Assembly: GCA_964429235.1 (NCBI GenBank) | Contig: CAYSAQ010000001.1 | Location: 266,045-330,044 of the forward strand | Direction of reading: 5' to 3' | DNA: 64,000 nt | Origin: an uncultured Candidatus Marinamargulisbacteria bacterium | GTDB lineage: Bacteria; Margulisbacteria; Riflemargulisbacteria; GWF2-35-9; DYQY01 | In this document: in pieces, positions 1 through 64,000 of the stretch | Layout of the letters: each line of letters begins with the position of its first letter | Numbering within the stretch: the stretch's first letter is position 1 | Notes under the pieces: model-generated | What the model was told of the DNA's origin: nothing | Database searches by the model: none | Seen by the model: only the letters and a program-made list of their open reading frames with translations | Program-made: the position numbers and the translations under genes

Positions 1-1008
1 AGTATTGGGAGAAAACCAACCTATGTCATTGGTGCGCCAATAAAAAACACAAATCTAGCCTATCAGTATGGACACAGAGACTTCTGCATCGCCGAAGCAG
101 ACGAAAGTGATAGATCATTTTTATTTCTAAACCCAAACATAATAATTATTACAAATATAGAAGAAGAACATATGGATCAATTTGAGAACCTTGAGGATAT
201 AATAGAAACTTTTTCAAATTTCACTAAACGTCTTGGACATAACAGCTTATTAATAGTTAATGGTGACAATGAGAATATTCGTAAAATTGATACGAATTCA
301 AGCAAAGTCATCACGTACGGACTAATGGATGGAAATACAGTACAAGCTAAGAACCTAGAACAAGAAGGGACTGATACTTTATTTGATGTATACGTAGCTG
401 GCGAACTAATTGCAAAGAAAATAAAACTACAGATTCCTGGCAAACATAATATTGAAAATTGTTTAACTGTATTTGCTTTTGCATATCACTATAATATTCC
501 ACTAGATACAGTAGTTGACTCGTTCAAGCTATTTGAAGGAGCAAGCAGGAGATTCCAAAAAGTTGGAGAAATTAGCAATATTGTAATCTACGATGACTAC
601 GCACATCATCCTACGGAAATTAAATGCACTTTAGCAGCCGCAAAAAACTATAACAGAAGAATTATTGCAATCTTTCAACCACATAGGTACACGAGATTCA
701 ATGCATTCTATAAAGACTTTGTAAAAGCTCTTTCAATTGCAAATAAGGTTTTCTTTACAGATGTTTTTGCTGCAGGAGAAACTCCAGGAAAATTAAGAGC
801 TGAAGATATGTTGCCTTTATTTGAAAAGGACAAAGCAGTGCATATACCACAAGTTAGTAACATTGCGGCTAAAGTTGCCAAGATTGCCAAAGAAGGTGAT
901 TTAATAATTACACTTGGTGCCGGAGATGTTACTTTTGTTTCCAAGGAAATATATCAACTTCTAAATATTTCAAAAGAAGATGCTTATGATGAAAATCCAG
1001 AAGATTAA
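1..1008 (+). CDS. murC: UDP-N-acetylmuramate--L-alanine ligase MurC, C-terminal part (5' end outside window)
   Basis: Frame 1 is open from base 1. Translation includes CIAEADESDRSFLFLNPNIIIITNIEEEHMD and the Mur-ligase C-terminal motifs DDYAHHPTEI and FQPHRYTR. Confidence 0.9.
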   Translation, partial: SIGRKPTYVIGAPIKNTNLAYQYGHRDFCIAEADESDRSFLFLNPNIIIITNIEEEHMDQFENLEDIIETFSNFTKRLGHNSLLIVNGDNENIRKIDTNSSKVITYGLMDGNTVQAKNLEQEGTDTLFDVYVAGELIAKKIKLQIPGKHNIENCLTVFAFAYHYNIPLDTVVDSFKLFEGASRRFQKVGEISNIVIYDDYAHHPTEIKCTLAAAKNYNRRIIAIFQPHRYTRFNAFYKDFVKALSIANKVFFTDVFAAGETPGKLRAEDMLPLFEKDKAVHIPQVSNIAAKVAKIAKEGDLIITLGAGDVTFVSKEIYQLLNISKEDAYDENPED

Positions 1009-1816
1009 CTCGCAGCTATTAAGCAACTTCAGATGCATTGGGAATGATTATGATATTAGCTTCCCTAGCTCTCTAGATGATTTAGATAAAATATCCACTG
1101 ATGCCTTTATAATTGGAAGCGGAACAAACACTCTATTCCTAAATAAGCAGTCTACCCAAATTATATCATTACAAGAACTAAACAACTTTAATACAGATGG
1201 AAATATCGTTAATGCTGAAGCAGGAGCGACACTGCCTATGTTAATAAAAGAGCTAAAGAAAAAGCATCTTGGTGGACTATGCTTTAGTTATCCAATATCT
1301 GCGACTATTGGAGGAGCCATTAGACAAAACTTGGGAGCTTATGATCAGACGATAAGTGATTTGATTATAGAAGTAACTTGTTTTAATAAAGATAACAAAC
1401 AATTAATAACTTTAACTAATAAAGAATGTGAATTCGGCTATAGAACATCTGTTTTAAAAAACTCGTCTCTAGTAATTATTTCCGCACTACTAGCACTGCC
1501 ATCTATGCCATCAACTGAAATCACTAAATTATGTAATACCTATAAAACGAAAAGAGAAAACAATTATCAATTGAACAACAACCTTGGCAGTATCTTTAAA
1601 AACCCAAAAGGATTATCTGCTGGGAAACTAATTGATGAATGTGGGCTTAAAGGTTTTACACACAAATCGGCTAGTATTAGTAATGATCACGCAAATGTGA
1701 TTGTTGCTATAAAAGAAACTAAAGCCGAAGACATACTAGCACTTATGAAAATTGTTCAAGAAACAGTTAAGAGTAAAAAGAATATAAACTTAGAACCAGA
1801 AATAACTATTTACTAG
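980..1816 (+). CDS. murB: UDP-N-acetylenolpyruvoylglucosamine reductase MurB
   Basis: 278-aa ORF overlapping the murC stop. MurB-like motifs GSGTNTLF, FGYRTSVLKN and LGSIFKNP. The true start may be the Met at 989. Confidence 0.85.
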   Translation: MLMMKIQKINSQLLSNFRCIGNDYDISFPSSLDDLDKISTDAFIIGSGTNTLFLNKQSTQIISLQELNNFNTDGNIVNAEAGATLPMLIKELKKKHLGGLCFSYPISATIGGAIRQNLGAYDQTISDLIIEVTCFNKDNKQLITLTNKECEFGYRTSVLKNSSLVIISALLALPSMPSTEITKLCNTYKTKRENNYQLNNNLGSIFKNPKGLSAGKLIDECGLKGFTHKSASISNDHANVIVAIKETKAEDILALMKIVQETVKSKKNINLEPEITIY

Positions 1817-1817
1817 T

Positions 1818-3851
1818 TTATACCTGTAAAAGTCGTAAATCTCCAAATTGATTAAAGTACTCTTTGATTCCAAACAACATGCTTAGCCTATTTGCTTTAA
1901 CTTTATCATCTTCAACCATTACCATTACTTCATCGAAGAAATCGCCAATATAAGCTGCCAATACTGCCCACTCTTTAATAAGTGAAGCGTCCCATTGCTT
2001 ATCTTCAGCAAATATCTTGAAACCATCATATAAACTACGTTCTGAAGAATCTTCAAAAAGAAAAGGGTCAACAACAACAGTGTCTTCAACATGAACATCC
2101 TTTGTTATATTTATAACTCTTGCAGCTGCTTCTATAATTAACTTCTGTTTGTCAGATTTATTAAGCTCTAAGCACAAGTTTAGTCTTTTCTTTAAAAGTA
2201 CTAAATCTAAAGTAGTAATTGTCTGGATTATATCTAAAGCAATTCCAGCATCTTTTAAGTATTGTTCGATACGTTGCTCAAAAAAAGCAAAAAGTTTTTT
2301 AATATTCTCTGCTGATACGTCCATATCTTTATAATGCTGTAATGTAGCTTTGATTAGATCATATAAAGAAAACTGAAAATAATCTGTTTCGTAGAAAATT
2401 CTTACAATACCGTTAGCTTGTCTTCTAAGTGCAAAAGGATCTTGTGAACCAGAAGGTATCTTCCCAATAGCAAACTGTCCTACAATTGTATCCATCTTAT
2501 CTGCAACAGATGCAATAGAAGAATAAATACTAGAAGGTAATGCATCTCCAGCAAAAGCAGGAAGGTAATGTTCATAAATACCATCTGCAATTTCTTTTGC
2601 TTCGCCCCACTTCAACGCATACTGCTGTCCAATATAACCTTGCAAATCCGCAAACTCATTTACCATCTGCGTAGATAAATCTGCCTTTGCATTTTTAACT
2701 ATCTCTAAGACAGTATCTTTTGCTTTTTTTTCTAGCTTTAGTTTATCAATAATATACTCAGCAGTTGCAACATTACGCTCAACCTTTTGACTAACACTTC
2801 CTAACTTTTTTTGAAATGTAATGGCCTTTAATTGTTCATTAAAAAAAGAAAAATCATGTTTCATATCTTCTTTATAAAAGAACTCAGCATCACATAATCT
2901 TGCTTGTAAAACTTTTTCATTACCTTTAACAATATTTGCACTATTTTTGTCATTAACATTGTCTGCAGTTATTAAAAACTTATTAGTTAATTTACCATCT
3001 TCCATAACCGGAAAATACTTCTGATGTTTCTTCATTGAAGTAATAAGAATCTTCTCAGGAATTGATAAAAAATCTGATTCAAACTCACCTTGCAAGACTT
3101 TCGGGCACTCAACCAGCCCAGCTACTTCATTTAACAGCTCTTCGTCTAAAACGACATCACCTGTCAGTTTACTGGCCTGAGCAGAAATAGTGCTTTTTCT
3201 CTTATCAAAAGAAGGCTCTACGTTTTTTTTTCTAAGCATCTCTGCATATTTACCAATAGACTCGACCAAGACATCTGCCCCATCAAGATCGTTACCATTT
3301 GATAAAAAACGATGCCCTTTTGAAATATTTTCTGCTTCTATTCCAGCAAAACTAAGTGGAAGTAATTTGTCATCCAATAATGATATAATCCAATGAACTG
3401 GTCTATAGAATTTCTGAGATTCAGTGCCCCATTTCATAGCAACAGGCAAGTATAAATTCGCTAATGAATCAACTATAATATTTGGTAAAATTTCGGCTGT
3501 TTTTTTACCCTTTTCAAAAACCTTAACATATAAATATCCATCGCTAACATCAGCCTCTTTTGCTCCAAATTTCTTCAGAAAACCCTCTCCGGCTTTTGTA
3601 TAACTGCCATCTTCATTAACAGCAATTTTCGCAGGAGGTCCTTTAACTTCTTCATTCTTATCATCTTGCTTTTCATCTAGCCCATCAATGATAAAAGATA
3701 GTCTTCTATAAGTAGCATATTTAGTAAAATTACCAAACTTTACTCCACCCTTTTCTAATCGATCTGTGACATTCTTTATAAGTCCATCGATTAAGCTTTG
3801 CAAAAAACGTGCCGGTATTTCTTCAGTTCCAATTTCAAACAAATAGTTCAT
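1818..3851 (-). CDS. glyS: glycine--tRNA ligase beta subunit
   Basis: 677 aa with the typical GlyS N-terminus MNYLFEIGTEEIPARF and the right length. No glyQ lies adjacent. Confidence 0.9.
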   Translation of the reverse strand: MNYLFEIGTEEIPARFLQSLIDGLIKNVTDRLEKGGVKFGNFTKYATYRRLSFIIDGLDEKQDDKNEEVKGPPAKIAVNEDGSYTKAGEGFLKKFGAKEADVSDGYLYVKVFEKGKKTAEILPNIIVDSLANLYLPVAMKWGTESQKFYRPVHWIISLLDDKLLPLSFAGIEAENISKGHRFLSNGNDLDGADVLVESIGKYAEMLRKKNVEPSFDKRKSTISAQASKLTGDVVLDEELLNEVAGLVECPKVLQGEFESDFLSIPEKILITSMKKHQKYFPVMEDGKLTNKFLITADNVNDKNSANIVKGNEKVLQARLCDAEFFYKEDMKHDFSFFNEQLKAITFQKKLGSVSQKVERNVATAEYIIDKLKLEKKAKDTVLEIVKNAKADLSTQMVNEFADLQGYIGQQYALKWGEAKEIADGIYEHYLPAFAGDALPSSIYSSIASVADKMDTIVGQFAIGKIPSGSQDPFALRRQANGIVRIFYETDYFQFSLYDLIKATLQHYKDMDVSAENIKKLFAFFEQRIEQYLKDAGIALDIIQTITTLDLVLLKKRLNLCLELNKSDKQKLIIEAAARVINITKDVHVEDTVVVDPFLFEDSSERSLYDGFKIFAEDKQWDASLIKEWAVLAAYIGDFFDEVMVMVEDDKVKANRLSMLFGIKEYFNQFGDLRLLQV

Positions 3852-3919
3852 ATATTACCTCTACTTAAATAATTTTCTTATATTATAGCAACGAATGCTA
3901 AGTTTGTTTATTACCATCT

Positions 3920-4627
3920 TTAATTTGATAATACCCTAAACTCTAAGTCTTGTTTAATCTTTTTCCAATCAGGAAGCTTTTTTGAAAGCAAGTCATAGAA
4001 CTTTCTATCATGTTTAGAATGAGAAACATGGCATAATTCGTGAATCATTACATAATCAATTTGCTGCCTCGTTGCTTTAATAAGGTTTGGATTTAAAATA
4101 ATAGTATTGCTTCGTAAGTAACTGCCCCAACGTTTATTTAGCTTCCGAATCTTTAATAAAGGCAAATGGTCATATTCAAATAACTTAAAACATATTTCCA
4201 ACCGTTCTTGAAACTTTTGCTCTGTTTTTTTCCTAAACCATTTAGTTAAAAGATTTTTAGTTCTTATACTGTCTTTGGAGTACTTAGAATGAACATTAAT
4301 CCTGCCCATTGAAAGAGAAACATATTCTTTATAATCAGCTTGACCAACATTCAATTTGTACTGTCTGCCTAAATACAAAAAGCTCTCACCGCTAACATAT
4401 TCCTTCTCTAACTGTGACGAAAACTGTAAAAAATATCTACGTTGTTTAAGAATCCAAATAGACTTTCGTTTTAAAAAATCATATATTTTCTGCTCATTAT
4501 CAGTACTTGGTACTTTCACAATAATATTACAATTAGGAAAAACAGTAGCAGTAATTGTCTTACGGTTCTCTTCTAGTAATGAGTAATCAAAAGAAATGTT
4601 CTCATATACAAAAGTCTTGTTAATCAT
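3920..4627 (-). CDS. YgjP/DUF45-like zinc hydrolase (annotated in databases as M48-family metallopeptidase), linked to hsdR
   Basis: 235 aa with C-terminal YVMIHELCHVSHSKHDRKFYDLL (HExxH). Its ATG overlaps the hsdR stop by 4 nt (4624-4627). Confidence 0.75.
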   Translation of the reverse strand: MINKTFVYENISFDYSLLEENRKTITATVFPNCNIIVKVPSTDNEQKIYDFLKRKSIWILKQRRYFLQFSSQLEKEYVSGESFLYLGRQYKLNVGQADYKEYVSLSMGRINVHSKYSKDSIRTKNLLTKWFRKKTEQKFQERLEICFKLFEYDHLPLLKIRKLNKRWGSYLRSNTIILNPNLIKATRQQIDYVMIHELCHVSHSKHDRKFYDLLSKKLPDWKKIKQDLEFRVLSN

Positions 4628-7600
4628 TTATTCTTTATTTCCAAATTCCAAGCATCAGAAACAATACGGTCAATATCTTCAACTTTAAAAGGAATATTAT
4701 ATTCATCCCTAACAACATCAAATAAATAATCCTCTAAATCATTCCTTACTTCTCTTTCTACTTCTATGTTGCTATACCAATCAACGATCTTCTTATCATT
4801 TATCATTTTATGAAGCTCTGTAGTTATAACAGACAAAGAGTCGTCAGAGACATTGTATGTTTCCATATACTTCTTCATACTTCTAAACAATGGATGTAAT
4901 TCTTTCTTGTCTTTTATATCAGAAGGGATGTCACTATCCTCATAGTCTTTAACTTTCTGCTGATAGTTCTTAGCCTGACCTAGCAAAGCCAATAAGTCTT
5001 CTGTTTTAGCCACTCTTAACTGTGCAATAAGCTCTTTAACTTTATCTCCAAACTTTTTATAAAAATCAGGATCTTTATCCCAGTTCTCCTTAATTGTTTT
5101 CTCTGTTTGCGCTGCAATAGCTTCTGCCTTTGATTTATCCGACAATCCATTCTGATCATCCTCAATAAACTGATTGAATTCTAGTGCATCTGATAAATTA
5201 ATTGGCTTAGAAAGAATTGATACATCCTCAGACACTACATATTTATTCAAAATTCTCCTTATCTGGTCTTCGTATTTTGAAAAATCTATTATTTCTGCAT
5301 GCATTGCTTTAACTATTTTTTTAATCTCAATAAAACGTTTCAAATCAAGCACATAACGTTTCATTTTTGCATCATCAAACTTTTCAAAAAAATCTGGCAA
5401 TCCTCTACATACAGCGAAGTTCTTAATAAATGAATTAACTAGTTCATAATAACGTTCACGTTTCTCTATATCACCAGACACTTTATTTATATATTCTTGT
5501 GAATCTTTCCTGTTTTTAACATCATTAAACATTGAATGAAGATGCTGATAAACACTTTCTAAATCTGAAATCTTTTCATCAGTATCTATTAATGCTCTAT
5601 TAATATCCTCTATATCATAATTAGAAAATAATTCTAGTGCATACCTAAGATTTTTAGCATTCTTAGAGTAATCTATAATAATCCCATTAGTCTTAGACTC
5701 TTTAGCATTGTCACCATTAAAAAGCCTATTTACCCTTGCTATAGCTTGTAAAAGATTATGCTCCTTTAATTCCTTAGCAAGATATAGGAAGGTATTACGT
5801 GGAGCATCAAATCCTGTTAATAATTTATCTACTACAATAATAATCTTGCAACCGTCTGGATTGTCTTTAAAATCTTTAATAATAGATTTTTCTCTAATCT
5901 CTAAGGAATACCCGTGCTTATGCTTTTCTTTATCCAAAAATTCTGCAACAAGCTTCTTATGCTCTGGCAACTTATCGTCTGCAACATCATCTAAACTATT
6001 GTCAGATATAATCACATTGGAGTCATGAAAGCCAGCTAGCTTAAATGCTTCTTGAAATAAAACTGCTGCATATTTGGAGGGAGCAACAACCTGGGCCTTA
6101 AGGCCTGTATCTTTAAACTCTTCATAATGGTCCAAAATATCAGAAGCGATAAACTCTATTCGTTGAGAATTCTGTTCAATAATCTTTGAACTTGTAAACT
6201 TCTTCTCCAAATCTTTTCGTTGTTCTTCTGTTAAATCTTTTGTTGCTCTATCATAAAATTTATCGAGGATGCTTTGTTGCACTGATTGCTCTACAAATCT
6301 TGCTTGATATATTAATGGCAATACAGCGCCATCTTCTTCTGCCTCTGAAATTGTATAAGAATCTATTAAACCCCTAAACTTACTAACACTCTCCTTATCC
6401 TTCTTCATTAATGGTGTACCTGTAAATGCTATCTGACATGAATTAGGCAATGTCCTATTCAGCTCTATATTTGCTAAACCACCTTGGGTTCTATGAGCTT
6501 CATCTATTAAAACAAATACATTTGGATCAGTATCAGTAAAATCTCTGAACTCTTTTGATGACTCAAACTTATGAACCAGAGTTGTAATAACTCTCAAATC
6601 CTTTTCTTTGATTAATTTCAATAGCTCTTTACCATTATTTGCTTGAATAACACCTTTTTTCACATTACATGCTTCAAAAGTATCTCTGATTTGTTTATCA
6701 AGGTCTTTTCTATCTGTAACAACAACAATACGAGGTAACTCGATAGAATCCTGCTCAATAATAGCTTTAACTAGCATAACCATTGTAAGCGATTTCCCAG
6801 AACCCTGAGTATGCCATACTAGTCCACCATTTCGTCTGCCATTTTCTTTTATATCAGAAACTCTTTTAATGATTTTCTTTATAGCAAAATACTGTTGATA
6901 ACGAGCTATCTTCTTAACATTTGCATCATAGATAACAAAACCATGAACAAGCTCTAAAAGTCGCTCTGGTCGCAACAAACTATAAATACCATTATCCTGT
7001 TCTGAGATTGCTCTATCACCTACATAAGCGTCTCTTCTTAATAAATCATGATTTACTATAGTTATATCTTCTTGTTTTGAGTGGACATCAATACTCTCAT
7101 ACACAACACCATCATACTCATCTTTATCAGCACCTTTTTCTTTCCATACAGCCCAAAATTCAAATGGAGTATTCATAGTTGCATACTTAATCTCTCGAAC
7201 ATTGCAGGCAACTAACACCTGTGGGAATAAAAAGAACTTTGGTGTTTGTTCTTTTCCTTGGTTACGAATCATCTGAGTAACAGCATCAGTTACTGGCACT
7301 GAAGACTTCTTGTTCTCTATAACAGCAAAGGGGATCCCGTTAACAAACAGAACGATATCAGGTCTACGGTTATGAACCTCATCCAATTCATACTCAGCAC
7401 AAACATGGAACTTGTTATTATTAGGTGTTTCAAAATCTATAAACCTCAACTGAGGATGCACATTCTTACCGTTAATTATCTCTGACACGCCAACACCAGA
7501 TATTATCTTCGAAAAAATGTCTTCTGAGGCCTTAACTACCCCGTCAGACATATTAATATTTTCTAACTCGAATATTTGCTCTCTTATGCTTTTATCTGAT

Positions 7601-7806
7601 ACTTCTAAAGAATTAATCTTACGTACTGCTTCAAATGCGATATCTTGGAATATATATTTTGATTTGCTTTCCCTAATTCGATTTACTTCTGCTCTAGGAA
7701 TGTATTCATATCCTAAATTAATTAATTGCAATATTGCAGGTATTTGAGAATTTGAAGCCTCATCAAAATCAGGCAAATCGTAGTCATTTTCAAAATATTC
7801 AGACAT
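4624..7806 (-). CDS. hsdR: Type I restriction endonuclease subunit R
   Basis: 1060 aa with SF2 helicase motifs HTQGSGKSLTM (Walker A), LIDEAHRTQ (DEAH) and LLTGFDAP. It sits in a locus with hsdM and hsdS. Confidence 0.93.
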   Translation of the reverse strand: MSEYFENDYDLPDFDEASNSQIPAILQLINLGYEYIPRAEVNRIRESKSKYIFQDIAFEAVRKINSLEVSDKSIREQIFELENINMSDGVVKASEDIFSKIISGVGVSEIINGKNVHPQLRFIDFETPNNNKFHVCAEYELDEVHNRRPDIVLFVNGIPFAVIENKKSSVPVTDAVTQMIRNQGKEQTPKFFLFPQVLVACNVREIKYATMNTPFEFWAVWKEKGADKDEYDGVVYESIDVHSKQEDITIVNHDLLRRDAYVGDRAISEQDNGIYSLLRPERLLELVHGFVIYDANVKKIARYQQYFAIKKIIKRVSDIKENGRRNGGLVWHTQGSGKSLTMVMLVKAIIEQDSIELPRIVVVTDRKDLDKQIRDTFEACNVKKGVIQANNGKELLKLIKEKDLRVITTLVHKFESSKEFRDFTDTDPNVFVLIDEAHRTQGGLANIELNRTLPNSCQIAFTGTPLMKKDKESVSKFRGLIDSYTISEAEEDGAVLPLIYQARFVEQSVQQSILDKFYDRATKDLTEEQRKDLEKKFTSSKIIEQNSQRIEFIASDILDHYEEFKDTGLKAQVVAPSKYAAVLFQEAFKLAGFHDSNVIISDNSLDDVADDKLPEHKKLVAEFLDKEKHKHGYSLEIREKSIIKDFKDNPDGCKIIIVVDKLLTGFDAPRNTFLYLAKELKEHNLLQAIARVNRLFNGDNAKESKTNGIIIDYSKNAKNLRYALELFSNYDIEDINRALIDTDEKISDLESVYQHLHSMFNDVKNRKDSQEYINKVSGDIEKRERYYELVNSFIKNFAVCRGLPDFFEKFDDAKMKRYVLDLKRFIEIKKIVKAMHAEIIDFSKYEDQIRRILNKYVVSEDVSILSKPINLSDALEFNQFIEDDQNGLSDKSKAEAIAAQTEKTIKENWDKDPDFYKKFGDKVKELIAQLRVAKTEDLLALLGQAKNYQQKVKDYEDSDIPSDIKDKKELHPLFRSMKKYMETYNVSDDSLSVITTELHKMINDKKIVDWYSNIEVEREVRNDLEDYLFDVVRDEYNIPFKVEDIDRIVSDAWNLEIKNK

Positions 7807-7810
7807 TGTT

Positions 7811-8656
7811 TTATTCCTTTAATCCTTTAATTTTACTTGTAGCAATTTTCTTTTCTTGAGATTTAACTCGTCTTTCTAACTTCTTTATATCTTCTTCTGG
7901 TAGTAGTTTTTCAGGGATTATACCTCTTTTTATCAAAAGATCTCTTACGTCATGATTGTTTTGAATATGCTCATTTGTTATTTCATGTTCACCATATAGA
8001 TCATCTTTTTTTACATTAAAATTTGTAATTTCTGTAGCAAGGTTTTTTGCAGTTATCGTTACTGTTGGTAAGAAGTCAGCTAGTGGTCTACCTTTAGGAA
8101 TATCCAGCTTATTTTTCATTGCTTGCGTATTCTTTCCACCAAAAAGAATGGAATCACCTTTTGACCTGATTCTGCCAAAACCTTTTTCATCTACACCACG
8201 CTCATAAATATTCTTTGATAACTCTGTTTCAGATGTTGTAAGTTTTTTTCTTGCATCAAGTCTTTCATTTAACTTTAATCGTTCTTCTATGATTTCCTGC
8301 TTTCTTGTTTGAATTGCAAAATAACTTTGGGCAAAAGCGATTACAGGTTTTGCCGAGTCTCCATTCATAGCAATTAAATAACACGCATAACGGGTAAACA
8401 TAACATCTTTTATCTCTCTTTTTGCTCCTGATCCTAAATCTACCATTTTGTTGACCTCAACAAAATGGTCTAATGGGTCCTGCTTACTATTAACACAAGC
8501 CTCAATAGCCTTATCTATAACTTTTATAAAGTTTCTCCACTCCGCATACTCAAGCAGCTCTTGTATATCTCTAGCAAACCAAAACTCAACTCCATTGTCT
8601 TCAAACATATAATCATTAAATGATTTATACATTCTCGCTATTTTCATTTTCTCCAT
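7811..8656 (-). CDS. dinD: DNA damage-inducible protein D (DinD)-like protein
   Basis: 281 aa. By eye it resembles my recollection of E. coli DinD over most of its length (FARDIQELLEYAEWRNF, FTRYACYLIAMNGDSAKPVIAFAQSYFAIQTRKQE). Only 4 nt separate it from the hsdR start. Confidence 0.7.
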   Translation of the reverse strand: MEKMKIARMYKSFNDYMFEDNGVEFWFARDIQELLEYAEWRNFIKVIDKAIEACVNSKQDPLDHFVEVNKMVDLGSGAKREIKDVMFTRYACYLIAMNGDSAKPVIAFAQSYFAIQTRKQEIIEERLKLNERLDARKKLTTSETELSKNIYERGVDEKGFGRIRSKGDSILFGGKNTQAMKNKLDIPKGRPLADFLPTVTITAKNLATEITNFNVKKDDLYGEHEITNEHIQNNHDVRDLLIKRGIIPEKLLPEEDIKKLERRVKSQEKKIATSKIKGLKE

Positions 8657-8678
8657 AACTAACTCCTTTCATAACCAT

Positions 8679-9827
8679 TTAATTATCTGCGTTTCTAAAC
8701 TCTTGCATTCTAATCTCACCAGTTACTAGTTTGTTTAATAAAAATTTCTTTTGTTTTTGTGTTTTTTTTAATTTTTGTTCGTATAGGTCTATTTCTTCAT
8801 CTGCATCTGTGAGAACTTGAGCGATGGCTTTTTGCTCCATTAAACAAGGTATCTTAATTTTCATATCAGCTATCATTTCCATACGAACTGAATCTACAGA
8901 ACCTTTAGCACTCATAGAAAAAACCCTTTTAGGAAATTTACTTTTAAAAATAAAGAAAAACCATTTACCACATACATCAACATCAAAACTATGAATATTA
9001 TATACTCTTTGATGATAATCAAACTTACCATTTATGTAATGGAAAATTTTACCGACACCAACACCATCTCCAGAAGTTATTACTGCCTCTCCGTCAAAGG
9101 AATATGAATTAATTCTTTCAATTGTCTGAGACCTTACAAAAAATGGATATAAACCATCATCAATTTTATTTTGAGTATCTTTAGCGCCAGTACAAATAGA
9201 AGAAAATTCTTTTATTCTTTTTTCTTCCCACTCTCCACTAAACCCCTTCAACCTAGTCTTACCAGTTAGCAACTGTTGCATTAGTCCTTTTTTTCGATCT
9301 TTCAATAAATCTATTTTTTTAGTTAATAAATCGATGCCTTCATCGAAGTTGGTGAGGACTTGGGCAATGGCTTTTTGTTCAGGTAATGGGGGCATACAAA
9401 ATTTAAGTTTTTTAATATCTGAACTGTTAACAGCTGTAAATGTTGAACCTTGTTCATATTTCTTCCATCTTAATTCATATCGCAATAAATACTGATATAT
9501 ATAACTCTGGTTACTTTTTGTTGCTCTAATTGCACAAACCCCTCTACCAATACATGCATTATGTATCGATAATGCGATATCCCCAACTGGTGCTCGAACA
9601 CTCATTAATATATCATTGGGATTACATGTTTTAGTAATTTCTGTAGTCCATTGTCGAGGTGCAGACAATCGATTATTCATATCAGTGTTTCCTTGAATTA
9701 ATGGCGTTCCGTTACCCTCTGTATTATATGACGATGATAATGGTGATTGCCCCATAATTATTAAGCATACATCATTTAATAATACGTCTTTCCAACCTTT
9801 AGGGATTTGGTTGTTAGGTTTTGTCAT
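8679..9827 (-). CDS. hsdS: Type I restriction-modification specificity subunit S (two target-recognition domains)
   Basis: 382 aa with two variable halves. Each half is followed by a conserved helix repeat: LPEQKAIAQVLTNFDEGIDLL...LLTGKTRL and LMEQKAIAQVLTDADEEIDLY...LVTGEIRM. Confidence 0.9.
   Translation of the reverse strand: MTKPNNQIPKGWKDVLLNDVCLIIMGQSPLSSSYNTEGNGTPLIQGNTDMNNRLSAPRQWTTEITKTCNPNDILMSVRAPVGDIALSIHNACIGRGVCAIRATKSNQSYIYQYLLRYELRWKKYEQGSTFTAVNSSDIKKLKFCMPPLPEQKAIAQVLTNFDEGIDLLTKKIDLLKDRKKGLMQQLLTGKTRLKGFSGEWEEKRIKEFSSICTGAKDTQNKIDDGLYPFFVRSQTIERINSYSFDGEAVITSGDGVGVGKIFHYINGKFDYHQRVYNIHSFDVDVCGKWFFFIFKSKFPKRVFSMSAKGSVDSVRMEMIADMKIKIPCLMEQKAIAQVLTDADEEIDLYEQKLKKTQKQKKFLLNKLVTGEIRMQEFRNADN
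8809..8837. repeat. hsdS conserved-region direct repeat, copy 1
   Basis: gtgagaacttgagcgatggctttttgctc matches 9352..9380 at 25 of 29 nt. It encodes the (E)QKAIAQVL helix after TRD2. Confidence 0.7.
9352..9380. repeat. hsdS conserved-region direct repeat, copy 2
   Basis: gtgaggacttgggcaatggctttttgttc matches 8809..8837 at 25 of 29 nt. It encodes the EQKAIAQVL helix after TRD1. Confidence 0.7.
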
Positions 9828-10677
9828 TAGGTGGTGTCTCCTTAATGTTTCGATTATTTTTTATTCTTTTATATTCTTGATAAATAGTTTGTTTTATTAT
9901 TATTTCAAAATCAAATCCTTTTACATTATATGAATCAATAGCTTCTATCGTTAAATCAAAAATTTCTCCTGAACTTATAAATAAATTGCGAACAGTACGA
10001 GTCATAAAATATGATAATTCTTTATATTCATCTTTTTGAACTGCAGATATTTCTTTGTTATGCCTAGTTTCTTTTACGCTTTCATTTATTCCCAGTGCAT
10101 ATTCCTTAATAATTATAAAAGCTTGTACGAATTCCCCCCACTTAATAAATAAATTTTTTTGTTTAGAATACTTTGATTTACAATAATCATTTAATAAAAC
10201 AATATGCTCTGGCATTAGTTCTTTAATTTCTAAAATCGCTAAGCCCAAAGGTCTATCCTGGTTTATTCTTTCATCATCAACTTGTTTTAATCGATATATA
10301 ATTGATAGATTATAATATGCAATACTGTAAGCTTCTTGTAGTTTATTAAATTTCATCTTTTTCTTTTGTTGTTCCTTAAACCATGTTTCAAGAAGGAAAA
10401 CAATAAGACCTACTATTAGTCCTGTTAGTATACCTGGAGCATAATCTTTCCAGAAAGATACTTTGGAGTCAATAATAATAGGATATGCATGATTTCCTTG
10501 TTGCAATGTGATTGTTTCTTTTTTTGTATATGCAACTAGTTCATTAAGTGTTGAGGAATGAACAGTTAATGCTACGTTAACTGTAGGGTTATTTAAAGAA
10601 ACATATATTTGATTATTAATAGTGGCAATATTAGTTGTTGGCATTAGGTTGATTCCTTTAAAGGGATTAGCCCCCAT
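9814..10677 (-). CDS. hypothetical single-pass membrane protein, no recognisable family
   Basis: 287-aa ORF with one strongly hydrophobic segment, APGILTGLIVGLIVFLLETWF, near residue 80-100. An alternative ATG at 10644 shares a base with the TIR stop (TAATG). The 3' end overlaps the hsdS ATG by 14 nt. Confidence 0.6.
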   Translation of the reverse strand: MGANPFKGINLMPTTNIATINNQIYVSLNNPTVNVALTVHSSTLNELVAYTKKETITLQQGNHAYPIIIDSKVSFWKDYAPGILTGLIVGLIVFLLETWFKEQQKKKMKFNKLQEAYSIAYYNLSIIYRLKQVDDERINQDRPLGLAILEIKELMPEHIVLLNDYCKSKYSKQKNLFIKWGEFVQAFIIIKEYALGINESVKETRHNKEISAVQKDEYKELSYFMTRTVRNLFISSGEIFDLTIEAIDSYNVKGFDFEIIIKQTIYQEYKRIKNNRNIKETPPNDKT

Positions 10678-11438
10678 TGACCTCGTTGTTTTTCATGCAT
10701 TACTCCTATGAATTTAATATCAATATCTTTTTTCTTGGTTATTTCTGCTACAAAAGGGAATCCAGGAACTGTAGCAGCGCCTATAGACATTGTTTGTCCA
10801 TTAAATATTTTGCCATTGTTCAATTTTATTCCTTCATTAAAACCACCCATAAACATAACCTGACTAATACATTTAAACTTTAATTCACCTTTAGTATTAT
10901 TTACTAATAATAAATAGTTAGAAATCGGCTCCATATAATGAATCGCCTTACATTCTATAATTAATTTATTATCTAGTTTTTTCACTTCAGCTATTAAGTT
11001 ATGAAATTCAGCTGGTTGCCGATATGTGTTTTCTCCAGAAATAACATCAATAAGTTGTCTAAGAGTGACTTCTAGTCCATCTTGAAATAAATTTATCCAT
11101 AATGTCTGTAATAATACTGGTGGCATTAAGCAATCATCTAATTTTACAGGAATAAATTTAGTTTCTCCTTTTGTAGCTTTTAATATTGCATTTTGCCATT
11201 CAAGTTCAACAAGTTTACTTTGCAGACTATTTTTTGATACAAAAAATATAAAGAATTTACATTTATCAAGTCCTTCATTCATTTTATCGATGACGCCATC
11301 ACCTGGTTGAATTGACCATGAGTCATAGAAAACTTTATCTTGTCCAAACGTATCTTTTAAACGAACAGCTAATTGTTCGATAATAGGTTTATCTTTGTGG
11401 TTATGTGAAAGAAAGATCACTTCAAAAAATCCTCCCAA
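10644..11438 (-). CDS. TIR-domain protein with unassigned ~130-aa C-terminal domain
   Basis: N-terminus VIFLSHNHKDKPIIEQL...KFFIFFVSKNSLQSKLVELEWQNAI fits the bacterial TIR pattern. The ORF-track start at 11438 is TTG. A GTG at 11420, with GGGAGGA upstream, overlaps the Abi stop as GTGA. Confidence 0.75.
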   Translation of the reverse strand: MGGFFEVIFLSHNHKDKPIIEQLAVRLKDTFGQDKVFYDSWSIQPGDGVIDKMNEGLDKCKFFIFFVSKNSLQSKLVELEWQNAILKATKGETKFIPVKLDDCLMPPVLLQTLWINLFQDGLEVTLRQLIDVISGENTYRQPAEFHNLIAEVKKLDNKLIIECKAIHYMEPISNYLLLVNNTKGELKFKCISQVMFMGGFNEGIKLNNGKIFNGQTMSIGAATVPGFPFVAEITKKKDIDIKFIGVMHEKQRGQWGLIPLKEST

Positions 11439-12331
11439 TTAGTAGGGAATCCATATGCGCCCAGTTCAATGCTTGGGAATTCATTAGCCAATTCATTTAA
11501 TCTATATTTCCATTTGCTTTGTGAAGCAATTTCTTGCATAAAATAATTACAAATCATAATAATACTAAAAACTTTTTGATTTGAAACAGTAGTTGGATTA
11601 TGCCATTTTGGAAATTTGTTTTTTGCAGGAATTAAAGGCTTATAACCAAGCACCCTATTAAAAAGTATTGAATGGTGAGCACAAATGTTTCTCATCGAAT
11701 GTAATGATCTAATCCAAGATAAAAGCAATTTATCAGCTATTTTATAATGCGAAGCTATTTTTTTTATTAGCTCATCGGGCAATCCTTTAAACAAGGTATG
11801 TGTTGTTCCAAATGAAACTATTTCTATAAGTATCCATATTGGTAAGTCATTATGTTTCCGCCCATATTTATTAAAGAAATTTACAACAAAGTTTTCTTTA
11901 GATTTACTTGATTTCCCTCTTTTTCTAAATGTTTCTTTTCGAATCCCTTTGATTAGGTTCTTATACTCTTTACTTGTTAGGTTAGGAAAGTTGCTTTTCT
12001 TTAAATAGCCAAATGTTCCACATTTCTCAGCAAAAAGGTATACTACTTGTGTCCTGAAAGAAATCTCAATCCTTTCAATAGCCTCTAGTAATATAATCCT
12101 GAGTCTACGATCAAATTTGTATAAGTCCCAGATTTTTTCTAAAGTTATATCTGATAGGAAGTTTTCAGAATTTTTTTGTCTAAAAGGATAGAGATACCCA
12201 GTAAATCTATAATAATTAACTGACTGTAAAACTTTAACCAGCTTTCCCTTATCAGCTATCAATCCTCTGGAAATTAATTTATTAGCTTGATCCTCAAAAG
12301 ATATCCATTGCTTGTTATATTGCATAGACAT
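11417..12331 (-). CDS. Abi_2 / AbiD-AbiF-like abortive infection family protein
   Basis: 304 aa. N-terminal ISFEDQANKLISRGL..., SVNYYRFTGYLYPF and NICAHHSILFNR are hallmarks of Abi-like (Abi_2) proteins. The likely true start is the third codon (ATG at 12325), given the AGGGGA spacing. Confidence 0.75.
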   Translation of the reverse strand: MSMQYNKQWISFEDQANKLISRGLIADKGKLVKVLQSVNYYRFTGYLYPFRQKNSENFLSDITLEKIWDLYKFDRRLRIILLEAIERIEISFRTQVVYLFAEKCGTFGYLKKSNFPNLTSKEYKNLIKGIRKETFRKRGKSSKSKENFVVNFFNKYGRKHNDLPIWILIEIVSFGTTHTLFKGLPDELIKKIASHYKIADKLLLSWIRSLHSMRNICAHHSILFNRVLGYKPLIPAKNKFPKWHNPTTVSNQKVFSIIMICNYFMQEIASQSKWKYRLNELANEFPSIELGAYGFPTNWEDFLK

Positions 12332-12342
12332 CCCCTGAAAAT

Positions 12343-12386
12343 AAAAAAACCCGTCGAATTACGCTTACATGTAGAGGCGCGACGGG
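12343..12386 (-). terminator. Rho-independent terminator-like hairpin between hsdM and the Abi gene
   Basis: On the minus strand: CCCGUCG (12386-12380), a 23-nt loop with possible extra GCG/CGC pairing, CGACGGG (12356-12350), then UUUUUUUAUUUU. It ends about 12 nt before the Abi ORF. Confidence 0.6.
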
Positions 12387-12439
12387 TATACTATTTTCAT
12401 TATACCCATAAAATGAGTAAATTAAACATATTATTATTA

Positions 12440-12457
12440 ATATTATGATCATAATAT
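12440..12457. promoter_or_regulatory. 18-bp perfect palindrome just downstream of the hsdM stop (possible operator)
   Basis: atattatgatcataatat is its own reverse complement and is centred on GATC. It lies 3 nt from the hsdM stop codon. Confidence 0.3.
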
Positions 12458-12460
12458 AAA

Positions 12461-13960
12461 CTATCCCAATATCTCTTCTAAATGCTTCTTCATCTTTTTT
12501 TCAGCAACTACAAGCTGTTTATCAATTTCAACAAGCTCTTTTTGAACTTTTGTAATATCTATCTCTTCTTCTTCCTCAAAAGTATCCACAAAACGAGTTA
12601 TATTTAAATTATAGTCGTTTTCTTCTATTTCTTTGTAATTAACAACCCTAGCGAATTTCTCTACATCTTCTCGTTTTTCATAAGTATCAAGAATCTTCTT
12701 AATATTTTTTGGTTCAAGCTTATTCTGAGCTTTTTCTGATTTAAACTCTTTTGATGCTTCAATAAAGAATATATCTTTCTTGTTTTCATTAGCACCACCA
12801 ACTTCTCGAGACTTATCTATAATCAATATAGCAACAGGTATACCTGTAGTTTGAAAAAGACCTGCTGGCAAACCAATAACAGTATCAATAATATTTTCTT
12901 CTAAAAGCTGTTTTCTTATCTTTCCTTCTGCGCCACCTCTAAACAAAACACCATGAGGAACAATCACAACAACTTTTCCTTCTTTTGCTTTTGCTGTCTC
13001 TATCATATGACTGATAAAGGCATAATCACCTTTATCTTTTGGCGCTATGCCTCTGTGAAATCTATTATATGGATCATTTTCAGCATTTTCAGCACCCCAT
13101 TTTTTTAAACTAAATGGTGGATTTGCCACTACTAAGTCAAACTTCATTAATCTATCGTCTTCTATTAGTAATGGGTGGTTTAATGTGTCACCCCACTCTA
13201 ACCTTGCCGAATCCTTACCGTGCAGAAACATATTCATTCTTGCTAAATTATAAGTAGTTCCTATCTTTTCTTGACCATATAGTGCATAGTTATTTGAACC
13301 AACTTCATCACCTGCTAATAGTAAGAGACCACCCGACCCCATAGCTGGATCACAAATACGAGAACCCTCTTTAGGTTTTGCTAATTTTGCAACAAGTTCA
13401 GCAACTTCGTGTACTGTAAAAAACTCACCCGCCTTTTTCCCTGCATCAGCACCGAACCGCTCAATCATAAACATATATGCACGACCTATAATATCTTCTT
13501 CTGCCTCACTAAGGTCTATTTTGGCAAAATCACCAATCAAATCACGCAACATTTTATTTCTCTGAGTAGTTTTACCTAGGACTGACTCAGAATTAAAATT
13601 AACTGAATCAAACAATCCTTTTAATCGCTCATTCTTATCTTCTATCTTATGCAAAGCTTTATTAATGATTTCGCCAATATTATCGGCTGACTGTTGCCTG
13701 TATATATCATAAAAACTTGCTCCTTTTGGCAATACAAACCTAAAATTCTTTAACTTCATCGAGATTCTTTCTTCATCACTACCATATCTAGCTTCAAGCT
13801 TTTCTACTTCAACTTTATGAAGGTCACTCATGTATTTATAGAACAAAAAAGTCAACGCATAATCTTTAAAAACTCCACCATCCACAGTTCCCCTAGATGA
13901 ATTTGCAGCATCCCATAAAGTACCGTTCAATACATCTTGTGTATATTTTTTAGTATTCAT
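12461..13960 (-). CDS. hsdM: Type I restriction-modification N6-adenine DNA methyltransferase subunit M
   Basis: 499 aa with the SAM motif DPAMGSGGLLL and the catalytic motif VVANPPFS. An HsdM N-terminal domain is present. Confidence 0.93.
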   Translation of the reverse strand: MNTKKYTQDVLNGTLWDAANSSRGTVDGGVFKDYALTFLFYKYMSDLHKVEVEKLEARYGSDEERISMKLKNFRFVLPKGASFYDIYRQQSADNIGEIINKALHKIEDKNERLKGLFDSVNFNSESVLGKTTQRNKMLRDLIGDFAKIDLSEAEEDIIGRAYMFMIERFGADAGKKAGEFFTVHEVAELVAKLAKPKEGSRICDPAMGSGGLLLLAGDEVGSNNYALYGQEKIGTTYNLARMNMFLHGKDSARLEWGDTLNHPLLIEDDRLMKFDLVVANPPFSLKKWGAENAENDPYNRFHRGIAPKDKGDYAFISHMIETAKAKEGKVVVIVPHGVLFRGGAEGKIRKQLLEENIIDTVIGLPAGLFQTTGIPVAILIIDKSREVGGANENKKDIFFIEASKEFKSEKAQNKLEPKNIKKILDTYEKREDVEKFARVVNYKEIEENDYNLNITRFVDTFEEEEEIDITKVQKELVEIDKQLVVAEKKMKKHLEEILG

Positions 13961-14538
13961 TACTTAGCTCCTTTTCTAATAGTTATATCAATATATTTAT
14001 TAATAATTTGCTGTTCCGTAGCCATCTTCTTTTTAGTCAAAATAAAATAATCCTTAAAGTCATTAAACTTTTCAACAACATCATATTGCTCTTTAAGGGT
14101 AAGTGATGGAATCGTAACATTGGAAATATTAGACTTATTTATAAACGGAATAGTTGTTGTTTCTAGCAAATTCAAAATCTGTTTTTGACCGTCTTTTGAA
14201 TTAAGATATAAACTTACATACTCAGGGTCAAACTGCTGAGAACTAACTCTAATAACAAAAACACCAGAAGTGCATAAATATTGAGCTGAATCCTTATTAC
14301 AAAATATTGAAGAAGTAAATCTTCCCCTATTTGTAATTAGAACATCTTTTCTTTTTAGCATACTTTTCCCACCAGTAGATAATGAGACTTTAATCAAGCC
14401 ATTGTAATCAATACTTGTATCAGTTTTAATATCCCTAGGCTGTATTACAAATGTATTACTATCAACAGAATTCTCGAGTTTCTCCCTAAATGAATGTCCT
14501 AAAAAAATATCAGCTATATCACATAATTTATTTATCAT
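13960..14538 (-). CDS. hsdS: half-size Type I specificity subunit (single target-recognition domain)
   Basis: 192 aa with an HsdS-like start (KLCDIADIFLGHSF), one TRD and one conserved helix (IPSLTLKEQYDVVEKFNDF...). Its stop shares a base with the hsdM ATG (TAATG at 13958-13962). Confidence 0.75.
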   Translation of the reverse strand: MINKLCDIADIFLGHSFREKLENSVDSNTFVIQPRDIKTDTSIDYNGLIKVSLSTGGKSMLKRKDVLITNRGRFTSSIFCNKDSAQYLCTSGVFVIRVSSQQFDPEYVSLYLNSKDGQKQILNLLETTTIPFINKSNISNVTIPSLTLKEQYDVVEKFNDFKDYFILTKKKMATEQQIINKYIDITIRKGAK

Positions 14539-14544
14539 GGCTAA

Positions 14545-14572
14545 ATTATAACAGAACAGTAGATAGTGTCAA
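14545..14572 (-). promoter_or_regulatory. Consensus sigma-70-type promoter for the half-hsdS/hsdM unit, predicted leaderless
   Basis: Minus strand reads TTGACA (14572-14567), a 16-nt spacer, TATAAT (14550-14545), then ttagcc and the ATG at 14538. There is no Shine-Dalgarno sequence. Confidence 0.55.
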
Positions 14573-14594
14573 GTACAGTATTGAGATACTGTAC
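14573..14594. promoter_or_regulatory. Perfect 9-bp inverted repeat abutting the -35 box (candidate operator)
   Basis: gtacagtat-tgag-atactgtac lies directly upstream of the TTGACA element in the minus sense. Confidence 0.35.
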
Positions 14595-15021
14595 CAAGTT
14601 ATGGTAGCGGTAACAGAAATTAATAATATGCATGAGAAAATTAACCATCAATCTAATAATCTATTACTATAACTTATATCATACGCTAAACCCCTTATAA
14701 AATGTAGGATTACTGCCCTATATTAAAATATTAGGATTGATTTTTTACTTTTGCATTCTAAATACGTCTTCCCAATTGTTTAGCCGAATTAGAAAGAATA
14801 AATTAACATCTATGCGGGCACTCTCCGCTACGCCTCAGGCGTACGAGAAAAGCCATTGCCCTATGATTTTCCAAGCATGATTTAATTGTAGTCTTTCTTT
14901 AAGGGAGTTTTGGGAAGACTAGGCGGGATTGTTAAGGGCGGCTATAAGCCCTTAATTCATTTATTGGCAAGACTTATCATCCATGAGAAAATTATTCCAT
15001 CTTTTTCAGAGGAGTACATTA

Positions 15022-16269
15022 ATGGTAACAATCAGAGCTTTCAAAGGAATCAGACCAAAAAAAGGATTAGAAGAGAAAATAGCTTCTAGACCATATGACG
15101 TACTCAACTCAGAAGAAGCTCGTGAAGAGGCCAAAGGCAACGTAATGTCCCTATACCATATTATTAAACCAGAAATAGATTTCTCAGCAGATACAGATGC
15201 GCACTCACAGGAAGTATATGATAGTGCAGTTGCTAGTTTTACAAAATTCAAAGAAAACAACTGGTTAATCCAAGATGAAGCTCCTTCCCTATATATATAT
15301 GCTCAAACAATGGATGGAAGAACCCAATATGGACTTGCCGCTTGTGCGAGTGTAGATGATTACTTAAACGATAAAATCAAAAAGCATGAGCTTACTAGAA
15401 AAGACAAAGAAGAAGATAGAATGCTTCATGTACGAATCAATAATGCAAATATTGAACCAGTGTTCTTCTCATACAGATCTAACAATAGAATAAATGAAAT
15501 TATCAGTAATGTTACAGACAATTCAGAAGCAATCTATAACTTCACTTCAGAAGACAATATCGGACATTCTTTTTGGATAATTAACAGTAATGACACAATT
15601 ACTGAAATTACTAATATTTTTCAAAATATTGATTCTACTTATGTTGCTGATGGACATCACAGAAGTGCTGCAGCTGCATTAGTTGGTAAAGAAAAAAGAG
15701 AGAAATACCCAAACTACTCTGGAGATGAAGAATTCAACTATTTTCTAGCAGTTCATTTTCCTGACAACCAATTAAAGATATTTGACTATAACAGAGTAAT
15801 TAAAGATTTAAACGGTCTTACAACCGAACAATTTTTAGAGAAACTCTCTGAGAACTTCAACATAGAAAAAATGGGGACTAATCAATACAGACCGGGAAAC
15901 ATACATATTATGGGACTCTACATTGAGAGCAATTGGTATAAATTGGAGTTCAAAGATGGGACGTATGATGATGCAGATCCAATCAAAGCACTAGATGTTA
16001 CTACTCTTACAAAATATGTACTTGAACCAATCATAAACATCACAGACCTGAGAACAAGCAAAAGGATTGATTTTATTGGAGGCATAAGAGGTTTAGAAGA
16101 ATTAGAAAAGCGTGTAGATTCCGGTGAAATGGTAGCTGCCTTCGCAATGTACCCAGTATCAATGGACCAACTAATCAATATAGCTGATAGTGGAAATATA
16201 ATGCCACCAAAAACAACTTGGTTTGAACCTAAGTTGCGAAGTGGCTTGATTATACATAGCTTAGACTAG
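15022..16269 (+). CDS. DUF1015 family protein
   Basis: MVTIRAFKGIRP start preceded by AGGAG, plus the YVADGHHRSAAA motif. The ORF track extends to 14983, but the ATG at 15022 has the RBS. Confidence 0.8.
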   Translation: MVTIRAFKGIRPKKGLEEKIASRPYDVLNSEEAREEAKGNVMSLYHIIKPEIDFSADTDAHSQEVYDSAVASFTKFKENNWLIQDEAPSLYIYAQTMDGRTQYGLAACASVDDYLNDKIKKHELTRKDKEEDRMLHVRINNANIEPVFFSYRSNNRINEIISNVTDNSEAIYNFTSEDNIGHSFWIINSNDTITEITNIFQNIDSTYVADGHHRSAAAALVGKEKREKYPNYSGDEEFNYFLAVHFPDNQLKIFDYNRVIKDLNGLTTEQFLEKLSENFNIEKMGTNQYRPGNIHIMGLYIESNWYKLEFKDGTYDDADPIKALDVTTLTKYVLEPIINITDLRTSKRIDFIGGIRGLEELEKRVDSGEMVAAFAMYPVSMDQLINIADSGNIMPPKTTWFEPKLRSGLIIHSLD

Positions 16270-16325
16270 CTACAACTGCCTGCTAGGGACTTTAAGCTTT
16301 GAGCATTTAGACGTACAATACCTAT

Positions 16326-17705
16326 ATGCAGGACAATCAGGTTAATCTAGAAGAAATCCAACAAATTTTAATATCAGGAACTTTAACTGATATTAGATTA
16401 TTAGTTGCAGAAGTTCACCAAGCAGATATCGCTGATGCGCTTGAAGCCATGAACAGAGAAAACCGTATTACTTTCTTTAAAAAAGTTAAGCCAGAGATCA
16501 TTAAAGAGGTTTTTGAGGAAATAGAACACCCTATTCAGGCTGAACTAGTAAAAAAGCTATCTCGCATCAAAGTAACAGAACTGATTGACCATCTAGATGC
16601 CGATGATGCAGCTGATTTAATCCTGAACATCCAAGAAGAAGATGAAACATTGGCTGAAAATATTTTAAAATCACTTAAAGAACGAATCGAAATTCAAAAA
16701 CTTCTGAAATATGAAGAACATACTGCTGGAAGTATCATGAATCCAGACTTTATAGCTATCCCTGAGAATTTGACTGTAAAACAAGCTATATTACTATTCA
16801 AAAAAGCAAATCCATCTGATGAGGAATTTGTTTACTATATATATATTATTGATGATGCTGGCGTGCTGCAAGGAATTACCAACTTAAAAGACCTTATACT
16901 TGCTAACCCAACAACACACATTGAAACACTCAGAGATGAGAACTTCCAATCTGTATATGTAAATATTGACCAAGAAGAAGCTGCAAATATGATATCGAAA
17001 TATGACCTTGTCGAACTTCCAGTAGTAGATGATAACAATAAAATGATTGGTATTATTACTGTTGATGACGTTGTTGATATTATGAGAGAAGAAGCTACAG
17101 AGGATTTCCTGAAATTATCAGGCACCACCACAGGTGAATTAGACGAAGAAACACTCCTTAGTGGCAACATATTTAACTCAGCAAAAACTAGATTGCGTTG
17201 GCTCATGCTTACTATGGTCGGAGGGCTACTTTCTGGTAGCATACTCGCATATTTCACTGTTACATTTAAAGACATTGATTTATCACTACCTATTATTCTC
17301 AGCTTCATTCCATTACTTATTGGTATTGGCGGTAATGTAGGGAATCAAGCAGCAACAATAATGGTACGCGGACTAGCAACAGGACATATAAGACCTCACT
17401 CTGTTATGAAAAACATCTACAGAGAAATGGGGATCAGTATAATTATTGCTTTTGGCGTATCAATTAGCCTCTTTATTATTACGTTTATACTTTTCAAAAC
17501 ACCAATATATGGATCAATGATTGGAATCGCTATACTCTTAAACATTATTCTTAGTTCTGCCTTTGGCATTACATTACCCCTATTATTCAACAAAGTAGGA
17601 ATTGACCCAGCTATTGCCTCTGCTCCATTCATTTCAACTACAATTGATGTAGCTGGTCTAGCCATATACTTTATTGTTCTATCTACTACTTTATACTTTA
17701 TCTAA
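16326..17705 (+). CDS. mgtE: magnesium transporter MgtE
   Basis: 459 aa with an N-domain, a CBS pair (GVLQGITNLKDL, IGIITVDDVVD) and a C-terminal 5-TM domain containing GNVGNQ. Confidence 0.9.
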   Translation: MQDNQVNLEEIQQILISGTLTDIRLLVAEVHQADIADALEAMNRENRITFFKKVKPEIIKEVFEEIEHPIQAELVKKLSRIKVTELIDHLDADDAADLILNIQEEDETLAENILKSLKERIEIQKLLKYEEHTAGSIMNPDFIAIPENLTVKQAILLFKKANPSDEEFVYYIYIIDDAGVLQGITNLKDLILANPTTHIETLRDENFQSVYVNIDQEEAANMISKYDLVELPVVDDNNKMIGIITVDDVVDIMREEATEDFLKLSGTTTGELDEETLLSGNIFNSAKTRLRWLMLTMVGGLLSGSILAYFTVTFKDIDLSLPIILSFIPLLIGIGGNVGNQAATIMVRGLATGHIRPHSVMKNIYREMGISIIIAFGVSISLFIITFILFKTPIYGSMIGIAILLNIILSSAFGITLPLLFNKVGIDPAIASAPFISTTIDVAGLAIYFIVLSTTLYFI

Positions 17706-18299
17706 ATGAACACTATTCCAGAAGATATTAGCCATATATTATTATTTGCTGAGAAAAGAGAAGCAAAATACTTCATTAACAAAGCAAAGAAAATTAACGA
17801 TCATCTGTTTGTGAAAAATATAAAAAATAAAAATATATTAATAATCATTACTGGTGTTGGAAAAAATGCTATAAAAAGAACTATAAAAAATCAGAAAGAT
17901 ATAATTGATGCAGCAAACTGCAAAAGCATAATTAACCTAGGCAATGCTGGCAGCCTAATTGCTATTCCAAAATCAACAATACTAACTATTGGCCATATAA
18001 TTGGAAGAAATGGGAAAGATTCATTTCAACTAATGCAAAAAAACCATTTCACAAACGTAACTGTGAACAGTTTACAAGATAAAATACAGCTAGCTAATCA
18101 ATATAAAAATGCTCATACAGTTGATATGGAATTATTCCACTTAGCCGAAGTATTCCCCTGGATAGTTTCTCATAAAATTATTCTAGATACTTTTAAAATG
18201 AATCCCAAAACACTTCTATTCAGATTAAAGCTTCCTTTTTTAATCAAGAAAAACAGCAAACTTCTTTATAGCTTTTTCATAAATAAATATTTAACATAA
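17706..18299 (+). CDS. nucleoside phosphorylase/nucleosidase superfamily protein (Pfs/MqnB-like)
   Basis: 197 aa with IITGVGKNAIK, NLGNAGSL and VDMELFHLAEV, resembling PNP_UDP_1 family motifs. Its start directly abuts the mgtE stop. Confidence 0.5.
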   Translation: MNTIPEDISHILLFAEKREAKYFINKAKKINDHLFVKNIKNKNILIIITGVGKNAIKRTIKNQKDIIDAANCKSIINLGNAGSLIAIPKSTILTIGHIIGRNGKDSFQLMQKNHFTNVTVNSLQDKIQLANQYKNAHTVDMELFHLAEVFPWIVSHKIILDTFKMNPKTLLFRLKLPFLIKKNSKLLYSFFINKYLT

Positions 18300-18301
18300 A
18301 C

Positions 18302-18331
18302 AAAAACCCTCTCCAAATGGAGAGGGTTTTT
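18302..18331. terminator. Bidirectional rho-independent terminator between convergent genes
   Basis: aaaaa-CCCTCTCC-aaat-GGAGAGGG-ttttt: an 8-bp GC-rich stem flanked by an A-run and a T-run. Confidence 0.85.
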
Positions 18332-18361
18332 GTTTATATAGTAACTTTAGGAGATTGAGGG

Positions 18362-19867
18362 TTACTCTACCAAACTGTTTCCGGTAAGAGTATCCAGTTT
18401 ATCCAATGCTGATAATGGATTGTTTTGAACAGATTGTTTTTCTGACTCTGTCTGAGCTTCTTGCTCCGCAATCAAAGCTAATTGTTCATCTAGATTTGCT
18501 CTCTGTGTTTTAGTCATATTATCTCGGTAGTTATTATCTGCAATGTCCATAATTACTTTATTACCTTTGAACGTAGCTAAAACATCGTCAAATAATCCTC
18601 TATACAAATCTCTATCTTTATATTTAATAAAGAAATCAATAGCTGCAAAATAAAGCATAGGATATCTATAACCAGACAATCTTTTTTGTAAAATTAAAGC
18701 TTTGCGAAGAGATCTTTTACCCTCATCAACATTACCTATCTTATCTTGCATTCTTGCTATCTGCACATATAATAGTAAGTCGTTCTTCTCCATTAATGCC
18801 TTTTTATACTCAAACAACGCCTCTTCATACTTTTGTTGCATTCTATAATCATAAGCATTAACCTGGGGATCAATAATCTCTATATCTGCTGATGCCTTTA
18901 ATGGCTGTAACCATTTTTGAACTGCCTCTTGCTGTTTCTGCTGCAAAATTTGTTGGTCAATCTGCTCATCAGTAATATTTACAGGAATATCTTTTTCTCT
19001 TTTTTCCTCTACAAGCAAAATATGATATCCAAACATTGTCTTAATTGGGCCACCAATCTCACCCGGCATTAACTTATACAGCATTTTTTCAAATTCAGGA
19101 ACCATCTGTCCACGACTGATCCAACCAAGATCTCCACCTTTTTTAGCAGAAGCAGTATCTTCAGAATACTTCTCCGCAATAGCAGCAAAGTTTTTCTTAT
19201 TTGATAGGATCATTTCATAAATAGACTCTGCTTTTTTCAGTTTCTTCAAATCTTCTTCCATATTCTCAGTTGTGTTATCAACTTTAATCAAAATATGTCT
19301 TGCTTTAATCTCTGTAAAAGCCAATTTTCTATCTATCGGAGTTACTCTTACTCTGCTCGTAATACCATTTAAAAACTTTGAAACCATGATTTCGTTTTTC
19401 TGCTGCTCTTTAAAATCTTTCCATTCAACATTGTTTTCTTTTAACAACTTCTTGAATTTACCCATACTTGTAAGTCCATAGGCTTTTACAATCTGGTCCA
19501 TTCTATAGTTGAACTCTTGTGGGAAAGCTTTAATACCTTCTTCTTTTGCCTCTTTTAACATCAACATATGTGACACTGTTTCTTGAAATGACTGGTACCT
19601 ATAATAGTCAATGATATCAGGGTCAAGAACCATCCTTTGTTCAGCCGGAACACTCGAAAATAATTGATTGAACTGACGGTTATAATAATATGCATCTATT
19701 GGCTCTCCATTTAGTAATCCTAACTGAGAATAAGCTAACTCCTGCTGAGTATTACTATCTCCTCTATTCAAGAACGAATAAGCGCCAACGCCTAACATAG
19801 AAAACACAAACAAAGACACAGTAATAAACAAAATCTCTCGTGACCTTTCTCTCATAAAATTTAACAT
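18362..19867 (-). CDS. PpiC/parvulin-type peptidyl-prolyl isomerase, membrane-anchored (PpiD/SurA-like)
   Basis: 501 aa with an N-terminal TM helix and a parvulin domain (ARHILIKV...GGDLGWISRGQMVPEFE...FGYHILLVEEK). The helical C-terminal region looks TPR-like. Confidence 0.8.
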   Translation of the reverse strand: MLNFMRERSREILFITVSLFVFSMLGVGAYSFLNRGDSNTQQELAYSQLGLLNGEPIDAYYYNRQFNQLFSSVPAEQRMVLDPDIIDYYRYQSFQETVSHMLMLKEAKEEGIKAFPQEFNYRMDQIVKAYGLTSMGKFKKLLKENNVEWKDFKEQQKNEIMVSKFLNGITSRVRVTPIDRKLAFTEIKARHILIKVDNTTENMEEDLKKLKKAESIYEMILSNKKNFAAIAEKYSEDTASAKKGGDLGWISRGQMVPEFEKMLYKLMPGEIGGPIKTMFGYHILLVEEKREKDIPVNITDEQIDQQILQQKQQEAVQKWLQPLKASADIEIIDPQVNAYDYRMQQKYEEALFEYKKALMEKNDLLLYVQIARMQDKIGNVDEGKRSLRKALILQKRLSGYRYPMLYFAAIDFFIKYKDRDLYRGLFDDVLATFKGNKVIMDIADNNYRDNMTKTQRANLDEQLALIAEQEAQTESEKQSVQNNPLSALDKLDTLTGNSLVE

Positions 19868-19883
19868 TTAAATACCTCCCTAA

Positions 19884-20780
19884 TTACTTTTTTAATATAT
19901 TTTTCAATAAACTTTTTATCGAAAAGAAACTTGCACTCAAACTAACAGCTAAACCAATTGTAATAATAAAAATATTTAGTGAAACAAAACTCAAATGTTT
20001 AGTAAAAACATAAGCAAAATGAAAAACCTGCTGCATTTTATTATTAACTAAAAAGAAAACAATATTAATAATAATCACGGCAAACCCTGCTCCAAGCACC
20101 CCAAAAAACACTCCTTCTAGCACAAATACAGACCTAATAAAACCATTAGTAGCACCTACCAATTTCATTATCTTAACTTCTTTTTCTTTAGCAAGAATAG
20201 TTATATTAATCGTACTAGAAATAATAAGAAATGTTGCAACTAACAACAAGATAACAATTGTTGCCCCTACATAATTAAAAAGCTTCACAACGCTCTTAAA
20301 CCTACTAACAAATGTCTTACCATATCTAATATCCTGAACATCCTTAATTAACTTAAGTTCTTTAACTACTTCTTGTATATAATTCACTGATTCTAATTTT
20401 ATAACTATTAAATCTGGCAAAGGGTTAGAGGGGACTAACTCAATAATTTCCTTTTGATACTGCAACTTACTCTTTAAATCATTCCATGCATCTTCTCTAG
20501 AAATTAAAGATAAAGATTTAACGCCTTTAATTGTTTTTATTTGATCTCTTATACTCAACACTCTCTCTTGCGTTGCATTTCTTTCTAAATAAACTGAAAC
20601 ATTTAAATCATAACTAACGGTCTTAATCATTGAATTTAAATTCATGAAAATTATTAGAAACATTGCTAAAATAGATAACGAAACGGTAATTGTTATAAAT
20701 GACAAAAATGCCATTAAGGAATTCTGCTTAACAGAAATAAATGCTTCTTCCATTAAAAACTTTAATATTCTAAAGTTCAT
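19884..20780 (-). CDS. ftsX: cell division permease FtsX
   Basis: Four TM helices plus a periplasmic domain, directly downstream of ftsE. I place the start at MNFRILKF (20780); the ORF track extends to 20822 inside ftsE. Confidence 0.85.
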   Translation of the reverse strand: MNFRILKFLMEEAFISVKQNSLMAFLSFITITVSLSILAMFLIIFMNLNSMIKTVSYDLNVSVYLERNATQERVLSIRDQIKTIKGVKSLSLISREDAWNDLKSKLQYQKEIIELVPSNPLPDLIVIKLESVNYIQEVVKELKLIKDVQDIRYGKTFVSRFKSVVKLFNYVGATIVILLLVATFLIISSTINITILAKEKEVKIMKLVGATNGFIRSVFVLEGVFFGVLGAGFAVIIINIVFFLVNNKMQQVFHFAYVFTKHLSFVSLNIFIITIGLAVSLSASFFSIKSLLKNILKK

Positions 20781-21447
20781 GATAGCTCCCCATCTGTTGA
20801 TCTCTGATAACATTGCCACCATGTAAGGCTATTACTCTTTTCCTCATAAGGTCTACAACCGTCTTATCATGCGTAGCTACTACCACAGTTGTATTAGTTA
20901 AATTAATCTTTGAAATAATCTGAATAATCTCCAATGATGCATCTGGATCTAAATTTCCTGTTGGCTCGTCTGCTAATAGGATATGCGGCTTATTAATAAT
21001 TGCCCTCGCAATACAAGCTTTCTGTTGCTCTCCTCCTGATAGTTGGTAAGGATAACAATGAAGCTTGTTCTCTAAACCTACCGTCTCGACGACTCTATCA
21101 ATTTTCTCTTGAATTACCTTCTTTTTCTCACCCTGAATCTTTAGGACATACGCTAAATTTTCATATATTGTTCTATTAAGTATCTTAAAATCTTGAAATA
21201 CAAACCCCATATTTTTTCGTAAATTAGAAACCTGTCTTTCGGAGAAGTCGTTAATATTTGTCATGCCAACATAAATGCTACCAGAATCAGGTTTGTCTTC
21301 TCTTGTTAATAGATTTAACAACGTAGTTTTACCAGCACCTGTCTGGCCTACAAGAAATACAAATTCATCTTTTGCTATATGTAAATTAATATGGTTGAGT
21401 ACTGTTAGGTCTTGATACTTTTTAGTAACGTTTCTTAATCGAATCAC
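20770..21447 (-). CDS. ftsE: cell division ATP-binding protein FtsE
   Basis: 225 aa with Walker A GQTGAGKTT, the ABC signature LSGGEQQK and Walker B ILLADEPT. Confidence 0.9.
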   Translation of the reverse strand: MIRLRNVTKKYQDLTVLNHINLHIAKDEFVFLVGQTGAGKTTLLNLLTREDKPDSGSIYVGMTNINDFSERQVSNLRKNMGFVFQDFKILNRTIYENLAYVLKIQGEKKKVIQEKIDRVVETVGLENKLHCYPYQLSGGEQQKACIARAIINKPHILLADEPTGNLDPDASLEIIQIISKINLTNTTVVVATHDKTVVDLMRKRVIALHGGNVIRDQQMGSYHEL

Positions 21448-22398
21448 TTATTTTCGTGAGATAACGGCTAATGCCTTGTTTACAATTCCGTCCACAGTTA
21501 AGTTATGCTTTTCAAGAAGCTCATTTGGTTTTCCACTTTCGCCAAATACACCTTCAACTCCGAGCATCTCCATTGGAACTGGGCATGTTTTGATTACTAC
21601 TTCAGCAACTGCACTACCCATACCACCAACAACTGTATGTTCTTCAGCTGTAACAATAGCACCTGTCTTCTTAGCCATTGCACAAACATTATCCTCATCC
21701 ATTGGTTTTATTGAAGATACATTTACAACTGCTGCATTAATATTATGATCTTTTTTTAATACCTCAGCTGCATCTAAAGAAAGTTTAACCATGATTCCAC
21801 AAGCCATTATTGCGACATCTAATCCTTCCCTAAGAACATTATTCTTGCCTAGTTCAAATTTAAAATTTTCGACATCAAATACAAGCGGAGTTGCGCCTCT
21901 ACTCATCCTTACATAATAAGGACCTGGCTGGTCAGCAACATACTTAACCATTGTTTCTGCTTCTATAGCATCAGCAGGAACTAATACTTTCATATTAGGA
22001 AGAACTCTCATTAAAGTAATATCCTCTAATGCTTGGTGTGATGCACCATCTTCACCAACAGTAATCCCAGCGTGCGTAGCACATATTTTCACATTTAATC
22101 TTGGATAACAGATAGAGTTCCTAATTTGTTCCCATGGTCTGCCAGTAACAAACATAGAAAAAGAACTAGCAAATACTGTCTTACCCATACAAGCTAACCC
22201 TGCGGCCATCCCTATTAAATTTTGCTCGGCAATTCCTGCATTAAAAAATCTATCAGGAAATTTTGCTGCAAACTTTGCTGTTCTTGTAGAACAAGACAAA
22301 TCTGCATCTAATACAACTACATCTTTATTGGTTTCTCCTAGAGCTATCAATGCTTTAGCATAATGATCTCTAGTAGCTGCTGATTCTAACATCCACAT
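21448..22398 (-). CDS. transketolase, C-terminal (pyrimidine-binding) subunit
   Basis: 316 aa with FNAGIAEQN and EDGASHQALEDI. It is paired with the N-terminal subunit gene upstream. Confidence 0.9.
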   Translation of the reverse strand: MWMLESAATRDHYAKALIALGETNKDVVVLDADLSCSTRTAKFAAKFPDRFFNAGIAEQNLIGMAAGLACMGKTVFASSFSMFVTGRPWEQIRNSICYPRLNVKICATHAGITVGEDGASHQALEDITLMRVLPNMKVLVPADAIEAETMVKYVADQPGPYYVRMSRGATPLVFDVENFKFELGKNNVLREGLDVAIMACGIMVKLSLDAAEVLKKDHNINAAVVNVSSIKPMDEDNVCAMAKKTGAIVTAEEHTVVGGMGSAVAEVVIKTCPVPMEMLGVEGVFGESGKPNELLEKHNLTVDGIVNKALAVISRK

Positions 22399-23231
22399 AC
22401 TCCATTTATTTTATCTAATTCACTACAAGCTTCTACCTTCTGATCATCATTACAAGGAGCTCCGTGAAAACAAAGCTGTCCTTCCATAAATGAAACACCT
22501 TTACCTTTAACAGTATCAGCAACAATTGCAACAGGCTTTCCTTTAATAGAATCTGCCTTAACAAGCGCATCATCAATGTCCTGAAAACAATGACCATCAA
22601 TCTCGAATACTTCCCAACCGAAAGCTCTGAACTTATCAGCTATAGGGTCAATGCCCATAATGTCTTCAATAGCTCCATCGATTTGAAGTTTATTATTATC
22701 TATAAATGCACAAAGGTTATCACATTTGTAATGAGCAGCAGACATAGCAGCTTCCCAAACCTGACCTTCTTGCAATTCGCCATCACCTAAAACAGCATAA
22801 ACTCTATTAGGCTTCTTATCTAGCTTCAAAGCTAGTGACATTCCAACAGAAGCTGAAAGGCCTTGACCTAACGATCCTGTAGACATTTCGATACCAGGAA
22901 TAGCGTTTTTATCAGGGTGTCCTTGTAACCTAGACCCAACCTGCCTAAGTGTTTTCAATTCTTCCTCTGGAAAGAACCCTCTTACTGCCATTGCAGAATA
23001 AAGTGCAGGCGCAGCGTGTCCTTTACAAAGAACAAAAATATCTCTGTCTTCTTTTTTAGGCTGCTTTGGATCAATATTCATCCACTTAAAGTATAAGTGA
23101 GTGATAATATCGGCCATCGACATGGAGCCGCCAGGATGCCCAGATTTTGCCGCATGTGTCATTTCCACAATATGCTTACGAATCTTGCCTGCTACGGACT
23201 GAAGTTTTTCTAGTTGAATTTCATCTATCAT
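22386..23231 (-). CDS. transketolase, N-terminal (TPP-binding) subunit
   Basis: 281 aa with SGHPGGSMS and GDGELQEGQVWEA. It overlaps the C-terminal subunit gene by 13 nt. Confidence 0.9.
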   Translation of the reverse strand: MIDEIQLEKLQSVAGKIRKHIVEMTHAAKSGHPGGSMSMADIITHLYFKWMNIDPKQPKKEDRDIFVLCKGHAAPALYSAMAVRGFFPEEELKTLRQVGSRLQGHPDKNAIPGIEMSTGSLGQGLSASVGMSLALKLDKKPNRVYAVLGDGELQEGQVWEAAMSAAHYKCDNLCAFIDNNKLQIDGAIEDIMGIDPIADKFRAFGWEVFEIDGHCFQDIDDALVKADSIKGKPVAIVADTVKGKGVSFMEGQLCFHGAPCNDDQKVEACSELDKINGVCGC

Positions 23232-23241
23232 TATTATTCGG

Positions 23242-24258
23242 CTATTTTAACAGTATTTTCTGAATATCAAAATAAGAAATATATATAACGAATAATATTA
23301 ATATAAAAAAGCCTGCTAAATGGATTCGAGACTCTATTGATCTAGACATCTTTTCTCCTAATATTTTATCTAAAATAGCAATAAAAATCCTGCCTCCATC
23401 TAAAGCTGGGATAGGTAATAGATTAATAACCGCAAGGTTTATGCTAAGTAATGCCAAGAACCCAAAGAAATACACAAACCCAAAAGAAGCTGCTTGCCCT
23501 GTTAAGGATATGATACCCACGGGGCCATAAACCTGATCAAGTGAAACTTCTCTAGTAATTAGCAAAGACAAGCCTTGAAAGATAGATTTAACCAACTGCG
23601 CACTTTGCAATGTTGCCACTTCTAAAGATTTCACTATTGAAAATGCACCATTTCTACCTAACAAAAATCTAACCCCAATTACATATCTACCATTATCTTG
23701 CTCTGGGGTTACTGTAACTGTTCTTTTCATCTCACCTCTTCTTAGAACAAGCACTAATGCATCAGTGCCAGCTGAAGAAATAAGATTAGCCAATTCAGAA
23801 CCATTGCTAACTGAATAGTCATTTATAGATAAAACTTGATCACCTTTTAAAACACCAGATTGTTGTGCAGGGCTACCTTGATAAACATAATCTATAATAT
23901 TTGTTGAAACGGAAGGAACTCCCATAAAAAAAGTAATCATAAGGAATACTACCCAAGCAAATAAAAAATTGTAAAAAGATCCAGCAAAAAGTATCTTTAA
24001 TTTATTAAGAAAACTTATCTCTATATCAGAACTATTATCATTAACTGAATCCATGCCAGCTACTCGAACATACCCACCTAATGGAAGTAGTCTTAAAGAA
24101 AACTCGGTATCACCAAATTTTTTACTGAACAAGCTTTTGCCCATTCCAATAGAAAACTCATGTACCGGTATTCCTGCTGATCTAGCAGCAATAAAATGTC
24201 CTAGTTCGTGAACTACTATAATTATTGATAAACTTAATAATGCAAAAATTATGCTCAC
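23242..24258 (-). CDS. rseP: RIP (site-2) zinc metalloprotease RseP family (M50)
   Basis: 338 aa with VHELGHFIAAR (HExxH), an internal PDZ-like region and LLPIPALDGGR. Confidence 0.88.
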   Translation of the reverse strand: MSIIFALLSLSIIIVVHELGHFIAARSAGIPVHEFSIGMGKSLFSKKFGDTEFSLRLLPLGGYVRVAGMDSVNDNSSDIEISFLNKLKILFAGSFYNFLFAWVVFLMITFFMGVPSVSTNIIDYVYQGSPAQQSGVLKGDQVLSINDYSVSNGSELANLISSAGTDALVLVLRRGEMKRTVTVTPEQDNGRYVIGVRFLLGRNGAFSIVKSLEVATLQSAQLVKSIFQGLSLLITREVSLDQVYGPVGIISLTGQAASFGFVYFFGFLALLSINLAVINLLPIPALDGGRIFIAILDKILGEKMSRSIESRIHLAGFFILILFVIYISYFDIQKILLK

Positions 24259-25406
24259 GAAACAAACCTACTCATAAGCTTATAGCCTATAACAGTTTCA
24301 TCAGAATAAGTTTTAGCACAATTCTCTGTATATTCTGCTCCTTTATTATCTTTCAAATTTTTATTGTCATAAATAAGATATGGGACATCATCTCTAGAAT
24401 GCGTCTTGATCTCAATAGGTGTTGGGTGATCCGGAAGTATCAATAGTTTATACTCTTCCTGTTTTATCTCAGATAAAATAGTGCCAATTACTTTTTCATC
24501 AAAGTCTTCAATAGCTTTTACCTTTAGGTCTAAATCTCCTGTATGCCCAGCTTCATCAGGTGCCTCTACATGGATAAACACAATATCATAATCATTTAGA
24601 GCATCTAAAGCATACTGCGCCTTACCAACATAGTTGGTATCAACAAACCCCGTTATTCCAGGCACTGTAATATAATCCATGCCTGCTGCAAAACCTAAGC
24701 CCTTTACCAGGTCTACTGCTGTAATAACCGCGCCTTTAAGCCCATGTTTCGACTCAAAAGTCGGAATAGATAGTTTGGTTCCTTGACCCCAAAGCCAAAC
24801 CATATTAGCGCTTATATCTTCAGGCATAACGGTTGCGCTCTTATTCATAATATCTTTAATTAATGAGGAGTCACTGCCCTTTGGCAGATATCCAGAGATA
24901 TCTCGCCCTGTTATATCATGTGGGGGAGTTGTTTCTATATTAAAACTTGTATCTGTGATCTTAAGTAAATTTCTATAACTAACACCTGCATAGAACTCCA
25001 TATTATCCACATCTGCAATCATCGCATTTAATGATGAAATTGCTTTCTCGCCATCTTCACTAGAAATATGGCCAGCAGTAAAATCTTTCATCTTATTATC
25101 TTCAATGGTAACTAGGTTAGCTCTAAATACTGTATCACTATCAGCTAACTCAACACTTTGGGCAACTGCCTCAATAGGCGCTCTGCCTGTATAATAAACT
25201 TCAGGATCATAGCCAAACAATGAAAGGTTGCACACATCACTGCCTGGAGGTAACGAATCTGGAGTGTTCTTAGCCAAACCTATCTCACCTATTCGGGCTA
25301 TTAAATCTAGATTAGGGATATTGGCTAATTCTAAAGCCGTTTTACCTTCTTTGCTATCTGTAGTCCAACCGGACATACCGTCACCAATGATAACTATGTA
25401 TTTCAT
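24255..25406 (-). CDS. apgM: cofactor-independent phosphoglycerate mutase, archaeal-type (ApgM)
   Basis: 383 aa with MKYIVIIGDGMSG and HVEAPDEAGHTGD, the metalloenzyme motifs of the ApgM family. Confidence 0.85.
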   Translation of the reverse strand: MKYIVIIGDGMSGWTTDSKEGKTALELANIPNLDLIARIGEIGLAKNTPDSLPPGSDVCNLSLFGYDPEVYYTGRAPIEAVAQSVELADSDTVFRANLVTIEDNKMKDFTAGHISSEDGEKAISSLNAMIADVDNMEFYAGVSYRNLLKITDTSFNIETTPPHDITGRDISGYLPKGSDSSLIKDIMNKSATVMPEDISANMVWLWGQGTKLSIPTFESKHGLKGAVITAVDLVKGLGFAAGMDYITVPGITGFVDTNYVGKAQYALDALNDYDIVFIHVEAPDEAGHTGDLDLKVKAIEDFDEKVIGTILSEIKQEEYKLLILPDHPTPIEIKTHSRDDVPYLIYDNKNLKDNKGAEYTENCAKTYSDETVIGYKLMSRFVS

Positions 25407-25453
25407 GGTTTTATTATAAATGAAAATAGAGGGTTTGTCTTAAATTAGAACCA

Positions 25454-26719
25454 TTAATCTTGAGAATTATATAAACTAGAATTAGAGAGGCCAATCCCCT
25501 CCATTTCACGCAACTGCTCATTAATAATTTTCCCCAGATCATCTTTTTTTATATAATTTCTTGAAAAATCAAACATTGCTTCTTCAATTACCTTCTTATA
25601 GCCAGCTAACTTTGATATTAATTCTATTCTACCTTTTGCCTGATTCTGAGAATCTTCCATTATGCTTCCAACCTTCTTGATTACAGCTTTTATTTCAGCA
25701 GAAGATTTCTCTTCATCACCAACTACGCCTATCTCTTTAAGGTCATTAGCTAAAATCAAAAAAGTTGCTTCATCCTCACTTCCATTTACAGTTTGATACC
25801 TACAAATAACCTCACAGAGCAAACCCATATCATCTGTATCAACAAGGCTTACCTGAATATTAGAATTTGGATTGCTAAATAGATAAACACCTTCCTCTTC
25901 TTTCGATTCAAAAAAAGAACCCGTATGAGCAGAATCAATAACTTCTAAAGCAAACGAAATAGACGAATTTATATACTCTGATATCTGCATTATCAACCTT
26001 GCTGTTGATTGATTATGTACTGATGAATCAGCACTTAAAAAACTAAGAGAATTTTTGTTATCTTTTCTAAATACTTGAATAGCATTCTTAACATCAATAG
26101 CTTCTTCCATTGAAACCATTTTTAAAACAGACTCATTCAAGACGCTTAACTCAATATGTAAATTATTCATATACGCTGCAAGCTCATCCGACTCAACATA
26201 ACCGTCATCCCTATACAACTTAGGTAATGTTGACTTTAATCCCATTCCAGCACTAAACCTTATAGGCAAATGAGTTTTCTCATTCATTACAGAGATATTG
26301 CCAACAAGATGCTCCGACTCATGAAACAAGTGCTGCGTTAACCTCAACTTAATAAAATCAAGTTCCTGAATAAACATTTTTGTTGATATGCAAATATTAT
26401 TATTCCCCAAATCACAATGGTCAAAATCACTTTCTGACATAAATGGAGGAATAACTATACTATAATCAAACTCGGCACCAACTCGATTATTGATAAGACT
26501 ATGAACATTTTGAAACAATGCAGAAACATAGGATTTGTCGTCATTATTTTGGCCAATAACTATCGTCCCGTTTGGGATTATCTTAAAATCACTGACACCC
26601 AATAGTTGCAATCTTTCACCTATCGCAACCGCAACCTCCATAGGTGATGCTTTTGATTGCATTGCCAGAATGATATTCGGAACAATATTTTTACTCATTG
26701 CTACTATTTTCTTTCTCAT
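25454..26719 (-). CDS. hypothetical protein with a single HExxH motif
   Basis: 421-aa ORF with LTQHLFHESEHLVG. I see no signal peptide or TM segment and recognise no family. Confidence 0.55.
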   Translation of the reverse strand: MRKKIVAMSKNIVPNIILAMQSKASPMEVAVAIGERLQLLGVSDFKIIPNGTIVIGQNNDDKSYVSALFQNVHSLINNRVGAEFDYSIVIPPFMSESDFDHCDLGNNNICISTKMFIQELDFIKLRLTQHLFHESEHLVGNISVMNEKTHLPIRFSAGMGLKSTLPKLYRDDGYVESDELAAYMNNLHIELSVLNESVLKMVSMEEAIDVKNAIQVFRKDNKNSLSFLSADSSVHNQSTARLIMQISEYINSSISFALEVIDSAHTGSFFESKEEEGVYLFSNPNSNIQVSLVDTDDMGLLCEVICRYQTVNGSEDEATFLILANDLKEIGVVGDEEKSSAEIKAVIKKVGSIMEDSQNQAKGRIELISKLAGYKKVIEEAMFDFSRNYIKKDDLGKIINEQLREMEGIGLSNSSLYNSQD

Positions 26720-26767
26720 ATATAAAATATGCCCAAAAATAATAAATTTAAACGGATTATTTAAAGA

Positions 26768-27913
26768 TTAAAGACTGTCTATAAACTTCTTGATTCTAGC
26801 AAGAGCTTCTTTTAGCTCATCCATGCTACAGGCATAGCAACAACGAACATGATCATCGATCATTTCACCAAATGCATTACCAGGCACAACAGCTACTCTG
26901 CCTTCTTTTAAAAGCCTCATTGCGAAGTCTTCAGCACTCATGCCAAACTTCTTAATACTTGGGAACATATAGAAAGCACCTTCTGGCTTTTCTACATCAA
27001 ACCCTATCTCTTTTAAGCCTTCATAAAAAAAGTTCCTTCTTAGCTCGTAAGAGTCCCTCATCCTCTCAAGTTCTGACCGTCCATTACGCAATGCTTCAAT
27101 TGCCGCATACTGAGACATGATAGGAGCACAAAGAACGTTATACTGTTGAATCTTAACCATCTCATCTAATACTTCTTTTGGACAAGCAACATAGCCTATT
27201 CTCCAACCAGTCATTGCATAGTTCTTAGAGAATCCATTTAACAAAATTAGTCTATCTTTAACATATGTTGATGCAGAAATTGGTTCTATATCATAAACCA
27301 TATCACCGTATACCTCATCAGAAATAAGCCAAAGATCGTGCTTCTTACAGGTTTCTATAATATCTACTAATTGTTCCTTTGAGATCATCTTCCCAGAAGG
27401 ATTACTTGGATAAGAGATAAGAACTGCTTTTGTCTTAGAAGTTACATGTTTTTCTAATGTATCACTAGTAAGAAACATTCCATCTTCTCTAGTATCAACC
27501 ATTACAGGATTTGCTCCAGTCAAAAATGCTAAAGGCTCGTAACAAACGTATCCAGGTGCAGGAATAATAATCTCATCTCCTGGATCTAACAGTGTTCTAA
27601 AAGCCATATCTAACCCTGCCGATACACCAACGGTTATCATTACTTCATCTTGAGGATTATAATCTGCATTAAAAAACTTCTTTAGATATTTACTTATTTC
27701 TTTTCTAAGATCAAGCAAACCCATATTTGAAGTATAAGAAGTATGCCCTTTCTCTAAATGAAAGATACCTTGTTCGGTAATCTGCCATGGTGTTGGAAAG
27801 TCTGGCTCCCCTACTCCTAAAGAAATAACATCCTTACTGTTAAGGACTAAGTCAAAAAACTTTCTTATACCTGACGGCTTTACTTGTTTTAATTTTGAAG
27901 ATAATTCTTTCAT
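26768..27913 (-). CDS. pyridoxal phosphate-dependent aminotransferase (class I, aspartate aminotransferase-like)
   Basis: 381 aa with the PLP-lysine region NGFSKNYAMTGWRIGY and GEPDFPTP near the N-terminus. Confidence 0.88.
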   Translation of the reverse strand: MKELSSKLKQVKPSGIRKFFDLVLNSKDVISLGVGEPDFPTPWQITEQGIFHLEKGHTSYTSNMGLLDLRKEISKYLKKFFNADYNPQDEVMITVGVSAGLDMAFRTLLDPGDEIIIPAPGYVCYEPLAFLTGANPVMVDTREDGMFLTSDTLEKHVTSKTKAVLISYPSNPSGKMISKEQLVDIIETCKKHDLWLISDEVYGDMVYDIEPISASTYVKDRLILLNGFSKNYAMTGWRIGYVACPKEVLDEMVKIQQYNVLCAPIMSQYAAIEALRNGRSELERMRDSYELRRNFFYEGLKEIGFDVEKPEGAFYMFPSIKKFGMSAEDFAMRLLKEGRVAVVPGNAFGEMIDDHVRCCYACSMDELKEALARIKKFIDSL

Positions 27914-27921
27914 CGTTTTCC

Positions 27922-28416
27922 CTAGTAAGACAAATTCAAGCGCTGAGAACCTTCTTGAGCCATTGCCCCCATTACTACACCATTTTCTTTATATTTCTTT
28001 AACTGAAAATGCGTTGCAGTAGATATTATTCTATCGATTGTAGACAGCTTGCTAGAAACAAAAGCTGCAATATTCTTTAATGAAGACCCTTCAATAACTA
28101 CTAATAAATCATATCCACCACTCATTAAGTATACGGACTTAACTTCTGGAAACTTCTGCAATCTTTCACCAAGGCTATCAAACCCTTTGTCTCTTTCGGG
28201 CGTAACTTTTAATTCTATAAAAGCTGTAACAGTATCGTCTTCTAGTAATTCTTCATTAACTACTGCTGAATACTTAAGTATTATTTTCCCATCTTCTAAT
28301 TCCTTAATCATGTCTTTAACTTCTTGCTCAGACACTCCTAGCATCTTAGAAATATCTTCGTTTGATAATCTAGAATTCTCTTTTAAAATCTCAGTTAGCT
28401 TTTCTTTCATACTCAT
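27922..28416 (-). CDS. Lrp/AsnC family transcriptional regulator
   Basis: 164 aa with an N-terminal HTH (LSNEDISKMLGVSEQEVKDMIKELE) and a C-terminal RAM-like domain. It lies upstream of the aminotransferase. Confidence 0.8.
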   Translation of the reverse strand: MSMKEKLTEILKENSRLSNEDISKMLGVSEQEVKDMIKELEDGKIILKYSAVVNEELLEDDTVTAFIELKVTPERDKGFDSLGERLQKFPEVKSVYLMSGGYDLLVVIEGSSLKNIAAFVSSKLSTIDRIISTATHFQLKKYKENGVVMGAMAQEGSQRLNLSY

Positions 28417-28418
28417 AA

Positions 28419-29465
28419 TTACACCCCTATTATATCTACTATCTCTTGGACAGAGTTACCTGCCTTATAAGTTTGAGTAGACATCTTTATTGCATTATCT
28501 GGATCTTTCAATCCATGCCCTGTCAAAGTACAAACAATAATATCACCATCTTTAAACATATCCTTCTTCTTAAGAATACCTGCAACAGATGCTGCAGAAG
28601 CTGGCTCACAAAAAACACCCTCTTTAGAAGCTAATATCTTAAACGCTGCCAATATCTCATCATCAGTAACAGCATCTATCAAACCACCAGATTCATCTCT
28701 AGCAGCTTCAGCTTGTTTCCAACTTGCAGGGTTCCCAATTCTAATTGCAGTTGCAACAGTCTCTGGATGTTCAAACCGTCTACCCTGTACTATTGGGCTT
28801 GAACCCTCTGCTTGAAACCCAATCATTTTTGGCAAAGATGATTTTCCTAATTTATTATATTCAGTATAGCCTTTCCAATAGGCAGTAATGTTTCCAGCAT
28901 TACCTACTGGTAAAGAATGATAAGTCGGAGCATCGCCTAAAGCATCAACAATCTCAAATGCTGCTGACTTTTGACCCTCTATTCGATAAGGATTGATAGA
29001 ATTAACCAATTCTATCGGATACTTTTCAGTAACCTCTTTAACTATCTCTAAAGCTTTATCAAAATTACCTGTGATTTCAATCACTAATGCATCATGCATC
29101 ATAGCTTGAGCTAATTTGCCTAAGGCAATCTTTCCTTCTGGAATAATAACAACAGACTTAATGCCTGCTCTCGCTGCATATGCAGAAGCTGATGCTGAGG
29201 TGTTACCTGTTGAAGCACACATAACAGCTTTCATCCCTTTTTCTACAGCTTTAGTAACAGCCATAGTCATTCCTCTATCTTTAAATGATCCTGTTGGGTT
29301 TAACCCCTCGTACTTAAAATATATTTTCACATCTTTTCCTATCAAAGATGGAATGTGTACTGCAGGAATCAAAGGGGTGTTCCCTTCATTCAAAGTGATG
29401 ATCTTTGTTGTATCTGAAACAGGCAGATACGCCCTATATCTATTAATCAATCCCATATAATGCAT
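28419..29465 (-). CDS. thrC: threonine synthase
   Basis: 348 aa with the PLP motif GSFKDRGMT and the glycine-rich GNAGN loop. Confidence 0.9.
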
Positions 29466-29516
29466 GAACCTATTATAAAGGGAAAAGATAAAAGGGAAAA
29501 GGTAAAAGTATTAGGA

Positions 29517-29550
29517 ATAATAAAAATCCCCGCACCAACGGTACAGGGAT
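29517..29550 (-). terminator. Rho-independent terminator after pgi copy 1
   Basis: Minus-strand RNA forms an 11-bp stem with two G-U pairs: AUCCCUGUACC-GUU-GGUGCGGGGAU. UUUUUAUUAUU follows. Confidence 0.75.
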
Positions 29551-29559
29551 TGAAAATCT

Positions 29560-31251
29560 CTATTTTCCTTGTGCTTCACGAACCTTGTTAATCAACGCTA
29601 ATGTAGAAGGATCATGATCAGGACTAGGCTCATCAGCTTCAAAATCAGCAGCAACTGCTTTAGCCAATATCTTACCAAGCTCTACTCCCCATTGATCGAA
29701 ACTATAAACATCCCAAATAATGCCTTGAGTAAATATTTTATGCTCATACATTGCTAAAAGCATACCGAGTGTTTCCGGTGACAACTCCTCGGCCATCAAC
29801 ATATTACTTGGTTTATTTCCGTCAAAAGTTTTATGAGGGATTAGCTCTTCAGCACAACCTTCTGCTCTTAAAGCAGAAGCACTCTTACCAACCATCAGTG
29901 CTTCTGCCTGTGCAATTACATTAGCAAGCAAAATAGCTTGATGTCCGGTTAACCCATGTTTTTCTTTAAGAGTCGCTATGAAATCTACAGGAATTAATTT
30001 TGTTCCTTGATGAATTAACTGATAAAAAGCATGTTGACCATTTGCTCCTGGTTCTCCCCAAACAATAGGACCTGTCTCCCATTCAACTTGCTCTCCTTGT
30101 TTATTTTTACCTTTACCATTACTTTCCATATCTCCCTGCTGAAAATATGCTGCAAATCTACTTAACAACTGATTATACGGTAATATTGCGGTAGTCTGTG
30201 CACCACGAAAATTGTTATACCAAACACCTAATAAGGCCATAACCACAGGTATGTTTTTTTCTATTGGAGTATTCAGGAAATGCTTATCCATTTTCTGATA
30301 TCCAGAGAGTAGCTCAGCAAAGTTCTCTTTTCCTACTGAAATCATTACAGGTAAACCAATAGCCGAAGGAGTAGAATATCTGCCACCAACCCAAGACCAA
30401 AAAGGAAACATGTTTTCTTTATCTATGCCAAAAGCTGTAACCTTATCCGCTGATGTAGATGCAGCTACAAAATGCTTAGCGACATCTGTTTCAGTTCTTC
30501 CACTCTTTAAAAACCATGTTTTTGCAGAATTAGCATTAGTCATTGTTTCCTGCGTAGTGAAAGTTTTAGAAGCAATAACAAACATTGTAGTCTGTGGATC
30601 ACATTTTTCTAATACTGCCGCAAGATCAGCACCATCGACATTGGACACATAATGATTAGTTATTCCCTCTTGAGAATAAGGAGATAATGCTTCATTAACC
30701 ATCTTAGGCCCAAGGTCAGAACCACCAATGCCAATATTCACTATTGTCGTAATCTTTTTGCCAGTAGCACCTCTCCATTCACCACTTCTCACTTTGTCAG
30801 TAAAAACTCCCATTCTGTTCAGCACATCACAAACTTCAGGCATTACATCTTCTTCTATTCCATCTATATTTTTAGTAAATATTTGCGACAAAGGAACAAA
30901 TAAGCCATCTTTCATCTCAACATTTCTTAAAGCGATATGAAGAACTGCTCTTCCCTCAGTTTTATTAATTTGTTCACCAACAAACATTTTATTAGCCCAA
31001 CCTTTGACATCTACTTTCTCTGCTAAAGCAAATAATGCTTCCATTATTTCATCATTAACCTGATTCTTAGAAACATCTACAAATAACTGTCCCAGTTCAA
31101 AAGTTAACTTTTCTAATCTATTAGGATCGGCATCGAACTGCGCCTTAATATCCAGACCTTCAAATTTAGCTGAGAGCTCTTCAAGAGCTTTCCATTCAGG
31201 CAATTCATTTCTGTTTATAGTCTTCCCTACACTTACTACTTTATTCAACAT
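29560..31251 (-). CDS. pgi: glucose-6-phosphate isomerase (copy 1)
   Basis: 563 aa with [20 protein letters not shown] and [17 protein letters not shown]. Confidence 0.92.
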   Translation of the reverse strand: MLNKVVSVGKTINRNELPEWKALEELSAKFEGLDIKAQFDADPNRLEKLTFELGQLFVDVSKNQVNDEIMEALFALAEKVDVKGWANKMFVGEQINKTEGRAVLHIALRNVEMKDGLFVPLSQIFTKNIDGIEEDVMPEVCDVLNRMGVFTDKVRSGEWRGATGKKITTIVNIGIGGSDLGPKMVNEALSPYSQEGITNHYVSNVDGADLAAVLEKCDPQTTMFVIASKTFTTQETMTNANSAKTWFLKSGRTETDVAKHFVAASTSADKVTAFGIDKENMFPFWSWVGGRYSTPSAIGLPVMISVGKENFAELLSGYQKMDKHFLNTPIEKNIPVVMALLGVWYNNFRGAQTTAILPYNQLLSRFAAYFQQGDMESNGKGKNKQGEQVEWETGPIVWGEPGANGQHAFYQLIHQGTKLIPVDFIATLKEKHGLTGHQAILLANVIAQAEALMVGKSASALRAEGCAEELIPHKTFDGNKPSNMLMAEELSPETLGMLLAMYEHKIFTQGIIWDVYSFDQWGVELGKILAKAVAADFEADEPSPDHDPSTLALINKVREAQGK

Positions 31252-31353
31252 AAATACTCTCCTAATGATTTAATTAATTAATCAGTTAATTATCGGAAGT
31301 CATACAGAAAGATACATAGAAATTTTGTGTTATACGGAAGTTATTAGTAAACA

Positions 31354-31376
31354 GCCCCAACCATATAGGTCGGGGC
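31354..31376. other. GC-rich hairpin between the tandem pgi genes (at best a weak terminator)
   Basis: gccccaacc-atata-ggtcggggc has one mismatch. On the minus-strand RNA the U-run precedes the stem rather than following it. Confidence 0.4.
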
Positions 31377-31383
31377 AAAAAAA

Positions 31384-33009
31384 TTATTCACCTAAATACA
31401 TGTTAATAAGTGCTGTTGTAGATGGATCGTGATCCTCTGACTTACCATTATCGATATCTTCAAGAATATTTCCAGCCAACACTTTACCTAGCTGCACACC
31501 CCATTGATCAAAGCTGAGAACTTGCCAAACAATACCTTGTACGAAAACCTTATGCTCATACATAGAAATTAGCATTCCTAAATTTTTAGGAGATAATTCC
31601 TTGATAACAATAGCGGTACTTGGTCTATTACCATGAAAGGTTTTGTGATTAAGCAAATCATCAGGACAACCCTCTGCGATTAAGTCCTCAACTGACTTAC
31701 CATTCATAAGCGCCTCTTGTTGTGCAATAAAATTAGCAATTAATTTATCATGATGTTGAGTCTTATAAGGATGGGAAGGATTTATACATGCGATAAAGTC
31801 ACAAGGCACCAACTTAGTTCCTTGATGAATTAACTGATAAAAAGCATGCTGACCATTTGTTCCTGGTTCTCCCCATATAAGTGGACCAGTCTGATAATCA
31901 ACCCATTCTCCATCTCTAGTTGTAAACTTACCATTACTCTCCATATCTCCCTGTTGAAAATATGCAGGGAATCTTTCTAACCGCTGATCATAAGGAAGTA
32001 TTGCCATAGATTCAGTGTTTAAAAAATTGTTATACCAAATCCCTAATAGTGCTAAATTCATTGGAATATTTTTCTCAGCAGGAGTATTCAAAAAATGTTG
32101 ATCCATCACATTATACCCGCTTAATAATTCTGCATATGATTCAACTCCAATAGAAAGCATTATTGCTAACCCAATTGCTGATGTAGAAGAATACCTTCCT
32201 CCTACCCAATCCCAGAAAGGAAACATATTATCGGTATCTATCCCAAAAGCTGCAACTTCCTTTGAAGCTGTAGAAGCAGCCACGAAATGTTTAGCAACAT
32301 CATCACTCTTCATAGTCTTTAAAAACCATTCTTTAGCTGTATTTGCGTTCTGCATTGTTTCTTGAGTAGTAAATGTCTTTGAAGCAATAATAAAAAGAGT
32401 CTCTTCAGGATTACATTTATTAAGGGCTTCATAAATATCTTGGCCATCCACATTAGAAACAAATAAAAAGTTAATATCTTTTATTCTATTCTCTTCAAGA
32501 GAACGAACTATCATCTTAGGCCCTAAATCAGATCCACCGATACCGATATTTAATACTGTTGTAATCTTTTTGCCAGTAGCACCCTTCCATTCACCACATC
32601 TAACTTTATCAGTGAACACTCCCATTCTATCTAACACATCACAAACCTCAGGCATTACATCTTTACCATCAACTTTAATAACAGATAGAGGCTGAAACTT
32701 TCCATCTACGTATTTAACATTTCTCAACGCAATATGTAAAACCGCTCGATCCTCAGTTGTATTTATCTTTTCACCAAAAAACATTTTATTTGCCCAAGTC
32801 TCAACATCTGATGCTTTAGCAAGATCGTATAAAGCACCCATCACTTCAGAATCAACTAAGTTCTTAGAATAATCTAAATACAACTCATCCAAACTTAAAC
32901 TCATATCCTTTAGACGATTCTTGTCATTTTTAAACTCTTCACTAACAACAATTTCTTTTACCGATAACTCTTCTAATTTTCCCCACTCATTTGTCTCTGA
33001 AACTAACAT
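31384..33009 (-). CDS. pgi: glucose-6-phosphate isomerase (copy 2)
   Basis: 541 aa with [20 protein letters not shown] and [17 protein letters not shown]. By eye it is roughly two-thirds identical to copy 1. Confidence 0.92.
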
Positions 33010-33097
33010 ATTTCCTCCTTATTTATCTATATACACATTATTTATTTGATTCCTGTTATTTTACATCAATCTATTAAATTTGAATATTTGAGTATTT

Positions 33098-34135
33098 CTA
33101 AATTATCATCATTGCATCCCCAAAACTAAAAAAACGATACTCATTCTTCTTTGCTTCTTCATAGGCTGAAAAAACATTATCTCGTCCTACTAAGGCTGAA
33201 ATCATTAAAAGCAATGAAGACTTAGGCAAATGGAAGTTTGTAATAATTCCATCAATTACTTTAAAATCAAACCCTGGATATATAAACACATCAGTACTTC
33301 CTTGCCCGGCCACTAAAGACTGCTTCGCCGCATATACACCTTCCAGTACCCTCGTAGATGTAGTGCCAACAGCAATTACTCTTCCTTTATTACTTTTCAC
33401 TTCATTAATTTTATCAATTGTCTGCTGTGGTAATTCATAACGTTCACTATGCATCTTATGCTCAAGATAGTTATCACACTTAATTGGACGGAAAGTGCCT
33501 ATTCCAACATATAGCGTTAAAAACGCTATAGAAACTCCCTTTTTTTCTAATTTAACTAGTAGTTCATCACTAAAATGTAATCCCGCAGTAGGGGCTGCGA
33601 CAGCGCCTTGTTTCTTGGCGAAGACAGTTTGATACTTTTTCTTATAGAAATCTTCTTTTTGCTCATCGTACTCTATATAGGGAGGCAAAGGTATCTGACC
33701 ACAACTATCAATTGCTTCAGAAAAATCTCCTTCTAGATTAAAACGAACTAATCGTTTCCCTTCATCTAGAACATCAACAACTTCTGCAGAGAAGGTATCT
33801 GTAAAATTAACGATAGTTCCAATCTTTAACCCTGGCTTTACTAGGGCTTCCCAAAGCAACTCATCACCAACACTCTTTTCTTCTAATAAAAAAACTTCTG
33901 CTTTCCCACCTGTAGGCTTCTTCCCTAATAAACGTGCTGGTATTACTTTAGTGTCGTTAAATACTAATAAATCATCCGAAGTTAGCATATCTTCTAGCTC
34001 ATAAAAAGAGTGATGCGTTATGTCACTAGTGTTCTTATCAAGAACCAAGAGTTTGGAGTCATGTCTTTTATCTACAGGTAATTGCGCAATAAACTCCCTC
34101 GGAAGCTCAAAATCATAACTACTTATTGAATACAT
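33098..34135 (-). CDS. queA: tRNA preQ1(34) S-adenosylmethionine ribosyltransferase-isomerase
   Basis: 345 aa with YDFELPREFIAQ, AAPTAGLHF and VGTTSTRVLE. Confidence 0.9.
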   Translation of the reverse strand: MYSISSYDFELPREFIAQLPVDKRHDSKLLVLDKNTSDITHHSFYELEDMLTSDDLLVFNDTKVIPARLLGKKPTGGKAEVFLLEEKSVGDELLWEALVKPGLKIGTIVNFTDTFSAEVVDVLDEGKRLVRFNLEGDFSEAIDSCGQIPLPPYIEYDEQKEDFYKKKYQTVFAKKQGAVAAPTAGLHFSDELLVKLEKKGVSIAFLTLYVGIGTFRPIKCDNYLEHKMHSERYELPQQTIDKINEVKSNKGRVIAVGTTSTRVLEGVYAAKQSLVAGQGSTDVFIYPGFDFKVIDGIITNFHLPKSSLLLMISALVGRDNVFSAYEEAKKNEYRFFSFGDAMMII

Positions 34136-34136
34136 A

Positions 34137-35699
34137 CTATTTCTTTTTTTTAGGAATAATAACTGTGAAAACAGAACCTTGCTCAGGAAGGCTATTTACT
34201 GAAATCTCAGCGCCATGTAAATCTAGCACGTTCTTAACGATAGGAAGCCCTAGGCCAGTACCTTCATATAGCTTAGTAAGAGAATTATCAACTTGCCTAA
34301 ATTTATCAAAGATAATACTCTGCTCTTCTTCTGTCATACCAATACCAGTATCTTCTACTTCTATAACCATTTGCTCACTGTCAGCAGAAATTTCAATTGT
34401 TACTTGCCCATCTTTTGTAAACTTAATAGCATTTGATATTAAATTAGAAAAAACGCTTTCCATCTTATCTTCATCTACATCAATTAATAAATCCTTCTTA
34501 GTAGTACCTGCATCTACATTAATAGATATCCCAATATTCTTATTATCTGCTAATACTTTCATCTTTTTCACGGTATTCTTTATAATTTCTGCCAAATCAA
34601 CAGACTCAATCTGCAACATAGTATTTCCGGACTCTATTTCACTAAGCAATAATAACTTATTAATAATCTTTAATAATGAAAGACTGTTCTCGTGAGCAAT
34701 TTTAAGGAAGCTTGCCTGTGTCGGCGCGATATTGCCATAATTCAACACAATCTCTACATAACCAAGAATACTTGTTAATGGCGTTCTTAGTTCATGTGAT
34801 ATATTTTGAAGAAACTGATCCTTAAGCTCATCAAGAACCATAAGCTGAGTATTCTTATCCTCAAGCTCTCTGGTTTTCTCGTCTACTATTTTCTCAATAT
34901 TATCAATATGGTCCTTTAGCTGAATATCAATTTCCAACAATCTATCAATCATTCCATTAAAAGCTTCAGCTAAATGGCTAAACTCCTTATTACTTGTAAC
35001 ATGAACTCTTGTGTTAAAATCGCCTTCTTTAATACTCTCTATTGATCTTAAGAATTTTCTGTAAGGAGTATAAAAGTTTCTTATATAGAAATAAACCAAA
35101 GAACCAAATCCAAATAAAATAAAGAAACCAAGTGCTCCTAGATAAAAAACTAATAACTTCTCATAAGACAATGTTCTTTGTCTAAATACATAAGAAACAT
35201 CTGTATAATTTTCATTTGCTATTTTACTAAGCTCTGAAAGTATATTATCTTCTAATACTCTTAGCTTATTTAGCGCTATCGCTTTTTGATGAACTGGTAA
35301 CCTTTTTTCAAATAAAACTTGTATCAAGTCTCTTGCCTGTAAATATGCCTCATATTCTTTTTGCATATCTGATAGGCTAGTGCTTCCATATTTATTAGAG
35401 TTTCTTAGAAAAATATAAAATTGATAATCTAAACTATTAACTAAGTGAACAAACTCTGTCTTTGCTTGTAAAGAAGGAGTACTTGAATACTTATACGACA
35501 GATAAAACAGTCTAGATACTGATGAATATATATTTTGAATCGAATTAGTATTATAGGCATAAAAAGCTAACTTTTTATCCATGTTTCTATCATTTTGAAA
35601 ATTAGAAAATAGAGCAGCCGCTGATACCAAAAAAAACATAAAAAACAGCGATATTATAAAAAAGAACTTAAATCTAAAGGATATTATTTTTCTATTCAT
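34137..35699 (-). CDS. sensor histidine kinase (2 TM, HAMP, HisKA, HATPase_c)
   Basis: 520 aa with the H-box ISHELRTPLTSI, an N-box (NLISNAIKFT) and the G2 box GTGLGLPIV. No response regulator gene is adjacent. Confidence 0.88.
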   Translation of the reverse strand: MNRKIISFRFKFFFIISLFFMFFLVSAAALFSNFQNDRNMDKKLAFYAYNTNSIQNIYSSVSRLFYLSYKYSSTPSLQAKTEFVHLVNSLDYQFYIFLRNSNKYGSTSLSDMQKEYEAYLQARDLIQVLFEKRLPVHQKAIALNKLRVLEDNILSELSKIANENYTDVSYVFRQRTLSYEKLLVFYLGALGFFILFGFGSLVYFYIRNFYTPYRKFLRSIESIKEGDFNTRVHVTSNKEFSHLAEAFNGMIDRLLEIDIQLKDHIDNIEKIVDEKTRELEDKNTQLMVLDELKDQFLQNISHELRTPLTSILGYVEIVLNYGNIAPTQASFLKIAHENSLSLLKIINKLLLLSEIESGNTMLQIESVDLAEIIKNTVKKMKVLADNKNIGISINVDAGTTKKDLLIDVDEDKMESVFSNLISNAIKFTKDGQVTIEISADSEQMVIEVEDTGIGMTEEEQSIIFDKFRQVDNSLTKLYEGTGLGLPIVKNVLDLHGAEISVNSLPEQGSVFTVIIPKKKK

Positions 35700-35770
35700 A
35701 TTTAAATTATATTTACTTTACTGAAAAAGTAAACGTAAACCTCTTCCTACAGGCAAAAGCCCATGATTAT

Positions 35771-36721
35771 TTATATATTATTTACAATAGAACTAGCTTC
35801 TTTTCCTTCAAGTATCAATGATACTTGTGTGGCTACTTCAATTGAAACATTTATTTTAGCATCTTTTGTCGCTGCCCCTATATGTGGAGTAGTGATAATG
35901 TTCTTCACTCCAATCAAAGGGTTTGTGCCATTTACGGGTTCTTCTGAGTAAACATCAGTTGCCGCAATAGCAATCTTACCAGACTCTACAGCATGCTTCA
36001 AATCTTCTTCCTCAACTATTCCACCACGGGAACAATTTACTAAACATACGCCATCCTTCATCTTGGTAATATTCTCTGCATTAATAAGGCCTATTGTATC
36101 CTCTGTTTTAGGAACATGAATGGTTATAAAATCAGAATTGGAAAGAAGTTCATCTATTGTCTGGAAAGAGATAGACTCCTTTTGCATTTCTTCTTCACTT
36201 ATATATGGATCACAAGCTAATACCTTCATTCCAAGACAATTAGCATAACTAGCAACCCTTTTGCCAATCTTACCTAAACCAATAACGCCTAATGTCTTTC
36301 CATTAAGCTCGGTTCCTAAGAAAGCTGATCTATTCCATTCTCCACTTTGTAAACTAATATGAGATAGTGATACTTTTCTTGCAACATCAAGCAGCAACGC
36401 CAATGTTAATTCTGCAGTTGATGAAGTATTAGCATTGGGAGTATTTACTACTGATATGCCTTTACTAGTAGCAGCCTGCATATCTATATTATCAACACCA
36501 ACACCAGCTCTTCCAATAACTTTCAGATTATTTGCAGCTTTTATGACCTTTGCAGTAACTTGAGTCTCACTACGTACAATTAATGCATTGTATTTTGGAA
36601 TCGAAGAAACTAACTCTTCTTCAGATAAGCCAGTAATAATATCTACTGAAAATTTATCTTTGAGGATATCAATCCCTTGTACAGAAATCTTATCACTAAT
36701 TAATATTTTAATTTTATTCAT
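35771..36721 (-). CDS. serA: D-3-phosphoglycerate dehydrogenase-like 2-hydroxyacid dehydrogenase (short form, no ACT domain)
   Basis: 316 aa with the NAD fold GVIGLGKIGKRVA and the catalytic-region motifs RGGIVEE and TPHIGA. Confidence 0.8.
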   Translation of the reverse strand: MNKIKILISDKISVQGIDILKDKFSVDIITGLSEEELVSSIPKYNALIVRSETQVTAKVIKAANNLKVIGRAGVGVDNIDMQAATSKGISVVNTPNANTSSTAELTLALLLDVARKVSLSHISLQSGEWNRSAFLGTELNGKTLGVIGLGKIGKRVASYANCLGMKVLACDPYISEEEMQKESISFQTIDELLSNSDFITIHVPKTEDTIGLINAENITKMKDGVCLVNCSRGGIVEEEDLKHAVESGKIAIAATDVYSEEPVNGTNPLIGVKNIITTPHIGAATKDAKINVSIEVATQVSLILEGKEASSIVNNI

Positions 36722-36748
36722 CAGTTCTACTCTATATGTAATTTAGTG

Positions 36749-36777
36749 AAAAAAAAAGCACCCAATGGGTGCTTTTT
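36749..36777. terminator. Rho-independent terminator after rpsI (bidirectional form)
   Basis: aaaaaaaaa-GCACCC-aat-GGGTGC-ttttt, located 4 nt after the rpsI stop. Confidence 0.8.
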
Positions 36778-36780
36778 GAT

Positions 36781-37185
36781 TTATCTTTTTCGGTACTGAG
36801 TACCTTTTCTTGCTTTCTTCTTACCATATTTCTTTCTCTCAACGATTCTATCATCTCGAGTAAGTAATCCTTCTGTCTTTAACAAAGGTCTATATTCTTC
36901 AGAAATAATGTTTAATGCTTTAGCAATGCCATGCATTACGGCATCAACTTGACCACTAATGCCTCCACCAGAAACTGAAGATATAACATCATATCTATCA
37001 TTAGTCTTAGTAAGAAGTAATGGCTTTAATAATTTTGTTCTTTGAGTAATAGAAACATTCAAATCTTCCAAACTCTTCTTATTAATAACAATCTTCCCAG
37101 TTCCAGGAATTAACCATACCTTAGCAATGGCTTCTTTCCTTTTACCAGTAGCATAATATTTAACTTGTTTACTCTTATCTGCCAT
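36781..37185 (-). CDS. rpsI: 30S ribosomal protein S9
   Basis: 134 aa with YYATGKRKEAIA and a C-terminal GTQYRKR. Confidence 0.95.
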   Translation of the reverse strand: MADKSKQVKYYATGKRKEAIAKVWLIPGTGKIVINKKSLEDLNVSITQRTKLLKPLLLTKTNDRYDVISSVSGGGISGQVDAVMHGIAKALNIISEEYRPLLKTEGLLTRDDRIVERKKYGKKKARKGTQYRKR

Positions 37186-37204
37186 ATGATTCTCCTTCTA
37201 TATC

Positions 37205-37645
37205 CTATAAATCTAACTTAGTTGGTTTTTGTGCTTCATGCTCGTGCTGTTCTCCAGCATATACATGTAACTTTTTATACATTGCTCTACCAATACGACC
37301 TTTAGGCAACATCCTTCTAATCGCTTCTTCTAATACTCTTTCAGGTTTTTCAGTAATCATTTTAGCAAAATTAGTTGTAGTAATTCCACCTGGGTATCCT
37401 GAATACTTATGATATAACTTGTTCTCATATTTTCTTCCAGACACTTTCACTTTACTTGCATTTAGAACTATAACATTATCTCCATTATCCATTGTTGGCT
37501 GAAATGTTGCTTTGTGTTTACCTCTAAGAATTGATGCAATCTGTGACGATATTCTTCCTAATGCTTTTCCTTGTACATCAACTGTCACCCATTGTCTGTC
37601 TATCTTTTTGCTAGATAAATAATAAGTATCAAATTTATTTCTCAT
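37205..37645 (-). CDS. rplM: 50S ribosomal protein L13
   Basis: 146 aa with RQWVTVDVQGKALGRISSQIASILRGKHK. Confidence 0.95.
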   Translation of the reverse strand: MRNKFDTYYLSSKKIDRQWVTVDVQGKALGRISSQIASILRGKHKATFQPTMDNGDNVIVLNASKVKVSGRKYENKLYHKYSGYPGGITTTNFAKMITEKPERVLEEAIRRMLPKGRIGRAMYKKLHVYAGEQHEHEAQKPTKLDL

Positions 37646-38423
37646 CTTCTGTTCCTTTCGTATCTCTTATATATTCTACATGTGTTAAGAACAATCCTTG
37701 TGCAGGAGCCATCTGCCAAAGATATCTTTTATTAGCTGTAACAATATCACTAAACTCTTGTTTAGTTAAATTATCTTCTAATGCAGCTAACAATAATCCT
37801 ACTATTCTCCGAACCATGTTATGTAAAAACCCATTAGCTCTAACTCTAAACAAATAACTATCGCCTTTAATACCTAATAAAGAATATTCAGACAGGTGTA
37901 CCGCAGCCATCATAATCTCTCTTATAGTATTTTCATATTTATCTGAAGATTTGCAAAATAATGCAAAATCTTTTTCTCCAATTAAACACTCACAATAATC
38001 ATTTACTCTTTCAATATCCATGTTGCGAACATGCAACATATGTTTATTTAAAAAAACTTTCTTTTCACCAGTATAAAACCAGTATTCATATTCTCTCCAA
38101 GAAGCATGTCTTCTCGGATCAAACGATTTGGCAACATCTTCAACTGAATTAATAACAATACTATTGCTATTTATACAGCTGTTAAGAACATCTTTTAGTT
38201 TAATTAAGGGAATCTTCCCCTGATCAACAAAAGATATTATCTGACCTTCAGCATGAACACCTCTATCAGTTCTTCCAGCGTAAGAAACCTTCACATCTTT
38301 CTGATAAAATTCAGAAAAAGATTTCTCAAGCATAGATTGAACTGTGGGTTCAAACTGAGTTTGCCGTTGCATACCATAAAAAACTTCACCATCATAACTG
38401 ATATGAAGTTTTAAGGTACGCAC
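37635..38423 (-). CDS. truA: tRNA pseudouridine(38-40) synthase TruA
   Basis: 262 aa with ISYDGEVFYGMQRQ and AGRTDRGVHAEGQ (catalytic Asp). Confidence 0.9.
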   Translation of the reverse strand: MRTLKLHISYDGEVFYGMQRQTQFEPTVQSMLEKSFSEFYQKDVKVSYAGRTDRGVHAEGQIISFVDQGKIPLIKLKDVLNSCINSNSIVINSVEDVAKSFDPRRHASWREYEYWFYTGEKKVFLNKHMLHVRNMDIERVNDYCECLIGEKDFALFCKSSDKYENTIREIMMAAVHLSEYSLLGIKGDSYLFRVRANGFLHNMVRRIVGLLLAALEDNLTKQEFSDIVTANKRYLWQMAPAQGLFLTHVEYIRDTKGTEDEK

Positions 38424-38425
38424 TT

Positions 38426-38776
38426 TTAAATTAATTCAAGTATCGATATACTCGCAGCATCGCCACGGCGTATCCCAAATTTAACTATACGAGTGTATCC
38501 ACCCGGTCTTTCTTTATATGTTTCAACAACATCATTAAATACTATGTCTACGATTTTCTTGTCCTGAAGCATTTTGAATACTTCTCTTCGTGCATGGACA
38601 TCGTTTCCTTTAGCTTTAGTAATTATTCTTTCAACATATTTACTTACTTCTTTAGCTCTAGCATCTGTCATTTTAACTTGCTTATGCTCAAATAATGCTT
38701 TTGCACCATTTTTAATTAAAGCTATTCTTTGGTCTGTAGGTAATCCTAATTTATTATTTCCCTTTTTATGTCTCAT
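38426..38776 (-). CDS. rplQ: 50S ribosomal protein L17
   Basis: 116 aa with MRHKKGNNKLGLPTDQR. Confidence 0.95.
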   Translation of the reverse strand: MRHKKGNNKLGLPTDQRIALIKNGAKALFEHKQVKMTDARAKEVSKYVERIITKAKGNDVHARREVFKMLQDKKIVDIVFNDVVETYKERPGGYTRIVKFGIRRGDAASISILELI

Positions 38777-38781
38777 TTGTC

Positions 38782-39714
38782 CTAGTCCTCTTTCAATCTC
38801 AGTCCGTATTGTGCTAATTTTTCGTTAATCTCATCAGCAGATTTCTTTCCAAAATTCTTAATTTTCATAAGATCTTTCATTGGTTTAGTAATTAATTCTG
38901 CTACAGTCTGAATGCCTGCTTTACGTAGGCAATTAGACGATCTAGCTGATAATTCTAAATCTTCAATAGAAAGTTCTAAATTTGCATTATCTTCTGGCTC
39001 AGCAATAGTTTCTTCTACTACTGGAGCAGGAATGATATGTTTATAATCTGTAAAAAGACTAAAACTATCAATCAATACTTTAGAAGATTCTTCAACAGCA
39101 TCTTCAGCAGTAATAGTTCCATCTGTCCAAACCTCAATTGTAAGTTTGTCTAAATCTGTTCTATTACCAACTCTAGTATCTTCAATAGTATGATTAACTT
39201 TCGTTACTGGTGAAAAATTACAATCAACTGGCATAGTTCCAACTGGCATATCTTCAAAACGACTTAATTCAGATAATCTATAGCCGATTCCTTGTTCAAT
39301 TCTCAAATCAATTTTTAATGAAGCATCTCCAGTAATTGTAGCTATATGGAGATCTTTATTAATAATTTCAATCTCTGCATCATGTTTAATATCTGACGCA
39401 TGAATCTCACCTTTTTTTGAAACATCAATAGTTACATTTTTAGGTGTTTCAGAAAAGCTTTTCACAGCAATCTGTTTAAGATTCAAAATAATATCAAGAA
39501 TATCTTCTTTAATTCCTTCTACAGAACAGAACTCATGATCTACACCTTCAATTTTAATTGCAGTAACTGCAGCTCCAGGTAAAGAAGATAGAAGTACCCT
39601 TCGCATAGAATTCCCAAGTGTAGTCCCATAACCTTTTTCTAATGGATTAATAACCATCTTTGCATAATTTAGGTCTTCACTCTTTGTAACATCTACTTTT
39701 GTATTTAATTTCAC
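38782..39714 (-). CDS. rpoA: DNA-directed RNA polymerase subunit alpha
   Basis: 310 aa with GYGTTLGNSMRRVLLSSLPGAA and a C-terminal domain containing LELSARSSNCLRKAGI. Confidence 0.95.
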   Translation of the reverse strand: MKLNTKVDVTKSEDLNYAKMVINPLEKGYGTTLGNSMRRVLLSSLPGAAVTAIKIEGVDHEFCSVEGIKEDILDIILNLKQIAVKSFSETPKNVTIDVSKKGEIHASDIKHDAEIEIINKDLHIATITGDASLKIDLRIEQGIGYRLSELSRFEDMPVGTMPVDCNFSPVTKVNHTIEDTRVGNRTDLDKLTIEVWTDGTITAEDAVEESSKVLIDSFSLFTDYKHIIPAPVVEETIAEPEDNANLELSIEDLELSARSSNCLRKAGIQTVAELITKPMKDLMKIKNFGKKSADEINEKLAQYGLRLKED

Positions 39715-39738
39715 GGCAAACAGGCCTCCTTATTATTT

Positions 39739-40362
39739 TTATCTAGAATAATACTCAATAATTAACTGCATATTAACAGGAACATCAACTTCGTCCATGT
39801 TAGGTACTCTAGTAAAAGAATACTTATTTGCAGCTGCATCACCAGTAATCCAACTTGGTGCTGGTCTTTTTTTCATTGCTTCTAGCAATGTTGTAAAAGA
39901 CTCTTTTGACTTATCTCTGATAGAGATAATATCACCCTCACTTACAAGATAAGAAGGTATATCTACTTTCTTACCATTTACAAGAAAATGACCATGCTTA
40001 ACCAATTGTCTAGCACTCTTTCTTGTATAACCTAATCCAGCTCTGAAAATTACGTTATCTAATCTTCTTTCAACGAACTTGATTAACTCTTCAGCTGTAT
40101 TACCGTGTGTACGGTTTGCTTTCTCATAATATCTGCGAAATTGACTTTCGCTTATACAATAAAATCTTTTTGCCTTTTGTTTTTCTCTCAAACGAATTCC
40201 AAACTCAGACATTTTTCCTCTGAAAGTTGGTCCATGATCTCCCGGTGGATATGCCCTTCTATTTAGAGGACATTTTGGACTTTCACATTTATCACTTTTC
40301 AAATAAAGCTTTGTGGCTTCTCTTCTACATAATTTACAAGACGGTCCTTTATACAAACCCAT
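39739..40362 (-). CDS. rpsD: 30S ribosomal protein S4
   Basis: 207 aa with MGLYKGPSCKLCRREATKLYLK and an S4 RNA-binding domain. Confidence 0.95.
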   Translation of the reverse strand: MGLYKGPSCKLCRREATKLYLKSDKCESPKCPLNRRAYPPGDHGPTFRGKMSEFGIRLREKQKAKRFYCISESQFRRYYEKANRTHGNTAEELIKFVERRLDNVIFRAGLGYTRKSARQLVKHGHFLVNGKKVDIPSYLVSEGDIISIRDKSKESFTTLLEAMKKRPAPSWITGDAAANKYSFTRVPNMDEVDVPVNMQLIIEYYSR

Positions 40363-40384
40363 TAAACGATCTCCCTTCTATAAC

Positions 40385-40783
40385 CTATACTCTTCTTCTC
40401 TTACGAGGTCTACATCCATTGTGTGGTATTGGAGTAACATCTTTAATAGAAACAACTTCAATTCCTGCTGCCTGTATTGCTCTGATAGCTGTCTCTCTAC
40501 CCGGTCCAGGTCCTTTTACCAAAATATCAACTTGCTGCATGCCATTCTCTTTGGCAGTTACTGCAGCTCTCTCTCCTGCTGACTGAGCAGCAAAAGGAGT
40601 TCCTTTTTTTGAACCCTTGAATCCAACTGCACCAGAACTACCCCAAGAAATGAGGTTTCCCTCTAAATCAGTAATTGAAATAATTGTATTATTAAAATTA
40701 GATTTAATATGAGCTATACCATGAGGTATATTCTTTTTTACTTTTTTCTTTTTTACGCTAGTTTTTTTCTTCGCTGCTACCAT
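40385..40783 (-). CDS. rpsK: 30S ribosomal protein S11
   Basis: 132 aa with [18 protein letters not shown] and [13 protein letters not shown]. Confidence 0.95.
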
Positions 40784-40796
40784 TTATCGACTCCTC

Positions 40797-41171
40797 TTAC
40801 TTAACTGCCTTCTTCTTATTAGCTACAGCGGTTTTTTTACCTCTTCTAGTTCTAGCGTTTGTCTTTGTTCTTTGACCACGCAATGGTAAACGTTTTTTAT
40901 GTCTACTGCCTCTATAACTTCCAATTTCCATCAATCTTTTTATATTTAAAGAGATTTCTTTTCTAAGATCTCCTTCAACAATATAGTTAACAAGCTCTTC
41001 TCTTATACGAACGATATCGCTTTCGCTAAGATCCTTTGCTCTAATATCTTCTGAAATATTTAATTTCTCTAAAATCTTCTTACTTGTTGTTAAGCCTATA
41101 CCATATACGTAGGTAAGTGCAATTACTGCTCTTTTATTATTAGGTATATCTGTTCCCGCTATTCTCGGCAT
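40797..41171 (-). CDS. rpsM: 30S ribosomal protein S13
   Basis: 124 aa with [14 protein letters not shown] and [28 protein letters not shown]. Confidence 0.95.
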
Positions 41172-41180
41172 ATCTACTCC

Positions 41181-41294
41181 CTATCCTTGTCTTTGTTTAT
41201 GTTTACGGTTTTCGCATATAACCATTACTCTGCCAAATCTTTTAATGACCTTACATTTAGGACATATTTTCTTTACTGATGTTCTTACTTTCAT
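41181..41294 (-). CDS. rpmJ: 50S ribosomal protein L36 (not in the supplied ORF track)
   Basis: Hand translation of the minus strand gives [37 protein letters not shown] followed by a stop. It sits in the expected slot between infA and rpsM. Confidence 0.9.
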
Positions 41295-41315
41295 TCTATC
41301 TCTTCCTTCGACTTT

Positions 41316-41531
41316 CTACTTTAATCTATAGGATATTCTACCCTTAGTTAAATCATACGGTGACAATTCGACCCTAACCCTATCACCAAGAAGTATTCTT
41401 ATAAAATTCTTTCTGATTTTTCCAGAAACATGTGCAAGTACTTCTTGACCAGTATCTAACTCAACTTTAAACATTGCATTCGGCAACGCCTCTAACACTT
41501 TTCCTTCTACTTCTATTACATTTTTAGCCAT
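41316..41531 (-). CDS. infA: translation initiation factor IF-1
   Basis: 71 aa with [41 protein letters not shown]. Confidence 0.95.
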
Positions 41532-41602
41532 AAAATAACCTTTAAAATTGCTCAGAAAAACCGGTTAAATATATTAACAGATTATCAATAGTATTACAAA
41601 CA

Positions 41603-42247
41603 CTATTTTTTGCTGAACACTACCCTTTCTATCTCTTCTCTTACTTCATCAATTGCCTTCTCAGAATCAATCTCTACAACTAAGCCTTTTTCTTTATAGA
41701 AATCAAGCAATGGTTGAGTTTCTTTCAAATAAACTGAATACCTTTTTTTAACTGTTTCAGGCTTATCATCTTCTCTTATGTAAAGCTTCTCACCAGTAAC
41801 ATCACATACACCTTCAACCTTTGGTTTTTTGTACTTAATATGATAAGTTTCACCAGATATTTTAGCTGAAAGTCTACCACTAATTCTTTCAATAACTTCA
41901 ACTAATGATACGTTCAAATAAATAACTGCATCAAACTTGAAATTATTATCATCAAGAAATTCAGCTTGAGTTAACTTTCTAGGGTATCCGTCACATATAA
42001 TCTTTACGTCGCCCATTTCTTGAAATGATGTTAAAAACATTTCATTAATCAATTCATCTGCTACTAACTCTCCAGCCTTGATAACTGATTCAACTTTACG
42101 CCCTAGCTCAGTATCTTCACTAGCCGTTTTTCTTAAAATATCTCCACTAGAAATATGCTTATAGCCATATGTCTCAGCAATAAACTTTGCTTGAGTACCT
42201 TTGCCTGATCCAGGTGCTCCTAAAATTAATAGTTTCTTCATACTCAT
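41603..42247 (-). CDS. adk: adenylate kinase
   Basis: 214 aa with the P-loop GAPGSGKGTQ. The lid region lacks the Cys4 zinc motif. The start is possibly the Met at 42241. Confidence 0.93.
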   Translation of the reverse strand: MSMKKLLILGAPGSGKGTQAKFIAETYGYKHISSGDILRKTASEDTELGRKVESVIKAGELVADELINEMFLTSFQEMGDVKIICDGYPRKLTQAEFLDDNNFKFDAVIYLNVSLVEVIERISGRLSAKISGETYHIKYKKPKVEGVCDVTGEKLYIREDDKPETVKKRYSVYLKETQPLLDFYKEKGLVVEIDSEKAIDEVREEIERVVFSKK

Positions 42248-42256
42248 TAATATCTC

Positions 42257-43519
42257 CTATCGAACTAATTTCTCGTATTTATTTGATATAAGAATTGTCT
42301 CTATCTGTCTTACTATATCAATTGCAACCCCAACAATAATCAACAATGCCGTACCACCTAATCCCATAAAACTTGTAACATGCGTTACTTTGGCCGTTAA
42401 CATGGGCACTATAGATATCAAAGACAGAAACGTTGCTCCTACGAATGTAAGCCTTGTTATAACAGCATCTAAATACTCAGCTGTTGGCTTCCCTGGTCTA
42501 ACTCCTAAAATAAAACCGCCATACTTTTTTATATTGTCTGCAAGTTCTTCCGGGTTAAATGTAATCGCTGTATAGAAATATGTAAAGAAAAATATTAATG
42601 CTGCAAAGATTATTATATATAATGGTGCGCCATAACCAAGCCATGTATTTAAAACACCAAGCTTTGGAAAGAACTGTATTAACATTATTGGTAAAGAAAG
42701 AACTGATGATGCAAAGATTATAGGAATAACGCCACCTTGATTAATCTTCATTGGCAAATATGTATTCTGCCCTCCATACATTTTTCTTCCTACAACTCTT
42801 TTGGCATATTGAACTGGTATATTTCTTTGCGCCTCTTGCACAACTACTATACCTATAGTTACTAGTAGAAACATTCCTATCATTATGATTACATTCCAGA
42901 TTGGTATTCCACCCTTAATTAGGGTGACCGTATTCATTACATAGGCAGGCATAGCTCCAACTATCCCAACAAAAATAATGATACTTGCGCCATTTCCAAC
43001 GCCACTTTCAGTAATTAATTCACCCATCCACATAACTAATGCTGTGCCAGCCATTAATGAAATTACTGCCACAAAAAAGAACATTGGGAAATTTACTCCT
43101 GGTAATAACAAGGACCTAAGTCCAACTGAAATACCTACAGACTGCATAAATGCAATAAACAGGGTCAAATACCTAGTATACTGTTGTATCTTCTTCCTGC
43201 CACTTTCACCTTCTTCTTGAAGTTCCTTAAGCGTAGGGTACATAACAGTTAATAACTGCATAATAATAGATGCGTTAATATATGGAATAATTCCAAGCGC
43301 AAATACTGAAAATCTTTTCAAGCCACCACCTGAAAAAAGGTCAAGAAATCCAAAAAATCCACCTTGTCCGAACATCTCTGCTAGCTTGCCCATATCTAAT
43401 CCAGATATAGGAACATTAATTCCTAATCTGAAAAAAAATATAATTAAAAAAGTAAAGATAAGCTTTTTTTGAAGATCTTTAATCTGGAAAAACCCAGAAT
43501 AGTTATTAGCCATTAACAA
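42257..43519 (-). CDS. secY: preprotein translocase subunit SecY
   Basis: 420 aa with 10 TM segments, LGIIPYINASIIMQLL and GGQNTYLPMKINQGGVIP. Confidence 0.95.
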   Translation of the reverse strand: MLMANNYSGFFQIKDLQKKLIFTFLIIFFFRLGINVPISGLDMGKLAEMFGQGGFFGFLDLFSGGGLKRFSVFALGIIPYINASIIMQLLTVMYPTLKELQEEGESGRKKIQQYTRYLTLFIAFMQSVGISVGLRSLLLPGVNFPMFFFVAVISLMAGTALVMWMGELITESGVGNGASIIIFVGIVGAMPAYVMNTVTLIKGGIPIWNVIIMIGMFLLVTIGIVVVQEAQRNIPVQYAKRVVGRKMYGGQNTYLPMKINQGGVIPIIFASSVLSLPIMLIQFFPKLGVLNTWLGYGAPLYIIIFAALIFFFTYFYTAITFNPEELADNIKKYGGFILGVRPGKPTAEYLDAVITRLTFVGATFLSLISIVPMLTAKVTHVTSFMGLGGTALLIIVGVAIDIVRQIETILISNKYEKLVR

Positions 43520-43958
43520 CCTCGGCTTTACCGCCTGCTTTTTCGATTGCTTCTATAGCTGTTTTTGAAAACTTATCAGCTTCAACAGTTACTACTTTTG
43601 TTAATTCACCATCACCAAGTACTTTGAATGCAGTTACACTCTTAGAAAAAAACTTTTTTTCCTTTAGTACTTCTAGATTCACTTTTTTAAGCTTTAAGCT
43701 TTCCAAAGTATCTAGGTTGATAATTTCATAATCTTTAGTTGATTGTAATGCTTTAAATCCTCTAAGCTTTGGCATCTTTTTGTATAAAGGCATTTGTCCG
43801 CCTTCAAAACCAGGTCTAGTTCCGCCACCACTTCTTGCCTGCTGACCTTTATGGCCTTTTCCTGCAGTACATCCGTATCCAGAACTTTCTCCTCTGCCTA
43901 CTCTTTTTCTATTTTTACTTGTTCCTGCGTATGTTTTTAATTCAGATAGAATTCCCAT
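43506..43958 (-). CDS. rplO: 50S ribosomal protein L15
   Basis: 150 aa with RVGRGESSGYGCTAGKGHKGQQARSGG. Confidence 0.95.
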   Translation of the reverse strand: MGILSELKTYAGTSKNRKRVGRGESSGYGCTAGKGHKGQQARSGGGTRPGFEGGQMPLYKKMPKLRGFKALQSTKDYEIINLDTLESLKLKKVNLEVLKEKKFFSKSVTAFKVLGDGELTKVVTVEADKFSKTAIEAIEKAGGKAEVVNG

Positions 43959-43973
43959 CTTTTTCTCCCTTAT

Positions 43974-44471
43974 CTATTTTGCTGATCTTACGTTAAGATC
44001 AACTCCACGTTCTGCTTTTGCTTCTTCAAGACTCTTTAATCTCTTCAATCCATCTAATGCTGCGAAAGCATTATTAATTACAGAAGAAGATCCTAATGAT
44101 TTAGATACAATATTATGTATTCCTGCTAATTCGAAAACTAATCTCATAACTCCACCTGATATTACACCAGTTCCTTTAGGTGCTGGTCTCATAAAAACCT
44201 TACTAGCTCCTAATGAACCTGTTGAGTCATGAGGGATTGTCCCATCAACAATATTTACAGAAACCATGTCCTTTTTTGCAATATTTATAGCTTTTCTAAT
44301 AGCACTTGGAACTTCAGCTGCTTTAGCTACTCCAACACCTACTTTGCCATTCATATCTCCAACAACAACTGTAGCTCTAAAAGAAAGGTTCTTACCGCCT
44401 TTTACAACTTTAGTTACTCTTCTAATTTGAACTATCTTTTCTACAAATTCACTAACTTCTCTATCTGCCAT
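43974..44471 (-). CDS. rpsE: 30S ribosomal protein S5
   Basis: 165 aa with [26 protein letters not shown]. It lies directly next to rplO with no L30 gene between them. Confidence 0.95.
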
Positions 44472-44491
44472 GATTCCTCCTATTTATATGA

Positions 44492-44800
44492 CTAGAACTC
44501 TAAGCCTTTGCTTCTAGCTCCGTCAGCAACTGCTTTGATCCTACCGTGGTATACTTTACCAGCTCTATCAAATACTACTTTTTTAATACCTTGTCCTGTA
44601 GCTTTCTCAGCGATCATTTCTCCAACTTTAAAAGAAACTTCTTTGTTTGCTCTTTGTTTTAAAACTGAACTTGAAACTCCTAATATTGTTTTACCAGAAA
44701 TATCATCGATAATCTGTGCATAAACATTATTAAGGCTTCTTGTAACTGTTAACCTTGGTCTTTCAGCTGTGCCTACTACTTTTTTTGAAAATCTTCTCAT
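44492..44800 (-). CDS. rplR: 50S ribosomal protein L18
   Basis: 102 aa with ERPRLTVTRSLNNVYAQIIDD and YHGRIKAVADGARSKGLEF. Confidence 0.93.
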   Translation of the reverse strand: MRRFSKKVVGTAERPRLTVTRSLNNVYAQIIDDISGKTILGVSSSVLKQRANKEVSFKVGEMIAEKATGQGIKKVVFDRAGKVYHGRIKAVADGARSKGLEF

Positions 44801-44818
44801 TGTTATCCTGCTCCTTTA

Positions 44819-45358
44819 CTACTTAGCTGCTTTTCCAGCTTTTCTAACAATGTGCTCGCCAGCATACTTAACACCCTTACCTTTATAAGGCTCAGGAGGT
44901 CTAAGTTTTCTGATATTTGCAGCAACTTGTCCAACTAACTGTTTATCAATTCCTTTTACTGTGATCTTTGTATCACCTTGTAATTCAAAAGTAATTCCTT
45001 CAATAGCCTCTATAATAATAGGATGTGAAAATCCAAGTGCTAATGTAATACCATTACCTTTTTTCATTGCTCTATAACCAACACCTACTAACTCTAAATT
45101 CTTCTCATAACCTTCAGTTACACCAGAAACCATGTTTCTGATCAATGTATTATATAGTCCATGTCTAGCTTTAGCTTCTTTATCTTCACCATTTCGGTGA
45201 ACTAATATCACATTATCTTTTTTCTCAATAGTGACTTTTGTTGTTGGTATATTTAATTCTAGTTCGCCTTTTGGCCCTTTTACTTTAACTAAAGTATCAA
45301 CTAGTTCAACTTGTACCTTATCAGAAATTGCTATTGGTTTTTTACCTATCTTTGACAT
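44819..45358 (-). CDS. rplF: 50S ribosomal protein L6
   Basis: The start is set at MSKIGKKPIAI (ATG at 45358). The ORF-track extension to 45502 overlaps rpsH and is not L6-like. Confidence 0.93.
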   Translation of the reverse strand: MSKIGKKPIAISDKVQVELVDTLVKVKGPKGELELNIPTTKVTIEKKDNVILVHRNGEDKEAKARHGLYNTLIRNMVSGVTEGYEKNLELVGVGYRAMKKGNGITLALGFSHPIIIEAIEGITFELQGDTKITVKGIDKQLVGQVAANIRKLRPPEPYKGKGVKYAGEHIVRKAGKAAK

Positions 45359-45368
45359 TAATATCTCC

Positions 45369-45764
45369 CTACCAAACGTAACATAAGATCTCGCCGCCAA
45401 CGTTCTGCTTACGAGCATCTTTTCCAGAAATAACACCTTTGTTTGTTGAAAGGATTGAAATACCAAATCCGTTCTTAACTTTAGGGATATCTGCTTTAGC
45501 AATATAATCTCTCTTACCTGGAGTACTCTTTTTTACCATATTAGTAATTACTGAGTTTCCATTGTGATACTTAAGTCCTACTTTTATAAGTGGCTTACCA
45601 TCATTATCTAACTTTTCTATTCTTGAAACAAAACCTTCTTTTTGCATAATACTTACGATATCAAACTTAATGTTTGAAAAAGGAAATATTATTACCTCTT
45701 TCTTTGCATTAATACCGTTCTTAACTATACATATCATATCTGCTACTGGATCTGAAACGCTCAT
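45369..45764 (-). CDS. rpsH: 30S ribosomal protein S8
   Basis: 131 aa with MSVSDPVADMICIVKNG and a C-terminal GGEILCYVW. Confidence 0.95.
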   Translation of the reverse strand: MSVSDPVADMICIVKNGINAKKEVIIFPFSNIKFDIVSIMQKEGFVSRIEKLDNDGKPLIKVGLKYHNGNSVITNMVKKSTPGKRDYIAKADIPKVKNGFGISILSTNKGVISGKDARKQNVGGEILCYVW

Positions 45765-45782
45765 CTATACCTCCTGCTTTCT

Positions 45783-45968
45783 CTACCAACTAGACTTAGT
45801 TACTCCAGGTAATTCACCTGCGTAAGCTAGTTTTCTTAAACACAATCTACATAATCCAAATTTTCTAATAACAGCTCTTGGTCTACCACAAATATTGCAT
45901 CTTCTGCGGTATTGAATAGGACTGTTTATTTTCTTATCATTCTTAGCTATCATTGATTTTTTAGCCAT
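45783..45968 (-). CDS. rpsN: 30S ribosomal protein S14, short zinc-binding (type Z) form
   Basis: 61 aa with CNICGRP...[22 protein letters not shown]. Confidence 0.95.
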
Positions 45969-45995
45969 CTACATTTATCTCCTAATCTCTTTTTA

Positions 45996-46547
45996 TTACT
46001 TTCTAAAAGGCATGCCTAATAATGCTAACAATTCTCTAGACTGGTCAACATCCTCTGTTGAAGTAACAAATGTAATATTAAAACCTCTAACCTTATCAAC
46101 TTTATCGTAATCAACTTCAGGAAAGATAAGCTGTTCTTTTAATCCTAGAGTATAGTTCGCTTGATTATCAAATGCCCTTCTAGAAACTCCTCTGAAATCT
46201 CTTATTTTAGGCAATGTTAGGTTAAAAAACTTATTCATGAATTGATACATACGCTCACCTCTAAGTGTTACCTTACAGCCAATTGCCATACCCTCTCTTA
46301 GCTTAAATCCTGCAATTGATTTTTTTGCTTTTGTAATTACAGCCTTTTGACCGAATAATAAAGCAAACTCATCTACTGAAGCTTGTACAGCTTTTGAATT
46401 GTTAATTGCTTCGCCTAATCCTCTATTGATTATGATTTTCTCAACCTTAGGAACTTTACTAACATTTTTTATACTAAACTTTTCTTGAAGTTGCTTGATA
46501 ACTTCTTTTTTATAATTCTCTTTAAGATCTAATACCTGCTTTGACAC
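45996..46547 (-). CDS. rplE: 50S ribosomal protein L5
   Basis: 183 aa with VEKIIINRGLGEA and GMAIGCKVTLRGERMY. Confidence 0.95.
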   Translation of the reverse strand: MSKQVLDLKENYKKEVIKQLQEKFSIKNVSKVPKVEKIIINRGLGEAINNSKAVQASVDEFALLFGQKAVITKAKKSIAGFKLREGMAIGCKVTLRGERMYQFMNKFFNLTLPKIRDFRGVSRRAFDNQANYTLGLKEQLIFPEVDYDKVDKVRGFNITFVTSTEDVDQSRELLALLGMPFRK

Positions 46548-46564
46548 CGTTATCTATTCTCCTC

Positions 46565-46879
46565 TTACTTGTCTATTATTTCGCTGCACTTTTTGCATTT
46601 TCTAACGCGTTTTCCATTAACTTCTTCAACAGATATACGCGTAGGCTCTTTACAATACTTACAAATTACCATGATGTTAGACCAATCAACAGGTTTATCC
46701 ATTTCGATAATCCCACCTGGTCCAGCATGACTTGGCTTTTGATGTTTTTTTACAACATTAGCTTTTTCAACAACAACTTTTTTCTTTGCAGGCAAAACTT
46801 GTGTTATTTTAGACTTAAGACCTTTACTCTTACCTGCTATTACAACAACCTCATCACCTTTTTTAAACTTATTCACCAT
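46565..46879 (-). CDS. rplX: 50S ribosomal protein L24
   Basis: The start is set at the ATG at 46879 (MVNKFKKGDEVVVIAGKSKG), preceded by AAGGAG. The ORF-track start at 46897 is a TTG. Confidence 0.93.
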   Translation of the reverse strand: MVNKFKKGDEVVVIAGKSKGLKSKITQVLPAKKKVVVEKANVVKKHQKPSHAGPGGIIEMDKPVDWSNIMVICKYCKEPTRISVEEVNGKRVRKCKKCSEIIDK

Positions 46880-46889
46880 AATCTCCTTC

Positions 46890-47258
46890 TTATACAACTT
46901 CTGGAGCTAATGAAATAATCTTTGAAAAAGACTTGTCTCTTAACTCTCTTGCGATAGGGCCAAAAATCCTTGTACCCCTTGGCATGTTTTGAGGATTGAT
47001 TAATACTGCTGCATTATCATCAAATCTAACAACAGTTCCATCTTTTCTAGTTATAGGTGATTTTGTTCTAACAACGACCGCCTTAACTACTTCACTCTTC
47101 TTTACTGCGCCATTTGGCTGTGCCTTTTTTACTGTAGCTACAATTACATCACCTACATGGGCATATTTTCTACTTGTTCCACCAAGAACTTTGATACATA
47201 AGATCTCTTTAGCTCCTGAATTATCTGCTACGTTTAACCTGCTCTCCGACTGAATCAC
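46890..47258 (-). CDS. rplN: 50S ribosomal protein L14
   Basis: A GTG start at 47258 gives (M)[16 protein letters not shown] and 122 aa. The upstream extension in the ORF track overlaps rpsQ. Confidence 0.93.
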
Positions 47259-47260
47259 GG

Positions 47261-47527
47261 TTATGCACCCTTTCCTTCTTTGTTTAACTTGCCAATATAT
47301 AACCATCTTTTATCTTTACTTAATGGTCTTACTTCTCTAATCGTAACAAACTCTCCAATTTTAGCTTCATTATTCTCGTCATGAGCCTTAACCTTCATAG
47401 TTTTTGTCATAATCTTTTTATACTTAGGATGTGGAACTCTTCTTTCAAGTTGAACAACAATTGTTTTATCCATCTTGTCACTAGTTACTACACCAGTACG
47501 TTCTTTTCTTCTATTTCTATCTTCCAT
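47261..47527 (-). CDS. rpsQ: 30S ribosomal protein S17
   Basis: 88 aa with [27 protein letters not shown]. Confidence 0.95.
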
Positions 47528-47730
47528 TACGCTTCTCCCTTAGAACTGGCTAGTGCAGTTAATTGAGTATGAAGTCTTGCGATATCCTTCTTTACTCTAC
47601 TAATAGCCTTAACATCTTTTAACTGATTTGAAGCATTTTCAAATCTATAGTTCATTATCTCTGATTGTTTTTCAACTATCAACTTTTCAATATCTTCTTT
47701 TTTAAGTTTTGTAACTTCTGAGTACTTCAT
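47527..47730 (-). CDS. rpmC: 50S ribosomal protein L29
   Basis: 67 aa in the position between rplP and rpsQ, with a helical L29-like sequence. Confidence 0.9.
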
Positions 47731-47732
47731 AA

Positions 47733-48152
47733 CTAACCTTCTATCTCCATTCTTTCAACAAACTTTGTTTTTAATGGAAGTTTATGTGCTGCAAGTCTCA
47801 TAGCTTCCTTAGCTGTTGCTACGTCTACATCAGCGATTTCAAACAATACTTTTCCTTTTTGAATAACAGCTACCCAATACTCAGGTGAACCCTTACCTTT
47901 ACCCATTCTTGTTTCAGCTGGGATCTTTGTTACAGGCTTATCAGGGAAGATTCTTATCCAAATTCTTCCGCCTCTTTTTATGTATCTAGTCATAGCAATA
48001 CGAGCTGCTTCAATCTGTCTAGAAGTAATCCAAACATTCTCTAGCGCTTGTAGTCCATATGCTCCAAAATTTATTTTGGTACCGCTATTTGCGGTTCCTT
48101 TACGTCTACCGCGCATCTGCTTACGATACTTCTGCTTTTTAGGCATTAACAT
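47733..48152 (-). CDS. rplP: 50S ribosomal protein L16
   Basis: 139 aa with [19 protein letters not shown]. Confidence 0.95.
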
Positions 48153-48808
48153 TATGCTTGTTCCTCCTTCTTAGCTTTCTGAGGAATAATATCACCTTTA
48201 TAAATCCATACCTTAATACCAATTTTTCCATACATTGTATTTGCTTCAGTAAAAGCATAATCAATATCTGCTCTTAACGTCTGCAAAGGAACTCTACCTT
48301 CTCTATACCATTCATTTCTTGCAATTTCAGCTCCACCTAAACGGCCACCACATTGCACTTTAATACCTTGAACTCCTGATCTCATTGCTCTTCCAACAAC
48401 TTGCTTCATAGCTCTTCTAAAAGCAATTCTTTTTTCAAGTTGTCTAGCAATAGCCTCTCCTAATATTGGCGCACAAGCATCAATATTTTTCTCTTCAACG
48501 ATATTAACTTTAACATTATCCATGCCAACCATTGTTCTAAGTCTAAAATTTAGCTCTTCAGCTCCAACTCCGCCTTTACCAATGATTACACCTGGTCTTG
48601 CTGCTCTGATAATAACTTCAACAGCTGCTGTTTTTCTTCTAATAGATATTTTAGCAATTCCTGCTCTAGCATATTTAGCTTTTATATAATTTCTTACATC
48701 TTTATCGTTCTTAACAAAAGCTGCATAATTCTTTTCAGAGTACCAAATGCTATCTGAAACTTTGTTTATGCCCATTCTAAATAGTATCGGACTTGTTTTC
48801 TGACCCAT
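48152..48808 (-). CDS. rpsC: 30S ribosomal protein S3
   Basis: 218 aa with [14 protein letters not shown] and a KH domain. Confidence 0.95.
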
Positions 48809-48810
48809 AA

Positions 48811-49146
48811 TTAATTACCTTCCTTCACTCTAATGGATACATGAGCATATTTCTTCTGTATCCGTGCAGCCTTACCTCTGCTTGCTGCTCTGAATCTTTT
48901 CATAATCAAAGCCTGTCCTGTAAATCCTTCAGAAATAACTAGCTTTGACTCATCCATTTGATAATTATGTACTGCATTAGCTTTTGCTGATTTTACAATG
49001 TTATATAAGATTCTTGCTGGTTTGGTTGGCATAAACTTCAAAACAATAAGTGCTCTGTCTACCTTCATCCCAACTATCTCTTTAATGACTCTATTCACCT
49101 TTGTTGGCGATGTTCTTAAGTATTTACCTGTAGTCAATATTTCCAT
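48811..49146 (-). CDS. rplV: 50S ribosomal protein L22
   Basis: 111 aa with RTSPTKVNRVIKEIVGMKVDRAL. Confidence 0.95.
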   Translation of the reverse strand: MEILTTGKYLRTSPTKVNRVIKEIVGMKVDRALIVLKFMPTKPARILYNIVKSAKANAVHNYQMDESKLVISEGFTGQALIMKRFRAASRGKAARIQKKYAHVSIRVKEGN

Positions 49147-49172
49147 GTTAATTACCTACCTTAGCCCTTCTG

Positions 49173-49433
49173 CTATTTCTTATTATGTCCCCTGTACAAT
49201 CTTGTATGTACAAATTCTCCCAATTTATGCCCAATCATGTTATCAGAGATAAATATTGGGATATGCTTTCTTCCATTATGGATAGCTATTGTAAGCCCCA
49301 TCATTTCAGGTGATACTACTGATCTTCTTGACCATGTTTTAATAACTTTCTTGTCGCCAGTTTCCTTAGCAACTCGTACCTTCTTTATTAAATGGTCGTC
49401 AATAAATGGTCCTTTTTTAAGTGATCTTGCCAT
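49173..49433 (-). CDS. rpsS: 30S ribosomal protein S19
   Basis: 86 aa with [15 protein letters not shown] and [11 protein letters not shown]. Confidence 0.95.
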
Positions 49434-49445
49434 CAGTAATTCTCC

Positions 49446-50273
49446 TTACTTCTTTCTGCTTATAATATATTTGCTGCTGTGTTTCTTTTTCTTTCTAGTC
49501 TTATAACCAAGAGCTAGAACGCCAGTAGCTGATACTGGACCAGGTCTTCCAACAGGTGCTTTACCTTCACCACCACCATGTGGATGGTCATTAGGGTTCT
49601 TCGCAGCCCCTCTAACATTAGGTTTTCTGCCTCTGTGGAAATTCTTTCCAGCTTTACCAATTTTAATATTTCTATGTTCTGAATTAGAAACAGCTCCAAT
49701 AGTTGCCTTACATGAAACTCTAATTAATCTTAATTCACCAGATGCAAGCTTTATTGCAGCATAGTCATTTTCCTTTGCCATTAACTGTGCACTAGCTCCA
49801 GCACTTCTTACCAACTGTGCTCCTCTACCTGGTTGCATTTCAATATTATGAATTGTTGTACCAACTGGAATATCCTTAAGTGTTAAACTGTTTCCGATTC
49901 TGATTTCTGCATCTTTACCAGACTCTAAAACATCTCCAACATTTAAGCCAACTGGTGCGATAATATATCTTTTTTCACCATCAATATAATTTAAAAGTGC
50001 AATTCTTGCTGTTCTATTTGGATCATATTCAATAGTAGCAACCCTACATTTGATACCATCTTTATCTCTTTTGAAATCAACAAGACGATAAAACTTTTTA
50101 GCTCCACCTCTTCTATTTTCAACAGTAATTCTACCCTGATTGTTTCTACCTGCTTTTACGTTCTTCTTTACTAATAAAGATTTTTCAGGTTTTGTTGTTG
50201 TAATAGATGCAAAATCAGAAACTACTGTGTTTCTTGTTCCATTAGTCATTGCTTTTAATTTCTTTGTAACCAC
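49446..50273 (-). CDS. rplB: 50S ribosomal protein L2
   Basis: 275 aa with GRNNQGRIT and [13 protein letters not shown]. Confidence 0.95.
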
Positions 50274-50288
50274 TTGTTCTACCTCTCT

Positions 50289-50573
50289 CTAGCTTAACTT
50301 CTCAAAGCTGCCAATTTTCTGGCCTTCTTTAAGAGTTACAATCGCTTTTTTCCAATCACTTGTTCTTCCAACAAATTTACCCATTCTTTTCTTCTTACCA
50401 TTAACATTAATAGTACGAACTGCTTCAACATTAACTTTGAAATTACTCTCAACAGAATTTTTAATTTCAATTTTGTTAGCATCAGTAGTCACCTTGAATA
50501 CATATTTATTCTCAGCACTCATCATTGAACTTTTTTCAGTTATAACTGGTCCTAGTATTACATTCTTAATCAT
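50289..50573 (-). CDS. rplW: 50S ribosomal protein L23
   Basis: 94 aa with PVITEKSSMMSAENKYVFKV. Confidence 0.93.
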   Translation of the reverse strand: MIKNVILGPVITEKSSMMSAENKYVFKVTTDANKIEIKNSVESNFKVNVEAVRTINVNGKKKRMGKFVGRTSDWKKAIVTLKEGQKIGSFEKLS

Positions 50574-51199
50574 TTTGTATAAATCTCCTCTAGCTGCGCT
50601 ATTGCAGAATCTTCAATTATTATCGAACTAGCATTAAGAATATCGTAAACATTTAAACCATAAACACTGGTCACTCCAAGATTATTATAATTTCCAATAA
50701 CAGCCTCTCTACTAGCCTTATCTTTAGAAACATATAAAATTCTTTTATCATCTAATTTCTTTTCAGAAACTATTTTAGCGAAATCATTAGTTTTTGCAAT
50801 TACAGATGAAAATTTATCTGTTCCTTCAAATACTAATAAGTTATCTAGCTTAGATGTAAGTGCACCTAATAATGCTTGTCTTTTAACCTTTTTATTAATC
50901 TTTGTAGCTCTTTTTAATCCTTGAGGACCAAAAGTAACTCCACCACCAACCCATAGAGGGGATGTATTTGTTCCAGCTCTTGCTCTACCAGTTCCCTTTT
51001 GGTTCCATGGTTTAGCTCCGCCACCTCTAACATCAGAACGTCCTTTAGCTTTAGAATTCATTGATCTCTTCTGGTGAAGATAATCCTTAACTACAAAGTG
51101 AAACATTTCTATGCTAGCTTTTTGCCCTAAAACCTTAGCGGTTATATCAAGGCTTCCGTCTTGCTTTTTCTCTAAATTATAACTATTTACTTTTACCAT
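50570..51199 (-). CDS. rplD: 50S ribosomal protein L4
   Basis: 209 aa with GGGAKPWNQKGTGRARAGT. Confidence 0.95.
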   Translation of the reverse strand: MVKVNSYNLEKKQDGSLDITAKVLGQKASIEMFHFVVKDYLHQKRSMNSKAKGRSDVRGGGAKPWNQKGTGRARAGTNTSPLWVGGGVTFGPQGLKRATKINKKVKRQALLGALTSKLDNLLVFEGTDKFSSVIAKTNDFAKIVSEKKLDDKRILYVSKDKASREAVIGNYNNLGVTSVYGLNVYDILNASSIIIEDSAIAQLEEIYTK

Positions 51200-51220
51200 T
51201 GTTATTTCCTACCACCTATC

Positions 51221-51844
51221 TTAGTTATATAGAACTACTTCAGAACCGTTAGCTCCTGGTACAGCTCCCTTAACCAAAACAAGCCCTTTTTCTTGATCAA
51301 TCTTAACAATTTTAAGATTTTTTATTGTAACCAATTCATTACCATGATGTCCTGGCATCTTCTGACCCTTCCAAACTTTTCCAGGTGAAGTACCAGCTCC
51401 GATTGAACCACATCTTCTATGATTCTTCGAACCATGTGCCATTGGCCCAATAGAGAAATTATGTCTCTTCACTGTTCCTGTAAATCCTCTACCTTTAGTA
51501 GCACCTTGAGCATTTACCTTCTCACTAATTTCGAATATTGAAACATCAAGTGATGATCCGATCTCGAACCCCGATACATCCTTTAATCTTAACTCTTTTA
51601 TCTTTCGATATAAGCTTTCAACAGCTTTGAACTGTCCTTGATTTGGTTTGCTTACTTTTGATTCTTTGGCAGCAATATAACCAACCCTGATAGACTCATA
51701 TCCATCATTCTCAATTGTTTTCTTTTGAACTACTTTATTTTCTAATAATTGTAAAACCGTTACAGGAACTGCTTCTCCAATTTCATTAAAAAGTTTAGTC
51801 ATCCCAACTTTTTTTGTTAATAAACCCTTGTTAATTTGTTTCAT
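51221..51844 (-). CDS. rplC: 50S ribosomal protein L3
   Basis: 207 aa with GLLTKKVGMTKLF and KGRGFTGTVKRHNF. Confidence 0.95.
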   Translation of the reverse strand: MKQINKGLLTKKVGMTKLFNEIGEAVPVTVLQLLENKVVQKKTIENDGYESIRVGYIAAKESKVSKPNQGQFKAVESLYRKIKELRLKDVSGFEIGSSLDVSIFEISEKVNAQGATKGRGFTGTVKRHNFSIGPMAHGSKNHRRCGSIGAGTSPGKVWKGQKMPGHHGNELVTIKNLKIVKIDQEKGLVLVKGAVPGANGSEVVLYN

Positions 51845-51877
51845 TTTCTTCTACCTATTTCCCAAATTTAGACTGTA

Positions 51878-52225
51878 CTAATTTAGTTTAATTTCTACGT
51901 CTATTCCTGCTGGTAAGTCCAACTGCATCAATGCGTCAATCGTAGATGCCGGAGGATTTACTATGTCTATCAACCTCTTGTGCGTCCTGATCTCTAAATG
52001 TTCTCCACCTCTTTTGTTTACGTGAGGTGATTTCAATATACAAAAAACATTTTTCTCAGTAGGCAAAGGCACAGGCCCGATGACTTTTGCACCAGACCTC
52101 TGCGCTGTTTTCACAATCTTTTCACTGGACTGATCTAGAACTCTGTAATCAAAAGCCTTAAGCTTAATTCTTACTTTCTGTGCTACTTTTACTGTAGTTT
52201 GTACTGTTGTGCTGTTTTTTGTCAT
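51878..52225 (-). CDS. rpsJ: 30S ribosomal protein S10
   Basis: 115 aa with [18 protein letters not shown]. It carries about 13 extra N-terminal residues relative to typical S10, and the start is unverified. Confidence 0.92.
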
Positions 52226-52254
52226 TTTTTTTACTTCCTTATTTATGTACTAAC

Positions 52255-53454
52255 TTACTTAAGTATTTCAGTTACTACACCAGCTCCAACTGTTCTTCCG
52301 CCTTCACGGATTGCAAATCTTAAACCTTTTTCAATCGCGATTGGTGTAATTAAATCAACAACCATATTCACGTTATCACCAGGCATTACCATTTCAACGT
52401 TTTCTGGCAACTCAATTGAACCAGTTACATCTGTTGTTCTCATATAGAATTGTGGTCTATATCCTTTAAAGAATGGAGTGTGTCTTCCACCTTCTTCTTT
52501 TTTAAGAACATATACTTCAGCTCTAAAGTTAGTATGTGGAGTTATCGCTCCTTTATGTGCAAGAACCTGACCTCTGAAAAGATCTTTCTTCTCAACACCT
52601 CTTAATAAAACACCAACGTTATCGCCTGCTCTACCTTCATCAAGAGTTTTTCTAAACATCTCAACTCCAGTTACAACATATTTAGCTGGTTTTTCAGTCA
52701 TACCAACAACTTCTATCTCTTCGCCAGTTTTAACAATTCCTCTTTCGATTCTACCTGTTGCAACTGTTCCTCTACCAGTAATAGAGAACACATCTTCGAC
52801 AGGCATTAGAAATGCTTTTTCAGTGTCTCTTTCTGGAGTAGGGATATACTCATCAACTTTAGCCATTAAGCCTAAAATTGCTTGAACATCAGCATTACTA
52901 GGGTCAGAAGCATTATCTAATGCTTTTAAAGCCGATCCTTGCATTACAGGAATGTTATCACCATCAAAACCATACTGTGTTAGTAATTCTCTTACTTCCA
53001 TCTCAACTAATTCGATTAGCTCAGGATCATCAACCATATCTGTCTTATTTAAGAAAACAACGATATGAGGTACGTTTACCTGATTTGCTAATAGGATATG
53101 CTCTCTAGTTTGAGGCATAGGACCATCAGCTGCAGATACAACTAAAATCGCTCCGTCCATCTGTGCAGCACCTGTAATCATATTTTTTACATAATCAGCG
53201 TGACCTGGACAGTCAACGTGAGCATAGTGTCTACCCTCTGTTTCATATTCTACGTGAGCTGTATTAATAGTAATACCTCTCTCTTTTTCTTCAGGTGCAC
53301 TATCAATCGCATCATATGCCATTGCCTTTGTACCACCTTGTACTGCTAATACAGTTGTAATTGCTGCTGTTAACGTAGTCTTACCATGGTCAACGTGACC
53401 AATAGTACCTATATTTATGTGTGGTTTGTTTCTTTCAAATTTTTCTCTAGCCAT
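52255..53454 (-). CDS. tuf: elongation factor Tu
   Basis: 399 aa with [18 protein letters not shown] and NKTD. Confidence 0.98.
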
Positions 53455-53474
53455 TTTTCATCTCCTCCTTTTAA

Positions 53475-55559
53475 TTATTTACCTTGTGATTTTGCAATAA
53501 CTGCTTCTGCAGTATTCTTTGGCACTTCATCATATGCAGTAAACTGCATAGTGTAATCACCTCTACCCTGAGTTTTACTTCTTAGGGAGGTGGAATACCC
53601 AAACATTTCAGCTAACGGCACTTTTGCCTTAACTTTTTGGTTCTTGCCTTGAGGCTCCATTCCTTCAATTCTTCCTCTTCTAGAGTTAAGGTCTCCAATT
53701 ACATCGCCCATATTATCTTCAGGACAAACAACCTCAACATCCATTAAAGGCTCTAAAAGAATAGGACTTGCTTTTAGTGCACCCTCTTTTAATGCCATAG
53801 AACCTGCAATCTTAAACGCCATTTCATTAGAGTCAACTTCATGAAATGTACCATCATATAACGTAGCCTTAACATCTACTAATGGGAATCCAGCAAGGAC
53901 ACCATTTAACATAGCTTCTTTAATACCTTTTTCAACAGCTGGAATATATTCTTTTGGAATAGATCCGCCTTTAATCTTGTCTTCGAATTCGAATCCTGAT
54001 CCACTCTCTCTAGCTTCGAATTTAATACAAACGTGACCATACTGACCTCTACCACCAGATTGCTTAACAAACTTAGATTCTTGATCAGATGAACCTTTGA
54101 TAGTTTCTTTATATGCAACCTGTGGTTTCCCAACGTTTGCATCAACTTTAAACTCTCTAAGTAATCTATCAACAATAATTTCTAAATGAAGCTCACCCAT
54201 GCCAGCGATGATTGTTTGATTTGTTTCATGGTCAACATGAACTTTAAATGTAGGATCTTCTTCGGCTAACTTAGCTAATGCTGTAGATAGCTTCTCTTGA
54301 TCTGCTTTTGTTTTTGGTTCAATAGCAACTGCTATTACTGGTTCTGGAAATTCCATGGACTCTAATATTACTTTATGATTTGCATCACTTAATGTATCGC
54401 CTGTAGTTGAAACTTTTAAACCAACAACTGCTGCGATATCTCCTGTTGAAATTTCATCCATTTCTTCACGAGTATTAGAATGCATTAATAACAATCTTCC
54501 AACTCTTTCTTTCTTATCTTTACTTGTATTTATAACGTAAGATCCTGCTTTTAATTTCCCAGAATAAACTCTTACATAAGTTAATTTTCCAACAAATGGA
54601 TCAGTAGCAATCTTAAATGATAATGCTGAAAATGGTTCATCATCAGACGCTTTTCTTTCAATCTCTTCACCAGTAGTTGCGTCAATGCCTTTAATAGCAG
54701 GAACATCTATTGGCGCCGGTAGATAATCAATAACAGCATCAAGTAATGTCTGAACACCTTTGTTCTTAAATGCAGTACCACAAAAAGCTGGAATAATTTC
54801 ACATTGAACTACGCCTTTTCTGATGCCTTGTTTAACTTCTTCATTAGTAAGATCGCCTTCTTCAAAGTACTTTTCCATTAATTTATCATCAAACTCAGCA
54901 GCTTTTTCTACTAATGCGTCATAATACATATCCACAGTTTCTTTAAGATCTTCTGGACACTCTTCTACTTCATAGCTCTGACCTAAGTCTTCACCCTTCC
55001 ATACATATGCTTTCTTTGTAAGAACGTCTACAACGCCTTGGAAGTTATCTTCAGAACCGATAGGAACTTGCATAACAACTGGATGTCCACCATCTAATTT
55101 TTCTTTGATTTGATCGATTACCATAAAGTAATCAGCACCAATTCTATCCATTTTATTTACGAATGCTAATCTTGGAACGCTATATCTTGTAGCTTGTCTC
55201 CATACAGTCTCAGACTGAGGCTGAACGCCACCAACTGCACAGAATACAGCAACAACACCATCAAGTACTCTTAATGATCTTTCTACTTCAACAGTGAAAT
55301 CTACGTGACCTGGTGTGTCTATAATGTTAATTCTATTATCTTTCCAAAAACAAGTTGTAGCAGCAGAAGTAATAGTAATACCTCTTTCCTGCTCTTGTAC
55401 CATCCAGTCCATAGTAGCTTCGCCATCATGAACTTCACCAATCTTATAACTCTTACCAGTGTAATAAAGAATACGCTCTGTTACCGTTGTTTTACCAGCA
55501 TCAATGTGAGCAGCAATTCCTATATTTCTTAATTTATCTAATTTAACTTTCTTAGCCAC
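53475..55559 (-). CDS. fusA: elongation factor G
   Basis: 694 aa with [17 protein letters not shown] and NKMD. Confidence 0.98.
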
Positions 55560-55575
55560 TTATTGTCTCCTATTA

Positions 55576-56049
55576 TTAAAACCTAAAATGTGCGAAAGCT
55601 TTATTAGCTTCTGCCATTCTATGTACATCATCTTTTTTCTTTACAGAAGCACCAGTGCCCTCTGCAGCTTCCATCAATTCTCTTGCTAATTTCTCTACCA
55701 TTGATTTTCCGTTTCTATCTTTTGCATATTTAACTATCCAACGGAAAGATAATGATACAGCTCTCTTTTTTCTAACTTCCATAGGAACCTGGTAAGTAGC
55801 TCCACCAACTCTTCTACTTTTTACTTCCATAAGTGGTGTTGCATTTTTAATTGCATCATTAAAAACTTTAAAAGGATCTTCTCCTTTTTTAACTTCAGCA
55901 ATCTTGTCTAAAGCAGCGTAAAAAATATTACGAACTTTATCTTTCTTTCCATCTAACATTAACCTGTTAATGAATTTTGTAACTAATACGCTATTATAAC
56001 GCACATCTGGTTCTACTTTTCTCTCTACACTTCCTCTTCTTCTAGACAT
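55576..56049 (-). CDS. rpsG: 30S ribosomal protein S7
   Basis: 157 aa with MSRRRGSVERKVEPDVRYNS. Confidence 0.96.
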   Translation of the reverse strand: MSRRRGSVERKVEPDVRYNSVLVTKFINRLMLDGKKDKVRNIFYAALDKIAEVKKGEDPFKVFNDAIKNATPLMEVKSRRVGGATYQVPMEVRKKRAVSLSFRWIVKYAKDRNGKSMVEKLARELMEAAEGTGASVKKKDDVHRMAEANKAFAHFRF

Positions 56050-56060
56050 CTTCTATTCTC

Positions 56061-56435
56061 CTACTTCTTCACTCTTTTAGCGCCGTACTTAGATCTTCCA
56101 CGTCTACGCTCTTGAACACCAGTTGTGTCTAAATTACCACGAACAACGTGATATCTCACACCCGGTAAATCTTTAACTCTTCCACCTCTTACAAGAACAA
56201 CTGAGTGCTCCTGAAGATTATGGCCTTCTCCACCAATATAAGCAGCAACCTCATAACCGTTAGTCAACCTTACTCTTGCAACTTTTCTAAGTGCGGAATT
56301 AGGTTTCTTTGGAGTTGCAGTATAAACTCTAGTACATACTCCTCTTCTTTGTGGGCAAGCTTGTAAAGCAGGAACATCGTTCTTTACTTTCTTACTTTTT
56401 CTACCCTTCCTTACTAACTGATTAATAGTAGGCAT
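56061..56435 (-). CDS. rpsL: 30S ribosomal protein S12
   Basis: 124 aa with [13 protein letters not shown] and [16 protein letters not shown]. Confidence 0.97.
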
Positions 56436-56476
56436 TTCTACTCCTTTTTATTCATTATTTTTAGACAACGCCTGGT

Positions 56477-56506
56477 ATTCTAGCTTAAGATACCAGGCTT
56501 TGTCAA
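56477..56506 (-). promoter_or_regulatory. Candidate str-operon promoter (rpsL-rpsG-fusA-tuf)
   Basis: Minus strand reads TTGACA (56506-56501), an 18-nt spacer and TAGAAT (56482-56477). The rpsL ATG is about 41 nt downstream and has a GGAG RBS. Confidence 0.5.
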
Positions 56507-56532
56507 CTACAAAACTTTACATCAATAATAAT

Positions 56533-59500
56533 CTATATTTCCAGCTCCAAAGCCTCATCTACCTTAGGTTCTAGAGTGGATTTAAGAGTGACTGGAACCT
56601 TCGCATAAAAGCCTGTTCCAGCAGGTATTAATTTACCAATAATAACATTCTCTTTTAATCCATACATTTCATCAACTTTACCTCTAATTGCTGCATCCGT
56701 AAGAACCTTTGCAGTTTCCTGGAAAGATGCGGCAGAAATAAATGACTCTGTATTCAATGATGCCTTAGTAATACCAAGCAATATTCTCTCTCCGACAGAC
56801 ACTTCTTTGTCCTGTTCGATAAGAGCTTTATTCTCATGCATAAACTGATTGATATCCATAAGTTCACCAGGTAACATTGTTGAATCTCCCATTGAAGAAA
56901 TCTTAACCTTCTTAGTCATCTGTCTTATGATAACCTCAGCATGTTTATCGTTGATAGTTACTCCCTGTCCACGATATACCTTCTGAACTTCTTCTAATAG
57001 ATACTCTTGCACTGCCTGTACTCCTAAGACCGCTAATATGTCATGAGGTGAAACGACACCCTCTGTAATTAATGATCCCTTAGCAAGCACATCTCCATTT
57101 TGGACAATAATTCTGCTATCTAATGGAATCTTGTAATCTACTTTACCGTCATCGTTGAAAACAGTAACAATTTTTTGAATATCCTTGTTGCCAATCTCAA
57201 CTGTACCAGCTAGTGCAGAAATGATTGATTTATTCTTAGATGTTCTTGCTTCAAAAAGAGCTTCAATTTTTGGTAGTCCAGCAACAATATCTCTTGCTTT
57301 AGCACCTAGGTTTGATTTCTTTTCTTTCTTAAGAACTTCATTCTTAGCAATCATCTCTCCTGGTTTTCTGAAAAGTATAGCGCCCGGTGCTAAATGATAA
57401 GTTCTAGCAGGAACTACATCGATTCCACGTTCAGATACACTGATAACTAAACCAGCCTCTTCAGCTTTAATCTTTGTAGAAATACTTTCACCTGCATTTA
57501 GGTATTGACCTTCAGCAACCTTAACTTTGTCTCCAGAAACAATTTTGTAATTTATAACTTTCTTTTTATCAATTAGATAAATCTCGCCTTCTGTCTTAGC
57601 AGCATAGTTAACAACTTTTCCGTTAACTACGTTATCTACTACCTCAAGATTTCTAGAATAATAAACTTCTCCAGATATATTTACTTTAAGAAATTCAACT
57701 GTTGGTTCGTGAGTAAAGATATTCTCGCCTTTTTTAATCTTATCTTTATTACTAACAACAATCTCAGATCCCTCTGCAACATTAATAGACTGATCTTTAC
57801 CATCTTTGCCAATGATTTGAATAGTACCTGCTGAAGTAACTACTTTAACAGCGTCACCATACTCATCAATAAGATTTTGTGTGCCAATCTTATTAAGAAA
57901 TTTAACAGTACCATCAAAATCAGCTGTCATTTCAATCTTAGACGCTCTTGAAAGGTCAACTCCACCAGTGTGGAAAGTTCTCATTGTTAACTGAGTACCA
58001 GGTTCACCAATTGACTGAGCAGCAATAATACCTACTGCTTCTCCAAGATTAATTAACTGTCTACTACTTAAATCTTCACCATAACATTTCTGACAAAGAC
58101 CTCGTTTAGCCTCACAAGTAATTACTGAACGTACTTGAACTTCTTCAATTCCAGTAGCAACAACTCTGTTAGCCATTTCTGATGTAATTGTTTGATCTTC
58201 ATTAACAATAACTTCGCCAGTTTCTTTATCTACAACTTTTTCTAAACAAACTCTACCAGTGAGTCTTTCTTTAAGAGAAATAAGTTCACCATAGTCTTCT
58301 TTAATAGCTGTAACTCTCACACCTTGTTTAGTATGACAATCTGGTTCAGTAATCATAATATCTTGACCAATGTCCACTAAACGTCTTGTTAGATAACCAG
58401 AGTCAGCAGTACGTAATGCTGTATCAACCAAACCTTTTCTAGCACCATATGTTGAAATAAAGTACTCAGTAGAAGTTAAACCTTCTCTAAAGTTTGTAAG
58501 AATAGGAATGTCAACTGTACTACCAGTTGCATCTGCCATAAGTCCTCTCATACCAGCTAACTGTTTAACTTGGTCAATACTACCTCTAGCACCAGAGTTC
58601 GCCATCATAAATACATTATTAAGCTCACTAAATCCATCGCTCATAGCTGTAGTTACTTTATCAACAGTTGTTCTCCATACTTCCAATTCTCTTGCTTTTC
58701 TTTCAGCATCACTAATAATTTCTCTTTCCTTAAGATCTTCAATCTTTGCTACCTCAAGTTTAGCTTGAGCTAGAATAGCTTTCTTTTCTGGAGGAACACG
58801 AAGATCATCAATTGCTATTGATACGCCTGCTTTAGTTGCATAAGAAAACCCTACGTTCTTTAGCTCATCTGCTAATGCTGCTGTAACATTTTCGCCATAA
58901 GCACCATGCCATTCTGAAATAAGATCTGATAACTGTCTTTTACCAACTACCTCATTAAAGAACTTTTGTGGAGGTAAATCTAAGTTTTCTAATGATTCTG
59001 CAATAGCAGCATTAAAAAGAACTCTACCTACGGTAGTGTCTAGCAAGCCATCATTATATCTAACTGTGATTCTTGTGTGCATAGAAACAGCACCCATATC
59101 ATAAGATTTTTGCACATCTGTAAAACTGTAGAATAATCTAGGTTTTAGAGACATCATATCTTTATCCGTAATTGTTAAGTAATAAATACCTAATACCATA
59201 TCCTGTGTAGGAGTGATGATAGATCTTCCGTTTGAAGGAGCTAAAACATTATTATTAGCAAGCATTAATAATCTTGCTTCTGTTTTTGCTTCAACTGTTA
59301 ATGGAATATGGATTGCCATTTGGTCACCATCAAAGTCAGCATTAAACGCAGTACATACTAATGGATGAAGCTGAATAGCTTTACCTTCAACAAGTACAGG
59401 TTCGAAAGCCTGGATACCTAATCTGTGAAGAGTAGGAGCACGGTTTAGCATTACTGGATAACCATCAATGATATCTTCTAATACATCCCATACTTCAACA

Positions 59501-60696
59501 TCTTTTCTTTCAATCTTTCTCTTTGCACTCTTTACATTTTGTACATGTCCCTGTTCAACTAACTGTCTAATTACAAAAGGTTTAAAAAGCTCAAGAGCCA
59601 TTTTCTTTGGAAGACCACACTGATGAATTTTCAAGTGAGGACCAACAACAATTACAGAACGACCAGAATAATCTACACGTTTACCAAGTAAGTTCTGGCG
59701 AAAACGTCCGTTCTTACCTTGGATAATATCACTAAGTGATTTAAGAGGTCTGCCATTACTTCCAGTAACAACTCTTCCTCTTCTACCATTATTAATAAGA
59801 ACATCCACAGCTTCCTGTAACATTCTCATCTCATTCTTAACAATCATGTTTGGTGCACCAATATCTAATAATCTCTTAAGTCTGTTATTTCTATTAATAA
59901 CTCTTCTATATAAATCATTTAAATCTGAAGTTGCAAATCTTCCACCTTCTAACTGAACCATTGGTCTTAAATCAGGTGGCATTATTGGCACAGCGTCCAT
60001 AACCATCCACTCTGGTCTATTTCCTGAAGTTAGGAAAGAATCAACTACTCTATATCTCTTTGTAAGCTTCAAACGCTTTTGATTTGTAGAATCTTTGATG
60101 TCTTCTTTTAGTTCAGCTAATAGCTTTCTTAGGTCAAGCTTCTTTAATAGATTCTTGATTGCCTTTGCTCCGATATCAGCTTTAAACTTATCTCCATACT
60201 TTTCTTTTAACTCATAGTATTGTTGCTCAGAAATTCTTTGTTTTACTTCTAATATAGCTTCTAACTCTGGATTAACATCAATAATGATGTAGCTATCATA
60301 GTAAACAACTTCTTCTAAAGCTTTAACAGTCATATCTAAAAGAACACCCATAAATGAAGGCACGCCTTTTAAATACCAAATGTGAGTAACAGGTGCAGCT
60401 AATTCAATATGCCCCATTCTTTCTCTTCTTACTTTAGAGTGAGTTACTTCAACTCCACATCTTTCACAAACAATTCCTCTATATCTAACTCTTCTGTACT
60501 TACCACAAGAACATTCCCAATCCTTTACCGGTCCAAAAATTCTTTCACAGAATAAACCGTTTCGTTCTGGGCGGAAAGTTCTATAGTTGATAGTTTCAGG
60601 CTTAGTGACCTCACCATGAGACCATAGTCTGATTCTTTCAGCAGAGGCAAGCGTAATCTTTAGTTTTTTAAATTCATCATAGCTCTTAATTAACAT
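56533..60696 (-). CDS. rpoC: DNA-directed RNA polymerase subunit beta' (single polypeptide)
   Basis: 1387 aa with the zinc motif CSCGKY...CERCGVEV and the catalytic [10 protein letters not shown]. Confidence 0.98.
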
Positions 60697-60717
60697 ATCA
60701 GCTTCACGTCTCCTTTA

Positions 60718-63700
60718 TTATAGTCTGTCGATCTCTTCGTTATCTTCGTTCAACAATTTAAGATCAAGGGCAATACTTCTAAGTTCTCTTACAAGTACTT
60801 TAAAGGACTCTGGAACACCCAATCTCTGGATAGTTCTACCTTTAATAATAGACTCGTATGCTTTTGCCCTACCTGTAACATCATCTGACTTAATAGTTAG
60901 CATCTCTTGTAATACGTGAGCTGCACCATAAGCTTCTAATGCCCAAACTTCCATTTCTCCAAATCTCTGACCACCAAATTGTGCTTTACCACCTAATGGC
61001 TGTTGTGTAACTAATGAGTATGGACCTGTAGATCTTGCGTGAATCTTATCATCAACTTGGTGAATCAACTTCAACATGTACATATATCCGCAGAATACTG
61101 GTCTTTCAAAAAATGTACCACTTCTACCATCTTTTAGATTTACCTTACCTGTATTGTCTAACCACTCGAAACCTTCTACTTTTGCTGCTTTTTGGATTTC
61201 TACTTCGATAGAGTTTAATGAATTTTCTTCACCAAGAACCTCATCGAATGGGTTAACCTCATAATAAGTCTTTAATGGATGAGCTGCAGTACCTAATAAA
61301 GTCTCATATATCTGTCCAACGTTCATACGAGAAGGAACACCCAATGGGTTTAATACCATATCAACAGGAGTTCCGTCTGGAAGCATTGGCATATCTTCTA
61401 ATGGTAAGATTTTTGAAATAACACCTTTGTTACCGTGTCGTCCTGCAACCTTATCACCAATCTGAATTTTTCTTAAGTGACCAACATAGATTCTTACAAT
61501 CTTAAGTACTCCTGGAGGCAAGTTATCTTTGTTGTCTTTAGAAAAGATTTTAATTTTGATAATCTTTCCATATTCACCTGGAGATACTCTTAATGAAGTA
61601 TCTTTCATATCTCTTGCTTTCTCACCAAAGATAGCTCTAAGTAGCTTTTCTTCAGCAGGTGGCTCTGATTCTCCCTTTGGAGTAACTTTACCAACAAGGA
61701 TATCGCCTGGCTTGATTTCTGAACCGACTCGAATAATACCTTCGTCATCAAGCTGACTTAATAATTCCTCAGAAACATTTGCTACTTCTCTAGTAAGCTC
61801 TTCGTTTCCAAGCTTAGTTGTTCTTACTTCTACTTCAAACTTAGAAATATGAACTGTAGTAAATATATCTTCTTTAACTAGTCTTTCACTTATAAGAACT
61901 GAATCCTCAAAGTTTAAACCTTCCCATGGCATGAAAGCTATAAGTAAGTTTCTACCTAATGCTAACTCTCCATCTTTTGCAGATGCGCCATCAGCAAGTA
62001 CGTCTCCGTCCTTAACTTTCTGTCCAATTGAAATAATAGGTCTTTGGTTAACCCAAGTACCTTGGTTACTTTTTTGGAATTTCAATAATTTGTAAGTTTT
62101 TAACTTATTTCCTTTTTCCTTAACAATAACTTTTTTTGAATCAACATATGTTACTGTTCCGTCAGCTTCTGCTAAGCATAGAGAACCAGCATATCTTGCG
62201 ATATCGCTCTCTAAACCAGTACCAACATAAGCTCTTTCTGGCTTAATTAATGGAGTTGCCTGACGTTGCATGTTTGAACCCATCAAGGCTCTGTTCGCAT
62301 CGTTATGCTCTAAGAAAGGAATCAAACCAGTTGAAATACCAAACATCTGTCTTGGTGAGACACCAATATAATCAACATCTTCTCTTTTTGCATAAACAAA
62401 TTCTTTTCTAAATCTTACAGGAACTTTATCTTCTACTATAATGTTGTCTTCAACCATTATGTCAAAAGGAGCAATCTTGTAGTAATCTTCAAGGTCAGCT
62501 GTTAAATAAACTACCTTAGTTGAAACTTTACCTTTTGTTACCTTAAGGTAAGGAGTTTCAATAAATCCGAATCTATTAGTCCTAGCAAATAATGCTAAAG
62601 GACCAATCAAACCTGCGTTCTGTCCCTCAGGAGTTTCTACAACACAAATTCTACCGTAGTGAGATGGGTGAATATCACGAACCTCAAAACCAGCTCTTTC
62701 TTTTGTTAAACCACCAGGGCCTAAGGCTGAAAGTCTTCTTCTGTGTGTAAGTTCTGCAAGTGGATTAGTTTGATCCATAAACTGTGAAAGCTGTGATGTT
62801 CCAAAGAACTCTCTCATTACAGCCATAAGTGGTCTGATATTGATTAGTTTTTGTGGAACTATCTGATCTGGCTCATTAACAGTCATCTGCTCATTTACTA
62901 GTCTTTCTAATCTTGCTAAACCAACTCTAAGTTGTTTTTGCATTAGTTCACCAGCACAACGAACTCTTCTATTACCTAAGTGATCGATATCATCGGTTAG
63001 ACCTTCGCCTGCAACCAAATTACAAATCTCATTTACTACAGCATAAATATCTTCTTCTGTAAGTAAAACTTCATTCTCATCTACTTTAAGGCTAAGTCTG
63101 TTATTCATCTTATAACGACCAACTTTTCCTAAGTCATAAGTCTTATTAGTAAAAAACAATCCTTTAACCAAGTTATTAGCCGCATCTTTGTTAAATGGGT
63201 CACCTGGTTTAAGTCTATAATATACTTCTCTGATAGCATCTTCTGGATTACTGATACCACCACTTTTTTCGATTGTTTTTTTCAGTAAGTCTTTATTTTT
63301 AATTTTCTTTAACATTGTCTTTTCATCTATTCCTAATGCTCCAAGGAATACATTAAGAGGCAATTTTCTAACTTTGTTAATATGAACAAATAAATGACCT
63401 AATTTATCAGTTTCTACTTCTAACCATGCACCTCTATTAGGTATAACAGTGGCATGAAATGTGATAAATCCTTGTTTATCTTTCTTTTCTTTGAAATATA
63501 CACCTGGAGAACGAACAAACTGACTAACGATAACTCGTTCAGCTCCGTTAATTAAGAATGTGCCTTTTTTAGTCATTACAGGAATATTTCCCATATATAC
63601 TTCTTGTTCTTTAACTTCTCCGGTCTCTTTATCTAATAACCTTACTTTACATCTTAACGGTGCAGAGTAAGTAAGTTCTCTTTCTTTACACTCTTCCAGA

Positions 63701-63924
63701 TCGAAATCTGGCTTATCTACTTTATAATCATCTAAAAATTCTAACTCTAATCTGTTACCAAATCCTTTTATTGGAGAGATAGCACTTAGTTCTTCTTTGA
63801 TTCCTCTGTTAACAAAGTCCGCAAATGAATCTGTTTGCAAGCTTACAAGATCAGGGATCTCGATTTTATCAATAACTTTTGACTGGTATAAATTTTCTCT
63901 TGGAGCAATTGTTTTGGTAGCCAC
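60718..63924 (-). CDS. rpoB: DNA-directed RNA polymerase subunit beta
   Basis: 1068 aa with a GTG start preceded by AGAGGTGA. Motifs include GPGGLTKERAGFEVRD, NMQRQA and GDKVAGRHGNKGV. Confidence 0.98.
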   Translation of the reverse strand: MATKTIAPRENLYQSKVIDKIEIPDLVSLQTDSFADFVNRGIKEELSAISPIKGFGNRLELEFLDDYKVDKPDFDLEECKERELTYSAPLRCKVRLLDKETGEVKEQEVYMGNIPVMTKKGTFLINGAERVIVSQFVRSPGVYFKEKKDKQGFITFHATVIPNRGAWLEVETDKLGHLFVHINKVRKLPLNVFLGALGIDEKTMLKKIKNKDLLKKTIEKSGGISNPEDAIREVYYRLKPGDPFNKDAANNLVKGLFFTNKTYDLGKVGRYKMNNRLSLKVDENEVLLTEEDIYAVVNEICNLVAGEGLTDDIDHLGNRRVRCAGELMQKQLRVGLARLERLVNEQMTVNEPDQIVPQKLINIRPLMAVMREFFGTSQLSQFMDQTNPLAELTHRRRLSALGPGGLTKERAGFEVRDIHPSHYGRICVVETPEGQNAGLIGPLALFARTNRFGFIETPYLKVTKGKVSTKVVYLTADLEDYYKIAPFDIMVEDNIIVEDKVPVRFRKEFVYAKREDVDYIGVSPRQMFGISTGLIPFLEHNDANRALMGSNMQRQATPLIKPERAYVGTGLESDIARYAGSLCLAEADGTVTYVDSKKVIVKEKGNKLKTYKLLKFQKSNQGTWVNQRPIISIGQKVKDGDVLADGASAKDGELALGRNLLIAFMPWEGLNFEDSVLISERLVKEDIFTTVHISKFEVEVRTTKLGNEELTREVANVSEELLSQLDDEGIIRVGSEIKPGDILVGKVTPKGESEPPAEEKLLRAIFGEKARDMKDTSLRVSPGEYGKIIKIKIFSKDNKDNLPPGVLKIVRIYVGHLRKIQIGDKVAGRHGNKGVISKILPLEDMPMLPDGTPVDMVLNPLGVPSRMNVGQIYETLLGTAAHPLKTYYEVNPFDEVLGEENSLNSIEVEIQKAAKVEGFEWLDNTGKVNLKDGRSGTFFERPVFCGYMYMLKLIHQVDDKIHARSTGPYSLVTQQPLGGKAQFGGQRFGEMEVWALEAYGAAHVLQEMLTIKSDDVTGRAKAYESIIKGRTIQRLGVPESFKVLVRELRSIALDLKLLNEDNEEIDRL

Positions 63925-64000
63925 TAATAAATCACCTCTTATATTAAATTTATTGAGGAGATAATACTATTACCTCCCCAATATATTCGTTTCAAAACTT

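Follow-up and report, generated by a model that had tools for sequence, protein, structure and literature searches.

A Type I restriction-modification (R-M) system of a widespread family, horizontally acquired and carrying differing, independently acting defence genes in a bay between hsdM and hsdS of an otherwise fixed backbone, is probably the best description of the nine-gene island in the window (the whole stretch of 64,000 nucleotides that was analysed). The gene order half-hsdS–hsdM–cargo–hsdS–(dinD-like)–hsdR–ygjP-like recurs throughout the family (about 80 relatives), and the cargo differs from one relative to the next. In the island studied here the bay holds an Abi_2 gene preceded by a putative abiF-motif RNA, a TIR gene and a gene for an orphan membrane protein (TM protein).

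Gene organization and the R-M backbone

All nine genes lie on the minus strand and are read from 14538 down to 3920, as taken from the list of open reading frames, their translations and direct reading of the sequence, by which every overlap and gap in the preliminary description was reproduced (Table 1). Its view that the locus is a Type I R-M defence island in which non-R-M genes are embedded is borne out by the Pfam, PADLOC and NCBIfam assignments. The four passenger genes it counted are indeed non-R-M, and their number rises to five if the YgjP-like gene is included. Among the nine gene products the TM protein alone is without a database family.

Table 1. Features of the island, listed in the direction of transcription (positions in the window)
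Feature	Position	Strand	Product or basis	Junction
Promoter-like site and inverted repeat	14545-14594	-	12/12 consensus match; sequence reading
half-hsdS	13960-14538	-	192 aa; one target-recognition domain (TRD) and one conserved helical region	1 base shared with hsdM (TAATG)
hsdM	12461-13960	-	499 aa; N6-adenine methyltransferase subunit; N6_Mtase 334 bits, HsdM_N	Followed by 129-nt gap (12332-12460)
Putative abiF-motif ncRNA element	12339-12404	-	Rfam RF03085 match and fold
Abi_2 gene	11417-12331	-	304 aa; Abi_2 / AbiD-AbiF protein, HEPN-type RNase toxin by homology	TGA overlapped by TIR GTG start at 11420 (GTGA)
TIR gene	10644-11420	-	258 aa; TIR_2 domain (87.8 bits, Pfam) and C-terminal all-beta domain	GTG start 11420; end 10644
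TM protein gene	9814-10644	-	276 aa; orphan membrane protein; single TM helix at about residues 70-90, then lysine-rich stretch	ATG at 10644 overlaps TIR stop (TAATG)
hsdS (full length)	8679-9827	-	382 aa; two TRDs and two conserved regions; Methylase_S x2 (Pfam)	14-nt overlap with TM protein gene
DinD-like gene	7811-8656	-	281 aa; DinD-like / Bro-N protein (Pfam Bro-N); PADLOC candidate PDC-S13	22-nt gap after hsdS
hsdR	4624-7806	-	1060 aa; restriction/translocase subunit; HSDR_N, SWI2_SNF2, ResIII, T1R_D3-like (Pfam)	4-nt gap after DinD-like gene
YgjP-like gene	3920-4627	-	235 aa; HExxH metallohydrolase; Pfam YgjP-like 9.6e-48; HELCH in translation	ATGA overlap with hsdR

The island encodes an N6-adenine methyltransferase HsdM, a two-TRD HsdS and an HsdR with an N-terminal PD-(D/E)xK nuclease and an SF2 motor, and PADLOC assigned REase_I, MTase_I, Specificity_I, AbiD and PDC-S13 within it. 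HsdM scored 298 against NCBIfam TIGR00497 (cut-off 243) and HsdR 490 against TIGR00348 (cut-off 285), with the motifs NPPF and DPAMGSGG in the translation of the former, and PD...ENK, GSGKS and DEAH in that of the latter. The conserved regions of the full-length hsdS form an internal direct repeat of 55 nt, and its TRD2 region is 83% identical in DNA to TRD1 of the hsdS of a sister island, L088. The half-hsdS product is matched weakly by Pfam Methylase_S (E 2.2e-5) and by many Specificity_I models of PADLOC; a homologue of 188-203 aa stands directly upstream of hsdM in 67 of the 69 related loci with room for it; its framework motifs are conserved and its TRD varies. A half HsdS is known to dimerise, to methylate a palindromic site and to restrict once HsdR is supplied (PMC6158711). 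The single HsdM of the island thus probably serves two specificity subunits, the half-S homodimer for a palindromic site and the full S for an asymmetric bipartite site. A phase-variable hsdS shufflon was rejected: the two S genes are on the same strand, inverted repeats are only short and at chance level, and no recombinase is encoded in the island.

The DinD-like protein scored 358 bits against the NCBIfam DinD equivalog (cut-off 242) and is a full-length match to the candidate PDC-S13 (7.5e-114, residues 1-274 of 281; PADLOC). The Specificity_I model PDLC03083 of PADLOC (717 aa), which includes a DinD-like N-terminal region, suggests that DinD-like domains are physically linked to S subunits. 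A YgjP-like homologue directly follows hsdR in all of the 28 related loci with room for it, and the gene is, as judged from the sequences compared, a fixed companion of hsdR in this R-M family.

Upstream of half-hsdS, a promoter scan located TTGACA-16-TATAAT, TG-extended, at 14572-14545, with a perfect 9-bp inverted repeat, GTACAGTAT-CTCA-ATACTGTAC, at 14594-14573 abutting the -35 element; this region is the putative promoter for the island. The -10 element ends 6 nt ahead of the half-hsdS ATG, so that the island mRNA is probably leaderless, and the same spacing is found in L088. Over the scanned region as a whole the number of sigma-70-like matches (63) equals that expected by chance (59), and internal promoters are therefore not callable from such matches.

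Insertion site and variable cargo among relatives

The genes for DUF1015 and glyS, between which the island lies, are adjacent in relatives with GlyS 63-64% identical and with the same flanking genes. This synteny, proposed in the preliminary description as a check, marks the island as a true insertion, and the island was probably acquired horizontally. The composition check proposed alongside proved non-discriminating: the GC content of the island genes is 0.28-0.34 against 0.345 +/- 0.025 elsewhere, and neither GC3 nor codon usage is distinct. No att-like flanking direct repeats of 8 nt or longer were found at the island borders. The related island L087 adjoins tRNA-Gly and an integrase fragment; for L088, whose truncated 5' end terminates in ...CCACCA, an RNA search of that end gave no call.

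In 33 of 34 loci hsdM and hsdR lie 2.2-9.8 kb apart, whereas hsdS alone needs about 1.3 kb. Between these two genes, the 147 open reading frames of relatives include Bro-N (18), SMODS (9), RhuM (7) and Patatin (4), together with a single Fic, SLATT and other families, and CBASS is among the types of cargo. No relative is wholly without cargo, and embedding as such therefore looks selected. Three backbones of about 75% DNA identity each carry different cargo, packed equally tightly. Tight packing thus comes with the cargo bay and does not show co-adaptation of the passengers with this R-M system, so that the co-selection read earlier from the close coupling of the Abi_2, TIR and TM genes is unsupported for these three; moreover, most members of the Abi_2 and TIR families are located outside R-M loci. 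The proposal that S and R are coupled to the Abi/TIR/TM genes and not to hsdM describes no design feature of the R-M family either, because in most relatives the first cargo gene begins 10-30 nt past hsdM.

The abiF-motif RNA and the cargo proteins

The gap between hsdM and the Abi_2 gene does contain the hairpin and U-run that had been described as terminator-like, but these probably do more than separate two R-M units. On the same strand and directly 5' of the Abi_2 gene they give a match of 27.2 bits to the abiF motif (Rfam RF03085), a non-coding RNA acting as attenuator and antitoxin of AbiF/Abi_2 toxins; the match falls below the gathering score, 37 bits, and its E value is 0.0034 for the gap and 0.22 for 11.7 kb. 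What had looked like a division into two units would accordingly be part of the Abi_2 cassette. The element consists of a possible -10 (TATAAT, 12404-12399), a hairpin (12386-12349; predicted fold -14.3 kcal/mol) and a U7 tract. The motif is also present at the equivalent place in L088 (35.5 bits) and upstream of the Abi genes of L173 (40.1 bits) and L174 (34.9 bits), the last being an unrelated Type I locus with an embedded Abi gene, and its stems show compensatory changes. No abiF motif was found ahead of the Abi_2-like fragment of L139. The abiF-motif RNA RCd22 lowers transcription of abiF 17-fold by attenuation and binds directly to the toxin, which is thereby neutralised, and the R/H residues of AbiF are essential (PMC12373285).

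The Abi_2 protein matches Pfam Abi_2 with 179.6 bits (9.7e-53; cut-off 25.6), the AbiD model of PADLOC (8.4e-71) and the "Abi family protein" of PDB 8vz6 (E 1.5e-37), whose RNSCCH aligns with R214-x4-H219 of the island protein; the role of these R/H residues is taken over from PMC12373285. A scan of viral contigs with the Abi_2 alignment, for which the peptide patterns chosen were poor, gave no confirmed match.

The starts of the TIR (258 aa) and TM (276 aa) proteins are the same in independent metagenome gene calls. The TIR protein is one of a large, highly conserved family whose members are single genes and occur in bacteria, archaea and CPR. Homology clustering and a Pfam/PADLOC census of the immediate neighbours in 80 genomes revealed no recurrent or effector-class neighbour of this family, and the TIR plus beta-sandwich family is absent from PADLOC v2. 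A fold search with the TIR model returned TIR matches only, besides weak CBM3/cohesin-like beta-sandwich matches for the C-terminal domain, from which no function is inferred.

The TM protein has no family in Pfam, PADLOC, NCBIfam or PHROG, and matches only itself among 5.8 billion clusters. Among 1.8 billion representatives one homologue was found, P0123 (31% identity, E 1.4e-13), which has the corresponding TM segment in the same place. P0123 sits between Abi_2 and hsdS in L088 and L175, where it has an ATGA overlap with Abi_2 and no TIR gene is present; the Abi_2-TM pairing has been seen in two independent islands only. Contigs of several independent metagenomes encode an identical TM protein, and those long enough to show its neighbours have the same gene context. 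The structure model from the two-sequence alignment (pLDDT 42) was unusable for a fold search.

In the preferred reading of independent modules, restriction would be the first line of defence. By analogy with AbiFCd/RCd22, the abiF-motif RNA may terminate most transcription ahead of the Abi_2 toxin gene and bind the toxin as an RNA antitoxin, and infection may upset the balance of RNA and toxin, releasing the Abi_2 RNase and leading to abortive infection, as its homology suggests. The TIR protein would most likely be self-contained, its C-terminal domain sensing infection upon which NAD+ is consumed. The TM protein recurs only next to Abi_2 and may, perhaps most likely, be an accessory or effector of the Abi_2 cassette. 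All cargo genes appear set up for translational coupling and would be carried by transcription of the operon; because the abiF hairpin lies between hsdM and everything downstream, expression of hsdS and hsdR should drop relative to hsdM.

Independent modules or a wired system

Fully independent modules do not explain the TAATG coupling of TIR to TM, nor why the TIR gene sits precisely where, in L088, its two neighbours adjoin one another. A single three-gene system of Abi_2, TIR and TM, working either by a Thoeris-like TIR signal to a TM pore or effector or as an AbiF-TIR-TM complex, is favoured by the GTGA and TAATG overlaps that join the three genes, by the TM protein being otherwise without explanation, and by the closest TIR homologue, that of L087, which is coupled through an ATGA overlap to a weakly SIR2-like protein (PADLOC SIR2, best 1.9e-7) in a Thoeris-like pairing. 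The TIR family of 80 genomes is, however, without a recurrent or effector-class neighbour, the sole TM homologue stands beside Abi_2 where no TIR gene is present, no PADLOC model, whether ThsA, SLOG, Macro or another, fits the TM protein, and this R-M family packs all cargo equally tightly whatever its identity, all of which makes such a system very unlikely. A related reading in which the abiF hairpin is one RNA switch that sets the doses of hsdS/hsdR and of TIR/TM and also checks the AbiF RNase, with Abi_2-TIR-TM as one wired module, is held to be quite unlikely; if true, a phage that perturbs the abiF RNA or its termination would free the RNase and raise the downstream defences together.

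The passengers might instead be guards wired to the R-M complex, as in the PrrC-EcoprrI model, held inactive and firing when a phage anti-restriction protein disables the complex. The embedding between hsdM and hsdS/hsdR, the recurrence of Abi genes inside or beside unrelated Type I loci, the DinD-like region of PDLC03083 and the almost exclusive embedding of PrrC in Type I R-M loci reported in the literature agree with this proposal, but closely related backbones exchange cargo freely, Abi_2 would be kept in check by an RNA antitoxin of its own, the Abi_2 and TIR families reside mostly outside R-M loci and no PrrC-like ATPase or anticodon nuclease was detected (Pfam, PADLOC), so that guarding is considered unlikely. 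The weak Pfam match of the half-S and the orphan state of the TM protein could also point to a decaying or inactive remnant, with half-hsdS as a truncated pseudogene and the TM reading frame as spurious. Such decay is highly improbable, given the maintenance of half-S length and framework motifs in 67 of 69 relatives, R-M proteins that are all full length against curated models with intact catalytic motifs, the shared TM segment of the homologue, and the identical TM protein in several independent metagenomes with its context kept.

Comparison with known systems

The general idea of embedded back-up defences, put forward in the preliminary description, is already established: PrrC, TgvAB and the guilt-by-embedding approach are known for Type I R-M loci, and same-strand embedding is reported for Type I R-M, BREX and DISARM (PMC11411939; bioRxiv 10.1101/2024.01.29.577857). 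The island resembles PrrC/EcoprrI, TgvAB (Vibrio cholerae VPI-2) and the PDC/HEC candidates of Payne et al. 2024 in having same-strand defence genes between hsd genes, and its DinD-like gene itself matches PDC-S13, one of the embedded candidates, over the full length. It differs from the PrrC and TgvAB loci in that the cargo consists of an AbiF cassette together with a TIR gene and a gene for an orphan membrane protein, and not of PrrC or GmrSD-like genes; the ABC-ATPase and anticodon nuclease of PrrC/RloC are absent from all nine proteins (Pfam, PADLOC, NCBIfam) and, in contrast to PrrC/EcoprrI, there is no indication that the cargo depends on the R-M enzyme. With engineered and natural half-HsdS systems it shares a single-TRD S protein encoded beside hsdM, but here a half-S and a full S share one locus, with one hsdM and one hsdR between them, and do so family-wide.

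A TIR_2 protein directly followed by a coupled gene recalls Thoeris (ThsB TIR and ThsA), the type II ThsA of which is membrane-anchored. The ThsB models, however, match the island TIR weakly and partially (best E 2.9e-5; PADLOC), the TM protein carries no signature of ThsA, SLOG, Macro or SIR2, the TIR family stands as a single gene across 80 genomes, and no conserved ThsA effector is adjacent (PADLOC, Pfam; 80 TIR-family genomes). With AbiF(Cd)-RCd22, a type III-like toxin-antitoxin and abortive infection system, and with PbAbiF-ncRNA (the 8vz6 family) the Abi_2 cassette shares an R-x4-H Abi_2 HEPN protein, preceded by a same-strand hairpin resembling the abiF motif and a U-tract before the ribosome-binding site; toxicity and its neutralisation by RNA are known for AbiFCd/RCd22 only (PMC12373285). 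It differs in its Rfam score below the gathering threshold, in having a single abiF motif that also serves as the putative terminator, whereas in RCd22 there are two motifs and the terminator is a distinct element, and in its location in the middle of an R-M operon, where the terminator also stands ahead of TIR, TM, hsdS and hsdR.

The island is thus a good example of the known embedding pattern and not a new kind of system, and its findings do not overturn current ideas. Its value is comparative, as a clear case of a Type I R-M family carrying exchangeable defence genes, in which the fixed parts and the bay can be separated. The putative abiF RNA, as antitoxin or attenuator within an R-M operon, leads to a predicted and testable shift in the ratio of methylase to restriction subunits. 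Guilt-by-embedding nominates two uncharacterised candidates, the widespread single-gene TIR plus beta-sandwich family and the orphan membrane protein that accompanies Abi_2.

Organization of the island and of its relatives

A total of nine head-to-tail ORFs (192-1060 aa) were identified on the minus strand by ORF listing and translation, and independent metagenome gene calls placed the TIR and TM starts identically. All the junctions given in the preliminary description were found on direct reading of the sequence: half-hsdS and hsdM have one base in common (TAATG), 129 nt separate hsdM from Abi_2, Abi_2 and the TIR gene overlap by GTGA, the TIR and TM genes by TAATG, and the TM gene and hsdS by 14 nt, followed by spacers of 22 nt (hsdS/DinD-like) and 4 nt (DinD-like/hsdR) and an ATGA overlap of hsdR with the YgjP-like gene. 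The Shine-Dalgarno sequence of the TIR gene, GGGAGGA, lies within the coding sequence for the Abi_2 C-terminus.

The domain assignments were borne out by Pfam, PADLOC and NCBIfam. HsdR and HsdM exceeded the curated NCBIfam cut-offs, the DinD-like protein scored 358 bits against a cut-off of 242 for the DinD equivalog, and matches were obtained for Abi_2 (AbiD, 8.4e-71), the TIR protein (TIR_2, 1e-24) and the YgjP-like protein (YgjP-like, 9.6e-48). The translations contain the catalytic motifs NPPF and DPAMGSGG (HsdM), PD...ENK, GSGKS and DEAH (HsdR), and HELCH (YgjP-like). The TM protein, an orphan single-pass membrane protein of 276 aa, was the sole island protein without a family in these three collections.

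Coordinates of features in the window and in the sister islands L088 and L087
Feature	Sequence	Position	Strand
Island, nine ORFs	window	14538 to 3920	minus
Promoter-like TTGACA-16-TATAAT	window	14572-14545	minus
Inverted repeat abutting -35	window	within 14545-14594	minus
TATAAT ahead of abiF hairpin	window	12404-12399	
abiF hairpin	window	12386-12349	minus
TIR start codon GTG	window	11420	minus
TM gene	window	9814-10644	minus
HsdS second TRD	window	8809-9197	minus
DinD-like gene	window	7811-8656	minus
Non-coding stretch	window	14539-14982	
Hairpin in non-coding stretch	window	14931-14956	
MgtE gene	window	16326-17705	
tRNA/tmRNA-like 3' end	L088	1-75	
Promoter region	L088	400-465	
HsdS first TRD	L088	4466-4854	
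Recombinase-like ORF	L088	11040-11147	
tRNA-Gly(CCC), integrase fragment	L087	4815-5473	
TIR gene and 372-aa protein gene	L087	10001-11901	

By scanning metagenomes for HsdM, 80 loci (65-85% identity) were obtained, onto which the window proteins were mapped. A half-size S gene is located directly upstream of hsdM in 67 of the 69 loci with room for it, and a YgjP-like gene directly follows hsdR in all loci with room for one (28/28). In 33 of 34 loci, hsdM and hsdR lie 2.2-9.8 kb apart, whereas about 1.3 kb would suffice for hsdS alone, indicating that every complete relative carries embedded genes. These genes are nearly all on the same strand, the first usually starting 10-30 nt past hsdM. 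Pfam census of 147 ORFs situated between hsdM and hsdR in the relatives gave Methylase_S (32 ORFs, the hsdS genes themselves), Bro-N (18), SMODS (9), RhuM (7), Patatin (4), DUF3800 (3) and, once or twice each, AAA_15/21, KilA-N, Fic, SLATT_4, Prok-E2_A, GIY-YIG, Abi_2 and TIR_2, among others.

With a uniform length of 188-203 aa, conserved framework motifs and a variable TRD, the half-S proteins behave as functional specificity subunits, not remnants. It has been shown that a half HsdS forms dimers, methylates a palindromic target and, given HsdR, also restricts (PMC6158711), from which it is reasonable to infer that one HsdM and one HsdR may serve two specificities.

The putative abiF RNA and transcription of the island

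The gap between hsdM and Abi_2 contains a hairpin (-14.3 kcal/mol) followed by U7 about 10 nt ahead of the Abi_2 ribosome-binding site, and a TATAAT is located about 12 nt ahead of the hairpin. The hairpin, described at first as terminator-like, is indeed present with its U-run, but it matches the abiF RNA (RF03085) over the full model length as the sole relevant match in an Rfam scan of the region. The GCCUCU conserved segment and both stems are present, and the score of 27.2 bits falls short of the gathering score, 37 (E = 0.0034 for the gap alone and 0.22 for the 11.7 kb searched). The motif was also found in the hsdM-to-Abi_2 spacer of L088 (35.5 bits, with compensatory stem changes) and ahead of the Abi genes of two plasmids, L173 (40.1 bits, exceeding the gathering score) and L174 (34.9 bits), the latter Abi gene being embedded in an unrelated Type I locus of the order hsdR-Abi-hsdM-hsdS. 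The stems are kept in the four-sequence alignment, with double changes at three of nine pairs.

Abi_2 itself is homologous to 8vz6, an 'Abi family protein' of solved structure (E = 1.5e-37), to which its R214-x4-H219 aligns. RCd22, an abiF-motif RNA of Clostridioides difficile, has its promoter in common with abiF and terminates the majority of transcripts; its deletion raises abiF expression 17-fold, and RCd22 also resembles a type III antitoxin in that it binds the toxin directly and thereby neutralises it (PMC12373285). The HEPN-motif residues R and H proved essential in the PbAbiF-ncRNA complex, which has been solved (PMC12373285). Based on the motif match, its occurrence elsewhere, the function of RCd22 and the homology to 8vz6, the window hairpin is predicted to be part of the Abi_2 cassette, an assignment from homology and context with the sub-threshold Rfam score as its main caveat.

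Since a perfect promoter-like consensus ends 6 nt ahead of the half-hsdS ATG, with identical spacing in L088, the island mRNA is likely to be leaderless. A perfect 9-bp inverted repeat, GTACAGTAT-CTCA-ATACTGTAC, abuts the -35 in the window, and a different palindrome is located between -35 and -10 in L088; both could be operators, and no regulator gene was found in the island. Promoter-like matches in a promoter scan were overall at the chance level, and therefore internal promoters were not callable. The two transcription units of the preliminary description are plausible, but the break between them comes with the Abi_2 cassette as judged from the comparative data, and in most relatives the space past hsdM is too short for a terminator.

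Exchange of cargo and its candidate proteins

The islands of the window, L088 and L087 have backbones about 75% identical in DNA, and differ in cargo (in parentheses): half-S, M, (abiF RNA, Abi_2, TIR, TM), S, DinD, R, YgjP in the window; half-S, M, (abiF RNA, Abi_2', TM'), S, (DUF559), DinD, R, YgjP in L088; and half-S, M, (Bro-N, 325 aa, 61-aa Zn-ribbon, TIR, SIR2-like 372 aa, GIY-YIG), S, DinD, R, YgjP in L087. Between the window and L087, the TIR genes show 76% DNA identity, equal to that of hsdM, and the similarity ends at the ORF ends. Between the window and L088, protein identity is only 35% for Abi_2 and 31% for TM. These observations altogether indicate that the cargo is exchanged module by module. 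The tight coupling, earlier taken to suggest co-selection, is generic to the cargo bay of this family and does not bear out that view, given the differing cargo on such similar backbones. An L088-type island was also found as a fragment, L175, from ERZ27316330, the sample that also gave a contig with the window-type island (L003); the presence of Abi_2-TIR-TM and Abi_2'-TM' versions, the latter without TIR, in one metagenome sample means that populations with different cargo co-occur. The flanks of L088 differ from those of the window. The second TRD of the window HsdS and the first of L088 HsdS are 83% identical in DNA and the remaining TRDs are unrelated, a pattern indicating that TRDs have been shuffled or permuted between the sister islands.

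The family of the TIR protein comprises at least 1158 clusters (about 260 aa). Full-length identities among the members examined are 39-77%, and the family ranges over many bacterial phyla, Thaumarchaeota and CPR, including Proteobacteria, Bacteroidota, Firmicutes, Spirochaetes, Tenericutes, Gracilibacteria and the ammonia-oxidising archaea Nitrosotalea and Nitrosocosmicus. Very widespread and conserved to an unusual degree, this TIR plus beta-sandwich family (loci L007-L086) is represented by a lone gene in every case. E74 (LEWQNA), invariant in a 22-sequence alignment, sits where TIR NADases have the catalytic Glu of their SxWCxxEL-type motif. No recurrent neighbour was detected in 80 genome loci by tblastn with the island proteins, inspection of adjacent ORFs, all-against-all clustering, or Pfam and PADLOC census of immediate same-strand neighbours; the adjoining genes encode HTH proteins, housekeeping functions or various R-M parts. 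No full-length model of the family exists in PADLOC v2, where the best match, PDC-S66, is confined to the TIR part. Read most economically, the TIR gene would encode a self-contained sensor-plus-NADase. In L087, the TIR gene overlaps (ATGA) the gene for a 372-aa protein, which starts VVILGAGASEEYG, shows weak matches to several PADLOC SIR2 models (best 1.9e-7) and has no Pfam match; this pairing is reminiscent of Thoeris.

The TM protein matched only itself among 5.8 billion clusters, and one true homologue, P0123 (31% identity, E = 1.4e-13), was found among 1.8 billion representatives. In L088 and L175, the P0123 gene immediately follows Abi_2, with an ATGA overlap, and immediately precedes hsdS, with TAATG, and a TIR gene is absent. 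KKETITLQ...YPI and the TM helix stand out as conserved blocks, and a lysine-rich stretch past the helix suggests a cytoplasmic location for the C-terminal helical part. The TM protein is most likely an accessory or effector of the Abi_2 cassette, a role rated weakly because the support comes from two islands. The DinD-like protein matches the first 270 or so positions of the 717-position PADLOC 'Specificity_I' model PDLC03083 (6.3e-47; 5.1e-103 for the L087 paralogue), and some Type I systems therefore have HsdS and a DinD-like domain in one fusion, which hints at an accessory of the R-M enzyme, not a free passenger.

Insertion of the island and comparison with known systems

The nearest named relatives of GlyS, from Candidatus Margulisbacteria, are 48-50% identical. 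As the preliminary description had proposed to look for, DUF1015 and glyS are adjacent in three related contigs (GlyS 63-64% identical), where they are divergent, 134-152 nt apart and in the same neighbourhood as in the window (FtsX-SurA...MurB-MurC), indicating that the 10.6-kb island is an insertion. Composition hardly marks it: the GC of island genes is 0.28-0.34 (0.345 +/- 0.025 for the remaining genes), and their codon usage does not stand out. No flanking repeats of 8 nt or more were found at the island borders. The L087 island has tRNA-Gly(CCC) and an integrase fragment of 95 aa as neighbours, a setting that fits mobility.

At the start of L088, a sequence ending ...GTCCACCA resembles a tRNA or tmRNA 3' end, with no call by ARAGORN or Rfam, and at its end is an ORF whose first 33 residues resemble, on visual inspection only, the N-terminus of a tyrosine recombinase. 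In the window, an MgtE magnesium-transporter gene between a 197-aa gene and DUF1015 is missing from the otherwise syntenic L168-L170, a second gene-content difference that adjoins the island. Between the island promoter and DUF1015 are 444 nt of non-coding sequence, with GC-rich segments, a hairpin and no Rfam match; this stretch is about 140 nt in relatives. Nowhere in the 64-kb window was a tRNA or tmRNA gene called by ARAGORN, and no Rfam family reached its gathering score.

Defence genes embedded in Type I R-M loci are established, as for PrrC and TgvAB, and a systematic 'guilt-by-embedding' survey yielded the PDC candidates (PMC11411939; bioRxiv 10.1101/2024.01.29.577857); AbiF and its RNA are also already characterised (PMC12373285). 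The window island was rejected as Thoeris because the ThsA partner is absent, and membership tests rejected both a PrrC-type guard and a phase-variable shufflon. Modestly new with respect to these systems are the half-S, full S and YgjP-like genes as a family-wide backbone, the putative abiF attenuator/antitoxin ahead of hsdS and hsdR, and the TIR family and TM protein as two uncharacterised candidates for defence.

What the first reader, a model, noticed from the sequence alone, without database searches (positions are those of the whole stretch)
9814..11438. TIR-domain gene coupled to a single-pass membrane-protein gene inside a Type I R-M operon: candidate undescribed Thoeris-like or abortive-infection module
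Seen in sequence: ORF 10644..11438 opens with a TIR-like domain (IFLSHNHKDKPIIEQL ... KFFIFFVSKNSLQSKLVELEWQNAI). By eye, SKLVELEW aligns with the S-x-W-V-x-x-E glutamate region of TIR NADases. About 130 aa of beta-rich sequence follow (KLIIECKAIHYMEPISNYLLLVNN...GVMHEKQRGQWGLIPL), and I cannot place that region in any family. Its stop shares a base with an ATG of the next ORF (TAATG, 10642-10646); an alternative ATG at 10677 would overlap it by 34 nt. The next ORF (9814..10677) has one hydrophobic helix (APGILTGLIVGLIVFLLETWF). That helix separates an ~80-aa N-terminal region from a ~185-aa charged, helical C-terminal region. I see no SIR2, SLOG, Macro, nuclease or protease motif in it. This gene in turn overlaps the hsdS ATG by 14 nt. 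Established knowledge: bacterial TIR proteins in Thoeris and related systems consume NAD+ or make NAD-derived signals, and the described Thoeris effectors are SIR2-SLOG or TM-Macro proteins. Inference: this may be a TIR sensor or signal generator paired with a membrane-targeting effector, with neither accessory domain of a described type.
Basis: partly seen in the sequence, partly recalled or inferred. Interest (0 to 1): 0.85.

Follow-up and report, generated by a model that had tools for sequence, protein, structure and literature searches.

The report
Stand-alone TIR gene, unrelated membrane neighbour
The TIR gene is real, but it belongs to a widespread family that normally occurs alone, and the membrane-protein gene next to it turns up elsewhere only beside a different defence gene (AbiD), so this is a restriction operon carrying separate defence genes, not a new two-gene TIR signalling system.

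Summary
Both ORFs, the TAATG junction, the TIR domain with its catalytic Glu, an all-beta C-terminal half and a single hydrophobic helix are all present inside a Type I R-M operon.

- **The TIR protein is normally solitary.** It belongs to a conserved ~260-aa family (TIR plus a beta-sandwich domain) found in at least 113 species genomes across many phyla, on two 8-kb Bacillus plasmids and in 23 viral contigs. In 80 genomes examined it has no conserved neighbour and never sits near a homolog of the membrane protein.
- **The membrane protein occurs elsewhere without TIR.** It is almost an orphan. Its only homolog lineage lies in a sister R-M operon directly after AbiD, with a 4-nt overlap and no TIR gene.
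- **A third sister operon pairs the TIR differently.** There a 77%-identical TIR gene is followed by a SIR2-like gene.

Best reading: the hsdM–hsdS gap is a cargo slot holding AbiD, a self-contained TIR sensor-effector and a rare membrane protein of unknown role. Proposing that the TIR protein is an abortive-infection NADase is inference. The TIR family itself appears uncharacterised, which gives the finding moderate interest.

The parts
14545..14572 (-). Perfect sigma-70 consensus promoter-like site (TTGACA-16-TG-TATAAT, 12 of 12 matches) just upstream of the first operon gene
   Evidence: a consensus match only, function not shown
13960..14538 (-). Half-size hsdS (192 aa, one target-recognition domain); first gene of the operon
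   Evidence: Pfam Methylase_S 2.2e-5, PADLOC Specificity_I 2e-16; present in all three operon variants
12461..13960 (-). hsdM, Type I methyltransferase
   Evidence: Pfam N6_Mtase 1e-99 and HsdM_N; PADLOC MTase_I 8e-127; 84-85% identical to hsdM of L089 and L081
11417..12331 (-). AbiD / Abi_2 (HEPN-type abortive-infection protein, RNICAHH motif); first cargo gene
   Evidence: Pfam Abi_2 9.7e-53, PADLOC AbiD 8.4e-71; assignment of the Abi2/AbiD family to HEPN and its embedding in R-M operons from PMC3710099
10644..11420 (-). TIR + beta-sandwich protein, 258 aa from GTG 11420 (the mechanical ORF extends to TTG 11438); second cargo gene
11052..11417 (-). TIR domain (residues 8-129 of the 264-aa ORF)
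   Evidence: Pfam TIR_2 1e-24; Foldseek matches to BtpA, AbTir, PdTIR, SARM1 and SPARTA TIR domains at E about 2e-5
11199..11201 (-). Codon of E80, the predicted catalytic Glu (LEWQNA)
   Evidence: invariant in 68 homologs; aligns with the Glu of the SxW[VC]xxE motif in 9m0n and Cat1
10653..11003 (-). C-terminal all-beta (beta-sandwich) domain, residues ~146-262
9814..10644 (-). Single-pass membrane protein, 276 aa from the ATG in TAATG (alternative ATG at 10677 gives 287 aa); third cargo gene
10378..10440 (-). Gly-rich hydrophobic helix APGILTGLIVGLIVFLLETWF, followed by the Lys-rich stretch KEQQKKKMK
   Evidence: read directly from the sequence; conserved in P0123 as GxxxGLxVGxxxFLLExW
8679..9827 (-). 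Full-size hsdS; its ATG lies 14 nt inside the membrane-protein gene
   Evidence: Pfam Methylase_S 2.5e-42; junction read
7811..8656 (-). DinD-like Bro-N protein, equivalent to PADLOC candidate PDC-S13, embedded between hsdS and hsdR
   Evidence: PADLOC 7.5e-114, NCBIfam DinD 3.4e-107
4624..7806 (-). hsdR, Type I restriction subunit
   Evidence: PADLOC REase_I 1.7e-158
3920..4627 (-). YgjP-like metallopeptidase; last operon gene, overlaps the hsdR stop by 4 nt
   Evidence: Pfam YgjP-like 9.6e-48; conserved in L089 and L081

Best explanation
The gap between hsdM and hsdS in this Type I R-M operon is a cargo slot. In this genome it holds three tightly packed accessory genes that are not one system: AbiD (a HEPN-type Abi protein), a TIR + beta-sandwich protein, and a rare single-pass membrane protein.

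The TIR protein belongs to a widespread, horizontally mobile family that works on its own.

Proposed mechanism (inferred, not shown): the C-terminal beta-sandwich senses an infection cue or drives oligomerisation. The N-terminal TIR domains then assemble through the conserved BB-loop. The invariant Glu cleaves NAD+, which stops the infected cell (abortive infection).

The membrane protein is not the dedicated partner of the TIR protein. Its only other known lineage is translationally coupled to AbiD in a sister operon with no TIR gene. It therefore belongs either with AbiD or with this R-M operon family, and its role is unknown.
For: **Shown**
- TIR fold and catalytic Glu.
- Full-length family conservation at 55-65% identity across Bacteroidota, Bacillota, Pseudomonadota, Desulfobacterota, Spirochaetota and others, and 50% in a Nitrosotalea archaeon.
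- At least 113 species genomes carry a relative. In the best 80, no neighbour family recurs in more than a few loci, hsdM is nearby in only 3, and no homolog of the membrane protein occurs.
- The beta-sandwich domain always accompanies the TIR domain. The only exceptions are 3 disrupted copies.
- The TIR gene is lone cargo on two 8-kb Bacillus plasmids. It also occurs in 23 IMG/VR viral contigs; 9 of these also carry a terminase-small-subunit-like ORF (my reading of its sequence) near the TIR gene.
- An exhaustive phmmer search of 1.84 billion representatives finds only one homolog lineage of the membrane protein. That lineage lies in the order hsdS-half, hsdM, Abi_2, membrane protein, hsdS, with a 4-nt Abi_2/membrane-protein overlap and no TIR.
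- Three operon variants share one backbone (hsdM 82-85%, hsdR 74-76%, DinD 75-84% identity) but carry different cargo.
- The cargo genes have lower GC content and much weaker GC skew than the backbone.

**Context from the literature**
- Type I R-M operons often carry embedded defence genes (10.1101/2024.01.29.577857; PMC11411939).
- Stand-alone TIR proteins are treated as likely NAD+-depleting effectors rather than Thoeris signal generators (10.64898/2025.12.03.692087).
Against: - No experiment exists. NADase activity, abortive infection and the sensing role of the beta-sandwich are all inferred.
- A catalytic Glu does not distinguish NAD+ depletion from signal synthesis.
- In both R-M-embedded cases (the window and L081), the TIR gene is translationally coupled to a downstream gene that looks like an effector (a membrane protein, a SIR2-like protein). 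Thoeris TIR clusters are known to swap effectors.
- Immediate neighbours of the family are only partly defence or mobile genes. Several are housekeeping genes, so defence-island enrichment was not quantified.
- The AbiD/membrane-protein link rests on two lineages in one operon family. AbiD homologs elsewhere lack such a partner.
Confidence: 0.6

Rival explanations
1. This is the first reader's model: a lineage-specific Thoeris-like pair. The TIR protein senses infection and makes an NAD-derived signal. That signal activates the downstream membrane protein, which disrupts the membrane.
For: - The junction shares one base (TAATG), with a Shine-Dalgarno-like AAGGA upstream.
- The catalytic Glu is present.
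- Many predicted Thoeris effectors carry transmembrane helices, and one TIR cluster can pair with different effectors.
- The 77%-identical homolog in L081 is likewise coupled, by a 4-nt overlap, to a SIR2-like gene.
Against: - The TIR family is solitary in 80 genomes, on plasmids and in viral contigs.
- The homolog of the membrane protein occurs without any TIR gene, coupled to AbiD.
- The membrane protein has no recognisable ligand-binding domain or family, and its cytoplasmic C-terminal region is its least conserved part.
- ThsB models match the TIR region only, and weakly (E >= 2.9e-5).
Confidence: 0.1
2. AbiD and the membrane protein form a two-gene abortive-infection module, with a HEPN RNase plus a membrane anchor, sensor or pore. 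The stand-alone TIR gene was inserted between them in this lineage, or was lost in the sister lineage.
For: - Abi_2 followed by the membrane protein, with a 4-nt overlap, occurs in L089-L092.
- Both genes have diverged in parallel to about 30% identity, while the backbone stays at 75-85%.
- Some Abi2-family HEPN domains are fused to a conserved transmembrane helix, which gives a precedent for membrane association (PMC3710099).
Against: - Only two lineages exist, and both are in the same R-M operon family, so shared ancestry could explain the adjacency.
- Among 68 metagenomic AbiD loci with room downstream, 24 have any closely following same-strand ORF, 4 of those have a hydrophobic segment, and none is homologous to the membrane protein.
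- AbiD is regarded as a single-gene system (PADLOC model).
Confidence: 0.25
3. The TIR family is not an immune gene. It could be an NAD-consuming toxin or addiction factor of mobile elements, or a regulatory protein. Alternatively, the membrane-protein ORF is a decaying remnant.
For: - The TIR gene sits on tiny plasmids and in prophage-like contigs.
- Genomic neighbours are heterogeneous and include housekeeping genes.
- 3 of 80 copies are disrupted.
Against: - The family recurs next to or inside R-M genes: the window, L081, L020 (between an SNF2 helicase and a methylase), and L021/L028 (next to Vsr).
- The conserved full-length architecture across phyla argues for selection on function.
- The membrane protein keeps its architecture at 31% identity over its full length, so it is under purifying selection.
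Confidence: 0.1

Closest known systems
Thoeris systems (types I-XI; ThsB TIR plus a signal-activated effector)
   Same: A TIR domain with the catalytic Glu, a defence-locus context, and a downstream translationally coupled gene. Some predicted Thoeris effectors are transmembrane proteins.
   Different: No effector is conserved with this TIR family. The TIR protein carries its own fused beta-sandwich domain. The membrane protein has no SLOG, Macro, SLATT or other known signal-binding domain, and its homolog occurs without TIR. ThsB HMMs match only weakly, over the TIR core.
Single-protein TIR sensor-effector fusions (Cat1 TIR-CARF, TIR-SAVED, TIR-STING, Pycsar/Pucsar TIR effectors)
   Same: An N-terminal TIR followed by a C-terminal domain of ~130 aa. 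Cat1 (263 aa) is the second-best PDB sequence match (8.8e-9, TIR region). In those proteins, NADase activity is switched on by sensor-driven TIR assembly.
   Different: The C-terminal domain here is an all-beta sandwich, not a CARF, SAVED or STING nucleotide-binding fold. No cyclase or CRISPR partner is encoded nearby, so any ligand would have to come from the phage or the host.
Defence genes embedded in Type I R-M operons (PrrC, TgvAB, PADLOC PDC candidates; 'guilt by embedding')
   Same: Cargo genes lie between hsd genes and probably share the operon's transcription. AbiD and the DinD-like PDC-S13 gene in this operon are known embedded families.
   Different: The TIR + beta-sandwich family and the membrane protein match no PADLOC v2.0.0 family over their full length. 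PDC-S66 matches only the TIR core and has the opposite domain order.
AbiD / Abi_2 HEPN abortive-infection proteins
   Same: The upstream gene is a clear member (PADLOC AbiD 8e-71). This family is reported as embedded in R-M operons.
   Different: This describes the neighbouring gene, not the two genes in the finding. A coupled single-pass membrane partner is not a described feature of AbiD.
Bacterial TIR NADases of the AbTir / BtpA (TcpB) / PdTIR type
   Same: These are the best structural matches to the TIR domain (Foldseek E about 2e-5, 20-24% identity).
   Different: In those proteins the TIR domain is C-terminal and follows a coiled-coil. Here it is N-terminal and followed by a beta-sandwich.

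Membership tests
TIR domain superfamily (Pfam TIR_2) | Sequence match above the curated cut-off | tested here: met
   TIR_2 87.8 bits against a cut-off of 28, E=1e-24, residues 8-129
TIR domain superfamily (Pfam TIR_2) | Flavodoxin-like TIR fold | tested here: met
   AF2 model; Foldseek matches to BtpA, AbTir, PdTIR, SARM1 and SPARTA TIR domains with TM-score (target-normalised) 0.6-0.7
Catalytically competent TIR (NADase or cyclase) | Conserved catalytic Glu in the SxW[VC]xxE region | tested here: met
   E80 is invariant in 68 sequences and aligns with the motif Glu of 9m0n and Cat1
Catalytically competent TIR (NADase or cyclase) | NAD+ cleavage or signal synthesis | not testable with these tools
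   Needs an enzymatic assay
Thoeris | TIR (ThsB) gene conserved next to an effector gene | tested here: not met
   No conserved neighbour in 80 genomes; 7 of 73 downstream genes are same-strand within 30 bp, and those examined are unrelated apart from Vsr in two loci
Thoeris | Effector with a signal-binding domain (SLOG, Macro, SLATT, DUF2270 and others) | tested here: not met
   The membrane protein has no Pfam, NCBIfam, PADLOC, PHROG or PDB match
Thoeris | Match to ThsB family models | tested here: inconclusive
   PADLOC ThsB HMMs at E 2.9e-5 to 0.03, TIR core only; NCBIfam ThcB4 at 14 bits against a cut-off of 220
Thoeris | Production of a cADPR-isomer or His-ADPR signal on infection | not testable with these tools
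   Needs LC-MS of infected lysates
PADLOC PDC-S66 | Full-length match and the same domain order | tested here: not met
   Only residues 8-98 match, to profile positions 151-240 of 282, so the TIR domain is C-terminal in PDC-S66
Cat1-like TIR-CARF | C-terminal CARF (Rossmann-like) cOA-binding domain | tested here: not met
Phage holin (Phage_holin_2_1), for the membrane protein | Match above the curated cut-off | tested here: not met
   17.2 bits against a cut-off of 26, covering only the hydrophobic helix
AbiD / Abi_2 (upstream gene 11417-12331) | Family HMM match and the HEPN Rx4H motif | tested here: met
   Pfam 9.7e-53, PADLOC 8.4e-71; RNICAHH is conserved with the L089 homolog
Type I R-M operon (context) | hsdM, hsdS and hsdR all present | tested here: met

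The most novel reading that the evidence does not exclude
AbiD, TIR and the membrane protein act as one integrated cassette inside the R-M operon. The rare membrane protein would be a shared membrane-located sensor or executioner that either AbiD (a HEPN RNase) or the TIR protein can use. Its conserved N-terminal segment is predicted to lie outside the membrane, so it might detect phage adsorption or injection at the envelope. This would link envelope sensing to an NAD-based or RNase-based abortive response, and possibly to restriction.
Probability: 0.08. Interest if true: 0.7.

Novelty: new variant of a known kind. Interest (0 to 1): 0.35.

Why it matters
The lasting result concerns the TIR + beta-sandwich family rather than the proposed pair. 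It is a conserved and phylogenetically very wide family. It is carried by plasmids, prophage-like contigs and R-M islands, and it matched no specific model in the defence or annotation libraries searched here. If it is a self-contained antiphage NADase, its beta-sandwich would be a new type of infection sensor fused to TIR, and it would be easy to test as a single 0.8-kb gene. The three sister operons also give a clean natural example of one Type I R-M backbone exchanging embedded defence cargo. This is a warning that translational coupling inside such slots does not imply a functional pair.

Tried and rejected
**Searches that failed or were unavailable**
- Foldseek against afdb50 was not available on the machine. 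Whether the beta-sandwich occurs with other effector domains could not be tested by structure.
- A word-index homolog search with the C-terminal domain alone returned nothing, not even the identical P0001. This is a tool limitation, and it used the last search of that kind.
With only one homolog, such a model would have been poor.
- The Rfam scan of the window found nothing.
- The membrane-protein profile found nothing in viral contigs.
- The INPHARED phage collection has no TIR homolog.

**Comparisons that gave no specific match**
- BFVD (viral structures) gave no match to the C-terminal domain at E <= 0.001.
- BLASTP of the membrane protein against the L081 downstream SIR2-like protein and the L081 325-aa protein with a central hydrophobic helix showed no similarity.

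**Ideas considered and rejected**
- *The TIR family is generally R-M embedded.* Only 3 of 80 loci have hsdM within 8 kb.
- *AbiD generally has a transmembrane partner.* This is not seen in the 68 AbiD loci with room downstream.
- *A small recombinase is a conserved partner of the TIR gene.* It occurs only on the two Bacillus plasmids. The 9-locus cluster in viral contigs is a terminase-small-subunit-like protein instead.
Full report
**1. Observation**

- The minus strand carries a contiguous gene array from 14538 to 3920. In order it holds:
  - a half-size hsdS (13960-14538);
  - hsdM (12461-13960);
  - an AbiD/Abi_2 gene (11417-12331);
  - the TIR ORF (10644-11438);
  - the membrane-protein ORF (9814-10677);
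  - a full-size hsdS (8679-9827);
  - a DinD-like Bro-N gene, equivalent to PADLOC PDC-S13 (7811-8656);
  - hsdR (4624-7806);
  - a YgjP-like metallopeptidase (3920-4627).
- A perfect sigma-70 consensus promoter-like site lies just upstream of the first gene (14572..14545).
- The junctions are as stated:
  - TIR stop and membrane-protein start share one base (TAATG), and an alternative in-frame ATG exists at 10677;
  - the membrane-protein gene overlaps the hsdS ATG by 14 nt.
- One refinement concerns the TIR start. Public gene calls and the family alignment place it at the GTG at 11420 (258 aa, 'MIFLSHN'). That GTG overlaps the AbiD stop as GTGA and sits behind a GGGAGG Shine-Dalgarno sequence. 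AbiD, TIR, the membrane protein and hsdS are therefore all translationally coupled.

**2. The TIR protein**

*TIR domain.*
- Pfam TIR_2 matches residues 8-129 at E=1e-24.
- The AF2 model (mean pLDDT 80.7) matches bacterial TIR NADases (BtpA/TcpB, AbTir, PdTIR), SARM1 and SPARTA TIR-APAZ by Foldseek at E about 2e-5.
- The closest PDB sequences are a TIR-TPR protein (9m0n, 5e-9) and Cat1, the 263-aa CRISPR-associated TIR-CARF NADase (9mud, 9e-9). In both alignments, E80 of 'SKLVELEWQNA' pairs with the Glu of the SxW[VC]xxE motif.
- The BB-loop region (W41-S-x-Q-P-G-D-G48) is nearly invariant but modelled with low confidence. My own knowledge is that this fits a mobile loop gating assembly-dependent activity.

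*C-terminal half.*
- Modelled alone, it gives pLDDT 90.3 and pTM 0.82 as a ~10-strand all-beta domain.
- BFVD (viral structures) gives nothing at E <= 0.001.
- No sequence library has a family for it.
- It is nevertheless strongly conserved, with C163, E170, N181, T223-x-PGFP and H248-E249 standing out.
- In all loci examined it occurs only together with the TIR domain. The exceptions are three frameshifted copies.

**3. The TIR family is a stand-alone, mobile gene**

- The full-length protein has 891 homolog clusters. The best 120 are all 251-317 aa (nearly all 257-266), cover at least 93% of the query, and are 54-77% identical (one identical). They come from very different phyla.
- A pattern-limited scan of one genome per GTDB species found 113 species with a relative. 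These include Bacteroidota, Bacillota, Pseudomonadota, Spirochaetota, Dehalococcoidia, Gracilibacteria and a Nitrosotalea archaeon.
- I analysed the best 80 loci, each with up to 8 kb of flank on either side.
  - All-against-all clustering of ORFs within 5 kb gave no family shared by more than 9 loci. The two 9-locus clusters are short ORFs, at least some of them antisense within the TIR gene; the next cluster, of ~390-aa proteins in 8 loci, was not identified.
  - Window hsdM homologs occur in 3 loci, and homologs of the window membrane protein in none.
  - Of 73 nearest downstream genes, 7 are same-strand within 30 bp.
  - The tightly adjacent genes examined include DUF1810, a DNA methylase, Vsr (in two loci), Glu-tRNA synthetase, a beta-flower protein and DUF7352.
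  - Pfam and PADLOC scans of the 146 nearest neighbours found no family in more than 3 loci. The hits mix R-M genes, integrases and HTH regulators with housekeeping genes.
- The gene is also lone cargo on two 8-kb Bacillus plasmids.
- It occurs in 23 IMG/VR viral contigs; 9 of these also carry a terminase-small-subunit-like ORF (my reading of its sequence) near the TIR gene.
- It is absent from deposited phage genomes.

**4. The membrane protein**

- It matches no family and no PDB sequence.
- The word-index search found only itself.
- An exhaustive phmmer search over 1.84 billion representatives found one real homolog, P0123 (E=1.4e-13, 31% identity, also 287 aa).
- P0123 has the same layout. 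The conserved N-terminal segment (KKETITLQ..YPI) and the Gly-rich helix (GxxxGLxVGxxxFLLExW) stand out, while the C-terminal ~185 aa is poorly conserved.
- The Lys-rich stretch after the helix suggests that the C-terminus is cytoplasmic (inference from the positive-inside rule).
- Contigs carrying P0123 or its close variant P0126 show this order: hsdS-half, hsdM, Abi_2, membrane protein, hsdS, DUF559, Bro-N, hsdR, YgjP. The Abi_2/membrane-protein overlap is 4 nt, and there is no TIR gene. One of these contigs, L089, comes from the same sample as a contig that carries the window's own locus (L083).

**5. Three variants of one operon**

| Locus | Cargo between hsdM and hsdS |
|---|---|
| Window | AbiD, TIR, membrane protein |
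| L089 | AbiD', membrane protein' |
| L081 | Bro-N, 325-aa protein, 61-aa zinc-ribbon-like protein (weak Pfam hits only), TIR (77% identity), SIR2-like protein (4-nt overlap), GIY-YIG |

- The backbone genes of the window, L089 and L081 are clearly orthologous: hsdM 82-85%, hsdR 74-76%, DinD-like 75-84% and YgjP 53-64% identity (cargo).
- AbiD and the membrane protein are only about 30% identical between the window and L089.
- The window cargo has lower GC content (0.286-0.306) and much weaker GC skew than hsdM and hsdR.
- TIR and the membrane protein are therefore separable in both directions.

**6. Is AbiD plus the membrane protein a general pair?**

A metagenome scan for AbiD relatives returned 80 loci.
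- 68 loci have at least 300 bp of sequence downstream of AbiD.
- 24 of those have a same-strand ORF starting within -40 to +60 nt of the AbiD stop.
- 4 of those ORFs have a hydrophobic segment.
- None is homologous to the membrane protein.

The pairing is therefore specific to this operon family. It may reflect function or only shared ancestry.

**7. Interpretation**

- The slot between hsdM and hsdS behaves like the embedded-gene slots described for Type I R-M, BREX and DISARM systems (10.1101/2024.01.29.577857; TgvAB in PMC11411939; Abi2 embedded in R-M operons in PMC3710099).
- The most economical reading is that the slot holds separate accessory defence genes.
- For the TIR protein I commit to a self-contained sensor-effector mechanism. 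The beta-sandwich senses a cue or drives oligomerisation, TIR domains assemble, and E80-dependent NAD+ cleavage leads to abortive infection.
  - This is inferred from the architectural analogy with Cat1, TIR-SAVED and TIR-STING, and from the practice of treating stand-alone TIR proteins as likely NAD+-depleting effectors (10.64898/2025.12.03.692087).
  - It has not been shown.
- The Thoeris-like pairing cannot be excluded for this single lineage. The same paper documents effector swapping within TIR clusters, and both R-M-embedded TIR copies are coupled to effector-like genes. However, it is contradicted by the family-wide solitary distribution and by the membrane protein occurring without TIR.

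**8. Novelty and score**

- Already known: TIR domains in defence, stand-alone TIR effectors, AbiD, and defence genes embedded in R-M operons.
- Apparently undescribed:
  - the TIR + beta-sandwich family as such. PADLOC v2.0.0, NCBIfam release 20, Pfam and PHROGs have no full-length model, and my literature searches found no characterisation;
  - the orphan membrane protein.
- I rate this a new variant of a known kind, with interest 0.35.

Noticed in passing
window 14545-14572 (- strand): A perfect 12-of-12 sigma-70 consensus promoter with an extended -10 TG sits immediately upstream of the half-size hsdS. No convincing minus-strand terminator lies within the cargo region, so 14538->3920 is probably one transcription unit.
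   Followed up: partly
window 13960-14538 and 8679-9827: The operon has two specificity genes: a half-size, single-TRD hsdS before hsdM and a full-size hsdS after the cargo. Both are conserved in position in the sister operons L089 and L081, and L081 has an integrase fragment upstream. The window hsdS and the L089 hsdS share a 75%-identical TRD placed in opposite halves, which suggests TRD shuffling.
   Followed up: partly
window 7811-8656: A DinD-like Bro-N protein (PADLOC PDC-S13 7.5e-114; NCBIfam DinD 3.4e-107) lies between hsdS and hsdR in all three operon variants. L081 carries a second, divergent copy directly after hsdM.
   Followed up: partly
window 3920-4627: A YgjP-like (WLM/SprT-type) metallopeptidase gene overlaps the hsdR stop by 4 nt. 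It is conserved at this position in L089 and L081 (53-64% identity), so it looks like a fixed accessory of this R-M family.
   Followed up: no
L081 8783-9901 and 9959-10399: In the sister operon, the 77%-identical TIR gene is followed, with a 4-nt overlap, by a 372-aa SIR2-like protein (N-terminal GAGAS motif; partial PADLOC SIR2 hits, best 1.9e-7) and then a GIY-YIG nuclease. TIR plus SIR2 adjacency resembles Thoeris type I, but no SLOG domain was detected.
   Followed up: partly
L012, L056, L067 (around 8000-8800 in each): Three of the 80 genomic copies of the TIR family are split into separate TIR and C-terminal-domain ORFs by a frameshift or stop, so they are probably pseudogenes.
   Followed up: no
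L179-L183, L190, L192-L195 (IMG/VR contigs): Nine of the 23 viral contigs that carry the TIR family also have a terminase-small-subunit-like ORF (my reading of its sequence) within about 1-2 kb of the TIR gene in those checked. This may be a moron-type position in prophages.
   Followed up: partly
L020 3239-8553: In a Prevotella MAG, the TIR family gene is wedged between an SNF2-type helicase and a DNA methylase (-16 and +3 nt gaps). This is a second, independent case of embedding in an R-M-like operon.
   Followed up: no
window 9500-12300: The three cargo genes have lower GC content (0.286-0.306) and much weaker GC skew (-0.05 to -0.14) than the flanking hsdM and hsdR (-0.2 to -0.32), consistent with a foreign origin.
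   Followed up: partly

What the first reader, a model, noticed from the sequence alone, without database searches (positions are those of the whole stretch)
12343..12460. Terminator-like hairpin, a -10-like box and an 18-bp palindrome gate entry from hsdM into the Abi-TIR-TM-hsdS-dinD-hsdR unit
Seen in sequence: the gap holds three elements. (a) A perfect 18-bp palindrome, atattatgatcataatat, at 12440-12457. (b) A TATAAT on the minus strand at 12404-12399 with only a weak -35. (c) A GC stem, CCCGUCG...CGACGGG, followed by U7AU4 and ending about 12 nt before the Abi ORF. No room remains for a promoter downstream of the hairpin. Every transcript reaching the restriction subunit must therefore read through it, whether that transcript comes from hsdM read-through or from the weak promoter. 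In the second case the hairpin is a 5' leader attenuator. Inference: this could set a low R:M expression ratio or delay restriction and toxic effector expression. That is a known requirement of R-M systems, usually met by C proteins.
Basis: partly seen in the sequence, partly recalled or inferred. Interest (0 to 1): 0.5.

Follow-up and report, generated by a model that had tools for sequence, protein, structure and literature searches.

The report
AbiF antitoxin RNA gene, not R-M gate
The hairpin and the -10 box between hsdM and the Abi gene are the promoter, small antitoxin RNA and built-in terminator of a known AbiF RNA-toxin/antitoxin phage-defence module inserted into a type I restriction operon, so this is a new example of a known system; the 18-bp palindrome beside it is real but has no comparative support.

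Summary
All three elements are at the stated coordinates. The hairpin is not a generic terminator. It is an abiF RNA motif (Rfam RF03085, 27.2 bits, below the gathering score of 37), the small RNA that sits upstream of Abi_2/AbiF HEPN toxin genes. The same motif lies upstream of all 80 of 80 homologous Abi_2 genes retrieved. Across 75 sequences, 96.9% of pair cells form a standard pair and 8 of 10 pairs show compensatory changes. A covariance model built without the window scores the window element at 60.4 bits (E 7.5e-16).

The TATAAT box sits at the family's fixed promoter position, 6 nt before a conserved A, so I predict the transcript starts at A12392. The T-rich tail is also conserved.

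By contrast, only 2 of 80 hsdM relatives carry the motif. It therefore belongs to the Abi cassette, not to hsdM. The Abi protein is a full-length homologue of PbAbiF (PDB 8VZ6).

Most likely mechanism: a roughly 50-nt antitoxin RNA ends at its own hairpin and U-tract, and read-through yields abiF and the genes downstream. A lowered R:M ratio is a possible side effect but is untested.

The palindrome is the only one of its size in the window. It is expected about 0.4 times per window by chance and is absent from the closest relative. Verdict: new member of a known kind.

The parts
12340..12392 (-). Predicted AbiF antitoxin small RNA (abiF motif, AbiFr-like). It runs from the predicted start at A12392 to an end inside the U-tract, about 45-55 nt.
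   Evidence: Rfam RF03085 hit at 12386-12349, 27.2 bits, E 0.0034. My own model R1, built without the window, scores 60.4 bits, E 7.5e-16 over 12392-12340. It aligns column by column with 74 upstream regions of Abi_2 homologues.
12380..12387 (-). 5' arm of helix P1 (ACCCGUCG). It pairs with 12349-12356.
   Evidence: The 7 pairs counted (alignment columns 7-13 with 54-60) are 98.7% paired across 75 sequences, and all 7 show compensatory changes. RNAalifold adds the A12387-U12349 pair. The window's own C-to-U change at 12382 is compensated by G-to-A at 12354.
12349..12356 (-). 3' arm of helix P1 (CGACGGGU).
12377..12379 (-). 5' arm of helix P2 (CGC). It pairs with GCG at 12362-12364.
   Evidence: Columns 14-16 with 45-47 are 92.7% paired. 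Pair 14-47 occurs as CG 20, AU 18, GU 15 and GC 5. This matches the second helix of the Rfam consensus.
12362..12364 (-). 3' arm of helix P2 (GCG).
12373..12378 (-). Conserved GCCUCU box, spanning the top of P2 and the start of the terminal loop.
   Evidence: G15 and C16 are invariant, and C17, U18, C19 and U20 are at least 90% conserved in 75 sequences. The same letters appear in the Rfam consensus.
12357..12361 (-). 3' internal loop UAAUU between P2 and P1. It corresponds to the single-stranded bulge of the family.
   Evidence: This is the unpaired 3' stretch in the Rfam structure line and in alignment A2. A review of the PbAbiF structure says bulge nucleotides of the RNA block the HEPN site (PMC12737573). 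Equating that bulge with this loop is my inference.
12338..12349 (-). U-tract U7-A-U4, the intrinsic-terminator tail of the RNA.
   Evidence: Read from the sequence. 74 of 75 family members have at least 5 T in the 8 nt after the stem, and the window's run of 7 is among the longest.
12399..12404 (-). -10 hexamer TATAAT of the small-RNA promoter.
   Evidence: It matches 6 of 6. It sits in the family's fixed -10 column, where 49 of 75 have at least 4 of 6 matches, and it lies 6 nt before the conserved A.
12421..12426 (-). Weak -35 hexamer TTTAAT (3 of 6, spacer 16 nt).
   Evidence: It is positionally homologous to TTTACA in the closest relative L085, with a shared ATGTTTA context.
12392..12392 (-). 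Predicted transcription start (A).
   Evidence: This column is A in 72 of 75 sequences, is preceded by a pyrimidine in 74 of 75, and lies 7 nt after the -10 hexamer. The start is inferred and has not been mapped.
12440..12457 (.). Perfect 18-bp palindrome ATATTATGATCATAATAT with a GATC centre, at about -48 to -65 from the predicted start. Function unknown, possibly none.
   Evidence: It is not conserved in L085 or in 80 hsdM relatives.
12331..12336 (-). Shine-Dalgarno-like AGGGGA, 5 nt before ATG 12325.
   Evidence: Read from the sequence. The start at 12325 agrees with the database protein P0001 of 302 aa and with the gene calls on identical contigs.
11417..12325 (-). abiF-type toxin gene (Abi_2 / AbiD-F HEPN RNase, 302 aa, RNICAH at residues 212-217).
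   Evidence: Pfam Abi_2 E 9.7e-53. PADLOC AbiD E 8.3e-71. PDB 8VZ6_A PbAbiF E 1.8e-37 over residues 3-299. HEPN motif found.
12461..13960 (-). hsdM. Its transcripts run into the small-RNA gene and its terminator.
   Evidence: Pfam N6_Mtase E 1.2e-99 and HsdM_N.
14545..14572 (-). Consensus sigma-70 promoter (TTGACA, 16-nt spacer, TATAAT, with TG) of the half-hsdS/hsdM operon. It is a possible second source of transcripts through the small-RNA gene.
   Evidence: 12 of 12 match. Sequence read.

Best explanation
The gap between hsdM and the Abi gene holds the control region of an AbiF-type type III toxin-antitoxin (abortive infection) module. The module has been inserted between hsdM and hsdS of a type I restriction-modification operon.

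Proposed mechanism:
1. A promoter (weak -35 TTTAAT, perfect -10 TATAAT at 12404-12399) starts transcription at about A12392.
2. The first roughly 50 nt fold into the conserved two-tier abiF hairpin: P1 of 8 bp, an internal loop, P2 of 3 bp, and a GCCUCU-containing loop.
3. The base helix is followed directly by U7AU4, so the same hairpin acts as an intrinsic terminator. Most transcripts end there and yield a small RNA.
4. That RNA binds the AbiF HEPN RNase dimer and keeps it inactive.
5. The fraction that reads through is the only evident route to abiF translation (RBS AGGGGA, ATG 12325). It probably also supplies the tightly packed genes behind it: TIR, a single-TM protein, hsdS, Bro-N, hsdR and YgjP.
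6. Transcripts from the strong hsdM-operon promoter cross the same RNA gene, so they would be cut down at the same terminator.

Status of each step:
- Shown here: family membership of the RNA and the protein, the covarying structure, the conserved promoter position, the conserved U-tail, and linkage to Abi_2 rather than to hsdM.
- Taken from the literature on homologues: the antitoxin function, protein binding, and the termination/read-through balance.
- Inferred only: the effect on hsdS and hsdR expression.
- Not part of the conserved module: the 18-bp palindrome, most likely a lineage-specific accident of an AT-rich spacer.
For: RNA family:
- Rfam abiF RNA RF03085 matches 12386-12349 over the full model, with compensated stem differences.
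- 80 of 80 loci with Abi_2 homologues (35-50% identity, many phyla) carry the motif upstream.
- In MAFFT alignment A2, 96.9% of pair cells are paired, against 85.8% in shuffles (0 of 500 reach the observed value) and 32-46% when partners are slid. 8 of 10 pairs show double changes, in 90 cells.
- RNAalifold independently recovers P1.
- Model R1, built without the window, hits the window once at 60.4 bits, E 7.5e-16.
- Two aligned relatives pass Rfam's own gathering score: L060 at 41.3 bits and L054 at 37.1 bits.

Promoter and tail:
- The -35, the -10 and the YA start sit in fixed columns across the family.
- The tail is T-rich in 74 of 75 sequences.
- The stem-to-ATG distance is typically 23-30 nt and is 25 nt here, so there is no room for another promoter in any member.

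Linkage: only 2 of 80 hsdM relatives have the motif. In 48 of 74 the next gene follows hsdM within 20 nt.

Protein: Abi_2, AbiD, full-length homologue of PbAbiF 8VZ6, RNICAH HEPN motif.

Literature:
- In C. difficile, a promoter drives an abiF-motif RNA followed by a terminator and then abiF. The short RNA dominates, read-through gives abiF, and the RNA neutralises the toxin in cis and in trans by binding it (PMC12373285).
- AbiF/ncRNA is a type III TA and the ancestor of Cas13 (PMC12737573; PMC13064643).
- Abi2/AbiF/AbiD genes are described as embedded in R-M operons (PMC3710099).
- At least 11 of my 80 loci repeat the order hsdM, motif, Abi, then hsdS or hsdR.
Against: - The Rfam score (27.2 bits) is below the curated gathering score (37).
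- No expression data exist for this locus. The start site, the 3' end, termination efficiency and RNA-protein binding are all unmeasured.
- The hairpin is atypical for an intrinsic terminator. It has 23 nt between the arms of the base helix, and the simple terminator scan did not call it.
- The -35 is weak, so the strength of the RNA's own promoter is uncertain.
- In the studied C. difficile system the terminator is a separate hairpin downstream of two motif copies. The motif doubling as terminator is my inference from the conserved T-tail.
- My motif finder required at least 4 T after the stem. No locus was lost to that rule.
Confidence: 0.85

Rival explanations
1. First reader's view. The hairpin is primarily the hsdM terminator or a leader attenuator that belongs to the restriction-modification system, and it sets a low R:M ratio or delays restriction.
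For: The hairpin with its U-tract lies 75-110 nt after the hsdM stop. It precedes a tightly packed run of genes that ends in hsdR. A strong promoter lies upstream of half-hsdS/hsdM, and a half-size HsdS is encoded with HsdM, so methylase could be made without read-through. The order hsdM, motif, Abi, hsdS/hsdR recurs in at least 11 loci.
Against: The element follows Abi_2 in 80 of 80 loci but follows hsdM in only 2 of 80. Most Abi_2 loci that carry it have no R-M genes nearby. Relatives of this hsdM usually have the next gene within 20 nt and no such hairpin. Any effect on R:M is therefore a by-product of the inserted cassette and not its evolved role. Internal promoters for hsdS and hsdR are not excluded.
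Confidence: 0.1
2. The RNA acts only in cis, as a riboswitch-like transcription attenuator of abiF, and has no trans-acting antitoxin role in this clade.
For: The conserved T-tail directly after the stem and the lack of room for a downstream promoter show that termination and read-through are built in. The C. difficile RNA reduced downstream expression 17-fold in cis.
Against: The loop and internal-loop sequences (GCCUCU and the A/U-rich 3' loop) are conserved beyond what a terminator needs. Homologous RNAs bind their AbiF proteins and rescue in trans. The window protein is a full-length homologue of the RNA-bound PbAbiF.
Confidence: 0.05
3. The 18-bp palindrome is a functional site: an operator for a dimeric regulator, an UP-like element compensating for the weak -35, or a Dam-sensitive GATC switch controlling the small-RNA promoter.
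For: It is a perfect 9+9 palindrome and the only one of 16 bp or more in 64 kb. It lies at about -48 to -65 from the predicted start, where activators and UP elements act. It is unlikely within the gap alone (35 of 20000 shuffles). The promoter has an unusually weak -35 for its family.
Against: About 0.4 such palindromes are expected per window, and 32% of shuffles have one. It is not present in the closest relative with the same layout (L085). None of 80 hsdM relatives has a palindrome of 14 bp or more after the stop. There is no second copy within 3 mismatches and no excess of core-like sites, 10 against 10.4 expected. The four other contigs that carry it are 100% identical and so uninformative. 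No HTH regulator was found among the operon's proteins.
Confidence: 0.15

Closest known systems
abiF RNA motif (Rfam RF03085; cited to Weinberg et al. 2017 by PMC12373285)
   Same: It has the same two-helix hairpin with a 3' internal loop and the GCCUCU box. It lies immediately upstream of an Abi_2 gene on the same strand. It matches the model full-length with compensated differences. It aligns with members that pass the gathering score.
   Different: It scores 27.2 bits, below Rfam's 37-bit gathering score. Only 2 of 14 related loci I tested reached E 0.01 or better, so the curated model under-detects this clade. The window has U-A where the consensus has C-G in P1, and a short terminal loop with no third helix.
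AbiF/AbiFr type III toxin-antitoxin of a Prevotellaceae bacterium (PDB 8VZ6; Zilberzwige-Tal et al. 2025, known to me through PMC12373285, PMC12737573 and PMC13064643)
   Same: The toxin is a full-length homologue (E 1.8e-37) with the R-N-x-C-x-H HEPN motif. A conserved small RNA is encoded in cis just upstream.
   Different: Protein similarity is modest, and the window protein's nearest relatives are only 57% identical or less. RNA binding, processing and toxicity are untested here. I could not read the primary paper, so a nucleotide-level comparison with the crystallised RNA was not made.
RCd22-AbiF of Clostridioides difficile prophage phi027 (PMC12373285)
   Same: The layout is the same: a sigma-70-type promoter, an abiF-motif RNA, a Rho-independent terminator, and abiF reached only by read-through with no promoter in between.
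   Different: RCd22 has two motif copies and a separate terminator hairpin and is about 100-130 nt long. Here there is one motif whose own base helix carries the U-tract, giving about 50 nt. Here the module sits inside a type I R-M operon, not in a prophage lysis module.
HEPN/Abi genes embedded in R-M operons (Anantharaman et al. 2013, PMC3710099). PrrC between hsdM and hsdS is a related case I recall from memory.
   Same: An RNase-type abortive-infection toxin gene lies between hsdM and hsdS/hsdR of a type I system, and the arrangement recurs in unrelated genomes.
   Different: That paper does not describe the RNA, its promoter or its terminator, or what they imply for expression of the downstream R-M genes. 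PrrC is a different protein family regulated by protein-protein contact with the R-M enzyme. The PrrC comparison rests on my memory and was not tested.
ToxIN and other type III TA systems
   Same: An RNA antitoxin gene precedes the toxin gene, and a terminator between them sets an excess of antitoxin RNA over toxin mRNA (general knowledge; analogy drawn in PMC12373285).
   Different: ToxI is a tandem array of repeats processed by the toxin. Here there is a single structured hairpin and an unrelated HEPN toxin.

Membership tests
Rfam RF03085 abiF RNA | Bit score at or above the curated gathering score (37 bits) | tested here: not met
   27.2 bits, E 0.0034 over the gap and 0.023 over 1.2 kb. 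Relatives in the same alignment do pass: L060 at 41.3 and L054 at 37.1 bits.
Rfam RF03085 abiF RNA | Consensus secondary structure: a 6-7 bp base helix, a 3-bp second helix and a 3' internal loop | tested here: met
   All pairs form in the window. Across 75 sequences 96.9% of cells are paired and 8 of 10 pairs are compensated.
Rfam RF03085 abiF RNA | Conserved loop sequence GCCUCU | tested here: met
   GCCUCU at 12378-12373. These columns are invariant or at least 90% conserved.
Rfam RF03085 abiF RNA | Location directly upstream of an Abi_2/abiF gene on the same strand | tested here: met
   The stem ends 25 nt before ATG 12325 of an Abi_2 gene. The same holds in 80 of 80 homologous loci.
Rfam RF03085 abiF RNA | Recognised by a model of bona fide relatives built without the candidate | tested here: met
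   Model R1, from 74 sequences excluding the window, gives 60.4 bits, E 7.5e-16 and a single hit in 64 kb.
AbiF/AbiFr type III toxin-antitoxin | Toxin of the Abi_2/AbiD-F family with an intact HEPN R-phi-x-x-x-H motif | tested here: met
   Pfam Abi_2 E 9.7e-53. PADLOC AbiD. 8VZ6_A E 1.8e-37. RNICAH at residues 212-217, with these columns invariant or nearly so in alignment A1.
AbiF/AbiFr type III toxin-antitoxin | Layout of promoter, small RNA, terminator and toxin gene, with no promoter between RNA and toxin | tested here: met
   Met at the sequence level only. The -10 and -35 sit in conserved columns, the U-tail is conserved, and the stem-to-ATG gap is 25 nt.
AbiF/AbiFr type III toxin-antitoxin | The RNA binds the toxin and neutralises it; the toxin is growth-inhibitory on its own | not testable with these tools
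   Needs expression, co-purification and toxicity assays. It has been shown only for homologues (PMC12373285; reviews PMC12737573 and PMC13064643).
AbiF/AbiFr type III toxin-antitoxin | Protection against phage | not testable with these tools
   There is no isolate and no phage assay. The host organism was not identified, because the locus was found only on metagenome contigs.
Intrinsic (Rho-independent) terminator | G+C-rich stem immediately followed by a U-tract | tested here: met
   P1 is 8 bp, 6 of them G-C, and is followed by U7AU4. Free energy is -14.3 kcal/mol.
Intrinsic (Rho-independent) terminator | Compact hairpin with a short loop (3-8 nt) | tested here: not met
   There are 23 nt between the arms of P1, partly closed by the 3-bp P2. 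The consensus terminator scan did not report it.
Intrinsic (Rho-independent) terminator | Transcripts actually end at the U-tract | not testable with these tools
   Needs Term-seq, 3' RACE or in vitro transcription.
C-protein (controller) regulation of R-M systems | A small HTH controller gene in the operon, with its palindromic C-box upstream of the C and R genes | tested here: not met
   None of the 10 operon ORFs of 60 aa or more has an HTH/controller Pfam domain. The palindrome is not repeated and not conserved. ORFs under 60 aa were not examined.

The most novel reading that the evidence does not exclude
In R-M-embedded AbiF cassettes the antitoxin hairpin is a shared checkpoint. The strong, apparently leaderless hsdM-operon promoter, not the RNA's own weak promoter, supplies most of the antitoxin RNA as the 3' end of the methylase transcript. 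The same hairpin then limits read-through into abiF, TIR and the restriction subunit. AbiF neutralisation would thereby be tied to continued transcription of the R-M operon, so that loss or phage shut-off of the operon releases the toxin. AbiF binding to the nascent hairpin could also tune how much R subunit is made.
Probability: 0.12. Interest if true: 0.6.

Novelty: new member of a known kind. Interest (0 to 1): 0.3.

Why it matters
- It re-labels an apparent 'terminator plus promoter' in an R-M operon as the RNA half of an AbiF toxin-antitoxin module, the family now regarded as the ancestor of Cas13.
- It shows that the curated Rfam model misses most of a large, phylogenetically wide clade of these RNAs. 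In that clade the antitoxin hairpin itself carries the terminator U-tract and sits at a fixed distance from its promoter.
- For annotation, Abi_2 genes in defence islands should be annotated together with this upstream RNA.
- For biology, it raises a testable side question: how do hsdS and hsdR get expressed downstream of a cassette that ends most transcripts?
- It does not reveal a new kind of system.

Tried and rejected
- Generic terminator of hsdM: rejected because the motif tracks Abi_2 (80 of 80 loci) and not hsdM (2 of 80).
- Other Rfam families hitting the gap (RprA, OmrA-B, Ref84, GlsR20, rli40): all far below their gathering scores. The hits are driven by the terminator-like stem and U-run.
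- Palindrome as a repeated operator: no second copy within 3 mismatches, and core-like sites are at chance level.
- Palindrome as a conserved feature of the hsdM 3' flank or of the cassette: absent in L085 and in all 80 hsdM relatives. The four contigs that do carry it are identical to the window and uninformative.
- Identifying the organism: the genome-contig scan did not return the window's own genome. Exact-protein look-up returned only metagenome contigs.
- Reading the primary AbiF/Cas13 paper: not held. The Weinberg 2017 main text does not mention abiF by name.
- TIR and the single-TM protein as part of the AbiF module: no TIR or TM homologue lies next to any of the 80 Abi_2 homologues. 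L085 does have a 29%-identical TM-protein homologue after its Abi gene, which remains unexplained.
Full report
**1. The observation**

All genes in this region lie on the minus strand:

| Gene | Coordinates |
|---|---|
| half-size hsdS | 14538-13960 |
| hsdM | 13960-12461 |
| gap | 12460-12332 |
| Abi_2 gene | 12331/12325-11417 |
| TIR_2 gene | 11438-10644 |
| 276-287 aa protein, no Pfam hit, one hydrophobic segment | ORF 10677-9814 (called start 10644) |
| full-length hsdS | 9827-8679 |
| Bro-N protein | 8656-7811 |
| hsdR | 7806-4624 |
| YgjP-like peptidase | 4627-3920 |

- The perfect 18-bp palindrome is at 12440-12457.
- TATAAT is at 12404-12399.
- The stem CCCGUCG/CGACGGG is at 12386-12380 and 12356-12350.
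- U7AU4 is at 12349-12338.

The database version of the Abi protein (P0001, 302 aa, 100% identical) starts at the second ATG, 12325. That ATG has an AGGGGA Shine-Dalgarno sequence 5 nt upstream.

**2. What the hairpin is**

A scan of the gap against Rfam returned one meaningful match. It is abiF RNA (RF03085) at 12386-12349 on the minus strand, over the full length of the model, at 27.2 bits (gathering score 37) and E 0.0034.
- Consensus: CCCGCCAAGCCUCU[7]GCUCAAAUCGGCGGGU
- Window: CCCGUCGCGCCUCU[8]GCGUAAUUCGACGGGU

The differences in both helices are compensated. Because the score is sub-threshold, I tested membership independently.

*Loci collected.* I took homologues of the Abi protein, aligned 26 of them, and used the alignment to fetch 80 genomic loci from many phyla. 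They are 35-50% identical to the window protein.

*Motif present in all of them.* Every one of the 80 carries the same element just upstream of the gene. Its form is AGCAnACCCGCC..GCCUCU..loop..GC..A/U-rich..GGCGGG followed by a T-run.

*Covariation.* I made a MAFFT alignment of the 74 distinct sequences plus the window (A2) and counted pairs on a structure I specified:
- 96.9% of pair cells form standard pairs. Shuffles give 85.8%, and 0 of 500 reach the observed value. Sliding the partners gives 32-46%.
- 8 of 10 pairs show changes on both sides, in 90 cells.
- All 7 pairs of the base helix are compensated.
- The outer pair of the second helix occurs as C-G, A-U, G-U and G-C.

RNAalifold recovers the base helix on its own and adds an eighth A-U pair.

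*Independent model.* A covariance model built from the 74 foreign sequences only (A4, R1) was run over the whole window with filters off. It hits 12392-12340 at 60.4 bits, E 7.5e-16. The next best hit is 14.7 bits.

*Rfam coverage.* Two of the aligned relatives reach Rfam's own gathering score: L060 at 41.3 bits and L054 at 37.1 bits. The other 12 loci tested in that call do not reach E 0.01. The curated model is simply narrow for this clade.

I conclude that the hairpin is an abiF-family RNA.

**3. The -10 box belongs to it**

When the 75 upstream regions are lined up on the first base of the stem, the promoter elements fall in fixed columns:
- A TTGaca-like -35.
- A TAtaaT -10, with at least 4 of 6 matches in 49 of 75 sequences.
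- A G at -14 in 40 of 75.
- Seven nucleotides after the -10, a pyrimidine followed by an A that is present in 72 of 75.

The window's TATAAT occupies exactly the -10 column, which puts the predicted start at A12392. Its -35 is poor: TTTAAT, 3 of 6, with a 16-nt spacer. It is positionally homologous to TTTACA in the closest relative, L085.

The tail after the stem is T-rich in 74 of 75 sequences, and the window's U7 is among the longest runs. The distance from stem to start codon is typically 23-30 nt and is 25 nt here. In the whole family, therefore, the toxin gene can be reached only by reading through the hairpin.

**4. It travels with Abi, not with hsdM**

I fetched 80 loci encoding relatives of this hsdM, at 65-85% identity.
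- Model R1 finds the motif in only two of them.
- L085 has the same order: half-hsdS, hsdM, promoter plus motif, Abi_2. L129 is the other locus.
- In 48 of 74 loci the next gene follows hsdM within 20 nt, and none has the hairpin.

Conversely, most of the 80 Abi_2 loci have no R-M genes nearby. At least 19 do, and about 11 repeat the order hsdM, motif, Abi, hsdS/hsdR. This matches the published remark that Abi2/AbiF/AbiD genes are 'embedded in R-M operons' (PMC3710099).

In L085 the Abi protein is only 33% identical to the window's, whereas hsdM is 85% identical. This suggests that cassettes are exchanged at this position.

**5. The protein**

- It matches Pfam Abi_2 (E 9.7e-53).
- It matches PADLOC AbiD (E 8.3e-71).
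- It aligns over its full length with the only solved relative, 8VZ6 chain A, the Prevotellaceae AbiF that was crystallised with its RNA (E 1.8e-37).
- It has the HEPN motif RNICAH at residues 212-217, in columns that are invariant or nearly so among homologues.

**6. How it most likely works**

This part rests on studies of homologues.

In C. difficile, a SigA promoter drives a short RNA carrying abiF motifs. Most transcripts stop at a Rho-independent terminator, and read-through gives abiF mRNA. Deleting the RNA raises abiF expression 17-fold. [quoted passage not shown]

Reviews summarise the Prevotellaceae work. AbiF with its RNA is a type III toxin-antitoxin, the RNA blocks the HEPN site, and the system is ancestral to Cas13 (PMC12737573; PMC13064643).

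Applied to this locus:
1. A roughly 50-nt RNA is made from A12392 to the U-tract.
2. The RNA holds AbiF inactive.
3. A minority of read-through transcripts encode AbiF and, because the downstream genes overlap or nearly abut, probably also the TIR protein, the TM protein, HsdS, the Bro-N protein, HsdR and YgjP.

What differs from the C. difficile case is that a single motif appears to double as the terminator. That is my inference from the conserved T-tail.

**7.

Transcripts from the consensus promoter upstream of half-hsdS (14572-14545, 12 of 12 with TG) must also cross this RNA gene. Polarity on hsdS and hsdR is therefore plausible. The half-size HsdS encoded with HsdM could allow methylation without read-through.

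But this is a by-product of an inserted toxin-antitoxin cassette, not an evolved R-M controller, and nothing here measures it. Promoter-like sites inside the cassette exist, for example 9954-9925. They are no more frequent than in shuffles (66 found against 68 expected), so dependence on read-through cannot be decided from sequence.

**8. The palindrome**

It is real and is the only perfect palindrome of 16 bp or more in the window.
- Composition-preserving block shuffles give 0.40 palindromes of that size per window, and 32% of shuffles have at least one. It is improbable only if the gap is considered alone (35 of 20000).
- It has no second copy within 3 mismatches. Its core shows no excess of near-matches, 10 against 10.4 expected.
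- It is absent from L085, which shares the layout, and from the 130 nt after the stop in all 80 hsdM relatives.
- The four other contigs that contain it are identical to the window across the whole gap and say nothing about constraint.

It sits at about -48 to -65 from the predicted start, where an UP-like element or an activator could act on a promoter with a weak -35. That possibility remains open, at roughly 0.15. Chance in an 87% A+T spacer is the simpler reading.

**9. Verdict**

- The element is a new, sub-threshold member of the known abiF RNA family, within a known type of module (AbiF type III TA), in a known kind of genomic setting (inside a type I R-M operon).

Interest is modest. 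It rests on three points:
- Rfam under-detects this clade.
- The antitoxin hairpin also serves as the terminator.
- How the restriction genes are expressed downstream of such a cassette remains open.

Noticed in passing
window 14573-14594 (minus strand), next to the promoter at 14545-14572: A perfect 9-4-9 inverted repeat, GTACAGTAT-ctca-ATACTGTAC, abuts the -35 of the 12-of-12 consensus promoter of the half-hsdS/hsdM operon. The -10 ends only 6 nt before the ATG at 14538, so the mRNA would be leaderless. This looks more like an operator for the R-M operon than the 18-bp palindrome does.
   Followed up: no
window 13960-14538 and 8679-9827; L085 460-1047; L007 2442-3032: The locus encodes two specificity subunits: a half-size HsdS (192 aa) translationally coupled to hsdM, and a full-length HsdS (382 aa) downstream of the inserted cassette. 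The half-HsdS plus hsdM pair is conserved in relatives (53.6% and 84.6% identity in L085).
   Followed up: partly
L085 2546-4400: The closest hsdM relative (85% identical) has the same insertion point and an abiF motif. However, its Abi_2 protein is only 33% identical to the window's. It is followed by a 29%-identical homologue of the window's single-TM protein, with no TIR gene. This suggests cassette shuffling at the hsdM-hsdS junction and a possible link between the TM protein and Abi.
   Followed up: partly
L129 4009-5661: An abiF-like RNA motif (39.1 bits, 5031-5099) lies after a RhuM-family gene. It lies upstream of a 175-aa ORF that has no Pfam hit and no similarity to Abi_2. This may be an orphan motif, or the motif may be paired with a different protein.
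   Followed up: partly
L029 118-300; L016 about 5380-5420: L029 carries two tandem copies of the motif upstream of its Abi_2 gene, reminiscent of the two-motif C. difficile RNA. In L016 the promoter spacer contains CCCGCCGATCGGCGGG, a palindrome made of the P1 stem sequence.
   Followed up: no
loci L001-L085 (14 tested): Rfam RF03085 detects only 2 of 14 tested loci at E 0.01 or better, although all carry a clearly homologous, covarying motif. The curated model is too narrow for this clade of Abi_2-associated RNAs.
   Followed up: partly
window 9814-11438: A TIR_2 protein (weak PADLOC hits to ThsB and PDC-S66) is followed by a 276-aa protein with one predicted TM helix (residues about 67-91) and no family hit. 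Both overlap their neighbours. This may be a separate TIR-effector defence pair. No homologue lies next to any of the 80 other Abi_2 genes.
   Followed up: partly
window 7811-8656 and 3920-4627: The Bro-N protein between hsdS and hsdR matches the PADLOC candidate defence family PDC-S13 (E 7.5e-114). A YgjP-like metallopeptidase gene overlaps the end of hsdR by 4 nt.
   Followed up: no

Follow-up and report, generated by a model that had tools for sequence, protein, structure and literature searches.

In the 64,000-nucleotide stretch of DNA analysed here (the window), a 192-residue, half-size S-like protein (hereafter designated half-S) is encoded by a real, intact gene that is under selection and shows no truncation, and this gene occupies a conserved first position in a widespread family of Type I restriction-modification islands. 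Its arrangement with hsdM is a conserved layout of a large Type I family and no quirk of the locus in the window. The usual description of a Type I system comprises three genes and a post-translational control of restriction; a further, conserved gene heading the operon, together with a conserved palindrome at its promoter, points to a shared and so far undescribed layer of control or a second enzyme. Tentatively, we take half-S to be an autoregulatory DNA-binding protein, acting either alone or with HsdM as in AhdI. The island in the window is composed of the following features.

14573..14594, no strand assigned: perfect palindrome GTACAGTAT-CTCA-ATACTGTAC with 9-bp arms (9+4+9), a candidate operator abutting the −35 box
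14545..14572, minus strand: sigma-70-type promoter TTGACA-16-(TGt)TATAAT, scoring 12/12
13960..14538, minus strand: half-S gene, 192 aa, one TRD and one long helix; first cistron of the island
12461..13960, minus strand: hsdM, 499 aa, with HsdM_N and N6_Mtase; its start overlaps the half-S stop by one base
12349..12386, minus strand: hairpin followed by a U-run, in the interval separating hsdM from the Abi_2 gene; sub-threshold match to the abiF RNA motif of Rfam (RF03085)
11417..12331, minus strand: cargo, Abi_2 / AbiD-like abortive-infection protein, 304 aa
10644..11438, minus strand: cargo, TIR-domain protein, 264 aa
9814..10677, minus strand: cargo, 287-aa protein with a homologue in the relative L001
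8679..9827, minus strand: full-length hsdS, 382 aa, two TRDs, two Methylase_S stretches
7811..8656, minus strand: Bro-N / DinD-like protein (PADLOC PDC-S13), between hsdS and hsdR
4624..7806, minus strand: hsdR, 1060 aa
3920..4627, minus strand: gene of a YgjP/M48-like metallohydrolase, 235 aa; overlaps the stop codon of hsdR and holds a conserved final position in the island

Integrity, fold and conservation of the half-S gene

The half-S reading frame starts with ATG, encodes a protein that includes IPSLTLKEQYDVVEKF, and ends in the sequence TAATG, in which its stop codon and the hsdM start codon share one base at 13960. Pfam Methylase_S (PF01420) matches half-S once (25.2 bits; cut-off, 22), and the Specificity_I models of PADLOC also match it (best, 2e-16), each spanning the single TRD. 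In the AF2 model (pLDDT, 96.1), a globular domain of residues 1–145 is followed by one 44-residue helix (residues 148–191), and Foldseek retrieved S subunits (1YF2, 5YBB and 2Y7C) as well as Esub1. The TRD fold of a Type I HsdS is thus recognisable in half-S by both sequence and structure, with one TRD and one helix per chain instead of the two TRDs and two conserved helices of an HsdS. These results agree with an earlier note on this DNA, which had read the locus as a one-TRD, one-helix gene translationally coupled to hsdM and coexisting with a normal two-TRD hsdS. Moreover, six polar or basic residues of the TRD (R18, Q33, R71, R97, N113 and Q118) are kept in at least 80% of 70 half-S sequences, which suggests that a DNA-reading surface is still present. 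Most likely, half-S forms an antiparallel homodimer that would present two identical DNA-reading heads; the homodimer on a symmetric bipartite site envisaged by the earlier note would fit this modelled fold, the closest solved structure being the homodimeric Esub1 (PMC11754733).

When loci were collected through HsdM alone, a half-S of about 193 aa (median, 193 aa; IQR, 189–197; 67 loci) was found directly upstream of hsdM in 67 of the 73 loci, distributed over candidate phyla (Saccharibacteria, Peribacteria and relatives), Proteobacteria, Bacteroidota, Planctomycetes and Fibrobacter. Cultured strains found among the carriers are Cognatishimia activa CECT 5113, Phaeovulum vinaykumarii DSM 18714, Pseudooceanicola lipolyticus 157, Thiomonas bhubaneswarensis DSM 18181, Methylovulum psychrotolerans Sph1 and Halomonas sp. 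707D7. Half-S and hsdM overlap or lie within 15 nt of each other in 50 of 67 relatives. Gene order in the relatives is half-S, hsdM, optional cargo, full hsdS, optional cargo, hsdR and the YgjP/M48-like gene, the last being present in 41 of 51; the cargo consists of changing defence genes (Abi, TIR, Thoeris-like, Shedu and AAA ATPases). A full S is likewise present in each of the 51 loci whose sequence extends far enough downstream, so half-S is never the sole S there. The same layout was seen in all five contexts reached through half-S, and a profile search with half-S again returned proteins of about 190 aa. Among the best 150 of 2622 half-S relatives, 148 are 164–256 aa long, and dN/dS values of 0.08–0.32, with synonymous sites saturated in some pairs of relatives, indicate purifying selection; the comparison with relatives, which the earlier note had named as the check for a truncated pseudogene, thus speaks for an intact gene. 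No recombinase gene is annotated in the island or its relatives.

The earlier note had further described half-S and hsdM as a separate unit with its own strong promoter and a terminator-like hairpin. The promoter was confirmed, as detailed below, and a hairpin with a U-run does lie at about 12386..12349 (fold z-score, −3.8), but its match is to the abiF RNA motif of the Abi_2 cargo, below threshold (27.2 bits against a gathering score of 37; at the same position in L001, 35.5 bits, also below 37). Because hsdM passes straight into hsdS in 14 relatives and the hairpin matches the motif of the cargo, the separate unit was abandoned; its appearance arises from defence cargo inserted between hsdM and hsdS. 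For the 287-aa cargo protein, no family was found above threshold, and there was a weak sub-threshold holin-like match at residues 80–107.

Sequence comparison further indicates that half-S does not simply correspond to one half of the full S in the same system. Across phyla, the full S keeps a nearly invariant helix motif, KRGLMQxLLTG (KRGLMQKLLTG; QKRGLMQKLLTG), and the helices of the full hsdS in the window bear KKGLMQQLLTG and KKFLLNKLVTG. The half-S helix is unrelated to the full-S helices and lacks this motif, the presumed HsdM-binding determinant; it differs even between close relatives, and its mean conservation falls below that of the half-S TRD. The half-S TRD lineage forms one coherent family without TRD swaps and is almost absent from full-length S proteins (among the best 150 of 2622 relatives), whereas the TRDs of the neighbouring full S are shuffled. 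Half-S is also the fastest-evolving core gene, with 57–62% identity where M has 94–95%, and nucleotide identity shows a sharp step at the half-S/M junction.

The half-S promoter and its palindrome

The half-S promoter is the sole perfect site in 11.5 kb. With a −10 box that stops 6 nt short of the ATG, and no Shine-Dalgarno sequence, it probably gives rise to a leaderless mRNA, a property also known for C-gene transcripts in some Type II systems. The palindrome abutting the −35 box belongs to a family-wide motif of about 21 bp, TRCAGTAAY-N3-RTTACTGYA, and the perfect form ACAGTA-N6-TACTGT occurs once in the 64-kb window, at this promoter. In the 150 nt upstream of half-S at 69 loci, CTGTA/TACAG was observed 65 times (expected, 11), CAGTA/TACTG 65 times (expected, 12) and ACAGTA 27 times (expected, 2.2), and the fold enrichment of ACAGTA exceeds that of the −35 hexamer (9.9x versus 8.3x). 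At these loci the half-sites converge in pairs, with a modal spacer of 3 nt, just 5′ of the −35 box; TTGAC is found at −34..−36 relative to the start codon in 17 of 69 relatives, and many relatives have a second copy of the palindrome between the −10 box and the start codon. With a PWM scored on the same regions that were used for its training, about one-third of the loci have no clear palindrome site at the threshold used. Half-sites vary by clade (for example, TTACGAC in Betaproteobacteria), and the motif is mostly missing from loci without half-S. The CAGTA...TACTG palindrome is nevertheless common to loci whose half-S proteins are only 16–30% identical, and this conservation points to a conserved regulatory target, not to a diversifying defence specificity.

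Other origins of the palindrome were considered. A host LexA box (consensus, CTGT-N8-ACAG) was ruled out, as the element reads ACAG...CTGT and the same motif recurs across phyla with differing LexA boxes. A terminator of the upstream gene was ruled out in the window, where that gene is divergent. The Bro-N/DinD protein is an unlikely binder, its gene being found by the Bro HMM in only about 12 of 80 loci.

Possible roles of half-S

Half-S is proposed as the palindrome binder because it is the sole universal DNA-binding candidate in the island. From what is directly established, that is, the integrity of the gene, its family-wide conservation, purifying selection, the fold (as an AF2 model), the promoter and the palindrome, we infer dimerisation, this binding (by elimination) and its regulatory outcome. 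The half-S dimer would recognise the palindrome of about 21 bp at its own promoter, next to the −35 box, and likewise the further copy that many relatives have downstream of the −10 box, before the start codon; this binding would bring the operon under autoregulation, comparable to that by C proteins or RptR in other restriction-modification systems. Acting alone, half-S could be a repressor or an activator; with two HsdM, it could form an M2S'2 enzyme which, like M.AhdI, binds its own promoter or methylates it. The actual defence specificity would then come from the full-length S, with its conserved helix motif and shuffled TRDs. By analogy, the equivalence of the first slot may also count for a regulator, since that slot holds a divergent XRE-HTH gene in two loci without half-S (L084 and L087) and RptR in EPEC, and the palindrome is mostly missing where half-S is.

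It is also possible, though rather doubtful, that half-S confers a second specificity, as the earlier note had supposed: a half-S homodimer with two HsdM, and possibly HsdR, would act throughout the genome on a symmetric bipartite motif, by methylation and perhaps by restriction, and the full S would direct the shared M and R to an asymmetric one. This mode of action is known from half-S homodimers, both engineered and natural (EcoR124I(Δ50)/NT, EcoDXXI and NgoAV; PMC3874165 section 26, PMC2877798, PMC3320862). For Esub1, the closest solved structure, binding to the HsdM of its host was not convincing (PMC11754733), and half-S lacks the helix motif that the full S keeps across phyla. Tight translational coupling to hsdM, by overlap in the window and by overlap or a distance of 15 nt or less in most relatives, fits a stoichiometric partner as well as a regulator, but half-S never serves as the only S. 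Its fast evolution, the signatures of allele exchange and the step in identity at the junction with M are expected of specificity genes; they are typical of a diversifying specificity determinant, not of a regulator, and weigh against the regulatory role. In the TRD itself, however, swaps are absent and the lineage almost never occurs in full-length S, although the full S does shuffle, and half-sites kept at 16–30% protein identity are the opposite of diversifying specificity. In its geometry, the palindrome CAGTA-N6-8-TACTG matches a Type I site, so that one recognition site could simply sit in the promoter, as in AhdI; yet a fully specified palindrome of 10–12 bp, with its single copy in 64 kb at the promoter, would be too rare for genome defence.

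It is improbable that half-S is an accessory that does not target DNA, either a factor for HsdM assembly or titration (for example, for delayed restriction in a newly entered host) or a sensor of, or decoy for, anti-restriction proteins of phages, with something else binding the palindrome. Coupling to hsdM would suit such a role, fast evolution could reflect an arms race, and the phage protein paratox binds the half-S-like Esub1 (PMC11754733); on the other hand, the islands encode no other universal DNA-binding protein to explain the palindrome, and the conserved TRD residues suggest that a DNA-reading surface has been kept. Half the usual length, with a full hsdS nearby on the same strand, could also suggest a decaying remnant, either a pseudogene left by truncation of hsdS or a silent cassette that serves as donor in phase variation. 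We attach practically no likelihood to this, as it is contradicted by the conserved length, a dN/dS well under 1, the promoter of its own, the confident AF2 model, a helix unrelated to those of the full S, and the lack of recombinases in the annotated islands.

Autoregulation by half-S remains the preferred, though tentative, reading, and a specific DNA element and a specific protein are now defined as a testable pair, which also suggests what Esub1 and other orphan half-S proteins might do. In a more far-reaching form, which we regard as conceivable but on the unlikely side, an S-subunit-like TRD protein would have been recruited as the dedicated transcriptional controller of this very widespread family of Type I defence islands, its homodimer reading the palindrome of the leaderless promoter and the control being relieved, perhaps, by the YgjP/M48-like protease. 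If true, it would be the Type I counterpart of C proteins, give a function to Esub1-like orphans, and add an unrecognised layer of control to Type I systems.

Comparison with known systems

A literature search found no earlier description of the half-S-hsdM-...-hsdS-...-hsdR-M48 architecture, and each of the systems closest to it shares only some of its features. Like the 'Type I 1/2' enzyme M.AhdI (M2S2), the island has a separate single-TRD S beside a gamma-class M gene, here with a one-base overlap of stop and start, and a symmetric bipartite target is expected for both. The promoter of the AhdI M/S operon contains a recognition site of the enzyme, and methylation there controls the operon (PMC3874165 section 35; PMC2878638; PMC12707154); the conserved palindromic bipartite element at the half-S promoter could play a similar recognition-site role. 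AhdI, however, has a Type II nuclease and a C protein and neither a full-length S nor HsdR, whereas half-S is accompanied by a complete Type I set (M, full S and R), and its partnership with HsdM is putative. The truncated HsdS homodimers of EcoR124I (HsdS(Δ50)/NT), EcoDXXI and NgoAV, with which palindromic bipartite sites can be both methylated and restricted (PMC3874165 section 26; PMC2877798; PMC3320862), likewise have one TRD and one helix; these are truncations of the system's own S that keep the conserved helix, whereas half-S is a separate lineage that lacks the motif and always occurs with a full S.

The best PDB match of half-S is Esub1 of Streptococcus pyogenes (PDB 8VSQ/8VSR), aligned over the full length by Foldseek (E, 1.8e-14 to 1.1e-12; TM, 0.74–0.81), with marginal sequence similarity by phmmer (E, 0.35–0.39). 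Esub1 is a crystallographic homodimer with a TRD-like head and a dimerisation helix, an architecture that its authors called characteristic of a transcription factor or repressor (PMC11754733). No Type I genes lie anywhere near the Esub1 gene; half-S, by contrast, invariably heads a Type I operon. The nearest parallel in gene order is the EPEC island RptR-hsdM-hsdS-darTG-hsdR-M48, whose first gene encodes a small repressor with repeated or palindromic sites in its own promoter (PMC12255303). Half-S resembles RptR, and controllers generally, in being the first gene of its operon, upstream of hsdM, with palindromic sites at its own promoter, in an island of the same overall order ending in an M48-like gene; however, the 79-aa RptR is a repressor with a helical fold and C proteins belong to the HTH type, whereas half-S has a TRD fold, not an HTH, and evolves much faster.

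An intact single-TRD gene heading the island

All genes of the island lie on the minus strand of the window, as follows.

Genes of the island in the window
14538..13960, minus strand, half-S (192 aa)
13960..12461, minus strand, hsdM (499 aa)
12331..11417, minus strand, Abi_2/AbiD (304 aa)
11438..10644, minus strand, TIR protein (264 aa)
10677..9814, minus strand, protein without family match (287 aa)
9827..8679, minus strand, full hsdS (382 aa)
8656..7811, minus strand, Bro-N/DinD-like protein (281 aa)
7806..4624, minus strand, hsdR (1060 aa)
4627..3920, minus strand, YgjP/M48-like protein (235 aa)

The earlier note had described a half-size HsdS coupled to hsdM and served by its own promoter, and both features were confirmed. 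Thus, half-S gives one Pfam Methylase_S match, with PADLOC Specificity_I profiles covering its single TRD, the hsdM start codon and the half-S stop codon have one base in common (TAATG), and a consensus promoter, TTGACA-16-TGtTATAAT, is located at 14572..14545 upstream of half-S. The same note had considered that half-S might be a truncated pseudogene, which is ruled out by the lengths of its relatives, a full-length alignment, and the predicted structure. An exhaustive phmmer search yielded 2622 relatives at E<=1e-3 (287 at E<=1e-10), and among the best 150 of these 2622, 148 were 164–256 aa long and only two were full-length S proteins; a profile search again returned proteins of ~190 aa, the named ones mostly from candidate-phyla bacteria. 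An alignment of 53 half-S sequences covers the whole length and contains nearly invariant residues. In a set of 70 half-S sequences, the residues shared by 80% or more include R18, Q33, R71, G72, R97, N113, Q118, and Q151. In the AF2 model (mean pLDDT, 96.1), a globular domain leads into a single helix of 44 residues. The closest solved structures are Esub1 of S. pyogenes (TM 0.74–0.81), followed by Type I and IIB S subunits. Esub1 is a crystallographic homodimer with a TRD-like head and a dimerisation helix, for which HsdM binding was not convincingly shown; in its architecture, its authors saw the hallmarks of a transcription factor or repressor (PMC11754733).

Gene order and cargo in related islands

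Five independent half-S contexts share one order, namely half-S, hsdM, variable cargo, full hsdS, variable cargo, hsdR, and a YgjP-like gene, where the cargo includes Abi_2, TIR, AAA_15/21, ThsB-TIR with ThsA-Macro, Shedu SduA, NYN, DUF559, and Bro-N. For sampling independent of half-S, five HsdM proteins were aligned and one genome per species was scanned, which gave 80 loci with HsdM 50–70% identical to that of the window, from taxa including Bacteroidia, Elusimicrobia, Saccharibacteria, Peribacteria, Alpha-, Beta- and Gammaproteobacteria, Fibrobacter, Planctomycetes, and Nitrospirales. Loci were annotated with locally built HMMs (the R, S, YgjP, and Bro models from only 4–5 sequences each), and start codons, ORFs, and HMM labels were assigned by simple scripts; the evidence for half-S islands is all comparative, and most loci are metagenomic. 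Of the 73 loci in which 700 nt or more precede hsdM, 67 have half-S adjoining it; half-S has a median length of 193 aa (IQR, 189–197), and in 50 of these 67 it overlaps hsdM or lies within 15 nt of it. Where 9 kb or more of downstream sequence was available (51 loci), a full-length S was present without exception, and the retrieved flank also included hsdR in 45 and a YgjP-like gene in 41 of these loci. In 14 loci, hsdS follows immediately on hsdM. The separate half-S/M unit perceived in the earlier note is therefore a result of cargo insertion between hsdM and hsdS.

The hairpin at 12349-12386 (-), which had been described as a terminator-like end of that unit, scores 27.2 bits against the Rfam abiF RNA motif, and one at the same position in the related island L001 (12150-12187) scores 35.5 bits. 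Both are just below the gathering score of 37, yet exactly at the motif's expected place upstream of the Abi_2 gene, so that the hairpin appears to belong to the Abi_2 cargo; as a U-run follows, it may also terminate transcription.

Several further genes were observed. The overlapping TIR and 287-aa genes form a pair embedded between hsdM and hsdS (9814-11438, -); in L001, the 287-aa protein has a homologue (29% identity), but a TIR gene is absent. The Bro-N/DinD-like protein (7811-8656, -), between hsdS and hsdR, matches NCBIfam DNA damage-inducible protein D (3e-107) and PADLOC candidate PDC-S13, and about a dozen related islands encode a homologue, located either behind hsdM or ahead of hsdR. 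The island closes with a conserved gene for a YgjP/M48-like (WLM/SprT-like) metallohydrolase (3920-4627, -), which overlaps the hsdR stop codon. Between half-S and hsdM, several proteobacterial and Latescibacterota loci (L043, L046, L047, L049, L055, L065, L071) carry a conserved ORF of ~101 aa with a GIY-YIG-like signature (SGVYxILGR ... VVDIGES ... PPCG), and beta- and gammaproteobacterial loci (L051, L059, L067, L072, L075) carry one of 80–107 aa (...GGWDNKKAG..R..SHHDTK.EAI..AR.MSQREGSELKI...DGKI.QSDSHG.DP.NIPG), which may resemble DUF2188. A tRNA gene in L001 (9310-9392; 60.5 bits; anticodon loop GUA), about 600 bp upstream of half-S, fits island insertion beside a tRNA; the window island has a different genomic context, adjoining DUF1015 and MgtE genes.

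A palindrome at the half-S promoter

The half-S ATG follows 6 nt after the end of the −10 box, and no Shine-Dalgarno sequence is present; the transcript is therefore probably leaderless. This layout, with TTGAC 34–36 nt before the start codon, occurs in 17 of 69 loci. A recurring element became visible when 110 nt upstream of half-S were lined up for ~70 loci. Within the 150-nt upstream regions of 69 loci, CTGTA/TACAG was observed 65 times (11 expected), CAGTA/TACTG 65 times (12 expected), ACAGTA 27 times (2.2 expected), and the −35 hexamer TTGACA 33 times (3.5 expected), the fold-enrichment of ACAGTA (9.9x) exceeding that of TTGACA (8.3x). An iteratively built matrix gave a half-site consensus of roughly T[A/G]CAGTAA[C/T], with at least two matches in 41% of upstream regions vs 1.4% of control windows; since there is some circularity in this comparison, the k-mer counts provide the cleaner measure. 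The half-sites are paired convergently with a spacer of 2–4 nt (mode, 3), forming a ~21-bp palindrome that ends 0–10 bp upstream of the −35 box, and in many loci the palindrome is repeated between the −10 box and the start codon. In the window, the palindrome GTACAGTAT-CTCA-ATACTGTAC (14594..14573) touches the −35 box and is the single occurrence of perfect ACAGTA-N6-TACTGT in the 64 kb.

Candidate regulator or second specificity

From these comparisons we infer, tentatively, that half-S regulates its own operon by binding the promoter palindrome; half-S is favoured as the binder because it is the sole universal island protein that could read the palindrome as a symmetric dimer. It might do so as a stand-alone DNA-binding dimer, or an M2S'2 complex of half-S and HsdM might bind or methylate its own promoter.

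The earlier note had instead proposed that half-S confers a second, symmetric specificity genome-wide, which we consider possible but less likely. Coupling to hsdM speaks for this proposal, as does the evolution of half-S, the fastest-changing core gene (57–62% identity where HsdM has 94–95% and HsdR 91–94%). Its dN/dS (NG86) of 0.08–0.32 indicates purifying selection, and synonymous sites are saturated in several pairs for which hsdM dS is only 0.43–0.87. Right at the half-S/hsdM junction, nucleotide identity steps from 50–68% to 90–97%; such a step resembles the exchange of alleles or modules and makes the strongest case for half-S having a specificity role. However, the half-S TRD lineage is isolated: across the half-S family compared, the TRD was never replaced by an unrelated one, and median scores with the half-S HMM are 139 bits for half-S vs 50 bits for full S proteins. 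Full S, for its part, shuffles TRDs, since the C-terminal TRD2 of the window protein (residues 200–377) is 75% identical to the N-terminal TRD1 of L001, while their other TRDs are unrelated, though HsdM is 85% identical (8679-9827 vs L001 13935-15227). The half-S helix, on average less conserved than its TRD, also lacks the helix motif QKRGLMQKLLTG(E/Q)WR, nearly invariant in full S across phyla and present in two versions (KKGLMQQLLTGKTRL and KKFLLNKLVTGEIRM) in the window protein. Moreover, half-S is never the sole S in the 51 loci with sufficient downstream sequence, and the half-site is conserved at very low half-S identity, with perfect CAGTA-N6-8-TACTG palindromes in loci whose half-S proteins are merely 16–30% identical.

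Loci without half-S mostly lack the palindrome motif as well. Two (L040, L061) are cut by the contig end, with the C-terminal helix of half-S still visible. L074 (about 100-405) has lost the half-S coding region, a 5-codon ORF alone remaining before hsdM, and keeps the promoter and flanking repeats (ATTACGACA ... TTGACA ... GTCGTAATC). In two Planctomycetes loci, L084 (8640-9110, -) and L087 (1523-1945, -), the half-S slot upstream of hsdM is taken by a divergently transcribed XRE-type HTH gene, and nothing recognisable was found in that slot in L034, L081, and L090.

In the searchable literature, we found no description of the conserved half-S island architecture or the promoter palindrome; separate single-TRD S genes are already known from Type I 1/2 enzymes, NgoAV, and Esub1. 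The EPEC RptR-RMS-DarTG-M48 island (Zhang et al.), with the 79-aa repressor RptR first and an M48 peptidase last (PMC12255303), has the overall gene order of half-S islands: RptR stands in the half-S position, and the M48-like gene likewise overlaps the hsdR stop and closes the island. We speculate that the YgjP/M48-like protein might be linked to the putative first-gene regulator. For the sub-model in which half-S would act with HsdM as M2S'2, M.AhdI is a direct precedent: this M2S2 enzyme has a single-TRD S, and promoter methylation controls its operon (PMC3874165, PMC2878638, PMC12707154).
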